Shown here: positions 1-64,000 of the stretch, one piece after another | Numbering within the stretch: the first letter of the stretch is position 1 | Layout: the number at the start of each line of letters is the position of its first letter | Source: Trichoplax sp. H2 | Taxonomy: Eukaryota | Direction: 5' to 3' | Length of the DNA stretch: 64,000 bases | Assembly: GCA_003344405.1 (NCBI GenBank) | Contig: NOWV01000011.1 | Location: 434,001-498,000 of the forward strand | Made by a program: the position numbers and the translations under genes | Notes under the pieces: model-generated | Told to the model about the DNA's origin: nothing | Databases searched by the model: none | Seen by the model: only the letters and a program-made list of their open reading frames with translations

Positions 1-189
1 TTGTTTTTAGCAGACTGATGACCGCAATTTCTTCTGTATAAGTAAATTGATTTTTAATTCGATCAATTTATAGAAAACAGTGCTAATAATGTGATTGAAA
101 TTTAGTAAATAACAATCCTATCAAATTATTTGCATCTATTAAAAGTAGCCATTGATGAAATCGTAAATTAAAATACTACTTCGATCTAT

Positions 190-2330
190 CGGTTTAATAT
201 CTAATGTCTCTAATTCAAACTATTGACTCTATTTTACTAATATTATTCCACAAAGGGTAGCAACGGGTTTGGAACAGATAAAATGTAGTACACAATACGG
301 ACAATTATAGGAAATTTTAAATCATGTTAAAGAGTACCGTATCTATTGGCATCTGTTTCTTTTGCATGCATTAATCGAAATGATATATCAGTCGGCCATA
401 ATATGTTTCGAAAGCAGCTGTCCACGTTAAAGTACTCTTTCTAATGCAAAAGTGATCAGGAATTAGTCGGCTATAATTTGTTTTGAAGGCGTCTTTCCAC
501 ATTAAATTGCTCTTTCTAACGCGGAAATGATTTCATTAACGATGAATGTACATAATGTTACACCGGAAAAACTACCCTACTAAGTTTATAGTTTGCTATA
601 GTGGAAGATACTCAAAGCTCATGAATGAAACGTAGCTATTATATCCTTAAGTATTCTCTCGCCTAAGATTAATGATTTCTTGATTTCGTGCAAAATTTAG
701 CATTCTTCTAGGTTACTAGTAAAGTTCCCGTTCAAATTATTTGAAGGGATATATATTCTACACAAAGCAAGACATTAAAAGGAAATTCACAGCCAGATTA
801 TCTTACTACTGTATATATATGCTTCCTCTAAGGGGTTACAAGGTCAAAAATATTCTTTATACTTAAATGATTACTATTTCGTTGATATCTCTAATTTCAG
901 TTTTATTGCCACAATAGAATCTTGCTTTCTTATGTAATCTATTCCTATCTTACTACCAAGGATATGAGTGTAAGTCCTAGCATGATTTTATATCTAGATT
1001 GTAGCAGCTACAGGTTTTTGATTCTTTTTTAAATCCTACTTCAACCCAAAGTAGTTAATCTAGTGCTAGATTACCAAATTTAAGCTATTTGCGAATTTAA
1101 TTACTTTATGATCATTACGTACTCCGTATTTATTAGACAAATTTAGATCTTTTAGACTTGACAAAGATGATTTTCTTACTTTGTTCAAGCAATTACCATT
1201 CATTGACTAGCGTTGCTTCGTAGTCCTAAGTTGAAAGAATTACTTACATTTCATAAATGATGATAACATGTGTAAAATGGCTGATTTAAGGTGGTGGCAA
1301 TTTTCATCAACACCCTGCTCGAAGACATTTTAAGCAATTAAATTAATTTTGTTGGTTTAGTTGATGTTGCTGTTCTCGCTTAGGGCCCTCGATATGAAAT
1401 GCTGTATATGCTTGCATCAAGAAGAGAAAGAGTATTTTATGAGTTGCAAAGTGACGGAAATTCCTCAATTTGTTTTACTAAATATATCCGTATATGGGTA
1501 AGATAGTATTTGTCTCTATGCCGCTCTCAATAGTTCTTTTCAGTTGCGAGAATGGACTTTCATTTATATTGACACCTTAAGATACACAGTGACATGGGAA
1601 CAGACCTATATTACCATGTTGCATTCGAAAACCTGTATTTCTTCCAATGCCTCGAAGTAAATTTAATCTCGAAAATAGAAAGGGAAATTCTGGTAGGCCT
1701 TCAAGATTTTAGGACATTCAGGTTGGTAATTTAGTAGAAAGAGAACTTGTAAGGGGTTATGTAATAGTAAATTATAAAACGGTTACGATATTTACTGGTC
1801 TCTTTGAAGATTCAAATCGTGATGCATTACCTTATTTATGATTGTAATGACTTTTAAATTGGCATTCTGATAACGGAAAATTTTGCGCAATCAGGCATAA
1901 ATTCTCTAGGAGTTTTGCAAAATGGCTGACCCCTTAGTACGGGTGAATTAATTTTTTAAGTTATCCTAAATCTGAGATGTAAGAGTAGAACTGGATGTTC
2001 CTTTCTCAATACGCATTTCGATTTAGCATCCTACTGATTTGAGTTCACTCAAGAAATTAAAATTTTGTTTTCAGTTACATCCAATCTTTCAACAGCGTAG
2101 ATACTCTCTATTCAGGCCAGTCGTCTAAACAAATTATTGACTCCAGACATTTTATATTAAATGCAGATTTTATACAGTAAATGGATTAAATTCATAACAT
2201 CCTGTACTCTTAACTTTTTCAACATACAACTGTCTAGTCTTAGATTATAATTATCAGAATTCGTTGACAGGAATCGTCGCATTGATTCTTTGGTAGAATG
2301 CTATGCAAATGAAGTATTATCGCTATTTTT
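190..2330 (+). pseudogene. Probable decayed leucine-rich-repeat (LRR) gene
   Basis: Short + strand fragments fit the LRR pattern (F..L..L..L.L..N.I..I) but are broken by stops and frameshifts: IIPQRVATGLEQIK (~242), KFPFKLFEGIYILHK (722), KLFANLITL*SL (1082), RVFYELQS (~1429), AFENLYFFQCLEVNLISKIEREILVGLQDFRTFRL (within 1594-1734), TDLSSLKKLKF (2033). A degenerate 75-bp (25-codon) tandem repeat lies at 391/466. Boundaries are approximate. Confidence 0.45.
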
Positions 2331-2848
2331 GGCCATGAATAGTAATAGGTTGTATTAACAGTGACCAGATTGGCCAGTAGTACAGTAATAATGAAATAGA
2401 ACAAATGTTGTAGCACAGTACATTGACTTTTAATGTGCAGTAATAGTTTAATTTGTATACGAGTATATATATATTGTTTATCATTCGGTATTGGAATAGT
2501 TATGGTCGAGTAAGTTTTGCTAGTATTTATTTGGATAAACGTATAAAATTAAATTGATTGCAAAAGGATATATCCAATAGATGGACAGTTTACTGTTGTG
2601 TTGATAGAAGTCTTTCGTCAAGGAAATTTGATTTGATCTGTATCGATGATACTGTGGTAGAGTATGGGGTTTAATAATAGTCCATGAGGGCTAACAGTCT
2701 GTATTATGCAAGATGGATATTTCAACATACTGATGGAATGCCAGGTTGGATGTTGTAGGTTCCATAGGTTGTATCCTATGATCGACATGGCAGGTTGATG
2801 TTGCTTTGTATCCAATACCCTAGGAAGTTGACCCACTCTAAATTTCAT

Positions 2849-3319
2849 TTAAAATGTTAAATCCGAAATATTGACGTTATTGGGAGGATATTTAAGTAGT
2901 GAGCATAACTGCTTAAATCGACTTCTCAGCTTGGATAATTCTTCTGTTAAATGATGGATATGATTTTGTTGGAAGGTTTGATTATAATGTTGTAGCTGAG
3001 CTTGTAACGCTTGCAAGCATTTGGTGATTTTAATTTGTTTTGATTTTACACTATTGGAGTCTAGCGCATTATTCAACAGTACTGTCTTATCCGATTCAAT
3101 CATTGCTAGCCAAGTAGATACAAAACCTGAATAGAATCCAATCTCAGCGGCTAACTGTAAGCCTTTCTGACGCCCAATCAACATGCCATTCTGATATCCA
3201 ATCTCTCCACCTTTCTGGACACCAGCTAAATAAGCGTTCTCTTGTCTTTGATTTGCAGCTAGTGTTATTTCATCAAATAGGTCATCATTTTGTTGACTAT
3301 TAGCGTTAAAGGGGTCCAT
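2849..3319 (-). CDS. LTO1: LTO1/ORAOV1 (Yae1_N family; ABCE1 Fe-S maturation adaptor), intronless, 156 aa
   Basis: DDLFDEI N-terminus, GxxxG series (AGVQKGGEIGYQNGMLIGRQKGLQLAAEIGFYSGF...W), KLRSRFKQLCSLL and C-terminal LTF match the recalled ORAOV1/LTO1 consensus. Confidence 0.88.
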   Translation of the reverse strand: MDPFNANSQQNDDLFDEITLAANQRQENAYLAGVQKGGEIGYQNGMLIGRQKGLQLAAEIGFYSGFVSTWLAMIESDKTVLLNNALDSNSVKSKQIKITKCLQALQAQLQHYNQTFQQNHIHHLTEELSKLRSRFKQLCSLLKYPPNNVNISDLTF

Positions 3320-4893
3320 TGACGTTGATGCATGCAGGACGATCGCAAATGAATCCAGTAAAACTCGTTATTAAGCAATGATAGACAGGAGTGCCTTACC
3401 GAAAGGATATTTGTGGAGGTAAATTCTACTTTACAGATCGCGTTATTAGCAGTCGTCGACTTTGCTGCTATACCACCAACTAAAGTAATAGTTCAGTTAA
3501 AATGGCTGCTTCTGTTTCCGTACAAGCGTGTCTCTACTGCGCTACAGTATGGCGGCAAGGCTTTTATGGGAGAGTTCTCTATCCAGTATTGACTATATGG
3601 TGTTCTATGCAGGTATCTGAGTCCAGTACTGGCACTGTTGAAATCGAGCAGCTGCTGTACTACATTCTGTACCAGGGCGTCATTCCAGCTGTATGTCTAT
3701 AACCATCCACTCTTGTCTCGGAGTCATGGACAGGTGGACTACTAGAAGAAGAGCAACTCGAGTCCCTCCCTCAGACAGACGGACTTTTTTTTCTGATCAA
3801 ATAAGGATGCCAATATGGAAAAATGCTTTTACTTAGCATGATCTTCCGTGTCTGTTTTCGACATCACCGGTACTAATTTAATTAACATTGACAATCTTAT
3901 ATAGCTGTTTCCAAGCAGAACTTAGCAAAAGATTGGACATACTATAGCTTTACGTAGAAAAAATTATTAGCCCATTTAAAACCGATCGTCTGCATACTGA
4001 AGTACTGTCCTAACGAGGCGTTTGGGTAAAATAGTTTGACCAGATGAGGCTGAAAGTGTCTGTCTGTCCAAGCGTGATCAGTCCAGGTCTTCTTCTCCGT
4101 AGTCCATCAAAGGTGCTGCCAGGTTGGTTTTGTAAAAAAGTGCCTTGGAAGGCTTTCGGTGGCAGAGTAGAGCAAGATGACCAGGAAAGGACAAGCCGGA
4201 TGTTTTATTGCACTGAATAGGTGTTTTAGAAATCCCTAGTACGAATAGAGGGGGATATCCTTTGCTATCGCAGTCTGTAATTGAAAAGGAATAGGATCCC
4301 AATGCAATCCATTCCACGTACCTATTTGACTACAGCAACAACCACCTCTGTTGCTGTCCTTTTCCCCTTCAAGTTTGATTACAATAGGAGCAACGATGAA
4401 AGTTTCCTACCATACAGTATTACTTGACGGAATCTAGAAAGACATCGACACCAAAGGATCGAGTCTATTTCTTTGAAACCTTCTATTTTACACTCTGCAC
4501 TTCCAAACTGACTTCTAGTCTGTACAAGTCCCACGAAACGTACAGTACAAAGGGTGAAGATTGCAATTTGGGGAAAAGAAAGGAGTAACAACAAAAAAAA
4601 GAATGATAAAATATGGCACAGTGCATCAAAGCCATGGCACAATAATGTAGAATTTTTCATTCTTGTATCTGTCAAGCAATCATAAAATATGGCAGAGTGC
4701 ATCAAAGCCATGATATAATTTTGTCGAATTTTTCATTCTTGTATCGGTAAAGTCATACTGTCTTGTGGTTGTTAGAGTACTGTATGGGTAGTAAATTCGA
4801 CGATCGCCTTAACCCACTATGATGGCAAAAGAATAGAAAAAGCCAATTTCACCCCCCTCCCCTATGGGCTAGAGACGCTAGAACTACTGTAGG

Positions 4894-5303
4894 CTACAGT
4901 ACAGTACACTCTTTACAAACCCAATTGTCACCCCCTGAAAGTACAGTATGTACTGTACTGTAGCGAGTTTGGTTTGTACTGTACTGTACTGTACTGTACA
5001 GGTCTGAAATAAAACAAGGGGACTGTAAAAAAAACAAATTGGGATTTTACCTTGTACTGTAGCAAAATTTGCCTTTATTTAGTTATTATTCCGCAGGTGC
5101 TATATAAAACAGAAATTGAACTACGGATTCCAAATGTTCAACTAATACACTATCGTTTGAAATTACTTTTGACATGATTTGATCAATATTAAAGCATTTA
5201 CAGTACTTAATTAATAATCTGCAACGAAAAAGATCACGCTCTACTCTACTGTACTCAGGGGGTGACATTTGGTTTGTAAAGGGTCTACAGTACTGTACTG
5301 TAG
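4894..5303. mobile_element. MITE-like element with ~55-bp imperfect terminal inverted repeats (copy 1)
   Basis: Left arm ctacagtacagtac..ctttacaaacccaattgtcaccccctg(aa)agtacagta (4894-4948); right arm tactgtactcagggggtgacatttggtttgtaaag..gtactgtactgtag (5248-5303). No recognisable coding capacity and no clear TSD. Confidence 0.55.
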
Positions 5304-5379
5304 ACCAGGAAACGACTGTGGTGAAGCGACACAAACACGGTAGCGTGAGGTCCGTTCTGCTTGCGTCACGTGCTGTTGT

Positions 5380-5399
5380 NNNNNNNNNNNNNNNNNNNN
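5380..5399. other. Assembly gap (20 N)
   Basis: Run of N in the sequence. Confidence 1.
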
Positions 5400-5796
5400 A
5401 AGAATGATAAAATATGGCACAGTGCATCAAAGCCATGGCACAATAATGTAGAATTTTTCATTCTTGTATCTGTCAAGCAATCATAAAATATGGCAGAGTG
5501 CATCAAAGCCATGATATAATTTTGTCGAATTTTTCATTCTTGTATCGGTAAAGTCATACTGTCTTGTGGTTGTTAGAGTACTGTATGGGTGGTCAATTGG
5601 AATAGAAAAGGCTTCTTTCGCCATGATACAATTTTTCATTCTTGTATCGATAAAGTCATACTGTCTTGTGGTTGTTAGAGTACTGTATGGGTAGTAAATT
5701 CAACGATCGCATTAACCCACTATGATGGCAAAAGAATAGAAAAAGCAAATTTCACCCCCCTCCCCTATGGGCTAGAGACGCTAGAACTACTGTAGG

Positions 5797-6223
5797 CTAC
5801 AGTACAGTACATTCTTTACAAACCCAATTGTCACCCCCTGAAAGTACAGAGCGTGATCTTTTTCGTTGCAGATTATTAATTAAGTACTGTAAATGCTTTA
5901 ATATTGATCAAATCATGTAAAAAGTAATTTCAAACGATAGTGTATTAGTTGAAAATTTCGAATCCGTAGTTCAATTTCTGTTTTATATAGCACCTGCGGA
6001 ATAATAACTAAATAAAGGCAAATTTTTCTACAGTACAAGGTAAAATCCCAATTTGGTTTTTTACAGTCCCCTTATTTTATTTCAGACCTACAGTACAGTA
6101 CAGTACAGTACAGTACAAACCAAACTTGCTACAGTACAGTACATACACTGTACAGTACATGTACTCTACTGTACCCAGGGGGTGACATTTGGTTTGTAAA
6201 GGGTCTACAGTACTGTACTGTAG
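5797..6223. mobile_element. Same IR-bounded element (copy 2) with its internal segment inverted
   Basis: Same arms as copy 1; 5849-6146 is the reverse complement of 4946-5241 apart from a few substitutions and small indels. Confidence 0.55.
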
Positions 6224-6279
6224 ACCAGGAAACGACTGTGGTGAAGCGACACAAACACGGTAGCGTGAGGTCCGTTCTG

Positions 6280-6617
6280 CTTGCGTCACGTGCTGTTGTT
6301 GATGTTAGAGTTGGTGCCTGAAGCAGGATGATTGACTTTTCTTTTTGAGCATGCGCACTGCCATTTTCCCACTGGGCAGTTTTTTTCTTCTTTTCAGCGA
6401 GTCATCTGTACAGTAGACTGACTCCAATCACAACTCCAAGAAGATCCTAACGCCATTGCTTTTTTTTTTTGGTCATCCATGATGGATTTTTCTCCATTTC
6501 GCTAATGGTATCCATGAGTAGTAGCTATCCTAGACGGACTCTATAATACTTTTGTATATCTCGACAGTTTCCTGGACAATCGATTACAAAGATAGAATCC
6601 ATTTGATCGAGGTAACG
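6280..6617 (+). promoter_or_regulatory. Candidate KAT6 promoter and non-coding first exon
   Basis: GTCACGTG E-box (6285), NRF1-like GCATGCGCA (6349), donor-like GAG|GTAAC (6612). The KAT6 ATG exon has an acceptor at 10654, so an upstream non-coding exon is likely. Confidence 0.35.
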
Positions 6618-8323
6618 TTGAAGAAAAAGCCATTATCCATAAAGGATTGTTATTTCAATTGACTGCATCATTAGTCTTAAAGTTGTCTTTTTATTTTTGG
6701 TTATTTTTGGATCGTCGTTTATTCAACTCTACGTTGGAGTAATGTTGTTCTGTTGACATGCTTGCCTTGATTCATTGAGTCCATGCTAGGAAAAGACATC
6801 CATTGCTAGGAGTAAATGTAGAGTAAATCCTGTAGTATCGTACAATCGATGAAAAGACGAGATTGTAAATGGGGAGAGAAGATCCAGTTCAATGGCCATT
6901 GACCATCGAGTAAAGTGCCATGTCGACTGTCAAGTCCAATCACTCTAGTGATCAGTGGACTTAGTACAGTGCAATAGATCGGCCGTCTAGTGTAAAAGTA
7001 TCTTGAACTTTGATTGAAACCTTGTCTATTTTCAACCTTGTATCTTTTAGCCGTAGAAAGGAATAGTGCAGGTAATCACTCCAAAGCAGCCATCTTCAAT
7101 ATCCCAGGGTCATCAACCAGTTTGATCTATATCCAGTCATGGATACTCCTTGACGATTTTCTTACCTTGTCGAGTTGTAGGCATATAGGAAAGTATCATC
7201 GACGAGTATTGAAAGGGGGTGCAAGTGTTTCTCAATCTTGATCAACCACTTTGGACTATGAAATGGTCGATAGAATGTCAAGATTGTATAGTCGTTTACT
7301 CCTTACAACAAGGATAAAATTCGAGCTACATTACTTGATCATCTGCTTTAGCCTAGTTACGATAGTCTTTTTGATTCGTCATAGTCGTATCATTGCCAAC
7401 TAATCTGCCAATAGTCAGTGGACGCCTGCCTTCTTTTTTTACCGATCTTTTACACCTTGATAATGAACATCAACAACTTTCATGGGCTACATGACCCTAC
7501 TGCAAATAGCGTTACAAAGTCATGAATGAATAACTAGAATATATCTACACTTATCTAGTGTTGCAAGAAAAAAACTCAAGTTCATATCGTCACAAGTGTC
7601 GAGTCCCATCTTTGCTAGTTAAAAGGGCCCATTTATCTACAAAATGTCTTCATCATCGTATCAGATATGGTGTCGCCATATCCATCGATAGACAGACAAT
7701 AGTAAGCCATCAAGATACTGTGCTTGATACACTATTTCACTCGACATCAAGCGTTGTCCAAGTATTCCCTTTCCTAGGACAGTCATGATCAAACGTTTTC
7801 CTCTGGCAATAAATACCTATTCCACTTGTATAGAGACTAGGAAAAAAGAATACCCTTAGCTTTAGTTGAAAAACAACAATAATAGCTTGAAGATTTTGGA
7901 ACAAGATAAAGTAATACAAAACATCATTTTAATAAAATGCTTGATGAAAAATTGGCCTTCTCCGTCTACTGTTGTTATTGCCTTGTTGTTGTTGTTGTTG
8001 TTGTTAGTAATAGTGTCAATTGGCCTAGTTGTCTTTACAACACTCGATAGGTGATCCATTTTGCCAACTTTTCAATTCCAACCCTGTTAAATCTCATATT
8101 TCCTGTCGCTTGTTACGACTTGAAATCCCCTTTCTATCCTAAATAAAACTGTTGATGACTATCAGTAGCAAATAGAAAGCTGAAACTAGCTCCTCAAGTA
8201 CAGTTCTAGCTGATCGATCATCCCTTTATCAGCGGTAAACTAGGATAACTATGGATGGATGAAGAGGAATCCATCGATCGATAGATAGTATACTGCTACA
8301 GGGGAATGCTGTAGTAGTAGAAG

Positions 8324-8690
8324 CGTATTCACTTTCCGATAATTCAGTTCATGTTGAGAGAGAAGAAAAAACAGTCTTCCATCCTACAACAATTTATCAT
8401 TTCCTTCTTTCTATTCCATTGCATAGCAATGTCATAGGATCGCTATGGACTGAAGTAAAATTATAATTATTTTATCCTCAATTGAAATACCATACATAAC
8501 CTATATCCGTCGTGTATTGTACTGGGTATAGCAGAATCGTATTCACTTTTTGGATAGTTGAAAGTGAATGTTTAGCGAAAAATAATTGAAGATCCTACAA
8601 CAAATTTTTCATTTCCTTCTTTCTATTCGATTGTATAGCACTATGATCGGATCGCTATTTAACTGAGGTAGAATTATTATCATTATTATT
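8324..8690. repeat. Diverged tandem duplication, ~214-bp period
   Basis: cgtattcacttt...atcctacaacaa..tcatttccttctttctattc.attg.atagca...ggatcgctat...actga.gta.aattat occurs at 8324 and 8538. Confidence 0.75.
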
Positions 8691-10664
8691 ATTATTATGA
8701 TTATAATTTTATTCTCAATCGCAATGGAATAACACATCTGCATCCTGCCCAAGCTATAAACCAATCGACTCAGAATATTCCTTGCCCATCGTCATCCTTG
8801 ATTGCTAAAGAATAAATAGTGCACTTTTTTTTTTACAATCAAGAATTAATATCAGTTACGGTATTGGATTTTTATTTATACCTTGTTTATAAACTTGAGA
8901 AAGAAAATGATATATTAATCGTTTTACAATCAAGTCTGATAATCATACACCTAGAAAGGCGATTGTCCTCTTCATGTTAACACAATGTTTTATCATCGAT
9001 GGATAATAAAAGTGCTCCAAAAATGAAAATCATTAATGTAATGATTTTACATCTGTATGCACACTGTAGTGACTCGTTTGATAATTGAATATTTGCTGAT
9101 GACTTATAAATGATTTACAAGTTATTTTATTTTAGTACATGCAATAGATTATAGTAGATTGATTACCATAAAATCACTCTACTGACCCAATCCTAATCAG
9201 TATGATCCTTCTAGTACAGATTGTCTGACACTTCGCCATATACATACAATCGATTTTTTTTTACAATTTCTTACAGCACAAATCGTAATGTTATTATTCA
9301 ATGTTGATAATGAATTCTAATCAATCCAATAGACTCTAATTACGAAGACAAATTCATTATTTGTAATAAGGTAATTAAAATGATTTGACGATTGAGCATA
9401 TGGAAACGTATTCTAAATCAAGTGTTTTACATGATGGACGATTTGCGCTCGTTAAATGTGTACTAGATAAAGACGAGTGTTGGGTCAAAATTTGAGTAAT
9501 GCAATACTCTTGACATGATCATATGAGTCTTGTGCATTATACAATTATTGATTTTTTAAATTTTTTTTTATTCTATCTACTCGATTGCACTCTGTATACT
9601 CAGTCAATGTGCACACTGTAGAGCTTGGAACATGGTTGGATATATGAGCGAAATATCCTTGCATACAGTAATAATGGCTTTGATTTTTAGGATAGAAAGT
9701 TTCAACTGTCTTTCGTGAATTCACTACGCTGAAGACAGATACAGATCCTGTATAGGATTCAAAATTACATTCAATGAACATGAGATAATACCAAGATTAT
9801 ATCGCCATTGGATATCTACTCTAATTTATCTTCCGAATTGAAATGGATAACGCAGTATTAGTATTGAAGTCAGCTCTTTTAATTTTTGACTATCGTAGTA
9901 CTGTATTTGCATTTGCACCTCCCTTGTTGTTGGATGGATTATTACGCATATGATTGATATTATTATTATCATAAATGATGGGCACAAAGTGTCCGCGAGA
10001 TAATGTCAGCATTAAAATGATTAAAGGTAAACATAGCAAATTAAATGGACAACGGCAAGTCAAGTGATTAATATTTAATATTGCCATTTTAGAAAGGATT
10101 AATATCTCTCTCGACAGATTTGTTGAGGGATATCGCTTTTATTGAATAATAATACTTCATTATAGTAGTAGAATTAACAAATGCGATTTACAATAGGCTT
10201 AAATTGAAAACTAACCTTGAACACATGGACTATCAAAACTTTTATTTATTGATCAGAGCAATATCGAACTCGAACTGAATCTGATCACATTCAGTATTAA
10301 ATGGATATTGCAATACGTAACTCTTCCTTTCAAGATAAATCAAACTACATGCTGTTTTCTACCACATTAAATAATATCCAATCTCAATATTTCCAAACAA
10401 ATAATGCTTCAAATCTTAATAACTAGATATATATTTTTGACTATCATAGCTCTGTGTCCTTAAACGTCCTTTTTTTAATTTTGGTGACTTTATTTTATTC
10501 TTGCTTCCATTTTAAAATAGGACGATAAGACTTACGTATAAGAATAATAACATCTTATAATTATCTTTGCATTTCTTATGATATCATTTTCAATTGACTC
10601 AGTCTATTTTTAATTTTAACAAGTATTATATCGAATTGTATGCTTTCTTTCTAGTAAATCTTTA

Positions 10665-15216
<4,552 letters not shown>

Positions 15217-18200
15217 TGAGCGAATATGCTTCCTAACCACTTACTAAATTGGATATATAGCCACTTTATATTTTCTGTATTCTTTTAGACTGTAAGAAAA
15301 AGTAATATAGTCATGTTAGCTGCTTATGATTGAGCAATTGCGCTAAATAAAGTATGGGATTAGGAAAATTAAATAATTATTCTAATCACTAGTCAGTATA
15401 TTATTGATTTTCCGGTTTAAACGACTAGTTTGGATTTTTTTGCATTGGTGATGGCTAATGGCTCAAATAAATTAGCATTATTTAATCTGTTTAATGATAA
15501 CGTCACCATCTATCAAATTTCAAGTACACGTATGTGTTGTATTAGTGAAATTTGGTATAGGACGAGCCAATCAAAATAACAGACCACTTTCGGTTGTTCC
15601 ATATGACTGTTATTATGTTTAATAAGGTTGATGTGATAACTTTTCAATGTAGTTATCGTTGTATTGATTGCTATAGATGTAATTGCTTTGAAATATTGTA
15701 TATTGTATAGCAATTTCATAACTGCAAAGAAAATTAACCATCTTTATAGCCTAAGAACTACTTAATATTTTTATTTGTTATTATATATATATATACATAT
15801 GTAATTATACTATTAGCTAATGTATATTTATATCTTAAAATAATAAGAAATGCCTACGAAATGTAGGAAATGAAAAAAGTTATCGATCTCAGATAAAAAA
15901 AATCTCTTAATTATGTTATTTCATCGTTTTACCGTTTGTTAACGTTAACTTTCATTGCAGTTAGACTATGAAATAACCTGTAACAAGCCATACTACAACC
16001 AGGCTTTGTATAATACACACTTCATCTTAAATGTCAATGTAAAATATGATATACGTACATAAACAGAAAGAATTGTCAATAAAAGGATTAAAAATAACAG
16101 ACTAAGAGCGTTGATCGATTGTTGGATGTTTTCTGAAATTGATAGATTCTTAGACATTTAGCAAACTGCTATTATATTCGGTATGCTTATACGATTGAGT
16201 ACACTAACGCTTTGTTATCATTGCTATAGAGCGTACAACTTTACACGTATACTGTACTAATAATAGCGACGGTGAAATAAATTTCTATCAAGTTTCATTT
16301 GTCTTATAAATCGTATTGCTATAGAGTCTATTTAAGGTTCATACTTCATGATATCCACACATTCCTACAAGATCACTACTTTTTATTTCAATCATAGATT
16401 TTATTCAATCTAGCTCAAGCTCGTATTGAGTAATGGATAGTCCATACGTATTTACATTTAATCATGATGAATATACTATAGTTGTTCATGAAGAATAAAC
16501 ATTTATCTACACTCAGTAAGGGAAGAAAATTTTTATCAATTTAATTTATGCAATTTCAATTTTTTTGTCTCGTTGAAAAATTAAGTAAGACGTCAACATC
16601 GCCAGTTGGTAAATATAAATAGTATGCATCTGAAATAATCGTCAAGACTCAACAATGATTCACGTCGCTATGGTTGTCTGTATTTAACTTCTTGGAGGAG
16701 TTATTCAAATACGCTGTTACAGTTAATGAGCTTCATCTTCTAATAAATGTTTAATTATTACGATCATAGTATACTGGTACAGTATATCCTGGAATAGATC
16801 CACTCTACTACTAAAGGTTAAATTTAAATAAAATAACAGGAAATCTAATATATCATTTCGTTAACTAAAATATGATTGTTGATCAGTGAAGTTATTATTA
16901 CGTCAGTAAACTATTAAATATACTTGTTGGCGCTCCTGACAACACAGACATAGTAGTAAACAATAAAAAAATTATTGATTTCTTTCTATTCCCTCATCTA
17001 CTTAAAAAAATTAAAATTAACATCAGTTTATGCTATCATTTAATCTTTTATATGTTCATTTACAAGCTGATAAAATGCAATTATAGTTTCATTTATAATT
17101 AAATGAGAAAGTAGATATGATAGAATGGATAAAATATTTTTATTTCATTAATAGATCCAAAAATAATATGAAATTCAATTAATAAATTATTTCAAGTTCT
17201 TACCGCTAATAGAATATAATACTTCTATTGTAAGTTGTTTATATTCAATAATTAGATAATTACCGTACCTTAATCGTAGTCATGAATGAGGAAGAGAAAA
17301 TTATTCAAAGACTCAGCAGTAATGTCGTGATAATTTCAATTGTCTATGTCAACGCCAGTATGTAATTTAATTAGGGTCATAAAATTGGTCGTGTGATCCA
17401 GCTATTAATGGAATTAATTAAATTTCACTAATGATGTTAATTTAGGGTCACCTTCTATCCTATTATAATTTCAACAATTCATCGGATTATAATCCATTAA
17501 TTGATAACCAAGCTACTATTATTATGGGTTATTTCTAGTCATAAAATTAAAACAATTAAAAATCATAGCTTGATTATTCGCTTAACGTATTGAGACTTGT
17601 ATGCAAGACAACAACGTTAATAATAATTAACTGTGAAACCCAAAGATGAATTGATTAATAATCTTAACGTAGAAATTAGTCAGTGACTATATCTATTTTA
17701 TGAATTATTAATTGTATATCGATGTAGAGTTACTAGAGTACATGAAGTATGTAGTAATAAACAGGAAGGATTGCATTGTGCAATATAAAGCGACTCTGTT
17801 CTATGTTACTACCACATTCAAATAGAAAATAGAGTTAATTATAGTATGGAAGAAAAATTTATTTTCCCTTCCAGGTTAAACATAGGTTAAATTATGTAAT
17901 TTGTAAAATGACTATTCTTGTAATCTTTGCTTAGATACTACAGTGCCAGCTAAACTACGCGTATGCATAAGCAAACGTTAGTATTACATTGTCTTTACAG
18001 AATCATTGCTATACGGAATAGTTCACGTTATTCGCCAACTGTAAATTATAACAGCTATGTAAAATATATTATTTGATTAACAGATTGAAAATTAACTCTA
18101 GCTAAATGAAAAATGACTAGTGCAATTGAATCTATTACTCAATTATATGTCCTATTCTCGTTATTGATACAAAAGGATGTTTACCAACTATTTTGTCATT

Positions 18201-21200
18201 ACATACTGAAAGAATCTAACGAGGAAATTGATCAAGTTGTTGTTGTCAGGTAATTGATTGCAATCGAACAAAAAAACTTAATGTCCATGAAGGATAATTT
18301 GCATCTTTTGTTATTTGATTTCATCGTGACCTACATGAAGGCGATTAATAAGTAATGAATAAATAGTATAGTTGTCGGTTCGTCTAAATAATTCGTCCAC
18401 CCGTATGTCGCTATTATATTTTTCCAAGTTAATTGGAAATTTTTTGGATATTAAATAACTTTTATATGGCATAAATGAGTGAGATAATTTAGTTTAGCAA
18501 GTTTAGTTTGACCTCATTTTGAATATACTGAAATAACGCATGAAACCGCCGATGTTGACATTGTCATATTATCGCAGTCCTGCAAATTATGCGCGGCTAA
18601 GTGCCAAATAATTACTTACTAATTTTGATAAGAGGTTATTTTTAACACCTCTCTTGATCGACTCCCATTTGGAAATTTTATCAAAATGATTTCTTTAAAA
18701 TAAGACCGATTTGATATGTATATATATACTGATCGAATAATTTTGACATTTAAAAGCATTTAACCGTAATGAAAAAATTAGATTAACAAAACTATCAACA
18801 TAATTATTATTATCCATCATCCTGTTTATACAATTTATTCCTATATTGTTATTATGCCAAGGCTTAATTTGGAATTTAGAAAATAAAAGCAACCGACTTA
18901 GTTATCCGTGAATGAGTCATTGTTGGTCGTTAATTAAATTTAAATTGGTCTTGAGGATAGAGGCATATTTTTTTCTCCTTTTTTTATTTCTATGACATCC
19001 AATTTTTTTAATCAATTTATCAAATTAGTCTTGGCTATTATCTATAGCTGATAAGCTTTCCGATCATAAACAAACACATAATATGTTCATTTGTAATCTT
19101 GATCCTGTCGACAAGAATAGCTAAAAATTGGTAGGAATATTAATTTGTTGTTTAACTTAATGTTGTTTAGCATGATTAATTAATTACTGATCGCGATTGA
19201 GTATACAAAGGTAGACCCTATAAAGGTATACATGACGCTAATTATCTTTGTTGAATTAATCGCTTTATCTTATCCTTTACCGGCTAACATTGTCTATTCA
19301 CACTGAAATGTAGACCGTTACTAACAAAATAATTACTAGCATATTAGTAAGATAAGATAATATTATTAATGACATTTTATTTTGCATTTGCCAGCAGTAT
19401 TTTCGTATATCTAGATGTCTTCACTTAGCTAGCATTATAAATATGGGTAGACGAAGAAAAGTCTTATGAATAGAATCAATCATATACGCTGATTCAGTAT
19501 TTATTAAAGCAATATTAATAAATTAGTTATCTTAAGCTTTAACTTTTTTCCTAGTCTAACTTATGCTACATTTTTGTGAGTCTTACCTTTTATAGAATAT
19601 GCTCTTTGTATTGTTATCCAAATTCTATAGATTGGATATCAAAACAAACTTCTGCGTCCTGTTACTGTGTTAATGTATCTTTGCAGTATTGGCTGATCTC
19701 TATATTAGTGACATTAACATATAAGAAATATTGATGATAGCATATATAGCAGTAGCGGTACTGAAAGTATTAGTTTATTTAATTTTGATCCTATTAACAG
19801 ATTATTTAGTTGACTTTTTGGCTGCTTTCTCGTATTCTACTTCATTAAAATTTTATCAATCGCACTTTCGTGACTTGTTCATTGCTGATCCAATTAGTTT
19901 ATTATCATTTATATTTTATGCATACTTGTAGGTTCGTCTTTCAACGCCTTATTTTAACTGTCGTATCTATTACAATGGTTAATTATCGACTAATTAAAAG
20001 TAAGAATCAACTACGTGGTTATTGTAATGCTAGCCATGTTATACAAAAGGCTCGCTGTAGATTGTATCAACAAATAAATAAATATAATAGTTGTATTCAC
20101 CATAATTAAATTGATTCAGTTATTATTTGTAAACTGTATTAATTTGTTTTAAATGTCACAGTTATTTTTTAATTAAATTTCAACAATAAGCAGATGAATT
20201 TTATTTTTATCCTGCAGATGTTGCTTGATTAATGATCATGGAATAGCTTATACAAGTTGCAATGAATTCATTGACTGTCGTCGACCTTTTACAATCATTG
20301 CTATCATCTTTACTCGTGTTAATTTACAAAGAGAGTGTATTTATATGACATTGATTTTTTTTAGTACCTAGATGAAAGATGAAGATCATATTGATAGCTG
20401 TAGCAATAGCGTAGTTATCTATTTAGAAAACTAGCATATATGTTATATGTAGTTTCAATAATATAAGCAATGATCACACAAAATCCCTTATATTTGGATA
20501 TTCATTTATCCATTGGATAAAATAACAGTCAAAGAATTCATTATATCTTCAGAATAAAAAATTAAAGGAACGTTTATCGTGTATTATTTTGGTTATGGTG
20601 GGCCTATATATATTTTGATATCTTAAAGATAAGTTAATTAAATTGAAATAAGAATCGATCGATAGTAATCGATTACCAGTATTCGATAGAATACGATAGT
20701 AAGGATAATTAATGACTATCATTCATTAATAATGTTCACATATTCCATTGATTATTAATTCAATATGTATTATATAGTTATTTTCAATCTAACGAGCGGA
20801 TTAATTAGAATGTTACAACAAGATGATACGGATCAAAAAAGAATTCTGTCAATAGATATAACATAAAATATCAACTAGAATAATAATTAAATAATAACTG
20901 CTTTATTAAATGTGAAGAATTGAATAAGAAGAGTAATTAGATTGTGAAATAGAAATAGATATAGGAAGAAAGCCATAAGTGTAAACTAGGTCAAAGTATT
21001 GTGTATCATGGAAAGCATCGGAGAAGATGTGCAAAGATAGCAATAGAAATAGTGACCTTTTCAATTCAATTGTCATTTTTGAGGCTTTTTATAGTGCCTC
21101 GTATTTAACGGGTCACGAAATAAAATGAACTAAATATTTCTCTATTTATATACTGCACAAGAAAGGTTATGGAAATATGACTGTGAGCTTATGTTATAAA

Positions 21201-23752
21201 ACGAATATAAAAAACTTGATAAGACTCGGACAAATCATTTCAATTTCGTATTATTCGATAATGGATAATTTACTACTTTCTCATTGGATTATCTCGAATT
21301 GATTGATACTGATGACTGAATAGCGTGAGTTAAAGTCCCAACTTGAATGGAGTGCTCTCTGTAGTAGTTGGCATTAAAATATTCCACGCAAGTAGTTGTA
21401 TCAACACAATACAATTCTGTCAATTAATTTATTTTAAGAATCAAATGGCAGCTGCAAACAGTAGAGTAATATAAATGCTAGACATATTGAGTTACTTGAT
21501 GTATTGAATTGCAATTTTATGTCGTCTGGCAGGATAAAAGCACTATGATCTCGTTAATATCGACTATATCCGTATTGCTTGTTTTACTTTTGACGCAGTC
21601 TTCGACTTGCTCTTACTTTTAGCCCTAAAGAATACTCTTCCTTTTATGTTCTTATTTTCAATTTTTTTTTACCCCTCCTTATGAAGATTTTGATTATTCT
21701 AATTACCGTTATCATAATTATTATAAAAAGATAATAATACCTATGAGGTTTTCCTATTTATACATCTATCCTCGGTGTAGATACAATCTATAATAGTTGA
21801 GTATTTGACCACGATAGACTGCTGCTCTAACCATCAATGATCTACTCTTTCTCCTCAAGAGGGAAATGAAAATTATCATTATCATCATATTTTATTATTG
21901 CCCAGATTAAAGAAGACTATTAATTTTTATTTTTTTTTAATTAATAAACGTCATTTTATTTTATCTAAATGTTGTTGTTGTCGTTGAATATAACAGACGA
22001 TTTAAAAAAGGATGAAAAGTTTAATAGACAAGGGCGACGAGCACGACATCTCTAGTAAATGTTGGAAAAAATGATTACAATAATATTCCTGTAAAATGAT
22101 TAAATAGAGGAGTAGAAGAGAAAATGATGAGTAAGGATTGGTAGGACGACATAGTAACATGTCAGGTAACAGGAAAGGGAGTGGAGGTGAAATGGCGACA
22201 ATGACTGGACATAGTCACGACAATAACATAGTCGGGCAAGAATCTTAACGAATTAGAAATAATAATTATTAATATGTCAACAATGATGGCGCCAATACGT
22301 ATTGCTAATAGAGCTGTTTAATTGCAGTTAAGTAATGTTTATTATTCATGAAGACAATATCATTCTAATGTTGAACTTTTGCTTAACAATCAACTCTTTT
22401 TAATTGCTAATGCAATTTGTTAGACGCCTAATTGCTTAATATTATAGCAGGTTATTTTATTACTTCCTATACAAACAATCCAATCAAACGCGTAGTTGGC
22501 TATTGGTACAACAGGGTGCCTTCATTCTATACTTACGAGTCTGCATACTTATATGTATACGGCATCTATCTAAAAATGCCTTATTTGTATAGGTAGATCT
22601 CATCTGCTAATTAAAAAGTGCACAAGATCAGCCAACTCAATTAGTCGCATTTATTTAATGACTTCAACTTAATTAACTGCTTTAATCTTTTGATAGCTAT
22701 TCAGTTGAATTTACAACTAACTAACTAACATTATTTCAGTAATATCAATCCAATTAGTTGATCAAATTGGATTATAGTAATCATCTTTGATTCTGAATAT
22801 ACTGAGTTAAACTTTTTTTAAGGAAATTCATTTAATTTAATCTTCACCGCCCTTCCTAATCGATGTATCTTTAAAGTTTTTATCAAATAATTCAGTTTTA
22901 ATGTTACTTCATTATTAATAACTCATTGTTTAATTGGAATTTATTACTTTTTTTGGAAAACGTCTTCAAATTCAATGACTATAAAAAAGTATCTTCGAGA
23001 TTGATTGTAAGCCACTTTTAAGAATTGGATTTATTCATTAGAATTCTCCTTGAAGATCACGAGTGAAAGAGAGAGAAGGAGTAAAAGAGAGAGAAAGAGG
23101 CAGAACGAACGACAGAGTGATTGAAAGAGAGAGACACGAGATTGGAACAGATAGAGAAAATATCCATCATTGAATTGAAATACGAGTATATCCAGTATTC
23201 CGAGATTGGAGTTAGAATAATTTAAGATAAACAGCTAATTCTTGATAAAATCGATTCAATCAAGGACCAAAGTTGTGTTAATCAGAGCTAAGGTTCATCA
23301 AGTCAATAGCATCCTATTATCGAGATATCAGATTTTCAAACTTCAAGCTGGCATTGGTAAATTGTTGAAATTATTAAACTCGTTAATCTATTAGTTGATG
23401 CAAATTAAGCATTATATTGGTGTTACTCTTGTGAATCTACGATCAACTTTATTTGAAAAAAGATTGACTTGCTGAAGACTGGTAACTTCCACCTAGTGTT
23501 TACCCTAATTATAGTCAATAAATTAGCTTGCTATCCGCAATCCAGAAGTGTTGAATCCAGGCTATAGTAGTCACTTTTTGTTGACCAAATTGTCCTACTT
23601 ATTGGCTAAAGAAATTGAAGTCTAACGATCGTGCAAATTGAATTGCAACTCTTTGGCTTGGATCGTATCTAAAGTCTACAAGTTGAATTTAATTTTTTAT
23701 TTAAAAGGTAGAAGACAAGATCTTGTCATTGATCCGCTATTACATATTGACT

Positions 23753-26700
23753 ATGACCGCTAATGAAAGTGGTAAGTCGTGTTGGAAATGTTTGTAGAAT
23801 GCTTTTAGCCGTGTTGAATTTCATATCTTTAATACCCCTCAATAGGCCTGGTGGTTTAAGATTTTTCCTTTTTTATAACCTTTTTTTTTTATTATTTAAT
23901 TTCTTGCATTCTCCAATTTTGTTAACTTAACTCAATAAGAATACGCTGCTATTGCTTGATCGTGACTTTGGGGTTAGCTGATGACGAGCATTATTTAACA
24001 CCATCAACTAAATACTAACAGACGTTACTCTCTCTAGCGGCTAAAATGATGTCATGTTAGTATAATAACATTGATTATTGTATACCGATGGGGATGATCC
24101 TTTGATCAATATATATTATATTATTCTATTCATATCCACGTTCGCAACGTAAACTATTTTGAAAAAGGTACAATAATCATCATTTACAATATCCAAATAC
24201 ACATAATATGATTCATTTTCTGATGGGTTGTACGTATATTGTTGATGAAGCCATGATATTGCATGGTTGATAGTGATACTTTTTACTCCATCAACACCAT
24301 TGGCTTCTTGGTGAATTACTTTCCAAAATAGCCCTAGTCACATGTTGGATAGTAATACAGTATTGGAAGAGGATTAAGAGCGTACAACATTCCTATCCTA
24401 CATGGATCTATTTGAATTTGTTATTGCCCAAGATATCCTATCATACTTGTAAAGTTATGCATGGTTTTGTCCATTCTTTTCTTTCCGTTGCTAGTGAAGT
24501 TTTCCTTTTGACCCTTTTGTAATGAATGGGGATGAAAATTGGCTGAGTGGGGGGGGGGGGAAGACATTATAAATTGAAAATATCCCTAAGAAAGAATGAA
24601 ATTAGTCTGATATGTTGTTAGGTGATAAAATACGTAGAACGTAATAAGGTTGGATTTGCTTTCTTGGTCATGAGATGGATACGTTAGGGGCAGCCAGCCA
24701 TTCATTCTTAAAGGCAATTATTTCAAAGTCATACTACAACTTGGAAATTTTGAACGTCCATTCATATTAACACATCGACATGATTTCCGTTGGTAGGCAA
24801 TAACTTCCTCAGAATCATTCCTACTTACTATCCTCGACCATTTTGCTAGCCGGCATTTGGACGCGCTTTACTCACCACAAAGAGATTGAGGAAGAGTAGT
24901 CAGACTACAATACAGTCAAGGCGTGTGACATCTGTGACATCACAGTAACAAGTGTAGAATGACGATGGTTGACTTTCACGCGATTCAATCAGATGACAGT
25001 CACACAGTCTCCTTCCCTTTGATGCCTGTTGTTGTTATTTTCCTACAGCATTATTTCCCTTCACGCATATTTCACTCACTTGATGGTCCGGAACATGGGA
25101 CCATGGCAATGGCCAGACAGCAGCCCGCTCGACGGTCTTAACAATCAAAGCCTAACATGGACGCAATCGTCGATGTTAGGCCGATAGTAATTTGACGAGA
25201 ATGACCAATCGGCTCGATTGCAATTTGTAGTCGGGCAAGATAGATTAAAGTCAATGGATTCTAGCATCTAAGAGAAGATGATATCATTTCTTTCGCAATC
25301 GTCGATGCTAGGCCGATAGTAATTTGACCAGAATGGCTAATCGACTCGATAGCAATCGGAGACGATTGCAATTTGTAGTCGGGCAAGATAGATTAAAGTC
25401 AATGGATTCTAGCATCTAGGAGAAGATGATATCATTTCTTGTTCAGTATCCGTTCAATTTATCTTCATTTGATACGGTTCACGGGGGGGGGGGGAAATTG
25501 AAATTGCCATGGCAGACAGCCTCCAACAATGCTCTACTTTGCGTTATGAGTACAATTATGAACCGTCCAAGAAAAGAGGATATAGGGACTAGATAGCGAT
25601 TGCAGCTAATGAAAGTTTTTTACTGTTGGCAGACTCCCATGGCGTTCTATTCTGCGGTAGTATGGATAAAAGTTAAGGGTTAAGGTCGTCTACAATGAGA
25701 CGATAGCATTTTTCCTTCACCATCAGTTCAATTTGTATCGATTACATCGCCATCCAAGCGAATTCAATGAAGACTTCAGTACCACAGCAGGATCCCCCTC
25801 GTCAATAGACCCCATCATTTTAAATGCATCCTTTCCTTTCACGAAATGAATACAAATTAATTGATTGCATTGATTGCAATCATGGTAGATTTAATCCATT
25901 TCTACCGGCAGGAACAGTTCACTAGCCACGCTAGACTTGGAATAGGGAGGGTACTTTTTTTTGTCTGTGCAAGAGCTCAAATACCCGTTCATAGCGATCA
26001 AATAGATTGATTTTCTCTGATCGAATTAGATTAATCCGTAGGAAATTTGTATTGAAGAATGAATGTAATTTTCGAGTTGAAGGAAAAAAAATAAACTGTC
26101 TTGTTTTTTTTAAAGAAAGAGTTACTTCAATTTAACTCCGTAAAATGGATCCGGTAGCGCAATCATTTATATACCCTATTCTACGGTAGATACTGGTAGA
26201 GAAAGATTCCATGAGACATCATCTAGTTAAAATAGCAATGGCTCAAGAATAAACAAATAGTAGATAAAAACGATACTTTTACACTGTAGCGTCGTCAAGA
26301 AAGAAAGAGAGATAAAATCATGAATCGTTTTTTTTAAACTTCTTTTCATCCACCTTGCATTCACTCTGTATTACGTAGTGCTTGTGACCAATGTAGACAT
26401 AAATATTAAACACCATAGCTAATTATTGACTCAACGCCTAGTCAGTGTTGCTTACGCCAACATTGGCCAGTTTTAATATTATGCAAGAATATTAAAATTC
26501 TCTCCGACAAAGTCATCGCTCGATTGGACCAACACCCGCCGCCGTTAGTTTACACAATACACCAACCACTTAACATAGTTACAATAGTCAGACAGTATTA
26601 GGATAAGATATTAGTGTAAGCTTACATTCAACGACAACAACAGAAAAAATGGATAAAAAAGAAGACTTCAGCTTAGATTTCTTGACTGTCTGGACCGCAG

Positions 26701-29700
26701 TTAAAACAACAGCACATTAATCAAAAGGTCATTTTTTATGTGAATCGTGGTCAGATAATATTGGCAAAAGGATATACGGACTATCTTTTACCCTGATCGT
26801 TTAGTAGAATTTCATTTACATAATCATATATTATTTTTAATAAGCTACTTAGTAACGCGTAGTCAATTAATTAATATTGTAGTAGTGTAATTACGTTAAT
26901 TGTTCGTTTTGTCATCGTTTTATACACTACTTTATGAATCCTTTTCTAATTCTTTACTCAGGTAGGGGTACAGTCATTCAGTTGTTCTCTTCCTTTTTTT
27001 TTTTGCCGTGACACGGTTTTTGCTATAGTCACGGCCGACTAGTTCAACCTAATTTCAGCGTAAACTGTTTTGAAATGTTCGATGATGGAATTATCTTACA
27101 ACGACTTATTTTAATTAATGAATAGAACGACGGTATAAGCTAGTTGTATAGATGATACGTATAAGATCTGAAAATCATTCAAATCATTAGTGTAAGAGAG
27201 CTCATTTAAAAATAATCATATCGGAATAGTAAAATAGGTGAGATAAATCAACCCATTTACTTGAAGTATGCTATTCACTTATTTTCAAGTCCAGTTTTTC
27301 TCATTTTGATCATGTCTAGAAGTCAGCAGGGTTAAAAATCAATTTTACAGTAAAATGTACGGGTAATGTCGCGGCCAAATTATCGTACGTATACCATGAT
27401 CTAAAATGAAAACTGCCATAGCAAAGTTATACGTATAACAAAACATTAATAACCAATACACACAGTCAATTTTAACTTCGATTAAATAAAATAATGACAT
27501 ACTATTTCTAAATAACCGAGTTTTCGCGCAGTTTACGCTTTCTATTCATTGTGTCATTTTAAAAATTAATGACTATATCTGTTGGTGCATGATGATAGAG
27601 GATACCGTAATCTATTTAGTAAGAAAAGATTTCCACCTAAATCGCTCAGATATTTCCTGAAGTTGTGGAGACGACAATCAACCTTTCGTTTTTAACTATA
27701 TATTCTACAAATTGTATTAGACCGATACTGCACTCAGGTAAAACTCCCTCAAGAGTAATATTTTCGATCAAGCCCCCTATATCGTGTACCTTTTTTTCTG
27801 GTAATCATGGGCAAACTACCGTATAAGTAACCATATGAATATTGTATACAAGTAGATCTAAGATGGAGATGCATTTTTTTAAATACTGTATCAACCCGGT
27901 ATATTTCGATCGCTAGCAACTACATCCCAAGTTTCGCAACGTAACTTAACGATAGCAATTTAATTATATTATTTTAATTATTGCTTATTGATTCATTATC
28001 ATCTATTTTAATTTTGTTTCATCTGAATAGTTTAATCTGTGATATTAGCTGAATGCCACGGTAGATTGAATATAGATTGTTTAGATTAAATAGTAACTGT
28101 AAAAATGATCATCAACCTAATTTTACTACTCTACTGTACAACATTCATGATACATTCGGTAAACACTCTTAAAAAAACTACAATAAATTCTCTTTACACA
28201 AAAATTAGCAAATAGCCTATTTGCTTATTTAGGGTAACGATAGAATACAGACATTGATAGAAAATTGAAGGAATTGGCATATCGACGGCATGTTGTTTTT
28301 CCTTTTAATTTATGATTGACTATGAAAACAAGATTGATTAATAGTTTATCTAATCGACATTAATCTGCTTACAGTTGTTTTCATCATCTATATAGATAAA
28401 AATAATCCATTATTTGACATATTAATAGCCAATTTTCATTACTTTAGGATGATATTACCCATCGTTTAAATGGTTTTACTTTATGTTCTCTATTGTCTAT
28501 TAATATTATTGGGTAAAAGATAATAACAACAATAATAAGAATAATAATAACCGAATTGACGTACTTACAGCTACGGAAGAAAAAAAAGAGATTGAACAGT
28601 TTTAATATAAATCCATTGACAAATAAGACAATAGTCGATTTTATTCAAGCATAAATTGTTAATTTATTTGGATTACAACAGTTTCTAAATTTGTGTTAAT
28701 TGACGTTGTTGTGTAAATTTGAAAACAATTAAACGAACGATGTTATCTCAATTGACGTTAGATAATATCGTGGCAATTAGGGAGATTCAAGGTTTTTAAT
28801 TAGGAATTATGCCGGTTAATTCTATCCTTATAGCTCCTCTCATATATAAGCGATTGACACTTAATTTCTCTTAGTAATTATGATAGTTAGTCATCCTCTG
28901 AAACTTTTCTGATCAGCCCCTTACCTGCAATATAGCACGATACGGTAACTTTTTCCCCTACAGAAAGATTCAATCTGGTTAGCACAATTAAATTCATTTG
29001 ATAAAAGATTTTCCTGAGAAGTTAGGAATGCAATTTTAGTCATAGGGACTGCACGTATTAAATTATAGTAATTTTCAGGTTGCTTTGTACTTAAATCATA
29101 ATTAATAATTATAATCCTGCGATTAAATTGAATAATTTTTTACTGTAATCATTTATGTCTGGATCTGTTTGCTTTCATCTATTAGATCGAACAACTATGG
29201 TAGAATCTTCCTACGATAACGAATCTATCCTGAGTAGATTACACGACACAGCTTCCATTAATAATAGGAAACGCCTAGAAAGAGAAGATTCCGATTCTGA
29301 AAAGCAAAAGCAGAAACGATTTCGTACTACATTTACTAATGGACAGTTAGAAGAACTAGAGAAAGCTTTTGCAATTACTCATTATCCGGATGTATTTACT
29401 CGAGAAGAAATTGCTAGTCGAGTTGATTTGACTGAAGCAAAAGTACAGGTTAGCAAGTAAAATAAATAATCTCTGTTAATAACCCGTTAATCAGTATGGT
29501 AATTATTTCTTTATTGCCTGTCAGCCATTAATTTGAATAGAGATTAGTATGGATTAAAAATATTAAATTGTTTTTTTACAAAAACACTTATAAATAGATT
29601 CGTAAATATCAAGGTTGATATCGTTGATAGTATTTGCTGATTATACAGTATTAAAATATAGTCGTTATTGCTTTGAAGCAATAACAAGAAAATAACTGAC

Positions 29701-32250
29701 TGCACTAATTTGAAACCAAAAAACAATTATCACAAACTATTTTTATGGTGTACTCAAGTATTGAATTTGAAAGTTTTGTATGCTGTATACTAGAATATTT
29801 ACATTTAACGATTTATTAACTTCGGTCAAATTACTGTAAATCAGTACCGGGCAATAAGCAATACCTAACGGAAAAGCCTCAATTTAAAATATTAGTAATA
29901 CTTCGGGTTTATAACTTCAAAATGAAATGAAAATCTTCAAGTAGAAATAGAATAAAGCATACGCATAGACTTACAAATTCTATGATCGTAACCAGTGATT
30001 CGTCATTCGACGCGAACTACTGTACAATTTTATAAAATCTGAGAACGTTTACAATAATCAGTTATCAATAGTCTAAACACTTAATTAGTAAAGTGTTGAC
30101 CCATGTAAAATTATTCAAAATCGATCTGATAGCAGTACACGTATTTCAGGGTGATCAGATAGCATTGTGCTCTAGTCAGCAACTTCTAAATATTTAACGT
30201 ACCACTACTGTTCCAATTTTCTTATTATTAGCCTATATTAATAGCTATACGCGCAATAATAGAAATGCAGGTAAAATCTGTAGGTTGACTTAATAATAAA
30301 ACTTCTTACTACCCGTATATCGATTGATAAGGGAAAAATAGTATACACCTATATTCAAAATCTTTCCTTAAGTCGTAATACATTGCTACCAATCGTGAAT
30401 TTAGTTGCTACCGTTGATTCCATATCACGACACTGTATATTCATTATCCGATGCTTTGACAAAGAACACTAATTCAACATTAATACAGACCAAAATTGAT
30501 TTGCCTATACGTATGAGTAAAATTCCAATGGAAACATCATCGATATCGATTTATGTTACGCGTATGCACAAAGAGTTGTTTATTTGATAATTTTCACATC
30601 GGATAATTGGATAAGCAAGCTGTGTATTTTAGTATAGCATTGATAGCAAAATATACTGGATAGGACTACTAAATGAATAAATTATTTTTAGTCAATGATT
30701 AATCATTACTCTTTTTCGCCGTTCTTATTTCTAAAGCACGAAAAATTTCACTATCATAATTGCCAGAATTCGTTTATTGTTCAGTTGGACTTCATTTCGT
30801 GATTATCTATATTTCGTTCAATGTTCTAAGTCAAGATTATTATACAATAATATAATTAGTTATTCTTGTCAGTCTGCAGTATAGAGCTGAATATTTCTTC
30901 GATGTATAAATGAATGTATTGCATGGTAGTTCTAACAATGTCTTCTCCTTTTTCCCTAAATTCATCGGAGATCAATTTGTAAGATACAGCCTGTAATTAT
31001 GATGTAGTAATTAGCTATTAGTTTGGGGAATCTTGCCTAATTAACTATGTGTTATTTATTTCCTTAATTGAGGGATAGACCAAGAAATTACTTTGATTAT
31101 TGGAGATTACAAAATTTAAAATTTTGAATAGAATTGATTAGTAATAACGCTGATAATAGTTATTCTGCATGAGAAGCCTACAAACACTCCATTTGTGCTA
31201 CGTAGAAGAATTTCTCAAGTAGTAATGTTAGCAAGTTTCTAAAAAATACAAGTTTACAGAAGTATTCAAATAAGCGATTTATAGATCGTTATTCATACTA
31301 ATGATTCAGCTATTTGCCTAACAATGTTTTTACGGTATGAAGCACTCGCTTTAGTAGTTAGTGATAGTGGAGCATATTAATTTTTAGTTACAGCTATTGA
31401 CGTCGGTTGCTTCTCCTGTTCTGATAATTAATTATTGTAATCTACTTACATGTAATTAACTTACTGTATGGCATTATGTCTTGGATTAGCTTAGGTTATC
31501 CAATAATTATAATCGAGAGACATAGTGGCTGTAAATAAGGCTTTCCCAATAAACAAGATTGTAAATCATTTTATGGATTCGAAACTTAAATTCAAAAATT
31601 CGCAATAATATTAGTGTATTTTAGAATTATGATGTTGACGTAAATTTTATAAAACTTTCTAATCATGTTTAGACAATATTGATTATAGTTATTATTTATA
31701 CTAGCGGCACATAGTAATGGTCAATCACTTGATAGTGATCCTGTTCTATATTTGTTAATTTAAAGTTATTACCTTACAAAGGCAATCGTATTTAATGATA
31801 CATTTCACTTTATAGGTATGGTTTCAAAATCGGCGTGCAAAGTGGAGAAAGCGACAGAAATCGACAGGTCCAACACGTTCCAGTAGCACACTAGAGAGTA
31901 CTGCTAGCAGTATTTATAACCACAACAACGATTCGCCATCTTTTGCGGATCCAATACGAGTTCGACATCATCCAACAATGAGTTTAGAGGCATATAATAA
32001 TTATTTCGTTTGGCCAAAACAACAGCAAGTCAGCCATACAAACGGTAGTAATAGTTCTAGTTATTATCATTACAATGTACCATCATTTGGCAAACGGAAT
32101 TTGATGCAATATGGACATCCGACAGCTTTTAGCGGCAGTTCAGCAAGTACTCCTTTCGCCTTCAATCCCATGATGCAGTCAGCAATCAATTCAGGATTTT
32201 TTAATACCTATCAACGTGATAGCTATCCTTACGGCTATTCTTTATGTTAA
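23753..32250 (+). CDS. Arx: PRD-class Q50 homeobox gene, Arx/aristaless-like (~238 aa; exons 23753-23771, 29186-29448, 31816-32250)
   Basis: Homeodomain [60 protein letters not shown], with the PRD-typical intron between residues 46/47. The upstream mini-exon ATGACCGCTAATGAAAGTG|gtaagt is phase-compatible but less certain. Orthology within the PRD class needs a tree. Confidence 0.8.
25162..25440. repeat. Recent tandem duplication (~132-bp unit x2) in intron 1 of the homeobox gene
   Basis: cgcaatcgtcgatg.taggccgatagtaatttgac...agaagatgatatcatttctt at 25162 and 25294; the second copy has a short insertion. Confidence 0.85.
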
Positions 32251-34231
32251 AAGCATATATGTGTGTGTACATCGAGCATTAGTATCAATATTGATGATAT
32301 CCCAATAGATTAGAAAATATTATGCGTTGTTAACGAAATACTGAGTGTGCAATACTCTTCGATCTCGTTTTTCTCTTTTTTTTTTCATCTTACTGCCAAT
32401 ATTGTAATATGCTGTCTTATAAATATGCTAGCCATTTATTAGTAAATTCGACGAATTTTTTGAAATTTTAATATTATACTTATTCTTAGTATGAAAGTTT
32501 GGCTACAATATCGTGTTGGTGATAAAACTTTAGCTATTATTAATGATTCAAATAAGATCATGGCTAAATAGAGATGACTCTATTACCAGATTCAGTTGGC
32601 TGACCTGGCTGTTTTTATTCTGTTCCATTTTATTGATCGGATTTATCAAACTGTACAGTCATATAATATGTTGTATATGTTACAATTCCCTCCATTCAAT
32701 TTACGTAGTGCATACGATGCATTTTTTTGCAATTTTAACTTGATAATCCAATTAAGGAAGATTTCTTCTCCTATTAAGAATTCGTTGTCAATCTTTGACG
32801 CAAGCTGCATGACTCGGTAGAGTATTGTAAATTCCGTTGTACTGATTTGCAATACTGCGATGCAAATATGAGTTTTTGTTTTTATAAACTGCTTTAAATT
32901 TTTTTTCCTTTCCATTTCGATTTAACTACAGTATCTATTATTATATTATTTTACTCAACACCTGGCCTGGTCAAGAAAAGATTTCTTGTATTTATCCTTA
33001 GTGATGTGTTATTACCAACAGCTATTATACACAGTGTTATATCGTATTTTATTTCATATATCTTGAATTTCATTGCTCAGTCCGCATATGATTTGTAGTT
33101 AATTACTGCGGACTCTGTTATGACCAGGATTTGCTACGGGAAACTATTTTAGCATATTACTCAAGTAGTTGTATGCAGTATCCTTGCTATGCTATCCTAC
33201 CTCGTCGTGTGTAATGACACCCATGCTAAGGAGCCTACATAATAGGAACATCTATATATTACAGAATTAATAAAAACGTTTTCCTTCCTGATACGAGAAT
33301 AAGGGTACGATGTACTCGTATATGTATAATTTAATCTTGCATTCTTCTTACAGTATACTTGCGATATACCAATATTAACCATAAAGAGAAAATAAGACTA
33401 TTGTCTGTTACAAGGAGTAAAATGTTGTCAATAATTTTAGCTTATATCACACATATATAAAAATTCCTTAAAAATTTGATGGAAATATGAAACAATTAAT
33501 TAATAATAATCCGATGATATAAGAGTTTAATGTAGCAAAATAACATGATAGTATTTTATGCATTGGGAACGTTAAGTAATACATTGCTACACAGTACATC
33601 AAAAATTGAGATAAATTGATAGGAAATTGTTTGTCAATCTAATATAGCCGTAGCTATATCAAAATGACGAAACAGGATAAGGCTGTAAAGTCACGTATTT
33701 ATGAACAATAATCAAGACTTTGCAGTACGTATAATAGCAAGGTGCGTTTTTATATGAGCTTATTCATTACTACATCAGTACTGTAGTGGTTTTCTGTATG
33801 CTATTTTGTAATACTGACGCTTTAATTCGTTGTATTAGTATATATATATACATATTACCGAGTGACATGGGAAATAAACGTAATAAGTTATGGTAATATG
33901 ATAAAAGGCAGTGATTGCCTTACTAAAGAGAGATCAGTCTAATATAAGTTTTACGTAACAAACATGTTTCGCAGTATTTAGCATTGTCAATAACGATAAC
34001 AAATCTTATATCACATTATCATTAACATGATGATACTCAATGAGCATGTTTTATAAGTAAGAGAAGACAATAATATCACGTAATCCGTAGCATATTACTT
34101 TTACTCTCTAAAAGATACTTAAGACTTTCATCATTGTTATGTTTGATAAAGATCTTCAGTTACGCGGTTCATGACTGAGGGTTATTACCAATTGAAGATC
34201 GATGAAGGAAAGTTGGATGTCATTGCAGCAT

Positions 34232-36022
<1,791 letters not shown>

Positions 36023-36720
36023 GGGTCACTATTTGCAATGATATCGAGTACAGAGAGAGAGGGAGAGAGATCGATCCAAGGCAATTATAAATGACGTTGC
36101 CAATATGCAAAGATTTCTACCCCGATGCAATCAGAGTAGATCGTGGAGGATTCAAAAGTCACAAGGTAAGCGATAGGACGTGGAAAAAAAAATGGAGATT
36201 AATACCTTTTCGACGTTTCTACCAACCACCAATTCGATCTGTGTCTTCTTTAGTCACACACACACACAGCACTATACGATCAGGAAGAGAGTCTGGTATA
36301 AAGCTCAAGAAGGTTGTCACCATATAAGTATTAGTATAGTCGTGATCGACTCTTTCCAGTACCGTAGTAGCCAGTGTCAATCTAGGACGACCAGTGAGTT
36401 TGCGCGGTCGACTACTCTACGTTAAAGCCATACTGTACAGTACACTGAGTGGACAGTACTGTACACTGAGTGGATAGTACTGTACAGTACCATGGCGCTA
36501 AGGCCGCTGGCACTACAGTCAATATTGACAAACGTTGTGGCCAAGATAACCGGCAGACGTCAGACGACATGCGAGATCATCGTGCATGCATGGTTGACGT
36601 CTTTTCATACACACACTAGTAGTGGGTGACACTACAACTGGATTGGACGTGTCTTGTTCAGTACGGTACACTGACACGACTGACGTCATCTTGGTAGAGT
36701 ACACTGTACTGTAGTCGTCA
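36023..36720. promoter_or_regulatory. Candidate bidirectional promoter (NKAP / RasGAP)
   Basis: Head-to-head genes, locally raised GC, a GA tract, CRE TGACGTCA (~36681) and a + strand donor AAG|GTAAGC (~36166). Confidence 0.4.
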
Positions 36721-38179
36721 TTGACTTGACCGACTCACTTCATCCACCGTGGTACGCCCCCGATGGAAGACCGTATGGGTGGGTACAGTGCATTGTACAG
36801 GATACTGTCCTACGCTTTACTATGGAATGCAAGTGTACACTGTAAAAGCGTACTGTAGTATACGGCAGACGACTCACCCTGCGACAGTCATCAAGTAGAC
36901 GCTTCACCTGTGTGGATGCTTCAATGACAACCACTACCACAGCTATAGTAGAACCTTGACACAACCTTTCCACTGGCATTTATTATTATTCTCACAGACT
37001 AAGCACTGACGATCATTGAACATTTTTCACTGATGGCCATCTTTGAATGGTAGATCGTCTTTGAAGTAGCAAGAATAATCCATTGCTTGCAGTCCACATG
37101 GCCAAGTAATATCGTAGTTGTATAGCCGTTACGGAATTGTCGATGACTATTGAGTCCTACTTATTATCATCGAGTACTGCGGTTAACTTCCGTTGAAGAA
37201 TGAGAAAATAATTCAATAAAACCACTGTATATCATTTTCATTTCAGGTGTTAAGAAGCAAAGGCGACATATTGCTTTCTGGACTTCCGTTGCATTGGATA
37301 GCCGTGTTGACGATATAAAATTGAAGATACAGAAAGACATTTTCAGACGTTTTCAATTTTATCCATCTATCCTATAGGATTATTGCATATACTTAGACTT
37401 ATTGCAGTAGGATTATCTCCAAGTGTGCGTATCGATTGCTTTCCATTTTGGACACTGCGTTCACCAAAGTGGTCGAATACTGTCTGTAATCGACCGACCG
37501 ACCGTTCAACAAGCTTGATGCTTTTAGTGGCCAATTTTTTTTTCTCTCCCCCCAATCCTTTCCCTGTGTTGGTTAACCTAAACGCGTCTTGGCTTCCACC
37601 TGGCTGCTGATCTTAACCTTCTTATCTGGATAGAACATGACAGCCGGCTAATCAACCCAAATAAAATCGAATAATGTAAGTACCAAAAATAGGCCAATTC
37701 CTCCCATTATATCATACGATTGATATACTGTACAATAGTATTAAACAGATTTCCACTATCTTGCATTATTAATTGATTTTGTTATAATGTACTACCATAA
37801 CTCGTGCAAGCCTCATAAAGTATCAATCGGCTTTGATCCTTCTTTATTATTACTACGATTATGGTTGGAATACTGTATTGAATCTTGTCTCAGCAAGGAA
37901 TGAGATTAATGAAAATTTGATTGGCTACTCACTTCTTGGAATAAATTACTGTATTAGCTGATAGGACTACTACGTACAGTTTACCAATTTCGCATTCTGA
38001 AGCCATTCCTCTGATTTTTACAATTTTATTATCTAACAATGTCCAAAAGGGACTTTCTTGCACGCACAGATTTCCTTTATAATTAATCATAATAATGTTG
38101 AAAATCACATAACCACGTCAGTTTAGGCGCTTTGCTACCACTACTGGATATTATTGGAATTTGAAAGAGTCAACTGGTC

Positions 38180-41100
38180 ATGGAAACGCAAGATTTCGCT
38201 ATCCCTGTTTCCCTACCATCAGGCATGCTTACTACCGATGGCACTAATATCAAATTGTTGATGGACCAAAATGACAACGATAATGTAGCTCTAGAAAACA
38301 TCAGTTTAGAAGAGGATGTTGTCAAGCTAGCTAAAGGTTTGCCCTAATGACATAACCTGTAATTATATGTTGTCAAACGTGAAATTTTTTTTATTGCTAT
38401 TAACAATTGTCACGTAGTGGTGTCGACGTGAATAAAGCCACAGCGTTTGTTGAGCTGGCGTCGACATATGCAAATGACCAAATTTATCAATTTTCTTGCT
38501 CCTCGACACTGCTTTGCAATGATATTTAGAACGCTATTATGGGCCACACTATTTTCACGCAGAAGCAGTGTTCATTTCTTCATTGGTAATAATAACTTAC
38601 ATCAAATAGGCTTTTTTAACCAATGAACTACACTACATATAAGTATATTTTAACTGAAATAGACCTATAAAGTCATATTTTGATCATTTAAATTAAAATA
38701 CCTATAGACAAGTGATTGCGATTAATGGGGTATTGTCGAGCATACTATTTGTCCACCTTATTTTGTCCAAGCAGTACAAGCCATAAATTTTTAAATTGTG
38801 AGCATTCGATTTCATCATAGTTTGGTCAGCAGATGAAAGTATTATAATGCTTTTATGATTATTATTATTTACAGCATGGCTTTCGACTGTAATTCTGAGT
38901 TAGTCGATAGAAGTGAATTAATGAATTACCGTCATTATCATTTTCATTGTCGTCAAGCCAGAGTAATAGAACCTACAGTCTAATAATCGATTGTTATTTC
39001 CCAATATTGTTATTAAATATTGTAAGAAATTCTTCGCGTCACAAAGACTTTTACATACGCTGTAGTCATAAATGCGTGTTTAGACTGTTGCTATTGAACA
39101 TTAAGCTGACGCACTTGTACCCCTTTTTTTATTTCTACAGTACGACAAAGGAAGTTAGATGAAGTTTTAGATTGTAATTGTCGCAAAGCTGTCAGGGTTG
39201 CGACATATCAAAATTAGTCTGGTTAATATACAATATGCTCGCATATTTCTTAAAATGGAAGAGTTTTTATTTACATTTTCGTGGTCAGATGCTATACAGT
39301 GCGGCATTTATTGCACAGTTTCACGAGTTAGGATATAGTACTACCGTCTAATAACCCTAGAATACGAGTACGTTAACATCTAGGAAATAATCAACCCACT
39401 ACAATTGACACAGAGGTACTTGTAAAAGCTATTAGTTCATAAGTGTCGCCGTTCTGTTCGATGTTTAATACCCTTGTTACCTATTACAATTATAATCTCG
39501 CGGCCGCAGTATTAAATTATTAACTATCTCATTTTATGCTTGCCAATGATTTACTGTGATGAAACGCTGATCGTTTAATACGTACAGTATAAGTAAGCTT
39601 AACAAGAGTTTTTTGTGCAGTATTGATAGTGGACAATCAAATACTTTGAATATAGAAATGCTTTTCGATTTCCCTATACAATTAGCAACCGACGTGAATA
39701 TTTCTTTATTTTATTCCTAAGGATAGACGTCTGTCGTATTTTATTATTATTTACGAATTATTAATTGTCTAGAAAAATCATGAAAAATATTCGTACTACA
39801 TTAATGCAACATACAGTCTACTGGAAATTTCTACCGGTTGAATTTTTAGTAGTCTGTGACTGCACGGTATCTGCATATGATAGGTTTTCTTTCCGCTTGG
39901 ATTTCACTATTTACTGAGCACAGTGAGCAGTTTACAGCTAAGACTTTGATATCAAGACTGATTCAATTTTGCACGCGCCTTGCTGCAGAATTTGATTTCA
40001 GATATTGCGGGACCCATCTCATGAATCATATGATCCCGAAGTTGGGAAACTATTTCAAGTATAGTACGATACCGCGCGTCGAGGGACTCCAAAAATGGAG
40101 TCTCTGGTACATTCGTGTACGATACTATGACATTGAATTTTGCATGTTTTCTCATCAGTTTTTGCAACTGTACCAGTATTTACGATATATTTCTGTTCCT
40201 AAAGATAAAAGTTAAAATTATGTTATATTAAAAATATTAACCTGTTAACCGTTATTTCGCAAAAATGTAATAACACATGAGAATATTTGAATTAAATAAT
40301 TACCATGCGTAAAAATTTTCGCTTGCTTCGATTGAAATTCGATACCACATACTGTACGGGATCAACTTCTATAGATAAATAATGTCCTTCTTACACGAAT
40401 ATTCTTATAAAATGAATTAATCAGGTAATGTGAATTCTTTGTTTAATATAGCTCGTCGAGAAATTCGGAATAACATTTCTAAACAAAGTGTAATCAATTT
40501 TCACCTTAAGCAACATATCAGCAACTACGATACTTATATTGGTTTACTTGTCAGGCATAATCTTTGCTTAAAGGTAACTATTTTTGTATTACCTTACACG
40601 TATAATTTATGATATTATTATTACACCGTACAACGCTATACGCATACTATGTCTAGAATAGAATTATTTACGGCTTATTTCTGAAACTTGTGCCAATAAT
40701 ATTACAAGCAGAATAGGACTCTTAAAATTGACGGAAATACCAATTGTTGAGAATATTAATTTGCTGTATATACCATTCGATATTCTTTCAACGTAGTGAC
40801 ATTATATCTATTTAATCTTACAAGCCTTCATTTATAGTAATGCACACTTTCAAGTACTTTAGATCGAGACTCCATCCGTTTATAATATTATTACCAAAAG
40901 ATCGTTGACTTCTAGCATACGTATGTCGCTATCGAAATTCATCCAAAGCATAAATGATATGAATTTTTGCACAGATCCTTAGTTTAAAATACGACAACAC
41001 TGATTACCTTATCCATTATTAATTATATTACCGGTGTCGTATAGAATTTTTTGTATTCTCGAAAGTAAAAATAATTCATTGTATCCTTATTAAAAAGAAT

Positions 41101-44100
41101 TATTAATTAATTAAATGATGTATTTGAATGGTAGAAGTTGCTTTTATGATAACGTTAACTTAATGTATCAACATAGAATATTATATTATCGTGCTCAATA
41201 TTTAATAACACCTTGAATGCAGGATACCGTACTTAACGAGAGTGTATAATAATTGAATCACTTTTACGAAAATCCGGCAATATCTACAAGGAAAATATAG
41301 TACCGTCTATGGAACGATATACAGTACTTTTATCTTATTCTTGTATAGACACGGATACGAGATCAAGGAGGCCATTGTAATTGTTACTTTCTAAATTTTT
41401 TGTACAAGCGATACTACAAGTACACTATTGCAGACGTGCACAGTACTGTGACTACCGTCCGTGGACTATAATTAATTCATCGTAATTCATTACTGAATTA
41501 GTGATACACTAGATCCACACTGGACTTAGCCTATGATTAACACCTACGTGCTTATACTCGTACTATACTTTGTAGCATATTGGTTACAATTGCAATTATA
41601 TCCGTAATATTTTAATGTAGTACATTAAAGTAAAATACGGTGTTTTAAATTCTTGTGAAGATATTGTGCATTTTAAAGTAACATACTGCTCAGTACTGTA
41701 CAATATTGCTTCGAAAACGACATAGTGACATATAAAGGGCGTACATACATTTTACTAAATATTTTACTCCTTTATAATTAGATAGATATACGAGTACACT
41801 ATTATAAAAATTGAAATTGTTATTGTAGTTAAGATTTAATTAAATAATATCATTATATGATCAAATTTAAAAAAGTAATCTTAAAATGAGAACTCTTCCT
41901 TGCATATCGTGAGGGATTACAGGTCAATAGAAATATGAACTTCTACTTGTGTTAAGATCGAATAAATTATAGCATATTAATGTAAATACTACGTCAATGG
42001 TACAGTACAGTATACGTAATTAATAATACCGCAAGGAGATAGCGCACCGCATAAGAAATATAGAATGTAATTATCATTCTAGCTGTGTTTATTCTGAATT
42101 GGTGCTGTTTAATTCTGTCATCAAATGTTGTAATTAATTATTTTATTGGTAACTATTATGGATTTTTGATAATGCATCATCTCAGGATGCCGCCGACCGA
42201 TTGGACCGTCTTGACGCAGTAGAGCCACGATATCTAGGTAAAAACGTTGAATATGCTGATAGTTGCACTGTAATTTTTAATGAAGTCATAATTGGTACTA
42301 CAGCATTGTAGCGTTTACGTTATACGTAGGTGTCGATAATTGTGGTTATGATCAGTACAAATAATGAACTAATATATCGACCTACTATTGCGTTAATTGT
42401 ATTGTCGATGCTACCACATAAAACTAGATAGGTCAGCTAGTTGTTCTACTCATTGTAATGTATATATTTTCGTAATAGACATGCCCCTATACCCCTAGTT
42501 TACATTTTTTTAGCCATACGATGTTACATTCCTACATTTAAAACGGCAAAGATCGAACGGAGTATAATAATACTCTTTCGTTAAAATAGCGAATTACAAT
42601 TGTATAGCCTATATTGTATTTCACATGATGTGGCTATCAGTTTACAATGGTTTAAGGATGCTGGCTTACGACTGTTAAACTTCAGACTGTAAATGGATAA
42701 TTGATCGTTAGCTGGCATAGAGCTACTACCACGTATTGGTGAAGTAGTAGTGGCAACTGTTATACAGTCATTAATGGGTAGCACAAATTGACTCAAACGT
42801 AATCGCATCTTAACAAAATGATTATACTGTTATAATTAATGCAATGCAATGCAAGCGGTTTCTATAGCTCTCGAATCATTCAGTAATCATTGAGTATACA
42901 TAATCAAGTTGATATTTCATTGAATAATAGAATCCATACTGTAAGTTACGATCAATTCAATTGGCCAGGAAACTGTATTAATCGAACTTGTGCCTTTACT
43001 TCATTCTGATGTTTAAGATTGACTAAATAATAACAATTACTACTGAGTTATTCTAAGGTTCGATTTGACTGATTCCATGTGATTTAAACTGCATATGATG
43101 CGTTACTGTCTTGCAGCTTGTGTTATCATGAATTCATGATTCATAAGTAGCTTAGGCGACTTTTATAAATTATTCTAATTGGCCTAAAAATACGCAATTG
43201 TGATACGAGTTATATATTTTAGAACTGCATATTATCTGAATGTAATTGAGATCGATTTGGATCAAAGCAGGGCTCCAGCTAGCTCGTATTTTTATTTCTT
43301 GTGAAAGAATACCTGCTTGAAGATACAATACATTATAATGCGTTTCTAAAAACATAGTGCTAGTGATTTGTCGTACGTCATAAAATATGAATACATTATT
43401 CAGATACAAGGAGGTATTTTAATTTACTATGCTATTTCGACACTTTGTATACTTAGAAACGTGTTTCCAGAGCTGATACCGTACTCAACGTAATTTACAT
43501 CGCATGCTTATTTTTTAATTAGTATCAGAAACTGTATCCTGTATTGGCTAAAATGTGAACTGTATTTCTTGTCTTAGATAGAACGTTATGTACATATTCA
43601 AACTTTTTACTATTTACTGTAAACTGACCCATTTTTGTCATGTAATTTTAAATAATAATCTTTGAAATTTTACTCTGAATTTTTATTCGACTTCCTTTAC
43701 TTTAACCTATAGCGGTCCAAAAATGGCTGTTTTGATTAAACTCTTTGTCTTTATACTGTAAAATTATTTGCTAACATTTTACAATATCTTTTAGCAATAG
43801 AACCCTGTAGTTTTCAAAGAATATATCTTCTCGGTTACACCTGGTAACCTCTTACGAGTTTTTCATTTAATCAATAACTTCATTACTAACAGACCGCGAC
43901 AGCAATAGAAGGGGGGCTAGTGCATTTACGTAGTGTTCTGACGTTTTATTTGATATGATATTCCATTGTTTTAATGATCGATTGCTCCTGTTTTAGGGCC
44001 TCTGATAAATGATATCAAAGAAAAGGTTAGTAAATAGTATTGAATAATTTGTTTCTCTTCATTTTATTATTGGATTCTGATAATGGATTTCCGATAATTC

Positions 44101-47100
44101 TTTGGCGCCCTCAGTGCAATAGCGTTGTTGTTTACATTACCATTAATATTATTTTAGCATATGCTTTGATCTAGGTGTTATACAATCATAGTTAAGATGC
44201 ATAGTGTGTTTAAAAAGTTGTCATTTACATATTACTTTATACGTATGCATACTGTATCACTATGTACATTACATTGTTTTGGTATTTCTTCCTTTTTTAG
44301 TACCATACTGTAGTTATGATTGTACTTGAAAGCAAAATTTTGTATATAGCAGTTTAGAGTTATATTTGTCAATTGCTAAATAGTTTACGGGTAAGTTACT
44401 GGAATACTCATCGATATCTAAACTTATAATGAATGTAAATCAATATTTTTTTAATAGCATTTCAGTAACTTACTTCATTTACTGCAAACTACACCATTTT
44501 ATATTGCCTGTCTAACACGCTTGGTATCACTAATGGAGATTGACAGTAAGTAGCTGCCTAATTTTGGGTGATTTTTGCCGGTTGTACAGTACAAGCTACT
44601 AGATAAATATTTTACAGATCGGGATTTAATAGGTTGATTAACCTGTACCTTATAATTTATTTTATATTTGTAGATTTACTTCACTTTGTCATGTTTACAT
44701 TATTCGGAAATCAAAACAACTCTAGAGAGGAGCATCTTCTCTTATTAGTGTTTGAGGTAATATTAAAGAAACAAGCTTACATTTTCGACATAGTTAAATC
44801 GTATTGTTTTGATGTACGTAATGCAGGATAAAAAAGTTTTAAATCTCCTACTTATGCTTATGCCGGTTTACAACTTACAGAAAGCTTTCAAATTGGAATT
44901 TGAAGAAGCTGAAGAATGGGGAAGTCTGTTACGAGCAAACAATGCCTTATCACGTATGATGACAACATACACAAAGTAAGGAGAAGCAGCCATTTTTGTA
45001 TTATTTGTAGTAAGGCGTCAAATATTCCGTTAAGTGTATAAGGTGCAGGCGCAAAAAGAGTAATAGATCCTAACCAGTGCTCTAACTGTTTTGTTCTATT
45101 CTAATTTGCATATGTGTATAAACATTCCAGACGAAAATTAGGCAAAGATTATCTAATAAGTACTCTCGCGCAAGTTATGAACGATGTTATTTCAGATCCG
45201 GATTTGGACTTAGAGATTGATCCTCTAAAGGTAAGTTTGACTTTTTAACTTTTAATTGCATTTTATGTATGAAATTTAATGCTTGTTAATTAAAAAGTGT
45301 ATCGTACGAAATTTAATCATCAGATTTATAAAACACTGGAAATAGCAGAGAACTTGGTTTCAACGGAAGAGGTGTGCATTCTATTGCTTACATGATTTTT
45401 CCCTTTGATTATTTAGTGCCGAAAGAGCGCACAAAATGGAATATTTGATGTATTTTACTTTGTCATGATAGGCTTTATCATCTGAGGAAGTAGCGTCTCG
45501 TGCTCGAAAAAATATCTTTGGTTATTATTATTGAAGCATATTGCTTAACTGATTTGCTTTTACCTTGTTCATTGTCGTATACTATATTCCTTAACCGTGT
45601 ATACATATATCAAAATTGGAAGATATTTCTCTGCGATTTATGAACTGTATAATAGCGTCTATTGATAGAATACCATACGGTATAAGGTGGCTATGCAAAT
45701 CTATAAAATACTCCATTAAAGTAAGATAATAAAGTTTGATCTTTGATAAAATTATACCTTAATACATTTTTTATAGTAGTCAGCACTTATTACATTGAAA
45801 GTAATTATTATATAGGAGAATTTTCCAAGTGCCTCTCCTCAAATCATAACATCGTTAATTGGGAGCTTCTTCTTTTTAAGATTTGTTAATCCTGCCGTCG
45901 TTACTCCTAAAGGTTTGCTATTTTAATCTTCTTTATCAAAAATTTATTTATATATAATCATTTTGTTCCTTTTAGCTTATGGAATAACTACGGAACCGAT
46001 ATCTCCGAAAACCACTCGAAATTTAACTCTGGTACGAACATTACTTCGCCTTTAACTAGTAACTGAAATTGTTACAATTATTTATCATTTCGATATCGTA
46101 TTCTAGATCGCCAAAATTTTGAAATGCTTAGTTCACGCTACCACAGTTAAAGAGTCGTGTATGTATCCCTTACAATCTTTTATTGATCAGCACCATGATC
46201 CTTTAAAGGTACGGTATATTTTTACCTTACATCTTTCGATTCATTATTAACTTCCTTTTGGAAGTGGTTTTAAGGTAAAATCTAAATTTGATAGGTATTC
46301 CTGGATCAGTTATGCGACGTTCGAAATTTTCATGACAACATTGAAGTACGCTTCGATAATAGATATAAGCACCTTTCAATTTAATGTATTTACGTCTTCT
46401 CAAGTTATTGATTCTGATCTTCAAATTAGATGGAACAATATCTATCTCTTTCTCAAGATATTATTGTAAATATAAGACTGAGCGAATTGTACGACCTACA
46501 TAACTTACTGATATCTTATCGATCAAATCTGGTAATTACCTCATGCATGTTAATTATTTAAATCTAAATAATTATATTATATTGATTTTAAATTATCTAC
46601 AACACATATCATTACCACAACATGTTTAGTTGTATGAAAATTATTTAATTTACTTCAGATGGATGGAGCAAATGATCGGTTAGGTTGTATATTGACTGAT
46701 CTCGGGTCGGCCTCAAAATTAGATCCGACTAATGACGAAATTATTTCCATAAAATTAAGTAGCCGTTGGGAACCTTTTACAGGTATTGCGTATTCGGGTA
46801 TGCCAACAATAAACGGCAGTTTTATAATGCTATGATATAAATTGCTAGCCGTAACTAAATAGCTGTTGATATAATCTCAATTCATAACAGATATAAAGAG
46901 AATTACGAAAATGTATTCAGAAAATGATATTAAAAATTTTGGGATTGCAAAAGAGAAGTTAAAGGATGTCCTATTGAAATTTTTTACAGAGGTGCGCTAC
47001 AACGCATGTACGATTCCTAACTTTCATTGAAGCAATTAAAAGCTTCATTGTGCTACGTAATTCATGCTCAAGTTGATTAACGTAATTACCGTAATTAATC

Positions 47101-48497
47101 GATTAACTATACGCCTATAATGCAACAACTAAATGTGTAATTAACATGTTAACTATGGTATTATTTATACGTCTTGTGTCAAGGTTCCTGAAAGTTTTAA
47201 CAAATCTACTTTAGAAGATGCTATCTATACAGTTATAAATAGCAAAATTCCGGATATGGCTCAATTAGCAAGCCCTTTGCTTGAAGACATTCATAGATCA
47301 CGCCAAGAACATATTGAACATCCGTTATATTCTAACCAGTATTTTCATCAAATTAAGGAGGTATAATTCATTTGCCAGATTAAATACCTGCTATTTGTTG
47401 ATCTGTACCGTCTGTATCTCGACTTAATCAAGAAGGCTTATTTAAACGCTGTAATTATTTTCTGGTCGTACTAGGAATTAAAGGTAATGCTATTGCAAGA
47501 ACAATGCGTAGATTTTGAAGTAACAATTTTGAGAGATGTTTATCAGGTTTGACTCTAGCCTTAATTGCTTAGATGTTCGATTACAATTGATTCTATTATG
47601 TCGTCTAGACCTTTATAATATTAAAATAACATTTAGTGTATTAATAGAGTAATTATTGATTTAATTCCATATGTAGTCGTTATGTGAGCACGGAAGCTTT
47701 CTGAAGGAACAGCTCAATAGTTACAAAGGTATATTTATTAACAATTATTAATCATTGTTGAAATATAAAAATTTTTCTATTGATCACAGAGAACAATTTG
47801 CATAGATGTGATAATATAGATCTATGTTATTATATATTTATTATTATAGAGTATTTACAAAATACAAGAAAAGCTGTTGTGAGCAAGGTTTCTGAATGGT
47901 TCTTACAATGACGATTTTCGTATTGAGTTATATGCTAACTGTAATATTCCTCGGTAAATATTTAGTTTAATCCGTATGGAAAAGATGAAAATTATCAAAA
48001 TGAAAATTATATCAGTCCTTATCGCTGTTCGCATTTGCAATTGTTAAAATACAGAATTATTGTCGACATTGCACATGAAGATATGTACGTATTTTCTACA
48101 TTGGACGTGATTTTAAGTAATTTACGTTGTTAGCTTATTTTCATATGAACTGTTACATTTTAACAGAAAAAATAATGGCTCTGACCTCTGGTATCTATTT
48201 TCTTCGCCAAGTCCTGGCCATTTTATAATTACTTTATTAGACGAAGGTAATAACAATATTCTAATTTATATTGTAAATTTGTATTTATCATCAGCTAGTT
48301 GTGTGTTGACCAAGTGTCTTATTTGGAAAAATATTAAAGTACGTTTCAGTTTATTAGCATTTAAAGACGCTTTAATATATGATTTCAGTAGATTTATGAG
48401 AGCAATTTTCTGTTACAATCTAGCCCAATCTAAAAATCTCATTCAGATTAGCGTTACTCTAGAAGAATTACTGGAACTGCTTTATATAAGAAATTCG
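38180..48497 (+). CDS. Sar1/Gap1 (GAPA-like, IQGAP-related) RasGAP with RasGAP and RasGAP_C domains, >20 exons; last exon unresolved (candidate 48658-48684)
   Basis: Exons 38180-38336, 40452-40573, 42186-42237, 43997-44025, 44458-44545, then a dense series to 48497. Translation includes [167 protein letters not shown] and [11 protein letters not shown]. Confidence 0.88.
45512..45604 (+). other. U12-type (minor spliceosome) AT-AC intron, 93 nt
   Basis: 5' site ATATCTTT, branch site TTCCTTAAC (45587-45595), 3' end GTATAC. Removal gives the in-frame [16 protein letters not shown]. Confidence 0.88.
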
Positions 48498-51400
48498 GTA
48501 GGTTGCATTACCTTCTACCTTGCATTTTTTAACTTTATAACGTCATACATTTGCAGTCAATATTATTTGCATGGGGTCAGATAAATACTGTTTGTTATTC
48601 GTATGCGTATATTTTAATTCTGTTATTTTAATTATCCATATATTTGTTTCATTGTAGTCATGTATAAGAAATGAGTTTTCATGAGGCTCTCATTTAGCTA
48701 TGAATGACATTCGAGATCGCCAAAAATTATTTATAATTTGTAATTATCTTTTGTAATCGATATGAGATAACACCAATAATTATACAATAACTAATGTATA
48801 TCACTCCGTGAGCTGACTGTGTGTGATGCAGACGCCTGAGATCGCTACGTCTTGTAATTAATTGAAAACGGGGTAGTAAATAAGATGGGATGTTGATTAT
48901 CATTATAGACTTTTATAGAAGTCTATACGAGTTTACAGGATTTTTATCACGTCATAGGCATACTGTGCCTTATATCAGTATTGATAGCATACATTTATAT
49001 CATTTTTCATAACATTTCTATAGGGTACGGCTGATATCTTAGTAATTCGAATACAAATTTAATGATCTTGGTTAACACTTAAGTGTAATAGTTCACTCTT
49101 ACATGACTTAGTGAAAGTAGCAAATAGGTGGCATATTATCATCGACGAAAAATTATGCTACATATTAGAAGGAAGACTGATGTTAGTTTGTCAGGGTTGT
49201 AACTAACTGTAAATATAGCCATTTCTAAAAAATCCATGCGAACAAATTAGTATTTTCAATCGTTTTATGAAAGTCATTATGGTACTAACCTTCAATGTAT
49301 TTGAATACTAATAATTATTTATCACTTTTTTAATGAACAACCTCCTATGAATTATTACTGTCTATCGCTTTCTATAGGATAGTTTTATTAATTATGAAAA
49401 TTGTTTTTTAAGTAATAGCATTGAATAGTAGCCTTTGCAATCTGCCAGGGAGTAATAGAGCAGCGATAATAACATACAAAAATTGAGCGATTATTAATAA
49501 TGAATAGTGGTAATGAACTTTATTATCTTTAATCTTTTATACCCTGGCCCTTCCAATATACGCTTTGTTTACATGAAAACATGCAAAATCCAAGCTATTA
49601 AAAATACTGTTACGAGAAACAATTGAGCTACAAAAATACTGTAATTTTAATGAATGAATCTTTCGAACTGTCTGAGATATTTCGTTTGCTTAGTGTACTA
49701 ATGATAGCTATGATTTTCATTACGGGTTGTCTTAAAGCAATTTTGATTACTATGTAAACCGTTAAATTATCTAAGCTACTGTCTATCAGCTTGGGGTAAA
49801 TTATGGCTGTCTAGAGACATTGAAAAAAAAAAAGTCCTTTTACTCTATTGTTAATACTTGCATTAAAAATGTCAAGTCCACCGAGATTGCCTGTGCAAAA
49901 TGCTATTGTGATACATTATATTTGCACACAAAAATAGTTACAATACCTTATTTTAAAGAAATAATGGAGAGGAAGGAAAGGAAATGTGTTGCTACTGTTT
50001 GAATGTAAGCAAGAATGAAATACGACAAAGGAAATAGGACAGACAATTTTGTTTAGGTTATTAAAGTAATAAAAAGACATTTCTTGGGGATAGGTAAAGT
50101 ATTTTCAAGTAGGCAGAATTTGTTTTATAAATATAGGGAATTATATTGAATTCCGATAATAGACTTTTATTTCTAGCATAAAAGAAATGTATATGCTTCT
50201 CATGCATTTTGTCACACAACAATAACAGTATAATCGTACGATAATCATGTCAATGCAAGGCTCTCGACGTAAAAGAAAACCTGCATAAAGCGCCCATTAA
50301 ATATATTCAATTTTGAACTATCGTTCTACATCAGTCTAGTTGTTCATGGCTGTGATGACGATGTGACGATGTTGTGTTTATTCTTCGGATAGTGAAAAAA
50401 TTGATGGCTTGTACTTACCATGAATCGGATTTTTGTTTCTTAACATATCGACTTAAGATGGACAGTATTTTGATAGCGTTATAAGTTTTGTGCTAGGCTT
50501 AGTTGGTTGAGATTTCGATTACAGTATTGGAGGAAGTTAAATGGTGTAAAAAGAGGAACATTGCAGGTTTAAGGTACTTAATGCATATAATGTGTACGGA
50601 TTTTATATCTAAACAAGAGTTATGAGGTACGGCGTAAGTGATTTAAAATGTTGTCTTTGACGTTTTTCAAAGTCTCATCAAGTTAATTTTTTTTGCTTTA
50701 GACGTATGAGTATTAGCTACACACAATATGTGCGTATGTATCCACAACAGAACTGCTAATTTGTGACTGCCTCATTTCAACTGTTTTTACGCCACAAATT
50801 ACAGTATATTGATTTTTAATGATGTATTCTAGTAGTTTAAAAGTTGCAAATTATTACTGACAGAGTTCTAATTTCACAAACAATTGATAAATTTATCAAT
50901 CTTCGTGCTGTGCTACTTGGGTATGCAGTAATATCATTTGGTTATGTGTTTTTCGTTATCAATTTTACGTAAAGTGGATCCATTAAATTACTATTAAATT
51001 CTCTATCCTTTAAATTCGTATCACGTCACGCAAAGTTAAACTGTATAGGTCGTATTAATTTACCAGTAGGGGAAGTTTTTACTCATCACAATTAGCGCGA
51101 GCAATTTTCGTTGCTTCTGTTCGATTTTACTGTGACTGTAATTACGTTCGCACTGTATACTTGGGAATGATACTTTCATTTGATTCTCTCGTATTAATGC
51201 CATAGTTGTACTAGACTTGTGATTTTATGCGTATATCGATTGACCGTTTTATTCATTAACAATCCGAAATATTACTAGCTTCATAATCTATTGGCGATGA
51301 TGCAAAAACTGCGGATACAGTAGTGTAATTGCTCTATTGCATGCAGTACAATGATTTCCCTTTAATTAAAGGGCGTTAGTGCGTTTTTAGCAAGCTTACG

Positions 51401-54400
51401 GTACCGATCTGCAATATTAGTACATCTACTACTGTATACTATAATATTATAATGTATTCCCTGTACAGGACAGCAGAGACCTCTTACTCGTATGCCAGAA
51501 TATTTTGAACAGTACTGTACGTGTAAGTCTGTGAGCTAAACATTACAGTACAGTAAGGTATGTAGTTCAATTGCTATAGTACTGCACTGTATGGACAGTA
51601 TGCTGCAAAACCAGGATATAATATAATAGTACAGCAATTATGCTACTGATTGTTTTCTTTCAAGGTAAAAAGCTAGCAGACATCATACTGCACTCAAGTC
51701 GGCGGACTGCTGGCGATACATCATGAATTCATGATTCATGATTAAATAATGTAATAATAATTATTAATGATAATACGGTACTGTTGCAGTGTTTTCTGAA
51801 TAGCATATACATACAGTACACTAAGTTCGGCTGGTATACAGTACTCAGTAGAGTAAAGTAATTAGTAAATACTCTGTATAATTGTACGTATACATATACT
51901 GTATAGTGTACTTTATGCTATACTCTATACCAGAGTCACGGAATAGGGTATTTAGTATTACTTACAACTCTTTGACAATTGTAACAGCAAAAATTATTTA
52001 AAAAACCGATACTTTTCATTCCATCGGTACAGTGGTCAACGACGTTGTATTGTAGTAAAACACTGACTTGGCTTCGACTCATGATAGCAGTAGCAAGCGA
52101 TGTGAGCTGACGAGCAGAGGCTAAATCCACAGCTGATACTGATACAGCAGTTGCACAGTGTAAAATGCACACCTGACGCTCCTCGTACTACAGTACAACG
52201 CAGTACTGTATTTATTATAATATTATTTGGGTTATTTCATCTCTATTGCACATACAGTACAGTAATAGTGATTTGGCTAGTTCGAACTTCTGCAGTTTTT
52301 ATGCAGTAGTAATTCATAACTTTGGGGAAAAAATAATATTACTACCGTATATGTATATTATATATGAATGGCGAATATTTAATGAATCATTACTGCTTTA
52401 CAAGATACAATGCTGTACTAGTATTCATGGGAGCTGATTGATACGTTTTGAATGCTCGCGATCTCGAGTCCGGATGATGCAATATAACCTACCATAACAT
52501 TTTATTTTGATGTTTTTTTATGTACAGTATATGCGCGCTTTTGTTCTTGTTTACCTATTGTGAACTGCTAAAAGAGTCCATCGATGAAAGAGTCTGGTCA
52601 ATTTCATTGTAATATCATTACTGTATGATTTTAATAATAGCGGGTAAACTCTACTGTACTTGTACAGTATGGTGTATAGTGTACGGTACTAGTCATAAAG
52701 GATATCTTGCAAGGTAAATGTATAGTAAGCACGTAGACTGCATTCTTTACTCGGGCAATCATCTTTATAATGAAAATATAACGTCATTTAATTTTAACCT
52801 TAGCATTTAGCGTTTAGTATTTACAGCAACGGTGAGAACTGCAGGGACCCTACTGTACTACTGTACTGTTTATTAGCCTGGTAGTCTCCTGACCGTTTCA
52901 AATATGAAACTGAAATTATCCGAATTTAAAATTAAAATTAAGGCTGCAATACAGTACTGGGTAACTTTATAGTGCAGTTTTGGTGTGAATTCAACGATAT
53001 GCATACATGGACAAGTAGTTTGGTCATTGATGGAGAGTGCTAATGTAAAAAACGCATTTGCTGTAAGTCTAAAATCCAACGACCTGACATGATGACACCA
53101 TTCGCTGTTTTCGGCAGCCATTGTCCTAGAATTGCCATGGAGATTTAGGAAGCCGAACCCAGTGGGAGGAGACTATAGACAAAGCGGCAGTCGTAGGAAA
53201 GGCCTGCCCCGCCTTTTTTTAATTAATGAATTTGAAAAACTTTTTCCTTTATTGTTATTTGCATCACAGTTCATCGTTGCTCAGTGAATTAATTCACACC
53301 GGATGTAGAGGAACAAAGAGAAATAGCGGTGCTATTGCAGTGCTACTGTACCAGTGTAGTACAGTGCTAACTAAAAACTTTTTACTGTACGATATTTGAA
53401 GTTTTGCTTTAGCGTCGTATGGACTGTGGACGTATGGATGCCTATTTTATGACAGTCTTCATCATTCTTGTTCTCAATTCTACAGTATAAGGTTCGCGAT
53501 ATGCTGTACGGTACTGTAGAATGAAGATGAAAATGTACTCTACAGTAATTTAGTAATGCACAGATCTGTATCGTTTTGAGGCAAGTTACTTAGTGTTATT
53601 GTCTGCTACACTACCGCAACGCGCGGCGATATGTACGACTTACGTATCTGGAAAATGGTTGATTAAAATATGCTATTTCTCTAAATTGCAAGCTCAATTC
53701 TTCATGCTTTCTTAACGACCATAATTTACTTTTATGCCAGCCCTATTAGAAATAGAAATATTTATAAGCAGTCTAGTGTGCAAGTTTTGTGTGATACTGT
53801 CATGAGCTACTAGATGTACTTCATTTGGTTGTCTATGATGCTGTAAATATTAACGTTAAGGCCTGGAGTTAGATGTCATAGCTGCATACACTGGTAGTGT
53901 CTCCAAAGCTTAATTTATCGATTTATGGACATATTGTATGACTTGGAGTACTGAATGAATGATAACGAATAGGTTTGGGAACTATCATTATTGTGGGGCT
54001 CCTAAAAACTGATAAAGTAATATAATGACTGACCATTGTCATGCCACGATTGGAGTCAGTTTGCGCTATCATTGATTGATTTAATTAAATTTCTGACATA
54101 AGTATGTGGTAAACTGTATGGCAAATCATATTATTAGGGATTTGTGATCTAGCAATGGTTACTATGATGATATTTTCTTTTTTAATCGACTTATGTGTTC
54201 ATGCTCTTTGATATCTGCTAGTTAAGATGTTGTAGCATAAGCAAGGTTTTAATCAACAGCAATGCCTGAGTTTAGTCATGATCTCCCGTCAAGTAGTTTT
54301 ACAAACAACATTACAATGATCAGTTAGCTTTGGTTGGTGTAATGTAGGTTACAAGGTGACGAGCTCGTAAATTTGATATGTAGCTTATAAGTAATTTGAA

Positions 54401-57234
54401 GCGATACTATAATAAGGAATACGAAAAGGCGATCAATCAACAACGCGTAGAGAGTTAAAACAATTATTATTATAACATTTCTATCATTTTCACCCTTATA
54501 TTTTAGTGAAGAAAATTGAGTAACAATTTTATCCTGAAATAAGCAAAGAAATATGGGTTAATTTAATTTACTGCATTTATTGAACTCCATTCTATTCCTT
54601 ATCATCTGTTTTACAGGTGCTGGATTTGAATGGATTGGTAACTTTGGATGGAAAAAGACTGTTGTTATTTTTATATAAGCATTTTATAAATGAGCCTCAT
54701 AAATGACTATTCTAACAGAAATCTATGAATCATTTTAGTGATGAATTGTTTTTATTAATTGGTCATTGTGATCATTTTATTTTATTATTTTTGCAATTTT
54801 TTAAAATAAGAAAGGATTTTTAGGTATCATCTAGTGGTACTGTTATGTACAGTGCTGTAAAGCCACAATATATATTCAGTAAATAATGTTGCTTGTCAAC
54901 GAATAATGCTTTAAGATTCAAATGGTACTTACAGAGTTCTGGACGATAACAGATTTGCATGCCATTAGAATGTAGAATCTATTTTAAGGATATTATATAT
55001 TGTTGGTAGTGCACCTTACTTCATGTAGCATTTAGCCTTTTATTTGATAGTTATTTTTAAGTTTAGGAAAACAGTTTTTAAACTTTTAGATAAAAATGAT
55101 GTTGTAGTGATGTAGAATCTGATGTGCGAATTTGAAACAAATTCACTACAGGCTAATTCGCGGCTGTTCATTTATTTATTTTACGATTTTCGAAGATTAC
55201 AATATGTACAGCGTACAGTACATAGATGGCAGAAAGTAGAAAGCCTGACTGTAGCAATCAATCCAGTGCGGTAACTGTTTCCTGCACATATGAACACAGA
55301 ATACAGCAGTGCATATAGTAAATTTGCATTTGCATGGCACCGCTAATCATGAAGATGCACTCCTCGATGAACTGTAACAAAGACGGGCTTCATTGTACAT
55401 TACAAGAAGTGCAGATTGCGAAAGTTAATTCCATTTCCATTCCGTACAGAACTTTTGTGCGCTAGACCTATATTGTACGGTACAGTATATAGTATACTAG
55501 TATATTTCTACAGTATAGACAGTTATGGTTAGGGACAGGGCTCTGAGGCACACTTGTACAGTAGTAACAGTGCAGTAATGCTTTAGCAGACGCATCGATC
55601 AGACGATTATTATTTTTATTATGGCATTGTTCCTTTTTTGTTGTATTTTTTAAAAGTTATTTACGATTCTAATTATCACGTATAAACGTTTAATGTACAA
55701 ATCATATTAACTTGGTAATTCCTGATAACTTCACATGCGCGTATCTGAATTATTTTAGATACTATATTAAATTATTATTTTCAATACATCGTCTTGGCAC
55801 TAGTGCTGTTCGTGATATGATTTAGCAGATCAACAAATTGGCAGTACATTTACACTTTTTTACAGTATTGAAATTAATTGACGTTGAATATTATTAACTG
55901 CAGTGTACAGTATTACGATATAACATGATTAATGTACAGTACTCATACAGTACAGTATATTGCAGTATATATACAGTACTGTAGTACAGTAGCTTGTAGA
56001 ATTGGAAATTCAACAATGTATGATTGTAGCTAATTGTACCCATGCTAAAAATGGAACTGTACATTGTGTACATTACTGTAAGCTATTTATTCTAGGTGGT
56101 TGAACATTTCGTTTTTAAGTCCTAAATCATAGATTGAATGTACTTATGAAGATTTCCTTATGCGTTTTAATAATTTCATTTTAATTTCTTGAACATTTTG
56201 GTTGGATCATTACAGTACAGTATTGTACTCAATATGTTTCAAAAGTCCTCCTTGGTGAAGCTAGCCCGCTCATATCTCGCCTAATGTACACTTTTGCAAG
56301 TTGTGTAGTGTGTTCAGTAATGGTGCACAGTGGCACGCGGTACTGGCATACTATTGTACTGTATGTTCTGGTAGTAGTGTATACAGTACAGTTGTATAAC
56401 AACATATCTGCTGAATCACATACTTTACACTGTACAGCAGTAAAGAATTGACTTCATTTATGAACTCACTGTACGAATGTACAGTACAATACACTGTAAA
56501 ATATTATCATGTTACAGTGAATGACCACAGCACTGTACTGTAGAAGTGAATCATGTAGTGTACAATACAGTACCGTACTGTGGTAGGAACACTACAGTAC
56601 ACTAGTGATGTAGCGGGTGAGCCTTACAGTAAGTAGTGTACGTACGTACTGTACTGCGATATTGTGATCATTGATTGATTCCTGCACCCAATTTGGATCT
56701 GTAGTTGTAGGTCCTCCAAATCATACAAACTACGTTCTACTTTTCAAAATGATCAATAAGATAGTTTGGAGAATGAATGTACAACGTACGTAATTTGGAT
56801 ATGCCGTTGTAAAATGGATGAATAAGCTGTCGTAGATGCAGTTGAAGTTGTAAAGGAGAAAAATGCAGACAATACAAGCAAGAGAAAAGAAAAAAGCATT
56901 TCACTCTGGGGGTGATTGATTGGGCAAAGGGGTACTCTTTACTGCTATTGTTGTAGGGTCATTAATAGTTAATGTGAAGATGTGTCAATCAACCCCCCGC
57001 CTGCATGTAAACAAGATTGCACCTGCAGGCAAAATTAATCATCTTGTCAATGAGATTCAATTTCCTCTGGGATCAGAATACCGACAGCTGACTGGCGTTG
57101 GCGGCGGTTGATTTGCCAAGCTGACAAGTGCATTACCCGCCTCCTCGACAATAAACACTTGTCTCGACTGTCATAATTACGGTAGTGACATGAGCAGTAC
57201 GAGTATCAGAAATACGCAACATTAGTTACCGTTA

Positions 57235-57995
57235 ACGTTGATTGGCTGGCGTGCTTGCTGATGGCCAATCAACGTGTCGCGTAATCATCCATCAGTACTA
57301 AGAAAATTACCTTACCGAAGGGGGAATTCACACGACGTCTTCAGGCGTAAGACCGTTAAATCCAAATAACTCAAGGCAGCAAAGCGCGATTTGCCGTATT
57401 CTATTTTCTTCTGTACTGTACAGTGTTGTACTGTACAATTGCGGACTGGCCAACGACTTGGTCAAGTAGTTTAAGAAGCTTACGGTACACCTCAATACAA
57501 CATACATCACCACCACCACTGGTAAACACTATTGGTACCGCGTGTTGCTGGAGCTGATACATTTTCCTTTTTTTGTCCAGTTTTTTTTTTTTTTACCATT
57601 CTCGGTAGTGGTTGTTATTCTTTCACTACCGCACACCCTCGCTCCAACTATATTAACAGCAAGGACAGAAGAAGAGAATTACCGTAAGGTAAGTAAAAGA
57701 CTACTTTGATGCAAATAAATTGACATTCAACAACGTTAGGCGGTAAAATTGTAATGATAGTCAAGATTGTAAAGGATTGGATAAATTACTTGTTGACAAT
57801 ATCGAAACGACGGAGTTTTACAATTTTTTGTTACCCCTTTTGAATTGTACGGTACTATACAGTACTGGCTTATTGAAACATTTCCTTTTTAACTCTTTCT
57901 TTCGTTACCTATTGATATTGATGGTGGCGGTTAATTTATACCGGCAGGAGGAAATTAGAAAGCGTAATCGTTTCATTTTACTTAACTTATCATAG
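57235..57995 (+). promoter_or_regulatory. SoxB1 proximal promoter and probable 5'UTR intron (57689-57995)
   Basis: Two inverted CCAAT boxes (57235-57275), TATA-like TATATTAA (~57649), consensus donor AAG|GTAAGT (57689) and acceptor ttatcatag (57995). Confidence 0.5.
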
Positions 57996-58153
57996 AGGAT
58001 CGATTAAAAAAAAAAAGCGTACACTCAAGAAGAAAGGAGAAATCAATCCTGTGTATAGGACATCTAACTTACAAAGAATTTATCACCTGTAATTTATACG
58101 ACAACAAATTTTTAAGTAATAAAGTACAAACGAAAAATTCGTTGCAAAACTAG

Positions 58154-59116
<963 letters not shown>

Positions 59117-62100
59117 ATAATACGATCACGACAAGGGAGAGGAGGTGAAAGGAAGAATTTGTCAGTTGTATGACTTTGCGGTATTTCCAATTTTTGTTAT
59201 AGTTATACTCTTCTGGTCACAATCGAAATACTTATGAAAACGAATATTGTTACGATGCCATTGCTCTTCTTTTTTCACTTGCAATGCACGTCAATGACCC
59301 CCGTTAACTAACTACTGTACGATAGAATGATTTAGCGTGTGTGTTAATACACCAACCATTATCGTTGATTAAATTAAACTTGTACCAATGTTTTGAAATC
59401 AACTACGCTCAACGTATACTCTGGTAGTGATTTGATCTTCTTTTCCCATTCCTTTCTCTCTCGCTTGTAATGAATTCGCAAGCATTTTTGTAGTATTACC
59501 GTATAATGGTTATCTTCCATTTACCCACCCGTAGTCTCTAGAATATTCAGGAGTTCGGGTCACCGAGGAGACATTTTCTCCGCGAATTTTTTATGTATTG
59601 TACAGTACTTTGGTGTATGGACATTATACACGTACATCCATCATGGTGCTTTGTTGTGATTTTAACTGTAAGAATATTTTATCGTCCATAGTACAGCTAT
59701 AGTACTGTAGTCGATTTCTGTTGTAGGTGAGAGCCTAAGATCACTGAAGTGGTCTTTAGCTTTCTTTCGACTGTAAGTTGTTTCTTTTCCCACTGTACTT
59801 TTTATAAAAAACAATTGCCACTGGAAGGTACTTTTTAAAATAATTATAATTATTTCATACTTGTTAACTATTTCCCCGAACTTAGTTCTATTTGATCGGA
59901 TTTGGAAAATATGAGCTAGAAGAATACTTATTCAGTTTGTCTTTCCACTCTCTCCTATTCTGCCGAACGAACGATCTGATTGATAATATATTTGCTCCTA
60001 TTTGTTACTGCATTACTGTAAGGAGATGAAAAGTATCATTTGTTGTACATGTATACTGGAAATCAACTCTTGCTTGATTTCGTGTCTAAGTACCTAATTG
60101 ACGCTCTCCGTATTACACAAACTAAGTGTTATTTGTACAACAGCTTGCGGGATTGTTTCCTTTCCAAAAAGGGCTTGTTGTCTTGTGATATGTCATTTCT
60201 CTGAAAAATATTCCTATCAATTTTTGTTGTAGTACTGTCTTAAAATATTATTCTTTCTTTTCATGAACTTGTTTTTATTACCCATCGTCATCAACCTGTA
60301 AACTTAGACTACGTGAGTATAGTATATAATATTTATATACTAATGACGTATATAGTATTACTAGCAGACTGTATTGGTATTAATTTAATGTACATTCCTT
60401 CTAATTTATTTATTGCAAAACTTCTTTTAATATACATTTGACATACGTACATTTATTATAATGTAAAATTGGTCGAAAGATGTGTTTCTATTCCTCTACT
60501 TCCTTCAGCATCTTGATTTCGTGTAATGATTGATTTATATCAATGTGTGCAAATGCTTGAGAAATAATGTTGAAAGACAGAGATAGCCATTGCACTGCCA
60601 TCCAGACAATAGAAATTCTCTGTTATGCATGAGATAACAGAAAATGGAGGATTACACGTTCGACCAAACTTCGATCATTATCAACAAGAGAAATTGACAA
60701 CTTATCAATCGTCAAGCGATATATATTGGTGGTACCTATGCAGTTCGAGTGTAATACATTGAGAGAATAAGAATTTTTCTGGTAATAGCTAATGTCGATG
60801 TGAATTTTCATGACCTCTTTAAACTATTATTAAATAAACTGCTGTCAGTTCAGTATTCGCAATGACTATTCAGTAAAAAGTAATGCAGTAATGCAATCTC
60901 CATTAAACATATTTTATTATCTTGTATCTTGATTTTCTTGTTGTGAACATGCAGTGCTCGACTATAAACGTAACGTTTCATATCAAGTATCGTGCAGGTG
61001 CGCTGCTCTGGAATCATCCAAACATACACTACGACACAGCTCTATAAGCTTGAACAAAACTATTGATGAGTTCGAGTAGAATTGACAAGATTCATTTAGT
61101 AAATATATACTGAACTATAACGTATACTCATACAGTACTATACTATGCTAGACAGTCATGAGAAGGTATTTATTTATTTTTAAACAGTATCATCATCCAA
61201 TTATCTTGGTTGATAATGCTACTGCTTTAAACGATATACATACAGTACAGTGTAACTAGAACGTTTTAGCCTCTAAAAGTCGTCACTAACTCCACCAAGT
61301 TGTAGCGTACAAGGAAGTCACGACTTTAACCCTTTTAACTATTAAAACTACATATTGTATTGCTATTTTGAATGCTATTTGTTATCATATCTTCTCTTAA
61401 GTTCAATGTTTGTTTTGAGCGAATTTACTGGGCAATGTTGAGCACAGTGCTTCATCCTCTATCGTAACTACAGTTTGCAATAGTTTACACCTTGTTCACG
61501 TAACGTTGATGATATCTACTCCTATCGGGAATGTACCGATCTAAGAACGCCAGTTTCTCAATAAGATCGCATGAATACCTACATTGCTATACCATAACAT
61601 TGTAGTTATAGTACCAATAAAAAATGTTTTTATTTTAACCATGATGGGATACTGTACTGCATGCCTGTATTATGAATCTTTTGTGATAGAGGATAGAAAT
61701 CTGGTCACGACCGTAGTACGTTTTTATTGTTGTTCACCAAATTGATCCGTGTATGCCTTTCGGCGAAAGTAATCGAAATACTCTATAGTTTACAGTATAG
61801 TGGTAAAATTATTCTAACAACTTTTAAGCTCGTCGGAGTTGTAAGGTTCGATACCGTTGATTAATGACATTGCCATTAATATGTAGTGTACTTCTAATTT
61901 AATGGAGTAAAACAATATATACTATACAGTGAAGTAGCCATCAAAAAGAAAGAAAAAAGAAAGTCATACTGTACAGTACTAAACTGCATACCGTAACACA
62001 ATACATATTGTCTGTATGCTGTACACTGTACAATGCGACAGCAATCTTCTAAGTCCTAATTACCATACAGTACCATGCAATGCATACAGTAGTCTCTTTT

Positions 62101-64000
62101 CGATTACAATTGCTAACACTATATCGGTAATAAAAAGTCGCAAAAACGACCGTATTGACTTTTAACCCTGTATCTACAGTACACTGTACTGTAGTCTAAG
62201 AAAGGGGAAAAAAAGAAAAACTTTTTTCTTGGCTACTATGGCGTACTGAAGTTGGCGTTTTTGCAGAGAGGAATTTTTATACTTGTCTTTTATGAGCACT
62301 TTGCCAATCGTTAACAACGATGAACATTTCCCTTTTTTTCTCTCCCTCTTTGACTACAATAGCATAGAACGTGAAGTCACGGTAAAATACAACATTGCAT
62401 CAGTACAACACATAGTATAGCGCTGTACAGGACTGCAATGTCTACTGAATAGTGTCACCAAAAAAACGAAACCATTGTAGCAGCTGTTCACTTTTTGACC
62501 AAACATCACAAAAGGTCGGAGATGAAAATCTTTTCATTCGTAATTTCGACATCAGTGCTACACGCTGTTGGGTATAGACCTTAGTAAAGAATCAGTAATC
62601 ATAATATTTCATTTCTTTTGGCTAATTGAAACGGCACAGCCAACCTCAGTACTGTATACTCTCTTGAAAGAGTGCAAATTGTGCATGGTGCTGGATGTTG
62701 TTGACTAAAAATGAAAAATTCAATCCCTAGATTTACGCTATGTGGTATAAGTAAGATCTCAAAGCTAACTTTTTAATGATGCGACTTAGTAAGCGAAACA
62801 TCGGTCAATACGATCCGTGTCATAAGACTGGTTACAGCGCTATGCTACGATATATAATCATAAATAAAAATGCTATTGCATACTTTTTACCATGCTTTTA
62901 CTCCAGTTCTCTTCAACGACTCTGCATGACAAGTGTACGGTACTATGCTGTCGTGATACCATTTAAAGTCTATCGTGGAAATTATTGTAATTGCTATTTT
63001 CGATGCCGGCCGGCCAAATTCGAAACCAAGTGTGCAACATATAGACGAGTATGCACAGCGAATTTGAATACTATTGCACCCTGATTGCAATGGATTTATA
63101 CTGGTAATCAGGCCTCTAAAATAGACTGAATAATCTGTACAACTCGTTATTAATTCAGAAATAAATATCAAGAATACTATGTGCTCTACTGTCAAGCAGA
63201 ATACGCATACAACAGTATTACAACACTCAAAGCGCAATATCATTGCATGCGATATTAGCAAGCCAAAAATACAATAGTAGATAATTTATTAAAATTAAAA
63301 TTAATAAAATAAATGAAGGATAAAATGTTGAACACCAGGTCTTAATTAATAGCAACAACTTGAGCAAGAACATATAGTGCGCGTGGATAACGATAGAACG
63401 GCAAGATGAAGTAAAGCTAAATCATTGAATTCTATCTGGCCAAGAACAGCATTTACTGAATAATTATAATTACTTAATAATCACCAGTATTAAACACAAA
63501 ACAACATACGCCTGTAGAAAGTTAGAGATTACATTAATACAATTAACCAATTATTTATCTCTGGTTTTGATATTGCATCAAAATGAAGTACTATATGTAG
63601 CTGTTGTATTCAAAGAAAGAACATTAACGGTATATTGCTGCCGATAAACGTGATAATTGAAAAACAATCAGTTTGCTCTAAATTACTTTTGTTAAGAGGT
63701 GCCGATCTTAAACTGCTCAGTGACAGTAAAAGTGTGAAGTAGCTATAAAAATCCCATTAATTACATCTGTTAGGCTAGCTTGGCTGATAAAATAGTAACA
63801 TTATAACTTGTAACTTCTACGGAGTCACAGGAATCCACTTATAAAGCTGCTCTCAAGAGACTGAATCGACTGCACTTACTAGCTGTAAACTATCACGTTG
63901 TTGATCAGCCTACAGATATATAATTATAATTTGAAACTATTGAGTTCTTATTACATCATTTACATGTCCTTATTTCACCCCATATTTTATTTAGTTCAAT

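Follow-up and report, generated by a model that had tools for sequence, protein, structure and literature searches.

The stretch between positions 4599 and 6299 of the 64-kb window, which is the whole length of Trichoplax DNA analysed here, is probably a single-copy locus that appears twice through heterotype false duplication of two diverged alleles, and these alleles would differ by a fixed, non-switching micro-inversion of 296/298 nt. The two alleles of one animal line would differ by scattered SNPs, by a 102-nt tandem unit and by a true inversion of the block, and the assembler, unable to merge them, would have put one on each side of 20 N. Such an inability to merge two haplotypes would also account for the ends of the duplicates coinciding with the edges of the gap. 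The G+C content of the window is 33.2%, and that of the Trichoplax genome is reported as 32.7% (PMC6057997). The available text of the same paper describes clonal, highly heterozygous placozoan lines, a background that fits the presence of two diverged alleles in one assembly.

Two copies around the assembly gap

The 40 nt which precede the N gap are found again at 6260 and the 40 nt which follow it are found again at 4599. This recurrence indicates that 4599-5379 and 5400-6299 are two versions of one stretch, termed copy 1 and copy 2, which are laid out as follows:

4599-5379 (781 nt), no strand: copy 1, taken as allele 1, terminus of the left contig; defined by the gap recurrences, direct-repeat families D1-D3 and alignments
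5380-5399, no strand: N gap of 20 N, the sole N run in the 64-kb window, separating the overlapping contig ends
5400-6299 (900 nt), no strand: copy 2, taken as allele 2, beginning of the right contig; defined by the gap recurrences and alignments
about 5549-5650, no strand: extra 102-nt unit of tandem-repeat type, in copy 2 only, its exact placement being ambiguous by about 40 nt

Outside the flipped block the copies are 98-99% alike. Their left flanks differ by 4 mismatches in 344 aligned bases, in addition to the 102-nt unit that is extra in copy 2, and their right flanks differ by 1 mismatch in 138. The mismatches between the copies thus amount to 12 in total (5 in the flanks and 7 in the core), to which the 102-nt indel and the inversion are added. 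The left side of the element is adjoined by a 76-nt tandem repeat of about two copies (85-86% matches) at 4598-4752 and 5403-5553, and the 102-nt unit by which the alleles differ is part of the same repetitive patch.

Independent DNA is represented by 24 public runs with two coded organism labels, all of them found as Logan contigs, a form in which minor variants are dropped. Contigs from four runs of four studies (X1, X9, X6 and X7; contig totals of 95-101 Mb in three of the four) were aligned to 3800-7300, with 6082-6128 masked as repeat. An 8244-nt contig of X1 begins 43 nt inside the end of the copy-1 core, crosses the right junction of copy 1 and reaches 7300 and further, and a comparable contig of X6, which includes 64 nt of core, likewise passes over this junction and extends beyond 6299. 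This joint (5255>6176), which leads from the copy-1 junction into the unique flank beyond 6299, is found in two of the four runs and indicates that the unique right flank comes directly after copy 1. The 102-nt unit was seen in X1 (contig 5561-5680) and X9 (contigs 5561-5680 and 5663-5810), and its site is crossed without the unit by contigs of X6 (4599-4939) and X7 (4599-4843). The haplotype differences are thus seen as alternative contigs, with the unit in X1 and X9 and the copy-1-type junction in X1 and X6. Some parts of copy 2 have no cover among the contigs listed, namely 5321-5554 in each of the four runs and, in X6 and X7, also 5555-5671; they do not count as evidence, as duplicates align to copy 1.

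Contig depths, which are rough per-contig means of word depth and not copy numbers, are consistent with half depth on the alleles and full depth on shared sequence. In X1 the shared segment 4599-4777 has a contig depth of 62.3 compared with 51-59 for its neighbours, whereas allele-specific contigs of the same run are shallower, with 32.2 and 25.8 for the two branches of a bubble at 4514-4628 and 30.1 for the 102-nt unit. The contig carrying the copy-2 junction in X9 has a depth of 15.5 against about 30. Of the words sampled from 5400-8400, the RNA runs X4 and X16 contain fractions of 0.75 and 0.54, which says nothing on transcription.

A gap between duplicates, haplotype-specific differences and half depth are described as the mark of heterotype false duplication (Ko et al. 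2022, Genome Biol 23:205, PMC9516828). The locus resembles the cases in the available text of that paper in having near-identical copies split by a gap, haplotype-specific differences, allele pieces whose rough contig depths are consistent with about half, and a single-copy locus, but differs in that a small inversion is part of the unmergeable difference and in that the piece is non-coding and shorter than 1 kb. The gap itself probably hides little or no sequence. The possibility that copy 2 is a mis-scaffolded paralogous locus was rejected, as the copies match on either side past the element and the contigs have the depth of single-copy sequence.

Nearer to the LTO1-like gene, the segments 3800-3916 and 4034-4150 show a summed contig depth several-fold above that of their neighbours in all four runs, and a contig joint that skips 172 nt (3879>4052) occurs in X1, X6 and X7. 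These observations point to either another dispersed repeat or an indel polymorphism between that gene and the element.

The inverted block and its junctions

Within each copy the element consists of a core block between two arms, of which the right is an imperfect inverted copy of the left:

4894-4945, + strand: left arm of copy 1, with an ACAGT run, a unique arm of about 30 nt and an inner GTACA edge
4946-5241, + strand: core block of copy 1, 296 nt, containing (TGTAC)5 at 4975-4999 and TATATAAA at 5101-5108
5242-5300, - strand: right arm of copy 1, imperfect inverted copy of the left arm (inverted-repeat pairs I6 and I21)
5797-5848, + strand: left arm of copy 2, 1 base off copy 1
5849-6146, - strand: core block of copy 2, 298 nt, reverse complement of 4946-5241, with (TACAG)5.8 at 6089-6117
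6147-6162, no strand: junction sequence of copy 2, 16 ACAGT-like nt between block and right arm, in place of a single T in copy 1
6163-6220, - strand: right arm of copy 2, 1 base off copy 1, at 6175

The initial annotation had described a core of about 296 bp that lies flipped between inverted arms in the copies around the N gap, and this was reproduced by alignment: 4946-5241 aligns with the reverse complement of 5849-6146 with 288 matches, 7 mismatches and 2 gap events, and the direct-orientation alignment of the same two segments gives no match. Arms on the same side differ between the copies by a single base each (4909/5812 on the left and 5254/6175 on the right), as against 4-7 mismatches and 4 gap events between left and right arms; the arm 4894-4945 and the reverse complement of 5242-5300, for example, share 45 matches with 4 mismatches and 4 gap events. 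That each arm differs by only one base between the copies implies that the arms stayed put and that the core alone was flipped. Every base which distinguishes the left from the right arm keeps its place in both copies and none has been exchanged. The same annotation had placed the breakpoints at the inner edge of arms that keep their diagnostic bases, and this description stands as well. The arm pattern is found twice, with 0.00 occurrences expected from 100 shuffles, and when the DNA is folded as a single strand, the two arms form a long stem (z = -7.2 and -6.2).

The ends of the block are conserved to the base in both copies. The left junction is exact in each, with the GTACA arm end followed by the block, and the right junction consists of 1 nt (T) in copy 1 compared with 16 nt in copy 2, a length difference of 15 nt. 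Pentanucleotide runs of ACAGT type occur in opposite orientations at the outer and inner edges of the arms and at the ends of the block, whose interior carries a further run of 25-29 nt. The divergence of the core (7/295) is not significantly higher than that of the flanks (5/482; Fisher p = 0.23), so that the flip cannot be dated, and a higher core divergence was rejected as a sign of its age.

The copy-2 right junction is found in one of the four runs, where a contig of X9 aligned to 6129-6244 has no differences from copy 2. Its aligned part takes in the final 18 nt of the flipped block and runs through the 16 additional nt and the right arm, with the C at 6175, into 22 nt of unique flank. 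The 18 aligned bases on its core side are ACAGT-like, and its first 32 letters are unplaced, the alignment beginning at 6129 because 6082-6128 was masked. This contig speaks clearly against a copy-1 junction in that allele, yet falls short of full proof of the flip. A contig of X6 over 5900-6018 agrees with the copy-2 core at all four SNPs of that segment and has no differences from it, which indicates that the copy-2 core haplotype exists in nature. In X6 these copy-2-type SNPs are found alongside a copy-1-type junction, the sole junction seen there, and core SNP type and orientation are thus not simply coupled. This pattern is most simply read as a flip on a copy-2-type background, later than the split of that lineage, and repeated flipping is a less likely cause. 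Among the contigs listed for the four runs, none extends from unambiguous core sequence across either junction of the flipped allele. None of those listed crosses 5848|5849, and no contig with the copy-2 core SNPs was seen in X1 although the 102-nt unit is present there, neither of which is taken as absence. Independent DNA thus contains the copy-1 junction and, in part, the copy-2 junction, and the flip is very probably real in vivo.

Origin of the inversion

The element lies between two divergent genes:

2849-3319, - strand: LTO1/Yae1-like gene, a single ORF of 156 aa, start codon about 1.6 kb from the element
10620-14048, + strand: first coding exons of a KAT6-type acetyltransferase gene, with matches to SAMD1_WH (E 2e-24), linker histone (E 5e-8) and MOZ_SAS (E 2e-13)

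The first KAT6 coding exon, near 10.6 kb, is about 4.4 kb from the element, and its SAMD1_WH, linker-histone and MOZ_SAS matches bear out the earlier identification of this gene. The identification of the other neighbour as LTO1 draws on a weak Yae1_N match below the cut-off (E 0.086) and on a relative with 61% identity which bears PF09811. The TATA motif TATATAAA lies at 5101 on the + strand and at 5982-5989 on the - strand and thus points in opposite ways in the two copies, as had been annotated; it occurs 10 times in 64 kb, and a promoter function of the motif is not supported. None of the 53 ORFs of at least 75 aa in the 64-kb window matches a recombinase, integrase or transposase. To the right of the element, at 6280-6420, lies a G+C-richer patch with CACGTG and a GCATGCGCA motif, a candidate promoter or 5' non-coding exon of KAT6, whose first coding exon lies about 4 kb further on. 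Other coding features of the window include a homeodomain exon at 29149-29457 (+, E 3e-14), an ORF with an NKAP C-terminal domain at 34556-35194 (-, E 4e-38) and a SOX-type HMG-box ORF with a SOXp domain at 58154-59113 (+, E 7e-28).

Three kinds of known system are reminiscent of this arrangement. In human recurrent inversions of the non-allelic homologous recombination (NAHR) type, a segment bounded by inverted repeats is present in both orientations in a population or a diploid. The Trichoplax locus shares the bounding inverted repeats and the presence of both orientations, but its arms are only about 50-60 nt long and imperfect, its breakpoints are at the inner edges and one of its junctions has a filler or deletion. 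Short inversions that arise by template switching in association with hairpins, mostly of tens of bases, are said to have been described by Loytynoja and Goldman in 2017; like these, the locus has nearby inverted sequences that form hairpins, microhomology at the breakpoints and small changes at the junctions, whereas its block is about 296 nt long and its 16 extra nt are without a demonstrated template. Site-specific invertible switches are represented by fimS and Hin/Gin in bacteria and by the FLP system of the yeast 2-micron plasmid. They resemble the element in having a promoter-like core between inverted repeats and arms that remain fixed while the core flips, and differ from it in that here no recombinase was found within the 64-kb window and the junctions are non-reciprocal. 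Site-specific invertible DNA switches are not known in animals.

It is unlikely that the flipped orientation of copy 2 is an artefact, such as a rearranged bacterial clone or a consensus error, imposed on a real second allele with the 102-nt unit and SNPs. Inserts prone to form hairpins can be unstable during cloning, the element folds as a strong hairpin (z = -7.2 and -6.2), and among the contigs listed none bridges a copy-2 junction from unique core sequence, all of which are in keeping with such an origin. Against this, the X9 contig 6129-6244 has the right arm after the same 34 nt as copy 2 and not after the copy-1 core end, the left junction is exact to the base with conserved block ends, and an inversion of 296 nt would fit inside a single long read, so that read mis-joining is not required. 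A true tandem, in which the genome would hold two copies of the 0.8-0.9 kb segment with one core flipped, is what the assembly reads as and is nevertheless extremely improbable, because contigs of X1 and X6 run unbranched from the copy-1 junction over 124 shared nt beyond 6299, the shared segments are at single-copy contig depth (on rough figures) and the boundaries of the duplicates match the edges of the N gap exactly.

How the inversion arose is a separate matter. NAHR between inverted repeats is a classical source of inversion polymorphisms, and the inverted arms on both sides of the block would have allowed homologous crossing-over to produce what would otherwise be the same fixed allelic polymorphism. 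The arms, however, measure only 52 and 59 nt and match imperfectly (45 matches, 4 gap events), no arm-diagnostic base has been exchanged, so that a crossover would be limited to the innermost 5-6 nt, and one junction differs by 15 nt; an origin by this route is quite unlikely. The earlier proposal of an allelic micro-inversion from template switching or recombination mediated by the inverted repeats is upheld as far as two alleles of one locus are concerned, given the gap, the haplotype-type differences and the joint in X1 and X6; of its two mechanisms, template switching is the better fit to the breakpoints than a crossover in the arms. The annotation had also entertained a recurrently flipping, promoter-proximal switch, with a TATA-bearing core that is aimed at either of the two divergent genes. 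Such a switch would be in line with the different orientations of TATATAAA in the two copies, with the copy-2-type core SNPs next to a copy-1-type junction in X6, which more than one flip could explain, and with the reported link of ACAGT arrays to gene-upstream regions (PMC2871265). It is highly improbable and the proposal was not sustained, as the junctions are not reciprocal (16 nt as against 1 nt on the right, a 15-nt difference), recombinase or transposase matches are found for 0 of the 53 ORFs of at least 75 aa in the 64-kb window, the window has 10 copies of TATATAAA, the start codons closest to the element are about 1.6 kb and about 4.4 kb away, and the X6 pattern is simpler as a flip on a copy-2-type background. 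A broader form of the idea, in which inverted ACAGT arrays and short arms flip the cassette repeatedly, across lineages or somatically in the clonal animal, draws on a single hint, the X6 pattern of copy-2-type core SNPs with a copy-1-type junction, and is very unlikely; equally so is its corollary that each flip re-orients a TATA-bearing dispersed core between two divergent housekeeping genes.

For the fixed inversion between two alleles, which is the reading preferred here, it is proposed that the block lay between imperfect inverted arms of about 52 and 59 nt which, when single-stranded, would pair as a long stem, and that one past event at the base of this hairpin or cruciform flipped the block. 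The event may have been a template switch during replication or the rejoining of two breaks at GTAC microhomology, and would have spared the arms and gained or lost 15 nt at one junction. The position of the breakpoints at the inner arm edges and the lack of any exchanged arm base fit microhomology rejoining or template switching better than crossing-over in the arms, and the junction anatomy together with the hairpin potential makes homologous exchange less likely than a single event of break-and-rejoin or template switching at the base of the stem. The non-reciprocal junctions argue against a site-specific switch, which would leave reciprocal ones. Since that event the flip would have persisted as a fixed structural polymorphism between haplotypes and not as a working switch. 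A regulatory role for the flip is unsupported, and it would appear to have none.

ACAGT repeats, the dispersed core and wider significance

Among the microsatellites of Trichoplax adhaerens, ACAGT is the principal one (Wang et al. 2010, Biol Direct 5:18, PMC2871265), and such motifs are reported upstream of genes, 54% of them within 1 kb and 85% within 5 kb. The arm edges and the 25-29-nt core run of the element are likewise ACAGT/ACTGT repeats upstream of genes, but the available text of that paper covers abundance and position and not pairs of inverted arrays as breakpoints of inversions (PMC2871265). The window contains 30 ACAGT/ACTGT runs of at least 10 nt. Such runs cluster in intergenic patches (4540-6220, 36435-36712, 51544-52868, 55213-57436 and 61241-62192), which include regions upstream of the NKAP-like ORF and of the SOX ORF, and this fits the published link to gene-upstream regions.

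The core of the element is dispersed. Distinct contigs with variants at core positions 5928 and 5972 number 3-5 per run in X1, X9, X6 and X7, which is more than two alleles can give and implies that the core has further copies in the genome; contig evidence inside the element is blurred by these copies. No other copy of the element is present within the 64-kb window. As a small non-coding unit of about 410 nt with terminal inverted arms and a core with extra genome copies, the element is similar to a MITE or foldback element, and the ORFs overlapping it gave no match to a Pfam family. No target-site duplication was found, no direct repeat abutting the arms on reading, and the outer ends merge into ACAGT runs which blur the boundary. 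Transposable elements are reported to make up 0.13% of the Trichoplax genome, with a single MITE family of about 20 copies (PMC2871265), and neither a MITE sequence nor the arm motif is contained in the six supplements of that paper, nor a MITE sequence in its available text.

Contigs of X1 and X6 also join 5813 to 6205 with a single G between them, the sides of the joint being ACAGT-like, and in X6 the joining contig has a depth of 46 compared with a baseline of about 32. Either an empty form of the locus, lacking all 391 nt of the unit, or some unrelated ACAGT locus could account for this joint. Two further sets of matches were rejected as chance. Four metagenome loci that match the arm motif have 54-63% G+C and match the pattern alone, and three matches to Rfam mir-4703 on 3400-7400 reach 24-29 bits against a gathering score of 88 and fall on ACAGT palindromes.

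The inversion is most likely a fresh example of kinds of event that are already known. Its first consequence is for the assembly, in which the apparent tandem repeat with a flipped core is a duplication of two alleles and the locus should be read as single-copy. In biological terms the locus shows that the haplotypes of a clonally propagated, highly heterozygous animal differ in a small structural feature, whose breakpoints fall within inverted runs of ACAGT, the microsatellite that is crowded around promoters in the Trichoplax genome. If many pairs of arrays were flipped in this way, for which one locus is insufficient, the ACAGT repeat, so far without an assigned function, would have either a mutational cost or a role, and if recurrent flipping were general, the promoters of placozoans would have hot spots of micro-inversion at inverted ACAGT arrays.

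What the first reader, a model, noticed from the sequence alone, without database searches (positions are those of the whole stretch)
38180..48497. Fungal Sar1/Gap1-type RasGAP in an animal genome, with intact arginine finger
Seen: more than 20 small exons assemble into coiled-coil + RasGAP + RasGAP_C with no CH, WW or IQ region upstream (in-frame stop before ATG 38180). Knowledge: motifs such as [42 protein letters not shown] and [10 protein letters not shown] match S. pombe Gap1/Sar1 and filamentous-fungal GapA as I recall them. Animal IQGAPs have Thr in place of the Arg finger, whereas here Arg is kept (CGA 44932-44934). Inference: an ancient, possibly catalytically active Ras regulator that I do not know from human, fly or worm. 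Host-like introns, including a U12 intron, favour vertical retention over contamination or recent transfer. AKILKCLVH departs from the usual AKxLQNLAN, so activity or specificity may have changed.
Basis: partly seen in the sequence, partly recalled or inferred. Interest (0 to 1): 0.78.

Follow-up and report, generated by a model that had tools for sequence, protein, structure and literature searches.

The report
Gap1/Sar1-type RasGAP gene of Trichoplax
This placozoan gene encodes a short, probably active Ras-inactivating enzyme of the kind best known from fission yeast; it was inherited vertically, occurs in sponges, corals and sea anemones, and was not found in bilaterian animals.

Summary
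The window matches Trichoplax sp. H2 and carries an expressed, intact gene for a 754-aa protein: N-terminal long helix, RasGAP domain, RasGAP_C, and no CH, WW or IQ region. RNA contigs from three studies confirm 10 of the 25 coding introns directly, including the AT-AC (U12-type) intron at 45512-45604.

The true last exon lies 6.1 kb downstream at 54617-54706. Both public gene models (H2, and T. adhaerens TRIADDRAFT_55233) are wrong at three places.

The protein keeps the arginine finger (R195), the FLR arginine (R332) and the equivalents of NF1 K1423 and K1436.

A 39-row tree places it in an animal clade with Oscarella, Corticium, Sycon, Nematostella, Actinia, Xenia and Acropora. That clade is sister to choanoflagellates and lies outside both the fungal Gap1 clade and the IQGAP clade. 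Placement inside animal IQGAPs is rejected (AU p=4e-60), and so is a fungal origin (p=0.0012).

It is therefore a vertically inherited holozoan member of the family that recent reviews call fungal. No named bilaterian member appeared. NCBI already annotates it as "GTPase-activating protein". Verdict: new member of a known kind, moderate interest. The third Ras-binding motif is uniquely altered in Trichoplax.

The parts
36940..37105 (+). 5' leader exon (non-coding); the start is the earliest base seen, not a mapped transcription start
   Evidence: RNA contigs of X11 and X15, joint 37105>37247 GT..AG; stops in all frames
37247..37675 (+). 5' leader exon (non-coding)
   Evidence: Contig pieces 37247-37675 in X11 and X15; GTAAGT follows 37675. 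The joint to about 38122 is inferred from depth; it was not shown to me
38180..38336 (+). Coding exon 1 (aa 1-53); the exon itself begins about 38107-38127. The in-frame TGA at 38162-38164 lies inside it
   Evidence: joint 38336>40452
40452..40573 (+). Coding exon 2 (aa 53-93), part of the long N-terminal helix
   Evidence: RNA joints, model
42186..42237 (+). Coding exon 3
   Evidence: RNA joints
43997..44025 (+). Coding exon 4
   Evidence: RNA joints
44458..44545 (+). Coding exon 5
   Evidence: RNA joints
44674..44756 (+). Coding exon 6 ([16 protein letters not shown])
   Evidence: RNA joints
44881..44975 (+). Coding exon 7 with the arginine-finger loop; R195 is CGA at 44932-44934
45131..45230 (+). 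Coding exon 8
   Evidence: RNA joints, Pfam RasGAP
45324..45371 (+). Coding exon 9
   Evidence: RNA joints 45230>45324 and 45371>45472
45472..45511 (+). Coding exon 10
   Evidence: RNA joints
45512..45604 (+). U12-type AT-AC intron (93 nt): donor ATATCTTT, branch site TTCCTTAAC 9 nt before the 3' AC
   Evidence: AT..AC joint in X5, X11, X15; sequence
45605..45720 (+). Coding exon 11 (..IPYGIRW..); its first 14 codons are missing from the public H2 model
45816..45912 (+). Coding exon 12 with the FLR motif; R332 is AGA at 45879-45881
45976..46031 (+). Coding exon 13
   Evidence: GT-AG sites, frame and match to P0001; depth arithmetic
46107..46208 (+). Coding exon 14 with the third RasGAP motif AKILKCLVH (46110-46136); K364 at 46113-46115
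46295..46345 (+). Coding exon 15
46430..46531 (+). Coding exon 16
46659..46782 (+). Coding exon 17
46891..46991 (+). Coding exon 18
47184..47360 (+). Coding exon 19
47475..47546 (+). Coding exon 20 (start of RasGAP_C)
47677..47728 (+). Coding exon 21
47850..47887 (+). Coding exon 22
47966..48084 (+). Coding exon 23
48167..48246 (+). Coding exon 24
48424..48497 (+).
   Evidence: loose ends at 48499 in X5, X11, X15
54617..54706 (+). Coding exon 26: last 29 codons plus TGA, reached across a 6119-nt intron.
   Evidence: The loose-end letters match the window only at 54619; acceptor ttttacag; the product aligns with orthologue and IQGAP C-termini

Best explanation
The locus is the Trichoplax orthologue of the Gap1/Sar1 family of RasGAPs: RasGAP domain plus RasGAP_C, without the CH/WW/IQ modules of IQGAPs. 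It is a vertically inherited holozoan gene, split into 26 coding exons with one U12-type intron, transcribed and fully spliced. The most likely mechanism, inferred from the solved Ras-RasGAP and KRAS-NF1 complexes and from S. pombe Gap1 and Dictyostelium IqgC, is as follows. The helical GAP domain binds the switch regions of a GTP-bound Ras-family GTPase. Arg195 enters the nucleotide pocket as the arginine finger. Arg332 of the FLR motif holds the finger loop and switch II. Lys364 and Lys376 make the salt bridges that NF1 K1423 and K1436 make. GTP hydrolysis is thereby accelerated and Ras is switched off. The long N-terminal helix and the C-terminal RGCt module probably serve oligomerisation or localisation. 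Shown here: gene structure, expression, domains, conserved residues, phylogenetic position. Inferred: GAP activity, and Ras as the substrate.
For: Identity and model. The public proteins P0001 (Trichoplax sp. H2) and P0002 (T. adhaerens) map onto the window exon by exon at about 100%.

RNA. Contigs from X5, X11 and X15 (three studies) show 10 coding-intron joints, including the AT..AC one, and the link from 48497 to 54617. For X15 (contig depth 73.7) the covered bases per bin fit my exon lengths in 9 of the 10 bins I checked that hold only whole exons of the model, e.g. 267/266, 204/204, 353/355, 280/278, 223/221. This is my arithmetic.

Domains. RasGAP 4.8e-49 and RasGAP_C 1.5e-9, nothing else. 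The AlphaFold model has mean pLDDT 76 with a helix at 43-101. Its GAP domain is closest to the IQGAP1 GRD (TM 0.72), p120GAP (0.71-0.73) and NF1 GRD (0.75-0.76). Its C-terminal domain matches the IQGAP2 RGC domain (TM 0.73, rmsd 2.0).

Residues. The finger Arg aligns with NF1 R1276 and with Thr of IQGAP1. FLR aligns with NF1 R1391 and with YYR of IQGAP. K364 and K376 align with NF1 K1423 and K1436 (roles of the NF1 residues from passages of PMC7437355).

Tree (39 rows x 723 columns, LG+C20 PMSF). Animal GAP1-type clade of 11 rows 95/98; with choanoflagellates 15 rows 99/95; fungal clade including S. pombe Gap1 100/100; CH-bearing IQGAP clade 100/100. AU tests: inside animal IQGAPs p=4e-60; grouped with fungi p=0.0012. 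Corticium has both an IQGAP (CH, WW, IQ) and a GAP1-type protein, so the two are paralogues within animals.

Context. Flanking genes are an NKAP-like gene and a Sox gene. The two public proteins come from contigs of 1.0 and 8.2 Mb.
Against: No biochemical evidence exists for any animal member. The Trichoplax branch is long (1.52 changes per column against a median of 0.58).

Its third RasGAP motif is unique. It reads AKILKCLVH, where all 22 other GAP1-type rows have Q at the fifth position and N at the last. Binding strength or GTPase preference may therefore differ.

NF1 K1419 corresponds to Thr here, as in most GAP1-type rows of the alignment.

Fourteen coding-intron joints (exons 11 to 25) were among the 16 rows that one search did not print. 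They rest on GT-AG sites, reading frame, agreement with the public models and depth arithmetic. One bin (46222-46822) shows 314 covered bases against 277 expected.

The structure was predicted from the flawed public model P0001, not from my corrected one.
Confidence: 0.85

Rival explanations
1. It is a truncated IQGAP-type scaffold: a catalytically dead GRD that binds Rho-family GTPases, like Dictyostelium DGAP1/GAPA or animal IQGAPs.
For: The closest solved structures by sequence and fold are the IQGAP1 and IQGAP2 GRDs. The RasGAP-RGCt architecture is shared.
Against: The Arg finger and FLR are kept where IQGAPs have Thr and YYR. The CH-bearing IQGAP clade excludes it at 100/100, and the AU test rejects inclusion at p=4e-60. 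There are no CH/WW/IQ exons.
Confidence: 0.04
2. It is a fungal gene acquired by horizontal transfer, or fungal contamination of the assembly.
For: After a few animal hits, the hit list is dominated by fungi at 32-35% identity. The literature calls the family fungal (PMC12871552, PMC13299636; passages read).
Against: It groups with other animals and choanoflagellates (99/95). A constrained grouping with fungi is rejected (dlnL 67, AU p=0.0012). It has 25 coding introns in AT-rich, host-like sequence, including a U12 intron, and Trichoplax has minor-spliceosome RNAs (PMC2396436 passage). Animal genes flank it. It is present in both Trichoplax assemblies on Mb-scale contigs and is spliced in RNA of three studies.
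Confidence: 0.01
3. It is a Gap1-family member whose target or potency has shifted in placozoans. It might act on another Ras-family GTPase such as Rap, R-Ras or Rheb-like, or act mainly as a Ras-GTP binder, because the helix that contacts switch I is rewritten.
For: The Trichoplax-only motif AKILKCLVH differs from the Q and N shared by the 22 other GAP1-type rows. Trichoplax has one of the four end branches flagged as long in the tree. Dictyostelium IqgC binds Rap and Rab as well as Ras (PMC12871552, passages).
Against: The finger Arg, the FLR Arg and the two interface lysines are kept. The gene is nearly identical between the H1 and H2 placozoan lineages: one residue difference seen in the alignment of the two public models. 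That argues for constraint, not decay.
Confidence: 0.1

Closest known systems
S. pombe Gap1/Sar1 (UniProt P33277) and fungal GapA/Smo1-type RasGAPs (the 'GAP1 family')
   Same: Similar length (754 against 766 aa). Alignable over aa 43-740 at 31% identity. Same RasGAP plus RasGAP_C architecture without CH/IQ. Same finger-loop context LLRAN..SRM.TTYT.R and same FLRFxNPA motif.
   Different: The Trichoplax protein belongs to a separate holozoan branch, not to the fungal clade. Its third motif is altered. Its function is untested in any animal.
Dictyostelium IqgC (a GAP1-related RasGAP acting on RasG); represented here by its Cavenderia orthologue P0129
   Same: Arg finger, an LLR/FLR-type motif and the RasGAP-RGCt layout (PMC12871552 passages).
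   Different: It is amoebozoan and groups with Diphylleia next to the IQGAP clade in my tree. The Cavenderia protein is fused to an ABC transporter.
Animal IQGAP1-3
   Same: Closest solved structures: 3fay at E 1e-31 with P0001 and 1e-46 with the Nematostella orthologue. The RGC domain fold and the C-terminal LL..L.K.F tail are shared.
   Different: IQGAPs are about 1500-1660 aa with CH, WW and IQ modules, have Thr in place of the finger Arg and YYR in place of FLR, and form a separate clade at 100/100.
Machine-annotated orthologues in other non-bilaterian animals and in choanoflagellates (Nematostella, Actinia, Exaiptasia, Xenia, Acropora, Oscarella, Corticium, Sycon; Salpingoeca and Hartaetosiga species)
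   Same: 36-38% identity over the full length with the three orthologues compared (Nematostella, Oscarella, Corticium). Same domains and same catalytic motifs.
   Different: The Trichoplax copy is the most derived in the third motif and has an extra, poorly conserved N-terminal stretch of about 35 residues.

Membership tests
Gap1/Sar1 (GAP1) family of RasGAPs | RasGAP domain followed by RasGAP_C (RGCt), with no CH, WW or IQ modules | tested here: met
   Pfam on P0001 finds only PF00616 and PF03836. tblastn with the first 950 aa of four IQGAPs gives one weak hit, at the start of the GAP region, and none to CH/WW/IQ. The 5' leader has stops in all frames.
Gap1/Sar1 (GAP1) family of RasGAPs | Catalytic arginine finger retained | tested here: met
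   R195 (CGA 44932-44934) aligns with the Arg of all 21 other GAP1-type rows that cover the column, and with NF1 R1276. Animal IQGAPs have Thr there.
Gap1/Sar1 (GAP1) family of RasGAPs | FLR motif (FLRxxxPAxxxP) rather than the YYR of IQGAPs | tested here: met
   [15 protein letters not shown]332 aligns with NF1 R1391.
Gap1/Sar1 (GAP1) family of RasGAPs | Phylogenetic position with Gap1-type proteins, outside the IQGAP clade | tested here: met
   It lies outside the 100/100 IQGAP clade, and forcing it into the animal IQGAPs is rejected at AU p=4e-60. Caveat: without an NF1/RASA outgroup the tree is unrooted. Whether all Gap1-type branches (holozoan, fungal, amoebozoan/Diphylleia) form one clade to the exclusion of IQGAPs is therefore not decided.
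Gap1/Sar1 (GAP1) family of RasGAPs | GAP activity towards Ras | not testable with these tools
   Inferred from conserved residues only.
IQGAP family | N-terminal CH domain, WW and IQ motifs; GRD with Thr in place of the finger Arg and with YYR | tested here: not met
   For comparison, the Corticium IQGAP P0140 has CH, WW, IQ, RasGAP and RasGAP_C.
U12-type (minor spliceosome) intron, AT-AC subtype | 5' ATATCCTT-like donor, TCCTTAAC branch site about 10-15 nt from the 3' end, AC terminus, and splicing seen in RNA | tested here: met
   Donor ATATCTTT (one mismatch; the consensus is recalled, not from a call). TTCCTTAAC ends 9 nt before the AC. The AT..AC joint 45511>45605 is seen in X5, X11 and X15.

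The most novel reading that the evidence does not exclude
The catalytically competent RasGAP-RGCt protein (GAP1 type) is not a fungal and amoebozoan speciality. It would be an ancestral holozoan Ras regulator that survives in choanoflagellates, three sponge lineages (calcareous Sycon, homoscleromorph Oscarella and Corticium), placozoans and anthozoans, and was lost on the stem of Bilateria. Early-branching animals would then run a Ras off-switch that bilaterian model organisms lack. In Trichoplax its Ras-contacting helix has been rewritten, possibly retargeting it.
Probability: 0.5. Interest if true: 0.55.

Novelty: new member of a known kind. Interest (0 to 1): 0.42.

Why it matters
Reviews of 2025-2026 (PMC12871552, PMC13299636) treat the GAP1 family as fungal plus Dictyostelium IqgC, and list six RasGAP groups for humans. 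This locus and its relatives show that an animal branch of the family exists, is expressed, and co-exists with a true IQGAP in at least one sponge. That bears on how the inactive IQGAP GRD arose from an active ancestor. It also adds a Ras regulator to the signalling inventory of non-bilaterian animals that cannot be studied in fly, worm or mouse. Practically, the corrected 754-aa model replaces two faulty public models, which carry a retained intron, miss the 14 codons next to the U12 intron, and have a false C-terminal exon. Those errors would mislead alignments and expression constructs.

Tried and rejected
- The whole genome of the window is not held. I could therefore not look for the Trichoplax IQGAP or Ras genes, nor compare intron positions with orthologues.
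- The first exon query was under the 40-aa minimum. I repeated it with a slightly wider window reference.
- Rfam scan of 36000-52000 at E up to 0.1 found nothing. The well-covered 5' leader is no known RNA family.
- treekit's AU test with the mixture model did not finish in two 300-s calls. I replaced it with my own IQ-TREE constrained searches and AU test under LG+F+G4.
- My first two exon-boundary sets were off by 1-3 bases at several sites and were corrected.
- I first took 45297 as the acceptor of exon 9, which breaks the frame. RNA shows 45324.
- The ends of the unnamed-run contigs at 46587 lead to letters absent from the window; this is unexplained.
- van Dam et al. 2011 (PMC3116619), the RasGAP phylogeny on which the reviews rest, is not held.
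- Earlier scan notes: none for this genome.
- Run X8 gave no joints for this gene; I draw no conclusion from that.
Full report
**What is there.** The window is AT-rich (about 28-42% GC). Four of ten single-exon translations hit Pfam RasGAP on their own. An exon query found a 741-aa public protein named "GTPase-activating protein [Trichoplax sp. H2]" (P0001). P0001 and T. adhaerens TRIADDRAFT_55233 (P0002) map onto the window exon by exon at about 100%. At the one residue where the two differ in alignment A1 (G against D in ..NDRL?CILTDLG), the window agrees with H2. The window is therefore placozoan DNA. P0001 carries RasGAP (E 4.8e-49) and RasGAP_C (1.5e-9) and no other Pfam family.

**Gene model from RNA.** I laid contigs of four public runs on 33000-51000. 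X5, X11 and X15, from three studies, show spliced joints. One joint lies in the 5' leader (37105>37247). Ten are coding introns from 38336>40452 to 45511>45605, and the last of these has AT..AC ends. Sixteen further joints were not printed.

With these joints, GT-AG sites, reading frame and the public models, I built a model of 26 coding exons and 754 aa. For X15, whose transcript contig has depth 73.7, the number of covered bases per bin fits my exon lengths closely: 122/122, 51/52, 30/29, 267/266, 204/204, 353/355, 280/278, 223/221 and 223/221. The exception is bin 46222-46822, at 314 against 277. This is my arithmetic.

Contigs of three runs continue beyond 48497 into 27 letters that occur in the window only at 54619. 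Exon 25 ends AATTCG|gtaggt, and an acceptor ttttacag precedes 54617. The 29 codons of that exon align with the C-termini of the orthologues and even of IQGAPs (..LD/HL..V.LD..R.L.LL.K.F).

**Errors in the public models.** Both public models are wrong in three places.
- They read through part of intron 6, inserting 18 residues. These are absent from all five orthologues in A1 and have pLDDT below 50.
- The H2 model replaces the U12 intron by a GT-AG pair that deletes 14 conserved residues, and the T. adhaerens model skips more.
- Both end in a false exon at 49024-49059.

**Start and upstream.** An in-frame TGA lies 15 nt before the ATG at 38180. It is inside the first coding exon, because X15 covers 38127 but not 38086. 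The spliced leader (36940-37105, 37247-37675, about 38122-38179) has stops in all three frames. Its last joint is inferred from depth, not seen. The next gene upstream (33.2-36.2 kb) is spliced on the minus strand (CT..AC joints) and encodes an NKAP C-terminal domain. The first 950 residues of four IQGAPs find no CH, WW or IQ exon anywhere in the 64 kb. A Sox-type HMG gene lies downstream.

**U12 intron.** Intron 10 (45512-45604) starts ATATCTTT. It carries TTCCTTAAC nine bases before its terminal AC and is removed in RNA of three runs. Minor-spliceosome RNAs have been reported for Trichoplax (PMC2396436, passage read).

**What family.** With the Trichoplax protein as query, the best non-placozoan hits are Oscarella, Nematostella, Actinia, Exaiptasia and Corticium at 35-36% identity. 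Hundreds of fungal proteins follow, several of them named sar1 or RasGAP; 886 hits passed E<=1e-5, of which 120 were listed.

A profile of seven animal sequences was searched against 1.84 billion cluster representatives. It gave 6668 hits at E<=1e-3 and 550 at E<=1e-30, and I saw the best 150. Thirty representatives were looked up for names. The named ones include Xenia, Acropora, Sycon ciliatum, Oscarella pearsei, four choanoflagellates, S. pombe Gap1 (P33277), Diphylleia rotans and several fungi. Many others carry no name.

A FastTree of 174 rows put 11 rows in the animal clade. Of the 24 short representatives left out of that tree, two are animal-like: P0265, which is Oscarella pearsei, and the unnamed P0289.

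A search for longer proteins found only two kinds of hit. One kind is fungal or amoebozoan fusions of the Gap1 type, at 459-528 bits for the named ones. The other is IQGAPs, at 189 bits or less. No long animal Gap1-type form appeared.

**Tree and tests.** I built a careful IQ-TREE of 39 rows x 723 columns under LG+C20 PMSF. It gives these clades:
- Animal Gap1-type clade, 11 rows, support 95/98.
- The same plus four choanoflagellates, 15 rows, 99/95.
- Fungal clade including S. pombe Gap1, 11 rows, 100/100.
- CH-bearing IQGAP clade, 10 rows, 100/100.
- Animal IQGAPs including that of Corticium, 5 rows, 100/100.

Under LG+F+G4, forcing the Trichoplax protein into the animal IQGAPs costs 298 lnL units (AU p=4e-60). 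Forcing it together with the fungi costs 67 units (p=0.0012). The tree is unrooted because I had no NF1/RASA rows. Four end branches, including that of Trichoplax (1.52), are flagged as long.

**Catalytic residues.** The alignment columns and the HMMER alignments to solved chains give this mapping:
- R195 corresponds to NF1 R1276 and to Thr in IQGAP1.
- R332 of FLR corresponds to NF1 R1391 and to YYR in IQGAPs.
- K364 corresponds to NF1 K1423.
- K376 corresponds to NF1 K1436.

According to passages of PMC7437355, R1276 is the catalytic finger. R1391A lowers GAP activity 400-fold. K1423 pairs with Ras D38, and K1423E or K1436E abolishes binding.

The third motif reads AKILKCLVH only in Trichoplax. 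All 22 other Gap1-type rows have Q at the fifth position and N at the last.

**Fold.** AlphaFold2 was run on P0001 with 43 aligned sequences and gave mean pLDDT 76. The model shows a disordered N-terminus (1-41), a 59-residue helix (43-101), a helical GAP domain, a second long helix (576-637) and a beta-rich C-terminal domain. Foldseek ranks the IQGAP1 GRD first (E 8e-15, TM 0.72), followed by IQGAP2, NF1 and p120GAP. The C-terminal domain matches the RGC domains of IQGAP2 and IQGAP3.

**Literature.** PMC12871552 (section 7 and passages read) and PMC13299636 (passages read) describe GAP1 as a family of fungi, with Dictyostelium IqgC as a relative. They note that the family is absent from recent RasGAP reviews, and they cite van Dam et al. 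2011 for the phylogeny. That paper is not held.

I found no text on animal members in these searches: RasGAP+Trichoplax+IQGAP; RasGAP/evolution/Sar1/IQGAP/metazoa; GAP1 family/RasGAP/Nematostella; RasGAP/choanoflagellate/Gap1/IQGAP/fungi; and TRIADDRAFT_55233 (0 papers). PMC3141262 (passages read) lists no such subfamily. PMC4374526 (passages read) concerns NF1 only.

**Verdict.** The gene is an already machine-annotated, vertically inherited holozoan member of the Gap1/Sar1 family. It is probably an active RasGAP, with a placozoan-specific change in one Ras-contact motif.

The absence of named bilaterian members rests on the listed tops of two large searches, so it is strong but not complete evidence. 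Four animal-like clusters remain unnamed: P0241, P0248, P0289 and P0294. P0241 sits as sister to the anthozoans, which is also where a bilaterian sequence would fall.

Noticed in passing
window 50071-50573 and 54617: A transcribed block (X11 contig, depth 63.7) ends at a GT donor at 50573 and is joined to the same acceptor (54617) as the RasGAP's exon 25. No open frame runs through it into the last exon. It may be an alternative, probably non-coding, transcript that starts inside the 6.1-kb last intron.
   Followed up: partly
window 46532-46587: Contigs of X11 and X15 run from exon 16 into the intron up to 46587, then continue for at least 255 letters that are not in the window. This could be an insertion polymorphism in unspliced RNA or a chimeric contig; it is unexplained.
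   Followed up: partly
window 36940-38179: The leader is unusually long (about 650 nt), contains two introns, has the highest G+C of the window (41.6% at 36-38 kb) and has stops in all frames. In X5 the whole stretch 36976-38336 is one unspliced contig at depth 191, above the rest of the gene. There is no Rfam match.
   Followed up: partly
window 33167-36192, minus strand: A spliced gene (four CT..AC joints) whose product carries the NF-kappa-B-activating protein C-terminal domain (Nkap_C, E 5.7e-39). It is divergent from the RasGAP gene.
   Followed up: partly
window 58154-59116, plus strand: An intron-less open frame of 320 codons (stop to stop) with an HMG box (6.5e-28) and a SOXp region (1.1e-9): a Sox-family transcription factor gene.
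   Followed up: partly
P0131-P0133, not in the window: Unnamed proteins of 1478-1751 aa combine CH, several filamin repeats, RasGAP and RasGAP_C. At the finger position, P0131 has Glu and P0133 has Asn. In the tree these two branch at the base of the IQGAP clade.
   Followed up: no
P0144 and P0160, not in the window: The IQGAP of the fungus Basidiobolus and an unnamed CH-bearing relative keep an Arg at the finger position (FLRGNP, IHRGNP) but have YYR, unlike animal IQGAPs, which have Thr.
   Followed up: no
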